Below, one piece after another: positions 1 to 26,695 of a stretch of 26,695 nt of DNA. The stretch's first letter is position 1. Every line of letters starts with the position of its first letter. The stretch lies in the IMG/VR virus record IMGVR_UViG_3300049185_000045, positions 1-26,695 of that record; one strand, 5' to 3'. Origin of the DNA: a virus (taxonomy: Duplodnaviria; Caudoviricetes). Below the pieces are notes generated by a model that worked only from the letters and a program-made list of their open reading frames with translations, did not search any database and was not told the DNA's origin. A program made the position numbers and the translations under genes.

Positions 1-294
1 GCGCTATTCGGCGGCACGAAAGCCGCGGGCGGGCCGATGCAGTCTGGCAAGTGGTACATCGCAGGCGAGCACGGCCCGGAGGCTATCTGGGGCGGCGGCG
101 GTGCATATGCGATGGGTTACGGCGGCGGGGGCAATGGCGGCGGTGGTGTGAGCATCTCGACGCACATCGACGCGCGCGGCGCTTCGGTCGAACTCATCAG
201 CAGACTGCCGGCGGTGTTGAAGGCCAACAACGAGCAGCTCGAGGCGAAGATCGCAAGCCGCATGCGTCGCGGCTACTACGGTAACGCGCGATGA
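1..294 (+). CDS. Tail tape measure protein, C-terminal end (5' truncated by window)
   Basis: Frame open from base 1 (ALFGGTKAAGGPMQSGKWYIAGEHGPE...), resembling the 'A.GGPV..G..YLVGE.GPE' C-terminal motif of siphophage tape measures; ATGA-coupled to the Dit gene. Confidence 0.75.
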   Translation, partial: ALFGGTKAAGGPMQSGKWYIAGEHGPEAIWGGGGAYAMGYGGGGNGGGGVSISTHIDARGASVELISRLPAVLKANNEQLEAKIASRMRRGYYGNAR

Positions 295-1895
295 CTGACA
301 TTCTGCTGCCGCCGCATCTGCGCCAGGCCCGCATCCGCACGCGCTACATCGACAGCACCGGCGTCAGCGTTGGCGAATTCACTGGTGCGAAGAAGACCGC
401 GAGCAAAGGCGGTGACCGCCTGGGTGCGTCGCTGGAGTTCGTGCCGACTGGCGGCAGACAGAGCACTGGTCGTTCCGAGCGTGGCAGCCTGATCTCGTTT
501 CTGCACAAGATCCGCGGCAAGCAGAACCGCATCATCGGGACCGAGTCGGGCTACAAGCGCCGCGGCTCGTTCCCGGCTACGGAGTCGGTTTCCAATAACG
601 CGTTCGAGAATGGAACGACTGGTTGGACACCGGGCTCCGGCTCATCGCTCAGCGTGCAAGATCGTGTGCTGCGCGTTCTGCGCGCTTCGAATGCAGCGGC
701 CGGCACCGCATACGCTGCAGCACCAGCGGTCACAACCGTGCAGTACGCGCCTTATGTTTGGCGCGTCTTCGTGTCCTCCGTGCGCGGCACGGTCAACGCC
801 GGGGCATCTCACGGCGGCAACTCAATATCGATATCCGGCAACGACACGTCAGCATCTCCGGGCTATAGAAAAACAACATTCCTAGCTACGGCTACAACCG
901 GCGTAACTATTTTCGCTGACAACGTCGGCGCCCTGGCATCTATGGCCGGCGAATACTATGACGTGTCATGGACATCGCTGTCGCGCTGCGCACTTGTAGA
1001 CAACGGAACGAACCTGCTGTTGCAATCGGATGAGTTCGATACGACGTGGGCCACCGTTCGATCGAGTGTCGATGATCAGGCGGCCGGCACGGTAGATCCT
1101 ATTGGGACGAGTACCGCTGACTCACTCATCGAAGATTCGAGCAACAACACTCACTATGTACAGCAGTCGATCACGGCGTCGTCGGCTGCTGCGCCCTACA
1201 GTTACGGTGTCGCGCTTAAGGCGGGTACGCGCGGCTGGGCTCAGCTACTGCTGCAAGAGAACACCAGCGGCACAGTCACATCTGCGTATTTCAATCTGAC
1301 TACCGGAGCTGTCGGCACTACAGCGACGGGCGCCAATTGGGGCTCACTCCGGACCTTCTCGGTTAACTTGGGAAACGGCTGGTTCGCCTGCTACATCGTC
1401 GCGCAGAAGACCAACGCCGCCACGTCGTTGACTGCACAAGTCATTCTGGCCACGGCTGACGGTTCAAACAGCTACCTTGGCAATGGTACGGGCAACATCT
1501 ACGCGTGGCGCGCGACGCTAGCTCAATCTAGCGTGCCGGCGCGGCTTGTGCTGACGACTACGACGGCCAGCACAGGCACTTCGCAGACCGGCAGCGCGCT
1601 TTACATCAAGGGCCTGCCAGCTAGCACAAGCGGACTGTTTCTCGAAGGCGATCAATTCGAGATCACCACTTCGTACGGCGTAGAAATGAAGCGCGTCACC
1701 GCATCGCTCGACTCAGACGCTGCCGGCCTCGGTTACCTGCAATTCGAGCCGCCGCTGCGCGGCACTCCATCCGATAACGCGGCGATCGTAGTTCACGAGC
1801 CGATGGGGCGCTTCATTCTGGTCAGCGAAGTTCCCGAATGGGCGACGGAGCCGGGCACCTTCACGACCGCAGCGCTCGATCTCGAGGAAGCATGA
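291..1895 (+). CDS. Distal tail protein (Dit) with large internal carbohydrate-binding-like insertion
   Basis: Directly after tape measure; Dit-like ends (GEFTGAKKT..GGDRL...; GDQFEI...VTASLDSDAAG.GYLQFEPPLR) flank about 330 aa of T/S/A/G-rich beta sequence. Confidence 0.65.
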   Translation: MTDILLPPHLRQARIRTRYIDSTGVSVGEFTGAKKTASKGGDRLGASLEFVPTGGRQSTGRSERGSLISFLHKIRGKQNRIIGTESGYKRRGSFPATESVSNNAFENGTTGWTPGSGSSLSVQDRVLRVLRASNAAAGTAYAAAPAVTTVQYAPYVWRVFVSSVRGTVNAGASHGGNSISISGNDTSASPGYRKTTFLATATTGVTIFADNVGALASMAGEYYDVSWTSLSRCALVDNGTNLLLQSDEFDTTWATVRSSVDDQAAGTVDPIGTSTADSLIEDSSNNTHYVQQSITASSAAAPYSYGVALKAGTRGWAQLLLQENTSGTVTSAYFNLTTGAVGTTATGANWGSLRTFSVNLGNGWFACYIVAQKTNAATSLTAQVILATADGSNSYLGNGTGNIYAWRATLAQSSVPARLVLTTTTASTGTSQTGSALYIKGLPASTSGLFLEGDQFEITTSYGVEMKRVTASLDSDAAGLGYLQFEPPLRGTPSDNAAIVVHEPMGRFILVSEVPEWATEPGTFTTAALDLEEA

Positions 1896-2227
1896 TCTAC
1901 GAGGGGGTCGTCTACTTCGCCGGCCCCATGACCGTATGGGGCGGGCAGGTTGCAGAACACGAGGTCGTCTTCCGTGCACGCGGCCCGTGGCTGTGGGTAG
2001 TGCGGATGCAGACGCTCAGCGCGTACCGTCCGCTGGATCACAGCTGCGTCGGTTTTCAGATCAAGCGCGGGGACTTGCTGCTGGCGCATGCTAAAGCTGA
2101 GATCGAATGCGCCACACCACCAGAGACCAGCGTGGCCGATGTCGAAGCATTGCGCGAGTTCATCCGTAAGGAAGGCGAGCAGGTGAAATCGCGGATCATT
2201 GATAAGCACCGCCGCGGGCTGCACTGA
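1892..2227 (+). CDS. Hypothetical protein within tail operon
   Basis: ATG 1892 overlaps Dit stop (ATGA); its stop overlaps the next ATG (TGATG). Confidence 0.6.
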   Translation: MIYEGVVYFAGPMTVWGGQVAEHEVVFRARGPWLWVVRMQTLSAYRPLDHSCVGFQIKRGDLLLAHAKAEIECATPPETSVADVEALREFIRKEGEQVKSRIIDKHRRGLH

Positions 2228-2844
2228 TGAGCTGGTTCGCATCGTCCACAAACGAAACCGAGGCGGCGAAAGAACATTACCTGATGTTCATAGCCGTCGA
2301 CTTCGACTTCCCGAGCGGGCACATCTACTTCTGGTCTGGCATCGGCAGCCTGACAATCGGCGCGAACACCTACATCGGGACCGGCGAGCTCGGCGCGGTG
2401 AGCATGCCGGAGGAACGCAGCTCGTTGACCTTCGAGCCGAAGGTGTACCAGCTGAGCGGAGTCGATCCGGCACTCATACCTGAATCAGATATCGATGATT
2501 CGTTCGGCCGCTCGGTCGTCGAATACTTCGGTTTTCTGAACACGACGACGCGAACGCTGCTCGATACGCCGGAGACGAACTGGGAAGGTCGCATCGACTC
2601 TATTCGCCGTGTGCGCGGCGCGCGACCTCTGATCGAAGTCAAGGCAGAGCACCGCCTTGCCTTGCTCGACCAGTCGGATGATTGGTTGTTCACGCACGAG
2701 CATCAGCAGCAGTTCTTCGCGGGCGATCTCGGCTTCGATCGCATACCGAGTCTCGAGCTTAAGGAATTGAAGTGGGGTGGGGTGACTGTCACTCCGGGGC
2801 GGGGCGGTCGCGAACCCAGAGGTGGACACATCGATCATGTCTGA
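2227..2844 (+). CDS. Minor tail/hub protein (gpL/DUF2163-like)
   Basis: Motifs WSGIG.LTIG.NTYIGTGELGAVS and 'FTHEHQQQFFAGDLGFD' are typical of this siphophage tail family; synteny. Confidence 0.7.
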   Translation: MSWFASSTNETEAAKEHYLMFIAVDFDFPSGHIYFWSGIGSLTIGANTYIGTGELGAVSMPEERSSLTFEPKVYQLSGVDPALIPESDIDDSFGRSVVEYFGFLNTTTRTLLDTPETNWEGRIDSIRRVRGARPLIEVKAEHRLALLDQSDDWLFTHEHQQQFFAGDLGFDRIPSLELKELKWGGVTVTPGRGGREPRGGHIDHV

Positions 2845-3238
2845 GAGAGTCGCGAAGTGGACGCTTGCCATGCACGAGAACGTCGAGCGTTGGCGCCACA
2901 AGCCGCTATCGTTCGGCGATGCCGATTGCTTTCAGTTTCTGGCAGAGCATGTGCTCGCCATCACCGGGCGTGAATACCGAGATCGGTTCCCGCAATACGC
3001 ATCGCGCGATGAAGCCGAATCGATTCTCGATGCGACCGGCGGACCTGCGGCATTGCTGACGAGCTGTCTCGGCGAGCCTAAGCCGGTCGCTTGGGCGATG
3101 GAAGGCGATGCAGTGCTGTGCGACTTCGGCGACGGGCCGGCAGCGGCCGTATGCCTCGGCGTGTATTGCTGCGCGCCTGGTCCGCGTGGGTTGCGCTTTC
3201 AGATTACAGCGGACGCTGTTGCGGCGTGGAGCGTATAG
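2837..3238 (+). CDS. Tail assembly protein, NlpC/P60-related (DUF6950/gpK-like)
   Basis: 'FGDADCFQFLAEHVLAITG' and 'EGDAVL' motifs; lies between hub and tip genes; ATG 2837 preferred. Confidence 0.7.
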   Translation: MSERVAKWTLAMHENVERWRHKPLSFGDADCFQFLAEHVLAITGREYRDRFPQYASRDEAESILDATGGPAALLTSCLGEPKPVAWAMEGDAVLCDFGDGPAAAVCLGVYCCAPGPRGLRFQITADAVAAWSV

Positions 3239-5470
3239 GTGGGTGCTGCTGCTCCCGCAATTGGCGGCGCGATCGTCACCTTCTTCACGTCCACGGCAGT
3301 TGTCTACACGATCGCGCGCACAGTACTCATCAACCTCGCGCTAGGCGCCCTCGCTAAAAAGTTCGCCAAGAAAGATCGGCGAGAGGTCCCGCCGGTCAAC
3401 GTCACGATCCGCGGCAGCATCGAGAACCGCCGGATAGTGTTCGGGACGCGGCGCGTTGGCGGCGTCCTGGTGTTCTACGAGACGAGCGGAACCAACAAGA
3501 ACACGCTGTGGTATGTGATCGCCTACACAGGGCATCAGGTCAGCGCCATCAATGATGTCTGGGTTGATAGCGTGCTGATACACAATGCCGACATCGGCGG
3601 CGGCGCAGCGGCTGGCGGCGCAGTCAGCTCCGGCCAATTCAACGGCAAGCTGTCCATATTTAAATTCCTCGGCACCGGCGCCCAGACTGTGCAAACGGAT
3701 CTGGACACAGCGTCCGCAAGCTGGACCTCGAATCATCGGCTACGAGGGTGCTCGTACATCGTCGCCAAGATGACGCGCGACGACACGGCTTATCCGAGCG
3801 GCTCGCCGAACTCCATCACGGTACTGATGGATGGTGCGCTGTTGTACGACCCGCGCCTCGATTCGACGAATGGTGGAGCCGGCACACACCGCCGCACCGA
3901 TCCGCAGACATGGGCGTTTTCGCGCAATCCGGCATTGGCCTGGCGCTGGTTTGTGTCGGGCGGCAGCGTCGTTAACGACCAGGCGAGCCGCCTTGTCATG
4001 TACGGTGCTCGCGAGACTGACGCGCGCATTCTCGATACGTACGTGGCGGCTGCAGCCAACAAGTGCGACGAATCCATCAGCGGGGCGAATGCTCCGCCCG
4101 GCGGTGCGCAGCTTCGATATTGTTGCGACCTTGAGGCGTCGACGGGTGAGTCGCGTCGCGACATCATCGAAGCGATTCTGGCTACGATGGCGGGAACAGC
4201 GACCAACGAACACGGACAATGGCGCCTGCGTGCAGGCGCCTACGACTCACCGCTACATACGCTGACGCAGGACGATCTGTATGGCGAGCTGGAGATCCAG
4301 GACACAAGCGCACACGACGCGCGCTACAACGCTGTAGGCGCAACCTACGTAGACGCATCAAGCCAGTACGTCGAGCGAACGACCATCCTTCGGACGGATT
4401 CTGCATACGAGACGCAAGATGGCGGCGAGCGCATTCAACGCATCATCGATCTGCGCGGCGTCATCAATGTCTACCAAGCGCAGAGGCTGTGCGAGATCGA
4501 ACTGCGTAAGTCGCGCATGCAACGCTCGACCCGCCTCATCGGCGCACTGAACCTGCTGAAGATCGCGAAGCAGGAAACGCTGAACCTCTCGGACAATGCG
4601 CTGACGTGGTCGAGCAGGATATTCCGCTGCCACGCACGGCAGTTCGAGTTCAACGAGGAAGCCGGCCGCGTTGTGATCACGGCGCAGCGAGAAGATCCGT
4701 CTGTTTACGCGGACATGCTGACCGCGGACTACACGACCGGCACCAGCGATACAGACGAATTCGTGCTCGACGGGCCCGACGCCCCGACTGGGCTCAGCTC
4801 TACGAGCTTGCCGAACTCGATCCTATTCACGATCACGATGCCCGCCTTCAAGGGGCCGAACGCCATCGTAGAGCTGTGGGAGTACACGTCATCGACGCCG
4901 TTCGCTAGCGCAACGAAGATCGCCGAGTCTGACTCGAACGTCATCGAGATCACGAAGCGTGACACGACCGCGCGGTTCTACTGGGTGCGGCTTAGAAATC
5001 TCTACGGGCAGGTTAGTGCGACATTCCCGGCGAGCACGGGGCAATCCGCACAGGCCCTCTTCACGCAGACCGGCGACATTGACCCGAACGCCGCTACTGA
5101 GGTCCGGACTCAGCAGACCGCTGGACCGATCTCAACAGGCAGCCAGACAAACACCAGCGTTACGGTTGACACTCTGTCATTTACTGCCGCTGACGCCGGC
5201 GACCTTGTTGTAACAATCGCATTCGATGGCCAAAAGACCGCCGGAGCTGGCACGACACAAGGGTTTGTAGCTGTTGACGTCGGCGGTGTTCAGGTGGGCG
5301 CGAGTACGGGCGCGCTGCTGGATGGCACTAACAGGTCCTTCGTGATTCGGTTCATTCAGGCGATCACTGCTGATTCGATCGACGTAAAGCTGCGCAGCAA
5401 ACACTCGGGCGGCACGTCTACGGCTAGCTATTCCAACATCGACATCGAGACTGAGTTTGTGAAGCGATGA
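3239..5470 (+). CDS. Tail tip / host specificity protein (J-like)
   Basis: 743 aa; 'RRIVFGTRRVGG', 'LYDPR', 'SRNPALA', and FnIII-like 'PDAPTGL...YWVRLRNLYGQVS' motifs. Confidence 0.85.
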   Translation: MGAAAPAIGGAIVTFFTSTAVVYTIARTVLINLALGALAKKFAKKDRREVPPVNVTIRGSIENRRIVFGTRRVGGVLVFYETSGTNKNTLWYVIAYTGHQVSAINDVWVDSVLIHNADIGGGAAAGGAVSSGQFNGKLSIFKFLGTGAQTVQTDLDTASASWTSNHRLRGCSYIVAKMTRDDTAYPSGSPNSITVLMDGALLYDPRLDSTNGGAGTHRRTDPQTWAFSRNPALAWRWFVSGGSVVNDQASRLVMYGARETDARILDTYVAAAANKCDESISGANAPPGGAQLRYCCDLEASTGESRRDIIEAILATMAGTATNEHGQWRLRAGAYDSPLHTLTQDDLYGELEIQDTSAHDARYNAVGATYVDASSQYVERTTILRTDSAYETQDGGERIQRIIDLRGVINVYQAQRLCEIELRKSRMQRSTRLIGALNLLKIAKQETLNLSDNALTWSSRIFRCHARQFEFNEEAGRVVITAQREDPSVYADMLTADYTTGTSDTDEFVLDGPDAPTGLSSTSLPNSILFTITMPAFKGPNAIVELWEYTSSTPFASATKIAESDSNVIEITKRDTTARFYWVRLRNLYGQVSATFPASTGQSAQALFTQTGDIDPNAATEVRTQQTAGPISTGSQTNTSVTVDTLSFTAADAGDLVVTIAFDGQKTAGAGTTQGFVAVDVGGVQVGASTGALLDGTNRSFVIRFIQAITADSIDVKLRSKHSGGTSTASYSNIDIETEFVKR

Positions 5471-5880
5471 CGCGCCGCTGGTCCTTCTACGATCTGCAGA
5501 CCGGAGAGTTCACCGGTCGCCAAATGACCGCGCCGGACGATAAGGATCTGAAGCGCAACACGCCCTCAGGCTGGGGCGCAATAGAGGGCGCATACGACCC
5601 GAACGCATACCGGGTAGATCTCGTCAATGGCGTGGTCGTGGACTGGGTCAATGCGGCACGCATCGAAGCACAGGTCCGCCGCGAATCAGTCCTCAACGCG
5701 CAAGCTCGCATCGCCGAACTTGAGACCAAACAGCAGCGCGTTATCCGAGAGGCATCGCTGCGCCCCAACGAGCGCGGGGAAGATGGCAAGCAGCCACGCG
5801 ACCGGCTGCAGGAAATAGACGACGAAATCGCAGCGCTGCGCGCAGTGATCAGTGCCGGAACGGATACCAGCGCGCCTTGA
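5467..5880 (+). CDS. Hypothetical tail-associated protein (possible fibre assembly chaperone)
   Basis: ATGA-coupled to tip gene; C-terminal 'RLQEIDDEIAALR' coil. Confidence 0.55.
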   Translation: MTRRWSFYDLQTGEFTGRQMTAPDDKDLKRNTPSGWGAIEGAYDPNAYRVDLVNGVVVDWVNAARIEAQVRRESVLNAQARIAELETKQQRVIREASLRPNERGEDGKQPRDRLQEIDDEIAALRAVISAGTDTSAP

Positions 5881-6190
5881 TCGCAACGCCTTTGACTGCC
5901 GGCGCGCCGCTGTCATTGAAGCTGCCGCTGTAGAAGCCCTCAGCCGAGAGCGTCACAGCACTGAACCGCCACTCGTAGCCGAGGGCGAATCGGCCGTAAG
6001 GGTTGTAAGCGTCGTCGACCGTCTCCAGTGCCGTCACAGTCTCGATCGCATTGCCTCCGTGGTTCGTCCTGGTAACCCATTCTAGGTGCGGGAAGTCCGC
6101 GTCCTGGTAGCTGAGTCCGCCATCGACATAGAAGCTCGACCAGCTGAAGCAGGCGAGCAGGGCGTGTATTGAGCAGGCGAGTGCATCCAT
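5849..6190 (-). CDS. Small outer-membrane beta-strand protein (moron)
   Basis: AAGGAG SD before ATG 6190; four amphipathic strands with aromatic residues; ends ...KARWYPFRH. Confidence 0.55.
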   Translation of the reverse strand: MDALACSIHALLACFSWSSFYVDGGLSYQDADFPHLEWVTRTNHGGNAIETVTALETVDDAYNPYGRFALGYEWRFSAVTLSAEGFYSGSFNDSGAPAVKGVAIKARWYPFRH

Positions 6191-6191
6191 T

Positions 6192-6353
6192 TCAGTCTCC
6201 TTGAGCTTTCTCTGCGGCCCGTGCGATGCCGCGGCTGAGATTGTTGTCACCGAGTTTCCGTAACTTCTCCGCCACTCGCGGCTCCAGTACGACCTGGTAA
6301 CGCTTCTTTGCTTCGTTGCCAGATACGGGTCGGCCCGGACGTCTCCGCTTCAT
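6192..6353 (-). CDS. Small ribbon-helix-helix-like DNA-binding protein
   Basis: MKRRRPGRP...KKRYQVVLEPRVAEKLRKLGDNNLSRGIARA; basic GRP hook followed by strand-helix-helix pattern. Confidence 0.6.
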   Translation of the reverse strand: MKRRRPGRPVSGNEAKKRYQVVLEPRVAEKLRKLGDNNLSRGIARAAEKAQGD

Positions 6354-6363
6354 GGTCGCTAGA

Positions 6364-6391
6364 TTTATACACACTTAATTGCAATAGGCAA
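6364..6391 (-). promoter_or_regulatory. Putative sigma70 promoter for the moron (TTGCCT-16-TATAAA)
   Basis: AT-rich gap; -35 at 6391-6386 and -10 at 6369-6364 on minus strand. Confidence 0.4.
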
Positions 6392-6404
6392 GAGACTTGA
6401 CGTA

Positions 6405-6725
6405 ATGCCTGAAAGCGACGACTTCGAATCAGAGCTTCGCGGAGACATGCCTAGGACCATCAACAAACGCGACCCCGTGGCGATCGCGGTGGGGCTGGTC
6501 AACCTGCTGGCGCTGATTGGCGGCTATGCGTGGTACGGCGGGCGGCTCGACCAGCGCGTCGGGTCGCTCGAGGAAACCCGTCGCCAGGATCGCGATGCGG
6601 CGAACGCAAAGGTCAATCTCGACGCTGTGCAGACGGTGCAGATAGCCGAGCTGCAGAAGGATGTGAAGTACATGCGAGAGACGCTGGACCGCATCGATCG
6701 CAAGATTCCCGAGAGGGGTCGCTGA
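6405..6725 (+). CDS. Single-TM coiled-coil protein (lysis region; holin/XhlA-like)
   Basis: TM VAIAVGLVNLLALIGGYAWYG followed by a heptad-like tail. Confidence 0.6.
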   Translation: MPESDDFESELRGDMPRTINKRDPVAIAVGLVNLLALIGGYAWYGGRLDQRVGSLEETRRQDRDAANAKVNLDAVQTVQIAELQKDVKYMRETLDRIDRKIPERGR

Positions 6726-7066
6726 TGAGCGACGTCAACGGGGATATCGATACCAGCCAGCATGGCAGCGGGCAGCACCAGCGCACCGACATCGACATGG
6801 GCGGCGTTCCGCAGTGGGCGAATGCAGTGCTGGCGGGTGCAGCGATAGCAATCGCGATCGGATCGATACTCGTATACGAGTTCCGGATTGACTCCAAGGT
6901 CGCAGCGGCCAAAGCAGAGGCGCGCGCCGAGTTCGCTGATGCATTGGCGAAAGCACAGGCGGATATGCACCTCGCCGAAACCAACGCGCTGCTCGCCAAA
7001 GACCGCACGGATAAAATGGCGGCGTCCCTGGAGGCACGGGGGCTCATCAAACTGGAGAATCACTGA
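6725..7066 (+). CDS. Single-TM Ala-rich coiled-coil protein (i-spanin-like candidate)
   Basis: ATG 6725 in TGATG overlap; TM AVLAGAAIAIAIGSILVY then AAAKAEARAEFADALAKAQ. Confidence 0.55.
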   Translation: MSDVNGDIDTSQHGSGQHQRTDIDMGGVPQWANAVLAGAAIAIAIGSILVYEFRIDSKVAAAKAEARAEFADALAKAQADMHLAETNALLAKDRTDKMAASLEARGLIKLENH

Positions 7067-7263
7067 TGTCACACGAAGTCATCATCATTCATCAAGGCGA
7101 CGGGCTCGGCGGGAAAGTCGAGTCGCGCCTCAGCTGGCAACCCTCGCACGATCTCACTGACGACGAGCAGTTCAAGCGCCTGAAGCACGCGAACAAGGTG
7201 CTCGACAGGCTGAGCGATTTTCTATACGCGCCGGCTGGCGCTGAAGGGCCTGACGAGAGCTAA
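7066..7263 (+). CDS. Hypothetical protein
   Basis: GGAG SD; TGATG and TAATG coupling at its two ends. Confidence 0.55.
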   Translation: MSHEVIIIHQGDGLGGKVESRLSWQPSHDLTDDEQFKRLKHANKVLDRLSDFLYAPAGAEGPDES

Positions 7264-7601
7264 TGGATCCGTGGCAAATCATCGGCACAGCCGTTGTCAT
7301 CGTATGCGGTCTGGTCGGCGTCATCTACTGGGCCGGCCAGACCCGCGACGACAAACAGGATGCGCGGTTCGATAAGGATGAGGCGAAGTTGGATACACAC
7401 ATTCGCGACGACATCGAAGCGCACGAGCGGCTCAAAGCAGTGGAAACAAAGGTCGAAAACCTGCAGATCGAAGTGAGGTCACTGCGAGAAATGCGTCACG
7501 AGATCATCGAGCAGTGCTCGCGCTCCATCGCTGACTTCTACACTGACTCCGTCAAGCGTATTGCTGATCTGCGCGAGTGGATCGTGGACAGGCTGAAATG
7601 A
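7263..7601 (+). CDS. N-terminal TM coiled-coil protein (lysis region)
   Basis: TM IIGTAVVIVCGLVGVIYW then charged coil. Confidence 0.6.
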   Translation: MDPWQIIGTAVVIVCGLVGVIYWAGQTRDDKQDARFDKDEAKLDTHIRDDIEAHERLKAVETKVENLQIEVRSLREMRHEIIEQCSRSIADFYTDSVKRIADLREWIVDRLK

Positions 7602-7690
7602 GCCGGGCCATCGTCTTCTTGCTAGTCCTGTTCGTAGCTCTGTGCCTCGGTGGAATCTACTACTGGTTCGAGCAGCGGGAGAATCGGTGA
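7598..7690 (+). CDS. 30-aa membrane peptide (not in ORF track)
   Basis: MSRAIVFLLVLFVALCLGGIYYWFEQRENR; ATGA overlap upstream and GTGA overlap with the endolysin start. Confidence 0.6.
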   Translation: MSRAIVFLLVLFVALCLGGIYYWFEQRENR

Positions 7691-8163
7691 CGCGTCAGCT
7701 CTCTCCACACTTCACGCTCGACGAATTCCTGCACAGCGATGTGGCTGCGCGCATGGGTCGCGAACTCGTGCCGTCGCTTGAGATCATCGCCAACCTCGAG
7801 CGCTTGGCCGTGACGCTGCTGGAGCCGATTCGCGTCGCACTCGGCAAGCCTGTGACCATCACCAGCGGATGGCGCCCTGACTGGCTCAACACGCTCATCG
7901 GTGGGTCGAACTCCAGCGAGCACTGCTTCGGCCGCGCTGCTGACTTCCACGTCGCCGGCGTGCCAGCGATCGAGATCAGCGCGGCGGTCGTCGAAACGGT
8001 GGCGACGCTGCCGTTCAACCAGCTTATCCATGAATTCGACGCGTGGACGCACATCAGCGTCTGCGCAATCAACGAACAGCCGAGGCGCCAAGTGCTCACC
8101 GCGCGCCGCATCGGCAGCACAACAAGATATCTCAGCGGGATCATCCCGAAGGCGGCAGCGTGA
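7687..8163 (+). CDS. Endolysin, peptidase M15 family
   Basis: LSPHFTLDEF, TSGWR..WLN..IGGS.SSEHCFGRAADF, WTHIS (Zn ligands H, D, H); GTG 7687 with GGAG SD. Confidence 0.9.
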   Translation: MTRQLSPHFTLDEFLHSDVAARMGRELVPSLEIIANLERLAVTLLEPIRVALGKPVTITSGWRPDWLNTLIGGSNSSEHCFGRAADFHVAGVPAIEISAAVVETVATLPFNQLIHEFDAWTHISVCAINEQPRRQVLTARRIGSTTRYLSGIIPKAAA

Positions 8164-8678
8164 AGCTCGACTGGAAAGCAATTGTCGGCAGCGTGGCTCC
8201 GACGATCGCGACTGCACTCGGCGGTCCGCTCGCTGGCGTGGCCATCAAGACTCTGGCGACACAGCTTCTGGGAAAGCCAGACGCGACGCCCGAGGAAGTC
8301 GAGGCGGCAGTGGTCGGCGCCGATCCGCAGACGCTGCTCCGGCTGAAGGAGATCGAGGCCGAGTTCAAGAAGGCGATGCTCGACGCCGGCATCAAGATGG
8401 AACAGCTAGCATCGCAAGATCGGGCAAGCGCCAGAGCTCGCGAGATCGCGGTCAGGGACCGCACGCCGGCATATCTCGCATACGCCATCACCATCGGCTT
8501 CTTCGGTACGCTCGGCTTCATGCTCGTGAACGGCAAACCCGAGACCGGCGGCGACGCGCTGCTCGTCATGCTGGGATCGCTCGGCACCGCGTGGGCTGGC
8601 GTCGTCGCCTACTACTTCGGCTCGAGCGCTGGCAGCAGGAAGAAGGACGAAGCGCTCAGTCAGATGGCGCGGGTATAG
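8160..8678 (+). CDS. Holin (3TM / GTA-holin-like)
   Basis: VAPTIATALGGPLAG, DRASARARE, two C-terminal TMs, YYFGSSAGS..KD; GTGA-coupled start. Confidence 0.8.
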   Translation: MKLDWKAIVGSVAPTIATALGGPLAGVAIKTLATQLLGKPDATPEEVEAAVVGADPQTLLRLKEIEAEFKKAMLDAGIKMEQLASQDRASARAREIAVRDRTPAYLAYAITIGFFGTLGFMLVNGKPETGGDALLVMLGSLGTAWAGVVAYYFGSSAGSRKKDEALSQMARV

Positions 8679-8796
8679 GCTCGCGCGTCTTGCAGTCGAA
8701 GTCCGTGCCCTTGAGATAGAACGGCGGATTCTCCTGGCACTTGTGCTCGCCGCACCCGCACAGCTCAAGCGCCAGCACGATCATCATGATCTTCAT
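8656..8796 (-). CDS. Small putative lipoprotein, 46 aa (not in ORF track)
   Basis: MKIMMIVLALELCGCGEHKCQENPPFYLKGTDFDCKTREPIPAPSD; strong GGAGGAAGGA SD; lipobox-like LCGC. Confidence 0.55.
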   Translation of the reverse strand: MKIMMIVLALELCGCGEHKCQENPPFYLKGTDFDCKTREPIPAPSD

Positions 8797-8872
8797 TGTT
8801 CCTTCCTCCCTCTTGTAAGACTTCTCTGTGCGTTCCTTCTATCCCTGAGTTATGTCCGGTCAGGAGACACAG

Positions 8873-9046
8873 TCAAACCTGAGTAGGCTGCTCGGCCACT
8901 TCCAGATACCACATCGGGCAATCGCCATCGCCATCGAAGAACGAGTCGCTGACGATATCCAAGAGCGCACCGCACTCGCACGTCACTTGGTAGCGAGCGA
9001 CATCAACCTCGAAATACTTCGCGCATTTTGGGCAGCGCAGTTCCAT
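8873..9046 (-). CDS. Zinc-ribbon small protein, 57 aa (not in ORF track)
   Basis: MELRCPKCAKYFEV...VTCECGALL; CxxC...CxC pattern. Confidence 0.6.
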   Translation of the reverse strand: MELRCPKCAKYFEVDVARYQVTCECGALLDIVSDSFFDGDGDCPMWYLEVAEQPTQV

Positions 9047-9052
9047 CACTGG

Positions 9053-9499
9053 TCACTTCCTGCGCTGAGCTAAGTACTGCTCAGATGCCGAAATACCTTC
9101 ACCTGGCAAAAGATAAGTACGCTCAAGGTCATTGAGTCTTGTGTCCTCTCTGTATGTGAGCTTGTCTACCGGCTCGTAGATGGCATCACCGGTTTCTGCG
9201 ATCTTTGTAACGTAACAATCAACTTCGAGCCGCCCGCCATTGCGTAGCAGAATTGAGTGCTTCACTGTCTCTCGGTCACCCATTTTCACCGGCGTCAGAA
9301 TGCCAGTCGGCGGCGTCGCGCCCTCGAACGAAGTCCGCGCCCACGCCACAGTTAGAACCCATTGCATCAGGCCATTTCGCTGCATAATCGAATTCTCTAT
9401 CTCAGTCACCTTGACTTTTCCTTGCTCGATCTCATCGGCGAATTCGCGAAAGACCTTTGCAGTCTCTGCCGGTCCGGTCGCTACAAATTCTCTAGCCAC
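9053..9499 (-). CDS. Hypothetical protein
   Basis: GTG 9499 with AGGAG SD just after the upstream stop. Confidence 0.55.
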   Translation of the reverse strand: MAREFVATGPAETAKVFREFADEIEQGKVKVTEIENSIMQRNGLMQWVLTVAWARTSFEGATPPTGILTPVKMGDRETVKHSILLRNGGRLEVDCYVTKIAETGDAIYEPVDKLTYREDTRLNDLERTYLLPGEGISASEQYLAQRRK

Positions 9500-9500
9500 G

Positions 9501-9731
9501 TCAATCTCCTGCGCTGTGTGCTGCTCTCTTGCCGTACGTGCCATCCGGCCAGGGTCCCACGTAGTTCTCTGTCCTGACCTCTGATGGATGCGCAGCCTTC
9601 GATACTCGCGCGATCTCTTCTTGCGTGAGCGACACATCCCACCAGCCGCTGATGGCAAGCTTAGTCATTTGCTTTTGCCATTCGAAGCCGATCTTCGGAT
9701 CTTCGAAGTCGTCAGTGACTATGGTCACCAT
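9501..9731 (-). CDS. Hypothetical protein
   Basis: TAATG coupling to the upstream gene. Confidence 0.55.
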   Translation of the reverse strand: MVTIVTDDFEDPKIGFEWQKQMTKLAISGWWDVSLTQEEIARVSKAAHPSEVRTENYVGPWPDGTYGKRAAHSAGD

Positions 9732-10117
9732 TATCGCTGTCCTGTGTTGTGAGCGGCTCTCTGCTTCTTGAACATCTCGCCAGGGCTGATGCCTTCACGT
9801 AGCACCCGACCGTCTGGTGTCGCGCAAGAAACCTGCGACCACATTCTCTGCATATCTGCAGCAAAGTCTTCCGCGATGCTCTTGTCGTCGTATGCCCAAA
9901 TCACTCGATCTCGCAAGTGTTCCGGTATCCATTTCGCGCGGAAGTTCTCCAGGTGGCGATAGTGGCCGTACTTCTCGATGATCCTTCCGCCCTTCGATAG
10001 CCCCACCAGTCTCGGGTGTTCCGCGTCGCCGTTGCAGTAGCAGACCCACACCTTTGCTCCGGTCCGCAGGATGCCATCGGTCAGAACGTTGGCGACGATT
10101 CCGAACTTATCAGCCAT
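9731..10117 (-). CDS. Hypothetical phage protein
   Basis: ATG 10117 after AGGAG; tiles with neighbours. Confidence 0.6.
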   Translation of the reverse strand: MADKFGIVANVLTDGILRTGAKVWVCYCNGDAEHPRLVGLSKGGRIIEKYGHYRHLENFRAKWIPEHLRDRVIWAYDDKSIAEDFAADMQRMWSQVSCATPDGRVLREGISPGEMFKKQRAAHNTGQR

Positions 10118-10134
10118 GCTCAGCGGGCTCCTGA

Positions 10135-10551
10135 TCAGCTGAACTCGCCGATGTGGCAGTCCCATGTCCCGTCGCCATGCTTCACAACGGTGTCCCTCAA
10201 CCTCGCCCGCAGCAGTCCTTTCGGACCCTTCTCGCTGTGGTTATCGCGGTGGAAGTCCTCCCAAGAACGATACCCGTACGGTGATTCTTCCCATCTTTCG
10301 CTCCGCGCTCGCTCAGTGATGATTGAGCGCATTTCCTCAGCGGAGATGTGTTGGCCGTACTCGTCACGGATCACCCCGCCAGAAGCCCAAAGGCGCTCCC
10401 AGTCATCCAGGTCGCAGATGTCGTTCTCCGGGTAGACGTGAAGCGCAAAGACCCACCCGACCGATGACTTGCCGATATGCTTCAGCTCGTTCTGATCGTG
10501 GCCGCACGTGGCGCACGGTGCCGGGTTGCTCCAATAGTAGTTAGTTCCCAT
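10135..10551 (-). CDS. Conserved phage hypothetical protein (MGTNYY...HIGKSS.GW.F type)
   Basis: Motif recalled from other phage proteins; GGAG SD. Confidence 0.7.
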   Translation of the reverse strand: MGTNYYWSNPAPCATCGHDQNELKHIGKSSVGWVFALHVYPENDICDLDDWERLWASGGVIRDEYGQHISAEEMRSIITERARSERWEESPYGYRSWEDFHRDNHSEKGPKGLLRARLRDTVVKHGDGTWDCHIGEFS

Positions 10552-10816
10552 CGTCAGCTCCGTTCAGAAGAGAAAGTCCCTTCTCGGTGATGTAGTAGTC
10601 GCCGCGGCAGCCGCACGTGCAGCCATCGACGACCCCGCGGCGGATGAGCTTATTCATCTTGGCGACCTGCAGCTTCGGCGGGACGCCGGTCGGCATAGCG
10701 TCCCGGACAGTCGGCATGCTGTGCCCGTCACCCCACGTGGCCCACTTGTACTCATGCGTGTGCTCACGCAGGAATTCTAGAATCGGCCGGTCTGGGATGT
10801 CCTTACACTGCATCAC
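10541..10816 (-). CDS. Conserved phage hypothetical protein (winged-helix-like, GCxCGCRGD motif)
   Basis: QCKDIPDRPILEFL...KLIRRGVVDGCTCGCRGDYYITEKG. Confidence 0.7.
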   Translation of the reverse strand: MMQCKDIPDRPILEFLREHTHEYKWATWGDGHSMPTVRDAMPTGVPPKLQVAKMNKLIRRGVVDGCTCGCRGDYYITEKGLSLLNGADDGN

Positions 10817-10874
10817 CTTCTACCTCATTCCTGCGTCTCGTCATTCTGCGTCCAGCGCCTATCTATATGAAGGC

Positions 10875-10895
10875 TGTCTAAACCAGCCTTAGACA
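10875..10895. repeat. Inverted pair TGTCTAA-N7-TTAGACA (left attP arm-type sites)
   Basis: Read directly; the same motif pair recurs at 11016-11037 on the other side of the core. Confidence 0.7.
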
Positions 10896-10906
10896 CTCGC
10901 TCGAAA

Positions 10907-10922
10907 TGTTCCACGTGGAACA
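10907..10922. promoter_or_regulatory. parS: parS-type palindrome TGTTCCACGTGGAACA
   Basis: Perfect 16-bp palindrome matching the chromosomal ParB site consensus TGTTNCACGTGNAACA. Confidence 0.8.
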
Positions 10923-10947
10923 ACAACATAGTCGCTAGCCCGCATCC

Positions 10948-10992
10948 CTCTTAATCAGTAGGTTGAAGGTTCAAGTCCTTCACAGCCCACCA
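10948..10992 (+). other. attP: attP core: 3' half of tRNA-Lys(CTT)
   Basis: CTCTTAA anticodon loop, GAAGG-TTCAAGT-CCTTC T-arm, CAGCCC-A-CCA end; no 5' half; 46 bp from the integrase stop. Confidence 0.88.
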
Positions 10993-11015
10993 GTTTTTTA
11001 CTCAGTTCGTCTATG

Positions 11016-11037
11016 TGTCTAAGGCCGTTCTTAGACA
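11016..11037. repeat. Inverted pair TGTCTAAG-N6-CTTAGACA (right attP arm-type sites / hairpin)
   Basis: Read directly; abuts the integrase stop codon. Confidence 0.7.
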
Positions 11038-11934
11038 TCACTTCACCGGCCGTCTGCGCTCGCCGCGGGTGTACACCACTCGCATTTGCCCCATGTGGCC
11101 GATTACGTTGCGATCTGGGGCGTCCGTCTGCGCCTTCGGGCGTAGCTGCCGGAATTGGAAGCCCGGCTGTAATCGCCTCATAGCGCTTTGCAGGCCCCAC
11201 TCCGACCACGGCAAACCGCGGGGCGAGGTGAACAGGAACTCACTGCCACGCGATAGAGCTCGGCCGATGAAGAACGCCAGCGTCTGGCTGATCTCGTACT
11301 CGGCCGGCTTGCCTGTCTTGCTCTCGACGAACACCAGGCGATCGCCACGAACCGCGGTGCGTTTCATCGCTCGAAGGTCGGTCTGACGGATACCAGTCAG
11401 GTAGGCAACCGCCAACAAGTCCTGAACACATTCCGGCGCTCGATCAATGGCAGCAGAGAGTGCTCCATGTTCGACATACGCCTTACTCGGGCGCTCTCTG
11501 TTTCGACGTACTCCATGACACGGGTTGAAGTCCAGCCATCCTTTTCGCATACCGAAATTACAAGCACTCGATAAGCATGCTCGTTCACGGTTGCCAGCCA
11601 CGGCGCAGCCTTCGTCCTTCCGTCGTTCGAGATACTGGGCGACATGTGAAGCCTTCAGCGAGTTGCGGTGCATGTGACCACAGAAGGGAATCAGGCGCGT
11701 GACCACGATCCGCCGATAGTCCTTCTGCGTCGGGGGCCGAAGCTCGGCCATCCCGTGTTTGACGAACGATAGAAGCACGCCTGCCATGTTGTGCGGGTCT
11801 GCCTTGGTCAGCTCATAGTAGGCTTCGAGGAGCGCAACTTCGCCGTCCTCGATGCGCGTGAGCGGATGCCACTTGTTGCGCCGGACGACGTAGTAGCGGC
11901 CGTGCTTCGCTGTGACCCCTGGCGGGAGTTGCAT
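11038..11934 (-). CDS. int: Tyrosine integrase
   Basis: TGIRQTDL (R), ESKTG (K), FRQLR, IGH, VY; next to the tRNA-derived attP. Confidence 0.92.
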   Translation of the reverse strand: MQLPPGVTAKHGRYYVVRRNKWHPLTRIEDGEVALLEAYYELTKADPHNMAGVLLSFVKHGMAELRPPTQKDYRRIVVTRLIPFCGHMHRNSLKASHVAQYLERRKDEGCAVAGNRERACLSSACNFGMRKGWLDFNPCHGVRRNRERPSKAYVEHGALSAAIDRAPECVQDLLAVAYLTGIRQTDLRAMKRTAVRGDRLVFVESKTGKPAEYEISQTLAFFIGRALSRGSEFLFTSPRGLPWSEWGLQSAMRRLQPGFQFRQLRPKAQTDAPDRNVIGHMGQMRVVYTRGERRRPVK

Positions 11935-12116
11935 GCGGAGAAGTCCGGTTGTAGTTCTGGGCCCAAGAGTGCCCGATTGATCGCATCGATGGTAGTCCAG
12001 GGACTGCCGTCAGCCCCGACGCCGTGAACGATCTTGTTTTCGTCCAGCCACTGGCGCACCGCAAGCCTTGACTTGCGGCGGCTCATCTCTCGCAACTGGT
12101 CGAATTGGACGATCAT
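11808..12116 (-). CDS. Excisionase-like protein (DUF4224-like)
   Basis: QLREMSRRKSRLAVRQWLDENKI...GADGSP...QPDFSA upstream of int; its tail overlaps int by 127 nt. Confidence 0.65.
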   Translation of the reverse strand: MIVQFDQLREMSRRKSRLAVRQWLDENKIVHGVGADGSPWTTIDAINRALLGPELQPDFSACNSRQGSQRSTAATTSSGATSGIRSRASRTAKLRSSKPTMS

Positions 12117-12131
12117 GGTCAGGTCAGCAAT

Positions 12132-12479
12132 TCAGAGCGGGACTTTCTTCGCGCATCGCTTGCAGCGATCGTTCCAGAAGTCGCCGGGCGCGAATTGAAC
12201 CTGCGCGCCAGGGTGATAGCCGGTTTGGTCGATCCGGAAGTCACACAGAGCAACGTATTCGTGCGTCAGGTCGATGCGCTTCCAGTAGTGCGGCTTCCTG
12301 CTGAATGGGATCGTCGCCCAGCCTTCGCGGAAGCCAACTATGTGACCGCCACCGAACTTTGATCCACCGGCGACAGCTTCAGCTCGCGTCTTGCCGAGCG
12401 CGCCTTGGCACACAGCCTCGATGGCGAGGTTGGCTTTCTTTCGCGCTTCGGCGCGCCGTTGCTCTAGTGTGCTAGTCAT
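12132..12479 (-). CDS. Hypothetical protein
   Basis: Tiles in leftward operon; C-terminal CKRC. Confidence 0.55.
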   Translation of the reverse strand: MTSTLEQRRAEARKKANLAIEAVCQGALGKTRAEAVAGGSKFGGGHIVGFREGWATIPFSRKPHYWKRIDLTHEYVALCDFRIDQTGYHPGAQVQFAPGDFWNDRCKRCAKKVPL

Positions 12480-12484
12480 TTAAG

Positions 12485-12673
12485 TCACTCAACCTGCTTC
12501 AACGGGTTTGGAATGCTGTCCATCGCGGCGTCGGCAATGAAGCCAATGCAGTCTTCCAGCTTGTCGATCTCGTGCGCGGCACCGGTGATAACCCAGCTGC
12601 GCTGACCCTCAAGTTGCCCGTCGAACTTGCGGCGTACAACGATCTCGAAAGTCGGAACGTATGGCTTAGCCAT
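12485..12673 (-). CDS. Hypothetical protein
   Basis: Tiles in leftward operon. Confidence 0.55.
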   Translation of the reverse strand: MAKPYVPTFEIVVRRKFDGQLEGQRSWVITGAAHEIDKLEDCIGFIADAAMDSIPNPLKQVE

Positions 12674-12923
12674 GGTCAGTTCCCTTGCCCAGACTTGGAT
12701 TCTCGAACCGGTGATTGCAGTCCGGACACTGGATCACCGCCTCCATCTCGACGAACACTTCCGCAGGGACTGGCACCCAGAAGTTAGAGAACACGGTGAC
12801 ATAACCGTCCTTGACGTACTTCGTGGTCGTGTACGTCTTGCCAGTCTTCACGGCGAAGTGATCGCCGTTCTTCGCGGTGATCTCCCAGTTCTTGCGAGCG
12901 ACACGTTCAGCAATTGCTACCAT
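12666..12923 (-). CDS. Hypothetical protein with C-terminal CPDC
   Basis: GGAG SD; tiles in operon. Confidence 0.6.
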   Translation of the reverse strand: MVAIAERVARKNWEITAKNGDHFAVKTGKTYTTTKYVKDGYVTVFSNFWVPVPAEVFVEMEAVIQCPDCNHRFENPSLGKGTDHG

Positions 12924-12925
12924 CG

Positions 12926-13174
12926 TCAGCTCCCCATTAGTGCGAGGGCCCTGTTGGCCTCACCGATCGCGTGCTCGCCGGCTTCCTGGAATTGCCTCAC
13001 TGAATTACGCTGCAGCTCGAGCACGACCAGGCAGGACCTCAGCGCGCCCGTGATCTCGTCGATTCGGGCGTCGGCTTCGGTCACTAGGTAATAGTCACCG
13101 CTCTCGTCGATCTCCATGTCAACGCCTGGGGCGTGAATGCCGTCATCGTCGATACGTGGGGTGTACTTCTTCAT
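12926..13174 (-). CDS. Hypothetical protein
   Basis: GAGG SD; tiles in operon. Confidence 0.6.
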   Translation of the reverse strand: MKKYTPRIDDDGIHAPGVDMEIDESGDYYLVTEADARIDEITGALRSCLVVLELQRNSVRQFQEAGEHAIGEANRALALMGS

Positions 13175-13188
13175 GGGTACCTCTTCCG

Positions 13189-13554
13189 CTAGAAGTTGTG
13201 CTTTGTGTAGTCGAACTCGATCCGCGTCACGACCGATGTCGGCCTGCAGCCCTTGTGCGACTTGCAGAAGAACTCGATAAACCAGTCCGGCGACATCAGC
13301 GGGAATCCTTCGCGCGCAACTTCGTCGATAGTGATCGCGTCAAGCGGTTCGCGCCGAACGTCCACAACCTCAATGACGCAAAGCTTCTCAAGCTTCTCTC
13401 CTGGCTTTAGGCCCATGCACTTCTTGACCGCCTGGACGCGCTCGCCACGCTTCAGGTTCAACCAGCCGAGCCGGCGAGTGACCGTCTTTTCTCTCGCGAG
13501 AATCTGCGGCGTGGTCAGTGCGAAACTCATATTGCGCATGGGGTAACTCTTCAA
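13189..13554 (-). CDS. ASCH/PUA-like domain protein
   Basis: MSFALT..QI...KTVTRRLGW, 'DVRREPLDAIT.DEVAREGF', 'VTRIEF'; alternative start 13539. Confidence 0.8.
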   Translation of the reverse strand: MKSYPMRNMSFALTTPQILAREKTVTRRLGWLNLKRGERVQAVKKCMGLKPGEKLEKLCVIEVVDVRREPLDAITIDEVAREGFPLMSPDWFIEFFCKSHKGCRPTSVVTRIEFDYTKHNF

Positions 13555-14183
13555 CTATGCGAAGCTCTTGATTGCTTTCGCGACGAGCTGCGCCGCGTTC
13601 GGGACGACAGCGTTGCCGAGGGCATGCCTTCGGTGTGGCCAGTCGGGAAGCCCATCATCCGCTCCCAATCCTCTGGGTGCTGAATCCCACGCGACTGCAA
13701 GCTCATCCGCCATCTGCCGACCCTCCCGGCTCCACCACCGCGACAGCTCCCGTAGGCGCTGGCAGTCGGAGTGGGCAACAAGGAAGATGCGTCTGCGGAG
13801 GTGCCGCGCGCCAACGTCAGCGGCGGACAATTGAAGCGGCACGCTGGCATACCCGATGGCATGCAAGCAGCGCCGCAGCTCGGGCACCCATGCGCGCCAG
13901 CGATGCTGGCTGTTCTCAACAACCACCCAGTCAGGACGTACATCAGCGAGCTCTGCGAGCCGGTGAGGCCGGTCCGCTTGCCAGCTACCGACAAGTCCTG
14001 ACACGGGAAGCCCGCTGAGATCACGAGCGTCTGCGTACGCAGGTACTCGAGGCCAGTGTCGGCCGAGCACGGCTCTGCATCCTGCGTCGATCTCAACGAA
14101 GGCGACCGGCTCGATTCCTTCTCGCTCGAATCCAACGGTGAATCCTCCGACGCCAGTGAATAGATCGATGTGGAACATGTCAT
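13551..14183 (-). CDS. C5 DNA methyltransferase, chain B in overlapping +1 frame (motifs IV-V, IX)
   Basis: SAGFPCQDLSVAGKRTGLTGSQSSL, LLPTPTAS, HPEDWERMMGFP; ATG 14183 is ATGA-coupled to the upstream ORF. Confidence 0.7.
   Translation of the reverse strand: MTCSTSIYSLASEDSPLDSSEKESSRSPSLRSTQDAEPCSADTGLEYLRTQTLVISAGFPCQDLSVAGKRTGLTGSQSSLMYVLTGWLLRTASIAGAHGCPSCGAACMPSGMPACRFNCPPLTLARGTSADASSLLPTPTASAYGSCRGGGAGRVGRWRMSLQSRGIQHPEDWERMMGFPTGHTEGMPSATLSSRTRRSSSRKQSRASHS
13555..14178 (-). CDS. C5 DNA methyltransferase, chain A (motifs I-III, VI-VIII, X; lacks PCQ)
   Basis: DLFTGVGGF, FVEID, YAD, VVVENS, GY, HLRRRIF, ALGNAVVP. Confidence 0.85.
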   Translation of the reverse strand: MFHIDLFTGVGGFTVGFEREGIEPVAFVEIDAGCRAVLGRHWPRVPAYADARDLSGLPVSGLVGSWQADRPHRLAELADVRPDWVVVENSQHRWRAWVPELRRCLHAIGYASVPLQLSAADVGARHLRRRIFLVAHSDCQRLRELSRWWSREGRQMADELAVAWDSAPRGLGADDGLPDWPHRRHALGNAVVPNAAQLVAKAIKSFA

Positions 14184-14278
14184 CGACGCAGAGCGATACA
14201 AAGCCACGCGGTCCAGTACCAGCGGTGCTCGTGATGCCGAAGGCACGACCAGCAGATTTTGATGCGGCGCTTAGTCAC
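14180..14278 (-). CDS. 32-aa peptide (not in ORF track)
   Basis: MTKRRIKICWSCLRHHEHRWYWTAWLCIALRR; GTGA and ATGA overlaps at its two ends. Confidence 0.5.
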   Translation of the reverse strand: MTKRRIKICWSCLRHHEHRWYWTAWLCIALRR

Positions 14279-14544
14279 AGGTTGGTTCTCGACTCAGCTC
14301 TTTCAGCCTCAATCTCTGCCTTGCGATCAAGCGCGATCTGCAATTGGGGCCCAATCCGCGGGTAGTAGCCAAGCCGTACGCACAGCCCGATCAGTGACAA
14401 CTGCAGTTCGTATCCGCCGCACGCAACGTCATCTTCAAAGCTGATCTCGATCAGACTGAAGTTGTACCAATTGCATTCGCGCGTGAACCATTCTGTCCAC
14501 TGCTGCCACGCCACCGCCGAGAAATGTCCTCGCTCAAATCTCAC
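14275..14544 (-). CDS. Hypothetical protein
   Basis: GTGA coupled; GGAGG SD. Confidence 0.6.
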   Translation of the reverse strand: MRFERGHFSAVAWQQWTEWFTRECNWYNFSLIEISFEDDVACGGYELQLSLIGLCVRLGYYPRIGPQLQIALDRKAEIEAERAESRTNL

Positions 14545-15005
14545 TGCTCAACCCTCCGGTTCAGAGCGCGTACTTCCGCGCACGTCGGCAAATTGGCCTC
14601 GCCAAGCTTTCTGTCGCCATCTCCACAACCGCAGCACGTGTTGCCGCCATACCAGCATTCGCAGTGCAGGCCGTCATCGCGCTTCGGGCATGGCGTCTCA
14701 TCGTCAGGGTCAACCGACGTTTCCAACCCTGGCTGTCCTGCTATGGGCGGACCGATGCCACAGTGCGTGCAGGCGTAGTGATGCGGATGATCCAGCTCGC
14801 AGCGCTTCGGCTCGCGATTCTCGACCACTGCGCGCTCACCCTCGGTCAGCTTGCCGCCCCATCCACTGAAAGTGAACTGCGGATCGCGTCCGGTGATCTC
14901 GCGAAACGCCTTCGCAATCGCTCGCCGCATCGGCAGGTCTGCGCCGTTCTCGAAGAAGTCGGCAGGACCGCCAATCTTGCAGAACCAGATTCGTTCGGTC
15001 GTCAC
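14541..15005 (-). CDS. Hypothetical protein, Cys/His-rich C-terminus
   Basis: GADLPMRRAI...FSGWGGKLTEGERAV; GGAG SD. Confidence 0.6.
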   Translation of the reverse strand: MTTERIWFCKIGGPADFFENGADLPMRRAIAKAFREITGRDPQFTFSGWGGKLTEGERAVVENREPKRCELDHPHHYACTHCGIGPPIAGQPGLETSVDPDDETPCPKRDDGLHCECWYGGNTCCGCGDGDRKLGEANLPTCAEVRALNRRVEQ

Positions 15006-15006
15006 T

Positions 15007-15105
15007 TCACTCTCCCAGAGCGGTTCTCTGTAGCTTTCCGCATGCGAAGCAAATCTCGCGATGCCAGAGCCATTCTTTGCAGTACCTGCAGGTCCCGCAG
15101 CTCAT
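15007..15105 (-). CDS. 32-aa Cys-rich peptide (not in ORF track)
   Basis: MSCGTCRYCKEWLWHREICFACGKLQRTALGE; ATGA overlap with MT-A70 stop. Confidence 0.45.
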   Translation of the reverse strand: MSCGTCRYCKEWLWHREICFACGKLQRTALGE

Positions 15106-15641
15106 GCCACCATCTCCACGTCGGATGCAACTTCATTGCCCCATGAATGCCAGCCAAGACGACGCTGGCGAGCGAAAAGCTCCAGCCGAGGTCCTGCAGA
15201 TATACTTTCGATCAACCGGAAAGACTCGGTTGGTTTCTCGCTGTGCCGAAGTGGCCTGCCGCCAGTGACCAAGACGTTCGGCTTGTAGCGCTCAAGAGGA
15301 AACACGCACCGGGAGCGGTATCCGAACAGGAGCGTCTGGCTCCGATGAATGAACCAATTGCCCTGGCCAGACGGCTTGATCCAGTGAATCGGCGCGAGAT
15401 ACCGAAATCCCCACGACCGCATCACCTGGAAGCCGTGTTCGAGGTGTTGGTTCGTGGTCCACAGCCACAGGTGGCAGTCACTGTCGGCGAGATCAGCGAC
15501 TGGGAGCGCACAGATACGATCGAGGCTCATAGTTGGATACGGCAGCGTAGGACCGCCGAAGCCTCCCTTAGCTCGCCGCCGCGGCCGGCCGAGCGATAGC
15601 TGCCACGGTGGATCGGCGAGGATGGTGCGGTACTTGTTCAC
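15102..15641 (-). CDS. MT-A70 family adenine methyltransferase
   Basis: YRTILADPPW, YPTMS, LWLWTTN, WGF.Y, HSEKP, RLELFAR...GW..WGNE; GTG 15641 coupled start. Confidence 0.92.
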   Translation of the reverse strand: MNKYRTILADPPWQLSLGRPRRRAKGGFGGPTLPYPTMSLDRICALPVADLADSDCHLWLWTTNQHLEHGFQVMRSWGFRYLAPIHWIKPSGQGNWFIHRSQTLLFGYRSRCVFPLERYKPNVLVTGGRPLRHSEKPTESFRLIESISAGPRLELFARQRRLGWHSWGNEVASDVEMVA

Positions 15642-15718
15642 AACAGCGCCTTGGCGATCCCGCACCAAAGCAGGAACCAAACCATCAGCGCAAAGGCGTC
15701 TATGAGCTTCTGTTTCAT
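15638..15718 (-). CDS. 26-aa membrane peptide (not in ORF track)
   Basis: MKQKLIDAFALMVWFLLWCGIAKALL; ATGA and GTGA coupling. Confidence 0.5.
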   Translation of the reverse strand: MKQKLIDAFALMVWFLLWCGIAKALL

Positions 15719-16425
15719 AGGCCATCGCACTTCGTTAGAGCGCTACGCAGCGCTTTGATCTCGTCGTCGATTGGCCCCCAATACCGTCCGCCTGAAGCCT
15801 CGATCTCGAACCGACCTTCGTAGGCATCCAGCACGGCGTGAACCGCAACAATCAGCTTGTCCAGGTCCCGCTGCGGAACGGTGACGCTGACAGGTCCTGG
15901 CGGTTGGGCTAGTCGCTGCTCATGGCAGCGGTGACAGACGTTCACGGCAAGCGGCCCCCATGTGTGTCCTTCCTTGGAGCACAGGTCGCGGTTGAGCTGT
16001 CGAACGTCAACCGCCGGTTCGGACGGCATGTAGCTCGCTACATATGTCCCAGCGGGAGAAACCTCACTGTATCTTGGCGGAAGTGCGTCACGCGGTCCGG
16101 TCCAAAATCGACCAGTCTCATCGTGCTGCGCGATGACTGCGTATTCAGTGTGAGCCGCCGGCGGTTCGTGACGTGAGTGCCACTGGTCTTTGCACGACTG
16201 CGTCGACTCGCCGAAATCGTTCGTCGGATGCCTGTGCGGCTCAGGAGACTTGCACGTGGGGCACGAGCTGATCTGCTCCAATGCCAGCGCGCACACTTCT
16301 GCCTCTTCGTTGTTCAGCTCGACGCGGCCAATGGGTGGGCGGTCGGCGCATGCAATCTGCGAGCGCAAGAAGCGCGCAAGGACCTGCATTCGCTCTTTCG
16401 ATGGCGCTTGAGTAGGGTCGCTCAT
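15715..16425 (-). CDS. Mosaic hypothetical protein
   Basis: ATGA-coupled start at 16425; short segments separated by EPP/QPP linkers. Confidence 0.6.
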   Translation of the reverse strand: MSDPTQAPSKERMQVLARFLRSQIACADRPPIGRVELNNEEAEVCALALEQISSCPTCKSPEPHRHPTNDFGESTQSCKDQWHSRHEPPAAHTEYAVIAQHDETGRFWTGPRDALPPRYSEVSPAGTYVASYMPSEPAVDVRQLNRDLCSKEGHTWGPLAVNVCHRCHEQRLAQPPGPVSVTVPQRDLDKLIVAVHAVLDAYEGRFEIEASGGRYWGPIDDEIKALRSALTKCDGL

Positions 16426-16649
16426 AAATGTACCTTCGTGTTGTCGGCGCGTCGGCCTTGCCGGCGGAAGCACCCTAAGCTGCTCGGGTGCAGTCCGAGT
16501 GCAGCGGTAGCTGGAGCCGGGCGAGTCAGGCTTGAATCTGGCGAAGGGTCTAAACGCGCGTCGGTCCGAGCGCGTCCAATCCAGCATCGGACTATCTCCT
16601 TTGAGGCCGGATGTTCCCGGTAGAACCGATTGTCGGTTGCATCGCTCAT
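16422..16649 (-). CDS. Hypothetical protein
   Basis: ATGA coupling at both ends. Confidence 0.45.
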   Translation of the reverse strand: MSDATDNRFYREHPASKEIVRCWIGRARTDARLDPSPDSSLTRPAPATAALGLHPSSLGCFRRQGRRADNTKVHL

Positions 16650-16894
16650 GGTACGAACTCCACGTCAGGCATCTGGCCTGCCACGTCTATCAATGCGCGG
16701 ATAGCAGCGTGCCGCGTGCAGAGCTTTTCCCCGCGAAAGTCGATCTTTGCGGACAGGTTGCACTTCATGCCGCGCCCGTGAAACTTGCGCCAAGAAATCG
16801 TCTGTTCAGTCGTCACCATGGCCTCGCATTTGATCGGCCATTTGATGATGCCCTTGCGGACTATCGGCTTGAGCCAGACCACCTCTTTAGTCAT
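16646..16894 (-). CDS. Hypothetical protein (C..C..CxxH)
   Basis: ATGA-coupled start at 16894. Confidence 0.55.
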   Translation of the reverse strand: MTKEVVWLKPIVRKGIIKWPIKCEAMVTTEQTISWRKFHGRGMKCNLSAKIDFRGEKLCTRHAAIRALIDVAGQMPDVEFVP

Positions 16895-17103
16895 GACATC
16901 ACCTTGCTCGGCGGCGCATCGGTCGGCATGCAGATCCAGCCCTTCGGCCGCGGCTTGTTTTTGCGGCGCGCGTAGTCGACGGCGCCCGCGTACCACTTTT
17001 CGCCAGCATGCACGCACGCGGCCTCGCTCGGGAACACGGCGCCTGTGCGGATGTCATCGCGCGCAAGCGTCAGGGTCAGCACCCAGGCTTCGATCATGTG
17101 CAA
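16891..17103 (-). CDS. Hypothetical protein
   Basis: WVLTL...F.SEAAC..AG...GWIC.P pattern; tiles in operon. Confidence 0.55.
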   Translation of the reverse strand: MHMIEAWVLTLTLARDDIRTGAVFPSEAACVHAGEKWYAGAVDYARRKNKPRPKGWICMPTDAPPSKVMS

Positions 17104-17402
17104 TCCCTCTCATCTCTCACCAGCCGCAACCTCATCCGGTAGACCTTCTTCGACTGCTGCAACACCTGCCAGCCGTGCCGCCGCCAGAACTTGAGCCGGC
17201 CTACGAACACGTAGCACGGCGTCTCGTTCGTCACCATCGCGGGCGGCATCGTCACGTCCATGTGCGTGCGGACGCGGACGGTGTCGCCGCGGCGCAGGGT
17301 CGCGAGCCATTCACCATGCGTAAGGGCCGGCCCCGCACTCGACGGACGAGGAATAGCGGGAGTGTCCGCCTGGGAGATGTGAGTGCGGAGCCGAGTGATC
17401 AT
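17094..17402 (-). CDS. Hypothetical protein
   Basis: Tiles in operon. Confidence 0.55.
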   Translation of the reverse strand: MITRLRTHISQADTPAIPRPSSAGPALTHGEWLATLRRGDTVRVRTHMDVTMPPAMVTNETPCYVFVGRLKFWRRHGWQVLQQSKKVYRMRLRLVRDERDCT

Positions 17403-17405
17403 TGC

Positions 17406-17900
17406 TTAGCCTTCCGCTCCGGGTTCGCGGGTGCTATCGTCTTCGTCAGCCGGTGACGATTGCCTCGAATCGATTTGCTTAGGTCCCACCTGGACCGCAT
17501 GCATTGTCATCTCGAACGGCCGCTTTCTCGGCAACGCAATCGTCACCGGCATATCCTTCTCGACCTCGGGCGAGCCCCAGATGCGAATGCATTCATCGCC
17601 ATCCCAGGTCGAGGCGAACAGCGTCACCTTGTGACCGACCCACTCTTGCACCTTGCGGCCGAACATCGCCTTGAGGCATAGGCCGTTCGTCTTGTTCAGC
17701 GCGAGGGCCTTGTCCTTCCCTTCGAAGTTGATGATGCCCTTCATCTGCGGGCCCTTGTCGCCGATGAGTTCCTCGACGCGCACGCGTGAGATGACGAGCG
17801 TCACCTTCTTGCCCTTCAGGTCGCTGGCCTTGATGAATCGGCCCGGATAGAGCTCGTCCCAGTCAACGGGGCGTTCAATCACTTTCGGTTGCGCGGACAT
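17406..17900 (-). CDS. Putative ssDNA-binding/annealing protein
   Basis: PGRFIKASDL.GK.VTL.I, LNKTN, FG....W.G..VTL; acidic tail; directly after the exonuclease; GGAGG SD. Confidence 0.55.
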   Translation of the reverse strand: MSAQPKVIERPVDWDELYPGRFIKASDLKGKKVTLVISRVRVEELIGDKGPQMKGIINFEGKDKALALNKTNGLCLKAMFGRKVQEWVGHKVTLFASTWDGDECIRIWGSPEVEKDMPVTIALPRKRPFEMTMHAVQVGPKQIDSRQSSPADEDDSTREPGAEG

Positions 17901-17901
17901 A

Positions 17902-18771
17902 TCAAGCCTCCAGTCCAATGTCGCTCAGGTCTTCGTTCGTCTCGTAGGCCCGAGTCGGGAAAGTCAGATTCGTCTCGCCGCGCACCGGACCAGGCCACTC
18001 GCCGGCGCGTTCGCAGTCGAGCAGTTGATCGTGCAATACCAAGTATTCGTCGCGGCCCTGCTGAATGATGTCGTCGGGAATATTGTAGACAGCGACCGCG
18101 TGCGGCGGCGTGTTCTCGACCACGATCTCCTTCATGCCGGGCTGCACATCGGTAATGAATTCGTAGCCGTCGAAGTAGTACGCCCACTGCAGGTGGTAGC
18201 CGAGCTTCCACGCCTGATAGCCGAAGATGTATTCGCGGCAGTCTCGAGCTGACTTGAGCCCGACCAGGTACGGGCGCCCGTCGATCATCGTCAGCCAGTC
18301 GAGTCGTCCCTTCGATTGACGGCCACGCAGCGTCCACTGCAGCGTCACTTCCGGGTCGCCCTGCTCCAGGTACTTCATGGCGTCCGGATCGGCCCTGACG
18401 GCACGCTGGATCGCCATGGCGTACTCGGCTTCATCGATCGTGATGATGTCGCGCCCGACGTTTTCCCCCTGGAACGATTCCCACCACTGGCCATTCTTCG
18501 GGCACAGGTTGCCGGTCTTCTCGCTGCGCCGCGCCCAGATCGCGAACTGAGACGAGAAGCGCTCAGGCTCCAACACAGCAACGTGTGCGGCGGTCCCGAG
18601 CCTGAGCGCGGTTGTCTCCTTGGGGTGCGCAAGGGCGTAGCGGTAGTGCAGCGGCGACCGCCGCAGCTCCTTCAGGCGCGTGATGGAGACACCAGGAAGC
18701 GCCCGATAGTCGGCGACCGGCACGCGTGAACGAATGCCAATCTCGAACGGAGTGTCAGCCGCTGCGTTCAC
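17902..18771 (-). CDS. RecE/exonuclease VIII-like PD-(D/E)xK protein (DUF3799-like)
   Basis: SPLHY, LGTAAHVAVLEP, KGRLDWL, GYHLQWAYY.DG, VEN.PPH. Confidence 0.85.
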   Translation of the reverse strand: MNAAADTPFEIGIRSRVPVADYRALPGVSITRLKELRRSPLHYRYALAHPKETTALRLGTAAHVAVLEPERFSSQFAIWARRSEKTGNLCPKNGQWWESFQGENVGRDIITIDEAEYAMAIQRAVRADPDAMKYLEQGDPEVTLQWTLRGRQSKGRLDWLTMIDGRPYLVGLKSARDCREYIFGYQAWKLGYHLQWAYYFDGYEFITDVQPGMKEIVVENTPPHAVAVYNIPDDIIQQGRDEYLVLHDQLLDCERAGEWPGPVRGETNLTFPTRAYETNEDLSDIGLEA

Positions 18772-18953
18772 TCGACTTCCTTCGCCTCTTCGACCTTCAC
18801 GCCCTTGCCGAGCGCAACGACCAAGTCGTCTTGGCTCGCGACCTCGATCGTGTACGGCTTCACGATGTGTTGCGCGACGCGTGCCTGATTGGTAGCGCGG
18901 ACCAGCCGCGGGTCAGATGCGCCGTTACGGACGATGTAGATTCGATCACTCAT
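18768..18953 (-). CDS. Conserved small phage protein
   Basis: RLVRATNQA..VASQDDLV...GVKVE pattern; AAGGTG SD. Confidence 0.7.
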   Translation of the reverse strand: MSDRIYIVRNGASDPRLVRATNQARVAQHIVKPYTIEVASQDDLVVALGKGVKVEEAKEVE

Positions 18954-18971
18954 AGTTCACCTTGTTGTCGG

Positions 18972-19094
18972 TCAAAACCAAAACCTCTCGCGCTTCCTGC
19001 CAAACACGCGCCACAGCAACCGGCGCAGCAGTCCGACGCGCTTCGCCATCGGCTTGTCCAGCCGCGCAGTGGTACGAAAGCTGATGACTTTCAT
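18972..19094 (-). CDS. Small basic peptide
   Basis: ATGA-coupled start at 19094. Confidence 0.45.
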   Translation of the reverse strand: MKVISFRTTARLDKPMAKRVGLLRRLLWRVFGRKRERFWF

Positions 19095-19276
19095 TCGCCG
19101 GCTACCTTTCGCAGCATCGCCGCGTTCATGAGGAAGAAAGCCTTCAGAGCCGTCTGCTGCTCGGTGCAGTAGTCGGCCTTTTCCTCGTTCATCTGAGCGA
19201 GCACCAGGCACTGCAGCTTGTCTCGGGCAGAGAGGGCGGCGCGGTGCTCGTCGAGGCGGGTGACGGTGGCGGTCAT
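19091..19276 (-). CDS. Hypothetical protein
   Basis: ATGA coupling. Confidence 0.55.
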   Translation of the reverse strand: MTATVTRLDEHRAALSARDKLQCLVLAQMNEEKADYCTEQQTALKAFFLMNAAMLRKVAGE

Positions 19277-19464
19277 GCGCGCTCCGCCTCCAACTTCTTG
19301 CGCCGCTCGAGAATGATCTGCTCTGCCGCCTTGCCGGCGATCAGCTCCTGCGCGGCCTGCAGGCCCTCGTTGAAGCCGATCTCGCGGCCGGCGTCGTAGC
19401 CGCCACGGTAGCTCTCGTTAGCGAGCTCTAACGCGGCCTTGATGGTGTCTGGTACTGCGCTCAT
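19273..19464 (-). CDS. Hypothetical protein (GYDAG..GFNEG helix)
   Basis: GGAGG SD; ATGA coupling. Confidence 0.6.
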   Translation of the reverse strand: MSAVPDTIKAALELANESYRGGYDAGREIGFNEGLQAAQELIAGKAAEQIILERRKKLEAERA

Positions 19465-19673
19465 GACTGGTCCTCCAGCTGATGGAGTAGATCGTCTATA
19501 GCCGCCTGCTCGGTCGGTCCCGAGCCCACCGGATGCGAGCTGAAAAAGCCGTCCTGGTCGCAGTCGGCGTCGTAGTCGCCCGTGATCGCCTGCCAGTCGA
19601 AATCCCGTATCGGGATCGGCGGCTGCACGTGGTCGGTGTGGATCTTCACGCCGTTGATGATGTGAATGCACAA
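19461..19673 (-). CDS. Conserved small phage protein (PPIP.R.FDW.A)
   Basis: PPIPIRDFDWQA...G.GPTEQAAIDDL motif. Confidence 0.65.
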   Translation of the reverse strand: MCIHIINGVKIHTDHVQPPIPIRDFDWQAITGDYDADCDQDGFFSSHPVGSGPTEQAAIDDLLHQLEDQS

Positions 19674-19692
19674 GGACTTTCTCCAGAGTGGG

Positions 19693-20070
19693 CTAGCCAG
19701 CAGCCTTGTTCACAAGCAGGCGGGCAAGCTGCAGTTCGGGCGCGATTATCGACAGCCACGTGGCCGTCGAGAAAATCTCCGTGATGCAAATCACGCAGAG
19801 AACCAATGAAATGACGCCGACTATGAGTGCAGCAATCGAGCCGCCAATCTCCACGGAATCGCTTTCCGAAGCGCGCCACTTTGGGTAGAGATGCTTGATG
19901 GCAAATCGCCACGCAAACACCACGAGAGCGAGGAACACAACGTCGATGCAGACGGTTGTGATGGCACCAACGCGTATCGCTTGAAGAGTCAACTGCATCG
20001 CCGGCTCGGCCAGCTTCTCTATGTGGCCGATCAGCTCGACTGCTTTCTGTTCCAGGGTCGGGTCGCTCAA
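19693..20070 (-). CDS. Two-TM membrane protein
   Basis: AGGAG SD and TTG start; two hydrophobic helices. Confidence 0.65.
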   Translation of the reverse strand: MSDPTLEQKAVELIGHIEKLAEPAMQLTLQAIRVGAITTVCIDVVFLALVVFAWRFAIKHLYPKWRASESDSVEIGGSIAALIVGVISLVLCVICITEIFSTATWLSIIAPELQLARLLVNKAAG

Positions 20071-20107
20071 TGTGTTCTCCTACTTCAGGTTGTTCGTGTG
20101 AGCTGAG

Positions 20108-20344
20108 TCAGCCGGCGTTGCCGTCGCTCGGTCCGTGAATCGCTTCGTGCCAGTCACGCACCATGTCGCGGGCATCGTCGAATTGCTCGGACTTCAGCAT
20201 CTGGTAGAGGTCTGCGATGAGCGCTTCGAACGTGTGGTTGTTCAGGAGCGCCATCCTCTGCGTGTGTTCTTTCATCGTGGTCATGAGCTGTAACTCCATC
20301 TGTCGCCTACGCAGCCAAAGAGGGATCGTCAGGTTCTCGCTCAC
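20108..20344 (-). CDS. Hypothetical protein
   Basis: GTG 20344 with GGAG SD; 'LTIPLWLRR' motif. Confidence 0.5.
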   Translation of the reverse strand: MSENLTIPLWLRRRQMELQLMTTMKEHTQRMALLNNHTFEALIADLYQMLKSEQFDDARDMVRDWHEAIHGPSDGNAG

Positions 20345-20375
20345 GTCTCGCTCCGCCTGTTGACTAGACAAAGGC

Positions 20376-20479
20376 TGCCGGGGACATCACTCCCCGGCAC
20401 CTCGCCGGCATTAGTTCGCTGTCACCGTGCGATGTCTCACGGTCTAGCGGGCTTACTTCCAGCCGGTACCCGCTGAACT
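20376..20479 (-). ncRNA. Candidate structured RNA (three-way junction plus 9-bp hairpin)
   Basis: Stems 20413-17/20475-79, 20424-29/20438-43, 20446-51/20469-74 and perfect hairpin 20376-84/20391-99, in an intergenic gap. Confidence 0.45.
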
Positions 20480-20515
20480 CGGTTTGTTTCGTAGCGCTCA
20501 TGATTTGGCTGTTGA

Positions 20516-20719
20516 TTAGGCAATGCGCTTGGGGCGCTGGTCGGTGCGCTGCTCAATCTGCTTCGCCGTCAAGTCAAGCGTCTCTGCCAGCCGGATCAGC
20601 GCAAGATCCCATCCGAGCGGATCGTCCTCGCTCTTCCACAGTCGCTCGCGGATCGCATCAACCTCGTCGCACATCTTGCGAATACGTGCGGCCTCGCGCT
20701 TCCAGTTGAACTTGCTCAC
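20516..20719 (-). CDS. Hypothetical protein
   Basis: GTGA coupling. Confidence 0.55.
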   Translation of the reverse strand: MSKFNWKREAARIRKMCDEVDAIRERLWKSEDDPLGWDLALIRLAETLDLTAKQIEQRTDQRPKRIA

Positions 20720-21000
20720 AGGTACACGCCCGCGCGCGATGCGCGCAGCTCGTCATTCTTCACTCGCTTGGCGACAGCGGTGCGCACCCATGAGAAGTTG
20801 CGAGTGCTGAGCCGCATCCAGCGGCCCATGCGATCCGCGTCACGCCGGTCGCCGTACACCATCTTTTGCCGCGCGTCGCGGGACTTCCAATTCACTTCGC
20901 CCGTGCCAGGACAATGACCAGTGCGCTCAATGAAGGCGCGCGCGGCGATGTCTTCTTGAGTAATCGCTACTGCCGCGGGACCGTCTGCGAAAAGACTCAT
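20716..21000 (-). CDS. Hypothetical protein
   Basis: AGGAG SD. Confidence 0.6.
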   Translation of the reverse strand: MSLFADGPAAVAITQEDIAARAFIERTGHCPGTGEVNWKSRDARQKMVYGDRRDADRMGRWMRLSTRNFSWVRTAVAKRVKNDELRASRAGVYL

Positions 21001-21036
21001 TGCGTTCTCCTGCTCAAGGTTCGATCTGATTCCGGC

Positions 21037-21309
21037 TCACTCTTCGAACGCGTCCAGTTGCCCGGCGTTCTCCAGCCGCACACGGCGCAGCCATTCGTCG
21101 CCGTTGCCTGCAACCCCGCGCCGCCCGCGGTACGGCTCATCGCGCTTACATTCGCGCTTGAACTGATCGACCGCGGGGTCGCCGACGTAGTGGCGCACGA
21201 GATCGCTGTGCGGGTCGTTCGCCGGGCCGCGCTCGAGGGCGGGCGGGGCGAACCGGCTCAGGACGTCGATCGCCCAGAGGGCAAGGCTGCGGTCAGGGTT
21301 CTTGGTCAT
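21037..21309 (-). CDS. First gene of leftward early operon, hypothetical
   Basis: GGAG SD; downstream of the PL-like promoter. Confidence 0.55.
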   Translation of the reverse strand: MTKNPDRSLALWAIDVLSRFAPPALERGPANDPHSDLVRHYVGDPAVDQFKRECKRDEPYRGRRGVAGNGDEWLRRVRLENAGQLDAFEE

Positions 21310-21339
21310 CGAAGGCTCCCGCTGAGAAGTTCGTTTCCG

Positions 21340-21388
21340 TAGGCAATAGTTTGCCTATCTCAGGGCAGAATGCAAGCAAAATTTTGCC
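21340..21388 (-). promoter_or_regulatory. PL-like promoter with two operators (GGCAA-N4-TTGCC)
   Basis: Operators 21342-55 and 21375-88; minus-strand TTGCAT(21375-70)-16-CAAACT(21353-48). Confidence 0.7.
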
Positions 21389-21558
21389 GATGCTTGAGGG
21401 CACGGACTACAAATTATCGGCAAAAACTATGACAAAGACCTGGGAAGCGTGAACTGCGTCACGCATTTGTTACAAAGCATTCACATATGTGTAGTTGCCG
21501 TGATGGGAACCGACGGCAGAAGTCGCTTTACTTAAGGCAGGGAGACCCCCGTTCAAAG

Positions 21559-21891
21559 TCAGCGGGTGCCGGTTCTCTCTTCGATGCGCTCTTGGACCGC
21601 GGCACGGACAACGTTCCGAACAATTCGGGCGAGCCGCGGATTTAGCAAAATTTCGGCTGGTAGGTCCTCCATGAATAACTGCCAAATCTCAAGCTCGAAG
21701 AACCTGGCTACCGTCTCCGCCGTGTCCAACGTCGCGGCGTGCTCTCCGACGCGCGCATTTCGCAACGTGCGCAGGCTCAGGCCCATCCGCTGGGCGATCT
21801 CAGCAAGGGTGAGATCTGGATGAGCATCTTGATAGTGCCGCACTAGAGCGCTGACGTTCTGGCTGAAAAGCTCGATCGCTGACCGCGGCAC
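21559..21891 (-). CDS. CI-like XRE HTH repressor without peptidase domain
   Basis: LTLAEIAQRMGLSLRTLRNARVG..AATLDTAETVARFF; divergent from cro; start (GTG 21891) uncertain. Confidence 0.75.
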   Translation of the reverse strand: MPRSAIELFSQNVSALVRHYQDAHPDLTLAEIAQRMGLSLRTLRNARVGEHAATLDTAETVARFFELEIWQLFMEDLPAEILLNPRLARIVRNVVRAAVQERIEERTGTR

Positions 21892-21918
21892 GCAGTTGCT
21901 GCCTTGCGCAAAGTGTAT

Positions 21919-21996
21919 AGGCAAGATCTTGCCTGAACGATAGCGGCAATCTCTTGCCTGTTTGATGCTTGCAGAATCGGCAAAACTTTGCATAAT
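21919..21996. promoter_or_regulatory. OR-like region: three operators and PR-like promoter
   Basis: AGGCAAGATCTTGCCT 21919-34, GGCAATCTCTTGCC 21945-58, GGCAAAACTTTGCA 21979-92; TTGCAG(21969-74)-16-CATAAT(21991-96). Confidence 0.8.
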
Positions 21997-22002
21997 GGAG
22001 GT

Positions 22003-22227
22003 ATGGTCGCAAATCCAAGTGAACCGCTTCTCGATCGTACCCACAGACTACTCGGCGCCCGCGGCGACCTCTCGCTGAAAAAAATCAGCGAAGAATCCGG
22101 CGTCGATGAAAGCTGGCTCGCCAAGTTCCACCGCGGCGCCATCCCGAAGCCGGGCGTCATCATTGTTCAGCAGCTGCACGACTACCTCGTCCAGAAAATC
22201 GGCGACGAGTCGGTGCGACCGCAGTGA
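22003..22227 (+). CDS. Cro-like HTH protein
   Basis: LSLKKISEESGVDESWLAKFHRGAIPKPGV..VQQLHDYL. Confidence 0.8.
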   Translation: MVANPSEPLLDRTHRLLGARGDLSLKKISEESGVDESWLAKFHRGAIPKPGVIIVQQLHDYLVQKIGDESVRPQ

Positions 22228-22757
22228 GCCAACTCTTCAGCGGAAGCTCGAAACGAGATCGTCTCGTCGCTCGTGCATCTTCCGCCGTGGCTCTCGCCGT
22301 ACGGACAGGCAAGTTGCAGCCGGCTGCGACGAAGAAATGCGTGGATTGCGGCAACCCAGCTGAGTGCTACGACCATCGCGATTACACGCGTCCGCTCAAG
22401 GTCGAGCCTGTCTGCAAAGCATGTAACAACCGGCGCGGTCCAGGTTGGCCACTCCCGGAGCTCGGTGATGGGCTGATCCATAAGCACGGCGTCAAATCGA
22501 TCGGTAAGTGCTGGGCATCCCTCGAAGGCGGCGACGGGTTCTCGCCGCTGGAGTGCCGTATTCCTCCTGAGATTGAAGCAACGGCCGACGAAGCTATCCG
22601 CGCATACGCATTGCAGGAGTGGATGGATGTGCTCGACGTTAAGGCAGCGGTTGCCCGCCTCAAGTCTAGCAATGGCGGTCATCGCACAGGCTGGACAACT
22701 CCAATCGGAATAGCGCGCGCTGAATTCTTCAAACGGCACGATCCTTGGTATGCGTGA
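22224..22757 (+). CDS. HNH-like zinc-binding protein
   Basis: AV..GKL...CVDCG...DHRDYTRPLKVEPVCKACN. Confidence 0.65.
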   Translation: MSQLFSGSSKRDRLVARASSAVALAVRTGKLQPAATKKCVDCGNPAECYDHRDYTRPLKVEPVCKACNNRRGPGWPLPELGDGLIHKHGVKSIGKCWASLEGGDGFSPLECRIPPEIEATADEAIRAYALQEWMDVLDVKAAVARLKSSNGGHRTGWTTPIGIARAEFFKRHDPWYA

Positions 22758-22769
22758 GGGGTCGCACTG

Positions 22770-23018
22770 ATGTCCGCCCCGCTCAAAGACTTCCGCGTGC
22801 CTATCTCCGAGGCCGTGCACACATGGCTCGACGCCGAGGCGTCTGCCTTCAACATGACGATGCAGGACATCGCTCGCGACATCCTCAAGGATTGGGCTCG
22901 TAAAAAAGCGCATGCCTACAAGGTAGCGACCAAGCGCCTGCGGGCAAATGGACTGCAGCCGGAATTGTTTGGACCGGACGTGGAAGACGATGGATCGGAA
23001 CGGAGCGCCAAGAAGTGA
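22770..23018 (+). CDS. Small regulator (RHH-like, at the CII position)
   Basis: LKDFRVPISEAVHTWLDAEA...DIARDILKDW; GAGG SD. Confidence 0.55.
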   Translation: MSAPLKDFRVPISEAVHTWLDAEASAFNMTMQDIARDILKDWARKKAHAYKVATKRLRANGLQPELFGPDVEDDGSERSAKK

Positions 23019-23416
23019 CCGCCTCCATCCCACCTCCCGAGGGCATCAGTGCGCCCAGCGATCGTAAGAAATTCACGGTAATTGCTGCAGAGGCGCGTCA
23101 GTTACACCACTGCCCAGAGGTTATGAATCCGCCGCAGTCGGCCGCTAGGGGCTGCGAGGCTGGGAACCTCAACACGGGCGACGTCATGGGCATGGGGCCT
23201 GTCCATAGGGCTGCAGAGGCAAGGCCAGCCGAAGCAGTGCCGCCCCCACTTACAGAAGCACAACTCGAACTCGCCATCGCAGCCGCCATGCAGCGCCTGT
23301 GCAAGGCGCCGGAGCGGGCGGAAAAGATGCGGCACTGGCGCGAGATGGTGAGGCTCATCGATCAGCGCACGCCGCATAGACGTCGGTTCATGGAGCGCAT
23401 GCGGGGGATCGCATGA
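23015..23416 (+). CDS. Hypothetical protein (start uncertain)
   Basis: Coupled to both neighbours; helical C-terminal half. Confidence 0.45.
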   Translation: MTASIPPPEGISAPSDRKKFTVIAAEARQLHHCPEVMNPPQSAARGCEAGNLNTGDVMGMGPVHRAAEARPAEAVPPPLTEAQLELAIAAAMQRLCKAPERAEKMRHWREMVRLIDQRTPHRRRFMERMRGIA

Positions 23417-23682
23417 TTCGCGGCAACCGCCCACGGCTGGATCACTGGGAACTCTCTGTCCTCACACGGCTGCTGCAGGGACTCAAGCCGAAGCAGATCA
23501 GCGGCGAGCTGTGCTTCAGCCAAGACCGCTACACGAAAATTCGCAATCGCATCCTGACCAAACTCGGGGCGATGAATGATGCGCAGATTGGTGTGCTGGC
23601 CGAGCGCTACCAATTGGTATCGGTAGATGAGCGCAACCGGATCGAGGATCGAAGAGAAGCACTTTGCGGAGCTTCCAATTGA
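23413..23682 (+). CDS. Stand-alone LuxR/GerE-type HTH regulator
   Basis: L..WELSVL..LLQGLKPKQISGELCFS......RNRILTKLGA.N.AQ. Confidence 0.75.
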   Translation: MIRGNRPRLDHWELSVLTRLLQGLKPKQISGELCFSQDRYTKIRNRILTKLGAMNDAQIGVLAERYQLVSVDERNRIEDRREALCGASN

Positions 23683-24290
23683 GCGCTCTGCCGAAACAGA
23701 CGGTTCAGAGTCGCATCGATCGCGTACGTGAAATCATCGATTCATACCCGCGCAACAAGCCATTCAGCAAAGCGCACTGCGCGGAGCTGAGTGAGTTGTC
23801 GAATACTGAAATCAGATTCGCGGTCAAACGCCGCAATCCGATGTTCCCGAAGGACGAGAGACATCTGCATGTCACTGCTGGCGATTGGCCTGAGCCGCAG
23901 CAGTGGTCGTGGCGTGAAGCAATCCGCGTAGCTGGCGCGCGCAATCCAGAAGCGGCGCGAGCCAATCGCAAGCGCCAAAAGTTAATGTTCGCGCTGCGGT
24001 ACGCGGTCAAACCAGATATGGATGACTTCCGGGCTGCCGCTGAACCCCGAGCGTGCAGGGTGTGCTGGTTCGCAGAAGATCTCTCAACCGACCATATCAA
24101 GCCACCTTTCTTGGAAATCGCTACGGCCTTCCTGGAGCGGTATCCAGATATCGAGCTGCGAGAGGTTCAAGGATGCGGAGACCTCATTGCTTCGGTTGAT
24201 ATTGAAGCGGAATGGATTGCTTTCCACGCCGCGCGAGCGACGTACCAGTTGCTGTGCCGCAGCTGCAATTCGCGCAAGGGAGCGCGATGA
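23679..24290 (+). CDS. HNH-type nuclease-like protein
   Basis: CRVC...TDHIKPPF..I...F ... W.AFH...ATYQLLCRSCNSRKG; TTGA-coupled start. Confidence 0.6.
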   Translation: MSALPKQTVQSRIDRVREIIDSYPRNKPFSKAHCAELSELSNTEIRFAVKRRNPMFPKDERHLHVTAGDWPEPQQWSWREAIRVAGARNPEAARANRKRQKLMFALRYAVKPDMDDFRAAAEPRACRVCWFAEDLSTDHIKPPFLEIATAFLERYPDIELREVQGCGDLIASVDIEAEWIAFHAARATYQLLCRSCNSRKGAR

Positions 24291-26401
24291 ATGTGCTCGC
24301 ACTCATGAGCAACGCTCTGCTGGTCACCTACACGCTCTTTCCAGACGTGACGCCGGCCACGAAGACCGAGCGCGCCGATGTTCCCTGGGAAACACTCGTC
24401 GACAATATCCGCAAGGCGCCGACCTATATCAACAAGGCTGCCTGCCCGCTGATATCGATGGGCGAGTACGGCGATCTGCGCACAGACAAGGATTGTCTGC
24501 GCCATGCTGCGAACGTCCAGCGTGTATTCGGCGTCGAACTCGACTACGACGGCGAGCAGATGCCGATCGAAGAAGGCGCGGCGATCCTACAGCGCGCAAC
24601 CATTTGCTCGGTGCTGTACACCTCGCCATCGCACACACCAGAAAAGCCGCGGTGGCGCGCATTGCTGCCACTGTCCGAGCCGGCGCTGCCGGACAAGCGA
24701 CGCGAATACGTTGGGCGGGCCAACCGGTTGCTCGGCGGCATTGCCTCGCGCGAATCATTCACGCTCTCGCAAAGCTTCTACCTCGGGCGAGTGCGGGGTG
24801 CCGAGTATGTGGTAATCGACACGCAAGGTCGCTACATCGACTGCGCGTTTGATATCGAACCGCTGTACCACGTCGGCGGGGTCAATGACGGCGAATCTGC
24901 CCGCGACGCCACGACCGATGCACAGCTGCGCGAATGCTTTGAGCAGGGCGCCGGCCGCTACGAGGCAATGCTCAAGCTATCTGCGCGCTGGGCGGCACGC
25001 GGCATGCCGGCGGATGACATCGAGTCGAATCTGCTGGCGCTGCTCGGTGCTGGCTACATGAACCACGACGGGATCGACCTACGCACTCGAGCACGGCCGA
25101 TGGCCGACAGTGCGGTGAGGAAGTTCGGCGATAGCAGGCTGCCTGCTCCGCAAGCACAGCTACCAGCGCAACCAGCACCAGATCAAGAACAGCCGCCCCA
25201 TCCGGCTGAGGCCGAGCCCGCACAAGGGCAGCGCATTGAAGCCACGGTATTCGAGTGGGTTGATCCGAAGACCATACCGCCACGGCCATGGCTGTTCGGG
25301 CATCACTACATGCGCGGCATGGTCAGCGCGACCGCGGGTGTCGGCGGCGCAGGTAAGTCGACGTTGCTGAATGTCGAACTCGTTTCCATGGCGATCGGCA
25401 AGGATCTACTGCGCGATGGCCGCGAAATCCCAGTGGGGCCGCTCGCTGTATGGGGACACAACGGCGAGGACCCCAAAGTCGAACTCGACCGCCGCCTTAT
25501 GGCCGTGTGTCAGTACTACGGCGTCACCAAGGAAGATCTCGGCGGACGGCTGCGCATTACATCTGGTCGCGATATGCCGATCATGGTGGCGCGCGAACTC
25601 GCCGATGGCGGCAAGCTGCTGGTGCCAACCGAAGACGGTAAGCAGATCGCAGCTGAAATCCTCAAGCACGGGATTCAGGTATTTGTCGCAGATCCCTTCG
25701 TCACGATCCATCGCGTTAACGAAAACGACAACACGATGATCGACTGCGTCATGACGATCCTGCGAGACCTCGCCGATCAGACGCGCTGTGCGCTCGAAGT
25801 CGCCCATCACTTCCGCAAACTCAACGGAGAAGACGCCAGCGTCGATGCGGTACGCGGCGCGGGCGCAATTATCGGGGCCTGCCGCAGTGTGCGCATCACG
25901 TCCAGCATGTCGAAAGAGGATGCTGCTAAGTACGGCATCGATGACGAGCAGCGCGGCTTCTATCTGTGGCTGCAGAACGGCAAGTCGAACATGCTGCCGC
26001 CTACTCACAAGCGCCAGTGGCTGTTCATGGCGAGCGCCAACCTCGGCAACGAGGCGGCGCCTTTCAAGTCAGACGAGGTCGGTGTGGTCACCACATGGAC
26101 ACCACCAGAGATGTCCACCGACCTGACGCCACCCGAGTTCCGCGATGTGCGCAAGGCCATTCATGAGGCCAATCCAATCGCAGCCCTGCGTCACGACGTC
26201 AGGTCCACAGGATGGATCGGCAACCTCATGGCGGCGACGCTCGGCAGGGACGCAACCGACAAAGTTGTGAAGGGCCAAATGCTCAGTCTCATCGCTCGGC
26301 TCGAACACGGCGGACACCTTAAGCGACAGGAAGTCAGAGATCCAAGGGCGGGTAGGTCGGTATCTGTTTTTATGTGGGTCAAGGGAGCAGAAGTCGAATG
26401 A
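24287..26401 (+). CDS. Primase-helicase replication protein (AEP-like N-terminus plus AAA_25/RepA-type helicase)
   Basis: ELDYD and YTSPSH...PRWR primase motifs; P/Q/A linker; Walker A GVGGAGKST, Walker B VFVADP, AHHFRK, RGAG. Confidence 0.88.
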   Translation: MNVLALMSNALLVTYTLFPDVTPATKTERADVPWETLVDNIRKAPTYINKAACPLISMGEYGDLRTDKDCLRHAANVQRVFGVELDYDGEQMPIEEGAAILQRATICSVLYTSPSHTPEKPRWRALLPLSEPALPDKRREYVGRANRLLGGIASRESFTLSQSFYLGRVRGAEYVVIDTQGRYIDCAFDIEPLYHVGGVNDGESARDATTDAQLRECFEQGAGRYEAMLKLSARWAARGMPADDIESNLLALLGAGYMNHDGIDLRTRARPMADSAVRKFGDSRLPAPQAQLPAQPAPDQEQPPHPAEAEPAQGQRIEATVFEWVDPKTIPPRPWLFGHHYMRGMVSATAGVGGAGKSTLLNVELVSMAIGKDLLRDGREIPVGPLAVWGHNGEDPKVELDRRLMAVCQYYGVTKEDLGGRLRITSGRDMPIMVARELADGGKLLVPTEDGKQIAAEILKHGIQVFVADPFVTIHRVNENDNTMIDCVMTILRDLADQTRCALEVAHHFRKLNGEDASVDAVRGAGAIIGACRSVRITSSMSKEDAAKYGIDDEQRGFYLWLQNGKSNMLPPTHKRQWLFMASANLGNEAAPFKSDEVGVVTTWTPPEMSTDLTPPEFRDVRKAIHEANPIAALRHDVRSTGWIGNLMAATLGRDATDKVVKGQMLSLIARLEHGGHLKRQEVRDPRAGRSVSVFMWVKGAEVE

Positions 26402-26402
26402 T

Positions 26403-26590
26403 TTCCACAGTTCCACAGTCATTCCACAGTTCCCACAGTGAGTGTGGACGGTACACGGTACACGGGAACCACAGTCCACAGTTCCCTAGTACCGTGGGTG
26501 ACTGTGGTGGAAGTTTTAGTACCACAGACGCAACCACGGTTCGAAGGCACAAATCAGTGCGACTGTGGCGCACGCATGAAGCTGCCACGG
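26403..26590. repeat. CCACAG iteron-like array (putative replication origin)
   Basis: Direct CCACAG at 26405, 26413, 26424, 26433, 26469, 26476, 26522; inverted at 26502, 26563; CCACGG variants. Confidence 0.7.
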
Positions 26591-26695
26591 TCAGTCCTCA
26601 GATCAATTCCTCAGCAGCCTCCTGCACCGATACGCGCGAAAAAGTTCGAGCGCAGGCGGGGGCCCCATTTTTTCTTCGGGTCCTTGCTGCATATG

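Follow-up and report, generated by a model that had tools for sequence, protein, structure and literature searches.

A chromosomal-type parS site in the attP arm of a temperate phage and its recurrence beside tRNA-type att cores

Lambda-type attP regions contain accessory sites for the host proteins IHF and Fis. The borrowing of a host centromere by a mobile element is already known from the phi29 family of phages and, with a plasmid ParB, from SGI1. The virulent Bacillus phages phi29 and Nf are described as carrying host-type parS sites that are read by the host protein Spo0J, and host ParB is thought to be borrowed there for the positioning of phage DNA; phi29 has five such sites and employs them in spore entrapment (PMC2731898). 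SGI1 carries parS mimics that use the ParABS system of an IncC plasmid and that are reported to stabilise the excised form of this integrating element (PMC10954446). On the chromosomal side, the M. xanthus parS consensus TGTTCCACGTGGAACG is reported to bind ParB as a single site in vitro (PMC3899335). Here, we describe a phage in which a chromosomal-type parS lies inside the attP arm, an arrangement that appears to be new: no role of parS or ParB at attP was found in the literature searched, which consisted mostly of the main texts of papers free of subscription.

The analyzed stretch of DNA (the window) is a whole virus record of 26,695 bases with an estimated completeness of 68%, and near-identical DNA is present in soil metagenomes. 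It contains tail, lysis, integration, repressor-like and primase genes. Two DNA methyltransferases, of the C5 type and the MT-A70 type, are encoded in the early region (13555-14178 and 15102-15725). Like phi29 and Nf (PMC2731898), the phage carries a host chromosomal parS, but it has integrase, excisionase and repressor-like genes, unlike the virulent phi29 with its lack of an integrase, and a single site in an attP arm instead of five, and its putative host is a gammaproteobacterium. The likeness to SGI1 lies in an integrating element with an orphan parS and a ParB acting, in the case of the phage presumably, in trans; SGI1, however, is not a phage, its sites copy a plasmid rather than a chromosomal parS, and the sections of the report cited here do not state a placement of the sites in an att arm (PMC10954446).

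The 16-bp palindrome TGTTCCACGTGGAACA at positions 10907-10922 satisfies the parS consensus perfectly, and about 1e-5 exact matches to the degenerate consensus are expected in the window. The only other parS-like word in a search allowing up to three mismatches has three (24379-24394, within the primase/helicase gene) and is within chance. The same 16-bp word constitutes the centromere of chromosomal ParABS systems, with the M. xanthus consensus differing in one end base (PMC3899335); unlike its chromosomal counterparts, the phage site is single and is not accompanied by parAB in the contig. A promoter scan returned one weak site at chance level. A search of tRNA and Rfam families gave no match at the site, which is no surprise where only half a tRNA is present. 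On all the sequence tests available, 10907-10922 is a parS.

Along the window, the order is arm repeats, parS, the core, another group of repeats, int with its stop codon first, and the excisionase gene. The arm distal to int contains predicted Int arm-type repeats of the GTCTCG/GTCCAG type at its end (10832-10860, in conserved alignment columns) and an inverted pair with a TAGAC-type motif (10875-10896), of which AGAC is invariant in 10 aligned attPs; the right half of this pair forms an 11-bp inverted repeat with 11015-11025. The end of parS, which follows in the same arm, is overlapped by a degenerate IHF-like position on the plus strand (10918-10930) that has one mismatch in the relatives L190 and L126, a level that the window itself misses. 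The att core on the plus strand (10948-10992, 45 nt) corresponds to the 3' half of tRNA-Lys(CTT), starting in the anticodon loop and ending with CCA. Further predicted arm-type repeats occupy the int-proximal arm (11004-11037), and conserved repeats, the putative Int sites, thus flank the core on both sides; the repeats and the palindrome were annotated without a strand. On the minus strand, a tyrosine integrase of 298 aa (11038-11934; PHROG 1 integrase, E 3e-25), whose family profile matches solved phage integrases, is followed by an excisionase (11934-12119; PHROG 1266 excisionase, E 1e-5).

In all eight metagenome runs examined, contigs with tRNA-like 5' halves of other organisms join exactly at the core start, 10948. 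Because the integrated relatives L123, L193, L196 and L199 show a complete tRNA-Lys(CTT) beside the int end, the region around the core can be taken as an attP. The locus resembles the lambda attP and is of the tRNA-targeting type: genes for a tyrosine integrase and an excisionase adjoin a core that equals the 3' half of a tRNA, arm repeats flank this core on either side, and many arms of the family have IHF-like sites. A first-pass annotation of the window had placed a perfect chromosomal-type parS inside a tRNA-Lys(CTT) attP, and its position between the arm-like repeats and the core bears this out.

The 45-nt core had no match at up to three mismatches among the tRNA-Lys genes of 251 genomes of the inferred host family (see below); its T-stem is paired, yet the core differs from the tRNA-Lys of these genomes at more than three positions. 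Among the relatives, the T-stem letters of the core vary pairwise. The target switches within the integrase family among tRNA-Lys(CTT), Lys(TTT), Thr, Asn, Ile(CAT) and Arg (loci L129, L143, L147, L195, L197, L201, L206 and L210), and the arm repeats stay similar. An ORF was noted downstream of int in L136, L138 and L139. In the last two, this ORF matches the first 47 residues of the integrase, which suggests an arm-binding domain fused to another domain. L124/L416 have an HNH/endonuclease VII-like ORF (1483-1941), which in L124 lies between int and the att core.

By geometry, integration would leave the parS of this temperate phage at the att junction distal to int. In the integrated relatives L123 (80% identity), L193 and L199, the full tRNA-Lys is found at the int end and no parS is present there. 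The first-pass annotation had made the same prediction for the junction, which stands on geometric grounds, and had added that the site would act as an ectopic centromere in the lysogen, for which no instance was seen: no integrated copy had a parS at its far junction in 401 genomes of the order, nor in 401 genomes of the class, a search of low power because only 2 of 201 family genomes had such an integrase at E<=1e-40. Inspection of the possible far-end regions of prophages L199 and L197 revealed no parS beside a tRNA half. No integration joints of the window phage were found in the contigs of 8 of the 24 soil runs listed with near-identical DNA.

Integrase relatives were gathered from viral, metagenome and genome collections, and all loci were scanned for parS. 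The resulting tree comprises 45 non-duplicate rows with about 34% identity or more, 10 of them integrated and 35 non-integrated forms. A parS-like site is present in 11 of the 35 non-integrated loci, 46-66 nt from the T-loop of the core, and absent from the remaining 24; eight of the sites are perfect 14-mers, and three have one or two mismatches. The loci with a site are spread over at least five parts of the tree. All variation among the eight perfect copies falls at positions 1, 5, 12 and 16, which are the degenerate positions of parS. In strain contigs whose arms differ at 21 and 10 other places, the only change inside parS is G10918A, an exchange for the other canonical letter, and parS is unchanged in a variant whose int-side spacer has been replaced. 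Judged by these comparisons, the parS word is under selection in the family. The scan of related attPs had been set beforehand as a test, and the site recurred in the relatives rather than being absent from them.

In the closest clade (75% identity or more), five of nine free attPs contain parS and four do not, at equal arm length; L185 keeps half of the site, which looks decayed. Since parS is absent from 24 of the 35 family loci and from these four closest attPs, its benefit would be modest or conditional. No 16-mer with up to two mismatches was found near the int end of more distant integrase loci (about 27-35% identity), and the best integrases of cultured phages are about 31% identical to that of the window. 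Among 36 virus records of the family that were not chosen for parS, five perfect sites were found, four of them at attP, which is more than a purely arbitrary address predicts. When one mismatch was allowed, 12 of the 36 records had a site, five at attP and seven only elsewhere, compared with 0 of 46 for the control; 10 of the 12 off-att sites fetched fall inside ORFs. The family thus tends to keep parS somewhere, with attP as a favored, not a required, address.

As the first-pass annotation had stated, par genes are missing from the window: ParB_N gave no match at E<=0.1 in this 68% complete contig, and none of the 43 ORFs scanned matched ParA or ParB families. The check extends beyond the window, as the complete parS-bearing relatives G205, G209, G211 and G224 are likewise without ParB_N. 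Of 35 records whose att-like core is accompanied by parS, 3 have a ParB_N match; of the 16 among them that are at least 90% complete, 1 has. That the palindrome is read by another protein, either a ParB-like or regulatory protein of the phage or a member of the CRP family, or that it is a functionless relic, seems very unlikely to us. Such an account could draw on the incompleteness of the contig, on the three records with ParB_N and on the three family sites with one or two mismatches in the 14-mer, as well as on the decayed-looking L185. It is at odds with the absence of ParB_N from complete relatives carrying the site and with site variation that tracks the parS variants of the host itself. 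CRP-type sites, moreover, have a free spacer, unlike the family sites, 10 of 11 of which keep the central six bases.

The closest named prophage integrase, 59% identical, is found in a metagenome-assembled genome of the Steroidobacteraceae, which makes this the likely host family. The perfect 14-mer occurs in 57 of 61 Steroidobacteraceae genomes, mostly at two to four sites, as against 3 for the reversed control, and dnaA is no more than about 3 kb away from these sites in the genomes checked. ParB was found in five of five genomes. The residues R173 and G201 of ParB are reported to mark parS specificity (PMC7383237), and their equivalents, counted along the motif, are present in all three Steroidobacteraceae ParB proteins read. 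For the inferred family, both the parS word near oriC and a parS-type ParB were thus found.

Since host parS lies beside dnaA, any circle carrying parS could plausibly co-localise with the origin, and ParB might steer attP to an origin-near attB where host ParB is concentrated, as the first-pass annotation had suggested for an origin-proximal tRNA-Lys. This idea did not survive a look at the target. The distance of tRNA-Lys(CTT) to parS/dnaA is 0.87 Mb in G032 (same contig), about 1.12 Mb in G014 (4.04-Mb contig, treated as a circle) and about 1.16 Mb in G047 (treated in the same way); the target is therefore not origin-proximal in these three host-family assemblies. Other att sites with parS, moreover, use many different tRNAs and tmRNA. 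An origin-proximal attB is ruled out by these distances for the inferred host family, and steering of this kind is the least credible of the explanations considered.

parS is common on viral DNA in general. We estimate from 3 of 64 database parts that about 2600 viral stretches contain the exact 16-mer, compared with 66 stretches that contain a palindrome with a swapped centre. Beside 80 viral parS sites, no integrase was found among 99 ORFs with lengths of 200-520 aa (104 ORFs minus five near-duplicates), and 52 of the 80 sites lie within ORFs; therefore, most phage parS sites are unrelated to att. We also scanned for att-like arrangements, requiring that a parS half-site precede a T-loop and CCA by 31-92 nt on one side of the core, which gave 91 records, 84 of them distinct (L370, with parS on the opposite side, turned up by chance). 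A full parS rather than a half-site was present in 34 of 39 records with a perfect T-stem, full tRNA genes included, and in 18 of the 45 others, which are chance look-alikes (p=1e-5); the bias of parS to non-coding DNA explains part of this excess.

Thirty-three of 38 candidate proteins from these records are integrases according to PHROGs or homology to the window integrase, and they form 18 clusters at 35% identity. In 17 clusters, the window's and 16 others, parS lies beside a tRNA- or tmRNA-type att core (15 perfect sites and two with one mismatch); the remaining cluster, L533, has an integrase and a half-site only and was counted against. As read from the sequences, the cores are 3' halves of Lys, Cys, Arg, Met/Ile, Pro, Asn, Thr and Ser tRNAs and of tmRNA. 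Six loci with no recognisable integrase among the ORFs tested (L451, L453, L493, L498, L504 and L522) were left out of the 17.

These six loci have parS beside a partial tRNA and flanking ORFs of 350-450 aa without a PHROG or Pfam match. The integrases of L478 and L481 go with a core resembling the 3' end of tmRNA, and parS precedes the T-loop there by 38 nt. In L447, L459, L462, L495, L502 and L512, a perfect parS is directly followed by a complete tRNA gene, in several cases with a CAT anticodon. In many small viral contigs of about 15 kb, only a few bases separate a perfect parS from a downstream tRNA-Gln-like gene, which is frequently degenerate, with odd or stop anticodons (L341, L346, L348, L350, L354, L357, L360, L380, L385, L391 and similar).

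The abundance of parS on viral DNA, mostly away from integrases and often inside ORFs, and its occurrence just upstream of full tRNA genes in viral contigs would fit a role in the lytic cycle or in interference with the host, in which replicating copies load or titrate host ParB and attP is merely a handy non-coding slot. The reported drop in Caulobacter viability of up to about 1000-fold with plasmid-borne parS would be in line with it (PMC5815017). The preference of full parS for tRNA-type 3' ends, which a non-coding bias explains in part, and the four of five perfect family sites that lie at attP speak against such a role, and we consider it rather improbable.

Direct gating of integration or excision by ParB was a further suggestion of the first-pass annotation. 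ParB bound at parS or sliding from it would compete with IHF, Xis or Int in the arm and bias integration versus excision according to the ParB-CTP or cell-cycle state, and we entertain this account only tentatively. Fis acts at the lambda attP as a comparable accessory factor. Several features of the family would suit such a function. The arm across the core from int contains all 11 family sites, with distances to the T-loop that cluster at 53-54 and 63-66 nt, and a 10.5-bp phasing is seen in the family (R=0.74, p=0.009, n=8), the eight sites not being mutually independent; in L187, parS is 11 bp further out at unchanged arm length. An IHF-like 13-mer with up to one mismatch to the consensus overlaps or directly adjoins parS at 6 of 18 sites outside the family and at 5 of 11 within it, compared with 6 of 80 random viral parS sites (p=0.008). 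The presence of parS beside the att cores of 17 integrase clusters points the same way.

However, sites outside the family are unphased (R=0.17, p=0.5, n=26), and general helical phasing is not supported. The IHF adjacency is borderline when other positions within these att regions serve as the control (mean 2.7 of 18, 99th percentile 6) and also against a second control of other viral parS sites (7 of 62, p=0.06), and the IHF-like site of the window itself falls short of the one-mismatch level; we regard the adjacency as suggestive only. An obligatory accessory site of the intasome was rejected, as parS has been lost from four of the nine closest free attPs. Being dispensable in close relatives with the same arm, the phage site differs from the accessory sites of lambda, and a required role in integration or excision looks doubtful. 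A broader version, which we hold just as tentatively, casts host ParB as an unrecognised recombination accessory factor: in many unrelated temperate phages, a centromere in attP would let ParB-CTP and ParA drag att to attB or gate the intasome, and IHF or Int would then silence it in the lysogen.

The explanation that we prefer, with moderate confidence, is that parS serves as a host-type handle that loads host ParB onto the free phage circle for use by host ParA/SMC, both the binding and the benefit being deduced. What the data show is a conserved parS word, its occurrence next to dnaA in the likely host family, the parS-type residues of the ParB of that family and the complete relatives that carry no ParB. 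Host ParB would load at the parS of attP and spread in a CTP-dependent manner; ParA/SMC would then be engaged, and the circle would be kept on the nucleoid, moved and inherited until Int acts. Such a handle could be active before integration, after excision or during replication, and the non-coding att arm would be its favored address. A free episome stage that precedes integration is described for P22 (PMC4697819), and the search of an integrating element for its target is described for ICEBs1 (PMC10123120). Because parS is reported to be the point of force in P. aeruginosa (PMC5098823), attP would be the leading point, and we propose that it becomes the point at which the circle is pulled across the nucleoid.

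The handle model has a cost to account for. An extra mid-arm parS pair is reported to lower the fitness of Caulobacter (PMC5815017), and attB is mid-arm here, so the model needs either masking of the site or tolerance by the host. After integration, the phage parS is predicted to lie about 1 Mb from oriC, which is outside the working and tolerated zones described for P. aeruginosa and Caulobacter (PMC5098823, PMC5815017). We propose that IHF or Int bound at the junction might mask parS in the lysogen.

Taken together, the occurrence of parS in the attP arms of 17 integrase groups links lysogeny with the segregation of the chromosome. There is a paradox in this, as the lysogen would receive an additional centromere at a distance of about 1 Mb from the origin. 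With its 16 bp, the site is a cleanly mutable handle on two questions, namely how an incoming circle locates the one attB and how carrier states are passed on without integration.

Follow-up and report, generated by a model that had tools for sequence, protein, structure and literature searches.

The stretch of DNA analysed here (the window, positions 1-26695, 26,695 nt) is a partial temperate phage genome found in soil metagenomes, and its minus strand carries a C5 DNA methyltransferase gene with the conserved motifs divided between two overlapping reading frames. An ORF check places chain A at 14178-13555 (207 aa) and chain B, in the +1 frame, at 14183-13551 (210 aa), confirming the coordinates, strand and relative frame given in an earlier note made from the letters of this DNA. 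The catalytic Cys lies in one frame, the cofactor pocket and the other catalytic residues lie in the other, and this layout has been kept, suggesting that the active site is likely to be drawn from two chains. We consider it probable, judging from the sequence comparisons below, that the products form a heterodimer resembling M.EcoHK31I, with an active site completed in trans.

The gene follows a 32-aa ORF (14180-14278, minus strand), whose GTG at 14278 overlaps the previous stop and whose TGA (14182-14180) overlaps the ATG of B and lies 1 nt before the ATG of A; from this arrangement, the ORF is likely to couple translation of the downstream frames. Chain A (13555-14178), as delineated by Pfam matches, alignment and structural modeling, holds motifs I-III, a linker, and motifs VI-VIII and X, and is devoid of PCQ. 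Its motif I (FTGVGG, 14143-14160) includes Gly-Gly codons reading GGAGGA (14148-14143). Residues 55-72 (13963-14016), in which motifs IV-V are read out of frame, form a linker predicted to be disordered on the grounds of pLDDT and identity, and are followed by motif VI (ENS, with Glu88 and Asn89, 13909-13917), motif VIII (HLRRR, with His126, Arg128 and Arg130, 13789-13803) and motif X (GNAVVP, 13600-13617). Chain B (13551-14183), comprising 210 aa if read from the ATG at 14183 or 194 aa from the TTG at 14135, contains in order motifs IV-V, a helix, a four-Cys cluster, a candidate recognition segment and motif IX. A hydrophobic strand (B53-58, LVISAG, 14010-14027), encoded by the same bases as the end of motif III of A, precedes the Pro-Cys-Gln of motif IV (13998-14006), in which the codon of the catalytic Cys61 is TGT at 14003-14001. 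The motif names were checked against Pfam and PDB alignments, with motif VII being putative. Positions 3-46 of the Pfam DNA_methylase profile are matched by A and 64-92 by B, the B profile aligns with M.HhaI 70-105 (E 4.5e-08), and motif IX of B (PEDWERMMGFP, 13644-13676) aligns weakly both with DNMT3A 233-257 (E 0.0025 for the whole sequence) and with M.HhaI 270-294. The Pfam and PDB alignments thus agree with the division proposed in the earlier note, namely an A without PCQ and a B with IV-V and IX. Taken as a whole, the gene displays the features of the C5 DNA methyltransferases (PF00145), including motifs I, II and X, the PC of motif IV (in frame B), motif VI, the RxR of motif VIII and the fold of A; the catalytic motifs are not all on one chain, as they are in single-chain members of PF00145.

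The layout is real and conserved; that it does not result from an assembly error is confirmed by contigs from three soil assemblies (runs X1, X2 and X3) that cross both junctions with zero differences and zero gaps; X1 and X2 are possible sources of the window, X3 is not marked as a source, and all three are assembled contigs and not raw reads. Four more runs cover parts of the gene indel-free and no indel is listed in any of the 8 runs, so that in these contigs the check for indels proposed in the earlier note recovers none that restores PCQ to frame A. When the protein of A was kept constant and its codons were re-drawn, the share of trials with an open +1 frame was 1.65% in the window and 0-4.5% in each of 10 related loci. 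It is actually open in 11/11 loci (the window and the 10), which are kin and not 11 independent trials, such that these counts and the Fisher value given below overstate independence.

The 10 related loci (L084-L093) were recovered as distinct hits in scans of viral sequences, and share the frame layout with 48-72% identity to A. A profile search with A, of which the best 120 of 5605 proteins were examined (two of the 120 being the window's own), showed that PCQ is absent from 119 of these, with the remaining one, P0103, being an in-frame relative. In an alignment of 114 of the 120, from which P0103, a fragment from the window and four long proteins were excluded, pairwise identity ranges from 41 to 95% (median 55%), E29, E88, N89, H126, R128, R130, G188 and N189 are invariant (114/114), and G9, G11 and G12 of motif I are found in 113/114. 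In 111 of the 114 rows, against a background of 1.0%, the position 30 residues ahead of the Glu holds the tripeptide that a PCQ in the +1 frame requires, and two further rows fit the trace of such a PCQ given a one-residue insertion. The third residue of motif VI is V in 63/114 and S in 11/114; the window has S, and ENS also occurs in the in-frame relatives P0256 and P0257. In the corresponding search with B (best 120 of 5513 proteins examined), 67 matches have PC(Q/P) without motif I and 28 have motif I without PC(Q/P), with the others being second-frame-only, partial or ordinary. The B alignment comprises 61 proteins chosen for PCQ, such that this selection accounts in part for the invariance of PCQ therein. 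Those omitted include P0126, with the Cys replaced by Tyr, and P0184, which has lost GFP; they show that some copies are decayed or miscalled, and both points count against the trans heterodimer. The close homologues keep PCQ in the +1 frame, and the 10 phage loci have both frames open. On the two computational points that the earlier note had raised against its own interpretation, namely indels and homologues with PCQ in frame A, the outcome therefore supports that interpretation.

In the databases the A matches are named as plain methyltransferases and the B matches as hypothetical. Among cultured phages, tblastn recovered 57 distant records for A, with the top rows at about 30% identity, no match for B and no close relative of the gene. 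No member with the split layout was found in the scanned parts of the metagenomes (1/64) and genomes (3/64), a result with no bearing on cellular genomes. A subclass including L091, L092 and most of P0080-P0121 has lost a further 27 nt, which removes motif III from A; its spacing from motif I to the Glu is 72, compared with 81, and another subclass has 78. P0237 and P0245 switch frame at the second junction from B to A, and P0200 from A to B; these switches may represent errors, decay or a third swap, and such shifts within single proteins are a further point against the trans heterodimer. Two remnants of the family were also detected, one with motifs I-II joined to X and the middle deleted (L234:1977-2241) and one consisting of the middle piece only (L106:1180-1314).

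Comparison of the 11 loci points to constraint on both products. Over motifs IV-V amino-acid identity is 0.69 in frame B versus 0.41 in frame A, and base differences fall on the wobble position of B (0.52, versus 0.30 and 0.24). Over motifs I-III and X, the differences concentrate on the wobble position of A (0.55 and 0.58), and in the region of B136-162, between motifs VIII and IX, identity is 0.89 in B versus 0.63 in A. From motif IV to IX there are zero stops in A or B and 50 in the third frame. As shown by these substitution patterns, both frames are under selection, which over motifs IV-V acts on frame B and from motif VIII to IX mainly on that frame as well.

From the motif I Phe codon to the Cys codon there are 157 nt, and from there to the motif VI Glu codon 86 nt; most of the in-frame relatives (n=91) have 64-65 codons (median 65) for the first distance and 38 (median 38) for the second. 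As the spacings are shorter than in the in-frame relatives, about 35-38 nt and 28 nt are missing, which together amount to whole codons; the shortened distance from Cys to Glu recorded in the earlier note (about 29 codons versus 38 in M.HhaI) is recovered here as 86 nt against the median of 38 codons. The model of A (pLDDT 79.8) has M.HhaI as its best structural match (Z 17.2, rmsd 2.8, 183 aligned), and its residues 55-72 have a pLDDT under 50, with no strand where IV-V belongs. Thus, A alone is predicted to fold as the large domain of a C5-methyltransferase with a disordered gap at IV-V. The motif IV strand normally occupies the middle of the sheet. In chain B, positions 53, 54 and 55 preceding PCQ are hydrophobic in 85, 97 and 100% of the 61 proteins. 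We propose that B53-58 would take the position left vacant in the sheet of A by the absent motif IV strand, and that its insertion would bring Cys61 to Glu88, Arg128 and Arg130. B modeled alone yields a mean pLDDT of 57.3 and a pTM of 0.25, and this poor standalone model is a point against the heterodimer.

The segment B76-90 (13914-13958), a low-confidence predicted amphipathic helix overlapping the motif VI strand of A, would on this proposal stand in for the helix lost between motifs V and VI. Its positions 80, 82, 84, 85, 87 and 88 are hydrophobic in 100, 97, 100, 90, 90 and 99% of 68 window-type proteins, and the same six positions are hydrophobic in 19, 35, 35, 23, 77 and 23% of 26 relatives of a class with motifs I and IX on one chain (described below); the pattern is mostly absent also in 9 second-frame-only relatives. 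As the pattern is near fixed in the window-type layout and mostly absent in others, the helix is likely to have arisen with this layout. B76-90 lies on the bases of A74-89, and its conserved part, B80-88, on those of A78-87, the strand before ENx, which accords with the earlier claim that the missing structural pieces are dual-coded on shared bases. The gene is likely to have originated from a dual-frame gene of the M.EcoHK31I type through the loss of about 35-38 nt at one place and 28 nt at another, which moved IV-V from one chain to the other.

The proposed heterodimer entails that B would be made from its own start, either a TTG behind a Shine-Dalgarno site that lies within motif I or an ATG beside the start of A. 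The earlier note had placed both starts in ATGACATG at the upstream stop: this junction is present in the sequence, but it is not the start used across the family. At the window ATGs of A and B, duplex energies of +0.3 and +0.9 kcal/mol indicate that neither has a Shine-Dalgarno site, and 7/11 loci have no ATG upstream of the Cys in the B frame. A TTG 25 nt downstream of the Phe codon of motif I is present in 8/11 loci versus 59/246 control genes, which are motif I pattern matches from the metagenome (1/64 parts) and genome (3/64 parts) scans. GGAGG from the motif I Gly-Gly codons precedes the TTG in 6 of the 8, and TTG with GGAGG occurs in 18/246 controls; in the window, the TTG (14133-14135) lies 7 nt past GGAGGA. 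The anti-Shine-Dalgarno pairing is -8.4 or stronger at 7/8 TTGs. The three loci without the TTG instead have an ATG 4 nt after the start of A with a strong Shine-Dalgarno site, their pairing being -5.0 to -5.5 at the place of the TTG and -8.1 to -9.8 at the ATG. One or the other, TTG(+25) or ATG(-14/-23), is present in 11/11 loci versus 91/246 controls (Fisher 2.7e-5, the loci being related). In L090 no start codon other than this TTG occurs from the upstream stop to the Cys, and in L086 a stop immediately precedes it. The Cys is residue 45 in 18, 36 in 6 and 58 in 15 of the 61 called B proteins, numbers which imply that the called starts often coincide with the predicted position. The B frame is open from +25 to the strand in 11/11 loci, with 3.8 expected; against an own start, the +1 frame near the 5' end is also open in 85/127 GC-rich controls. 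On these sequence features, the conserved start of B is likely to be the TTG at 14135, with its Shine-Dalgarno site in the motif I Gly-Gly codons, and the window offers both this and the stop-coupled ATG at 14183. A single base differs between the window and L090 over 14178-14183, moving the stop-coupled ATG from frame A to B, and the N-terminus of B in the window is common to P0123 and P0125.

Several other explanations were weighed against the heterodimer. An assembly error or a lone decayed copy has nothing in its favor and can be given hardly any credence in the face of identical, gap-free contigs in three runs and the recurrence of the frame layout in 10 other phage contigs and >100 protein clusters. 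It is unlikely that both chains are produced and associate with DNA or with one another while the complex, or the window allele, no longer methylates or performs another cytosine chemistry. The deletion of 63 nt of the core, the loss of 27 more together with motif III in the subclass mentioned above (36/114 rows are gapped at A49-51) and the window's ENS instead of ENV speak for such a loss or change, and the last of these, given ENV in 63 of 114, is also a point against the trans heterodimer. Opposed to it are the retention of the Cys, the Glu, both Arg, the motif I glycines and the GN of motif X across 41-95% identity and the fixation of PCQ in the second frame.

Two further alternatives invoke ribosomal shifting, for which the available text of PMC3711429 gives as criterion a conserved shift site of at least 7 nt at the frame transition. 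No such site was found at the transitions in the 11 loci, with the best 7-mers present in 6-7/11 and explained by conserved codons. A single programmed +1 shift fusing motifs I-III of A to IV-V-IX of B, with the fusion pairing with full-length A, is quite unlikely. It would account for the 7/11 loci that lack an ATG upstream of the Cys in B, and fusions of I-III to the second frame form a natural class (26 proteins and L226); yet a start codon with a ribosome-binding site occurs at one of two fixed places in a complementary pattern in 11/11 loci, B is open from +25 to the strand throughout, and no 7-mer upstream of the Cys is common to more than 6/11 loci. A double programmed frameshift, from A to B and back, which would rebuild a shortened large chain with B supplying motif IX, is highly improbable. 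In its favor, the two deletions sum to whole codons and P0237 and P0245 have IV-V joined to VI-X, but a single chain cannot read both the B helix (80-88) and the A strand (84-87); that both are conserved on shared bases argues against it. Moreover, no slippery heptamer is common between the Cys and ENx, where the best 7-mers (7/11) are codons of DLS, and the spacings would be 52 and 29 codons as opposed to 64-65 and 38. The earlier note's judgement that a double frameshift fits poorly therefore holds. As for the heterodimer with its active site completed in trans, it counts against it that the accessible portions of PMC3404938 describe no split, whether natural or engineered, that sets a central strand of the large domain apart, and report the best complementation for cuts between motif VIII and the recognition domain; in its favor, M.EcoHK31I offers in the accessible text of PMC2836561 a precedent for two chains from overlapping frames.

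B100-119 (13827-13886), delineated by Cys conservation and a pLDDT of about 90, has the pattern CxxC-x11-CxxxC; the third and fourth Cys are kept in 110 of 113 proteins having the first Cys pair, and over the four Cys the xTG codons confine A to V, L or M. This cluster is a candidate zinc site. B136-162 (LPTPTAS...GRVGRWRMSL, 13698-13778) is the most conserved stretch and a candidate target-recognition segment. The region from PTPT to motif IX is replaced or lengthened in P0215, P0217, P0221, P0187 and P0188, and the P0215 segment resembles the second frame of the in-frame relative L002, a likeness which suggests that specificity segments might have been exchanged.

The other genes of the window include tail genes, an endolysin, an integrase with an excisionase (11038-12116), an exonuclease VIII-like gene, a repressor and a primase-helicase; no RNA data set is listed for the window sequence. 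A second methyltransferase of the MT-A70 family (15102-15725, minus strand; Pfam E 1.7e-26) lies 0.9 kb upstream on the same strand, and an ASCH-like ORF (13189-13554, minus strand; Pfam E 0.00065, below the cut-off) lies directly downstream and is not a conserved neighbor. There is no conserved neighbor or adjacent restriction endonuclease among 129/134 same-strand ORFs of the 10 loci and 23 other ORFs of the window. HNH genes occur within 2 kb in 3/10 loci, with none adjacent, and integrases are found near the gene in 3 loci and in the window. The default role of a solitary phage methyltransferase is to guard phage DNA from host restriction, and the gene would probably act in this capacity. 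CTAG and GGCC are the most depleted words in the window, and do not identify a target.

If active, the gene would encode a C5 methyltransferase with its Cys on a different chain from the Glu, Arg and SAM pocket, a split absent from the literature examined. We found no description of a PCQ in a second frame in a search that lay outside most subscription journals, REBASE and supplements, and the terms searched brought up no mention of such a gene in the accessible parts of PMC3711429 and PMC12707154. We also favor, with somewhat more reserve than the heterodimer itself, the view that the nucleophile and central strand of an enzyme have come from an overprinted chain, that a helix and a start are new in the alternative frame, that a frameshift can act as a motif-swapping crossover, and that phages hold at least three layouts with no, one and two swaps. 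As both frames would be translated, we infer that a frameshift exchanges segments between chains, and can thus rearrange an enzyme rather than kill it. The gene would be an example from nature of how overprinting, with selection on both frames, gives rise to a helix and a start signal, for which the in-frame relatives serve as controls. As gene callers usually report one frame, such genes look like dead, Cys-less methylases, and calls of this kind would lead to phage methylation capacity being misjudged. Designs for targeted methylation, in which background activity of the parts is a known problem according to the available text of PMC2836561, could likewise profit from an active site that is strictly two-part.

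Across all retrieved loci, 118 genes were classified by layout; the M.EcoHK31I layout accounts for 42 of these, the window layout for 10 (one of them mislabelled by the pattern) and a one-swap layout for 2, with 54 being unscorable for IX. L226 is a further one-swap gene outside these 2. The one-swap class, with motifs I and IX on one chain and IV-VIII and X on the other, includes L226:2010-2773, L024:886-1910, L109:1865-2773 and 26 proteins (most of P0195-P0229, P0254 and P0259), and we found no published name for it. L024 and L109 look like separate lineages, and a Met encoded over the motif II codons occupies one shared position in L226, P0254 and P0259. In a tree of the second-frame region that these genes share, built from 95 rows (with 26 others skipped) and 98 columns and with unsettled bootstrap, like layouts group together, with 5 changes versus 26.6 when shuffled; as the tree cannot order the layouts, we claim no order of swap events. 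Derivation of the window class from the one-swap class simply by one more deletion is ruled out by frame arithmetic (PCQ in +1 versus +2). In L089 (1214-2651), an ordinary M.EcoHK31I-type gene lies directly upstream of the window-type gene, and the two have identical last 12 residues and similar beginnings, as after tandem duplication or insertion.

Like the window type, the one-swap class is a dual-frame gene with a frame swap between III and IV, and the C-terminal region of the second frame of L226 is the same as that of the window type. In this class, however, motifs I-III run into a second frame ending in IX, and IV-VIII and X are in the +2 frame; it has a single swap, keeps the Cys, Glu and Arg together, would start its second chain in +2 and lacks the new helix. 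The single-chain enzymes typified by M.HhaI (PF00145) share with the window gene the fold of A, the match of B to residues 70-105 and the catalytic residues, but have all ten motifs on one chain and 38 residues from Cys to Glu, as opposed to 86 nt across two frames. M.AquI, a natural two-chain enzyme with one cut in the variable region (I-VIII / IX-X) according to the accessible portions of PMC3404938, retains the motif order and the catalytic core on one chain, whereas the window motifs alternate between chains four times. A single split of this type between VIII and IX-X is not seen in the window gene, where X is on A and IV-V on B. In M.EcoHK31I (YGGCCR), the available texts of PMC2836561 and PMC3404938 assign I-VIII and X to the alpha chain and only IX to the beta chain, in agreement with what the earlier note had stated of that chain. 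As in the window gene, the second chain lies wholly inside the first gene in another frame and carries IX, and I-III, VI-VIII and X are on the first. In these sources, however, the alpha chain has the catalytic Cys, Glu and Arg together and the predicted recognition region, whereas in the window type IV-V are on the second chain and conservation points to a candidate recognition segment on B. Each window chain is about 200 aa long, a new helix is present in B together with a putative start of its own inside motif I, and no conserved restriction enzyme partner was found for the type. As the gene departs from the motif split that defines the M.EcoHK31I type, we place it outside that type, although the two are probably alike in their way of working.
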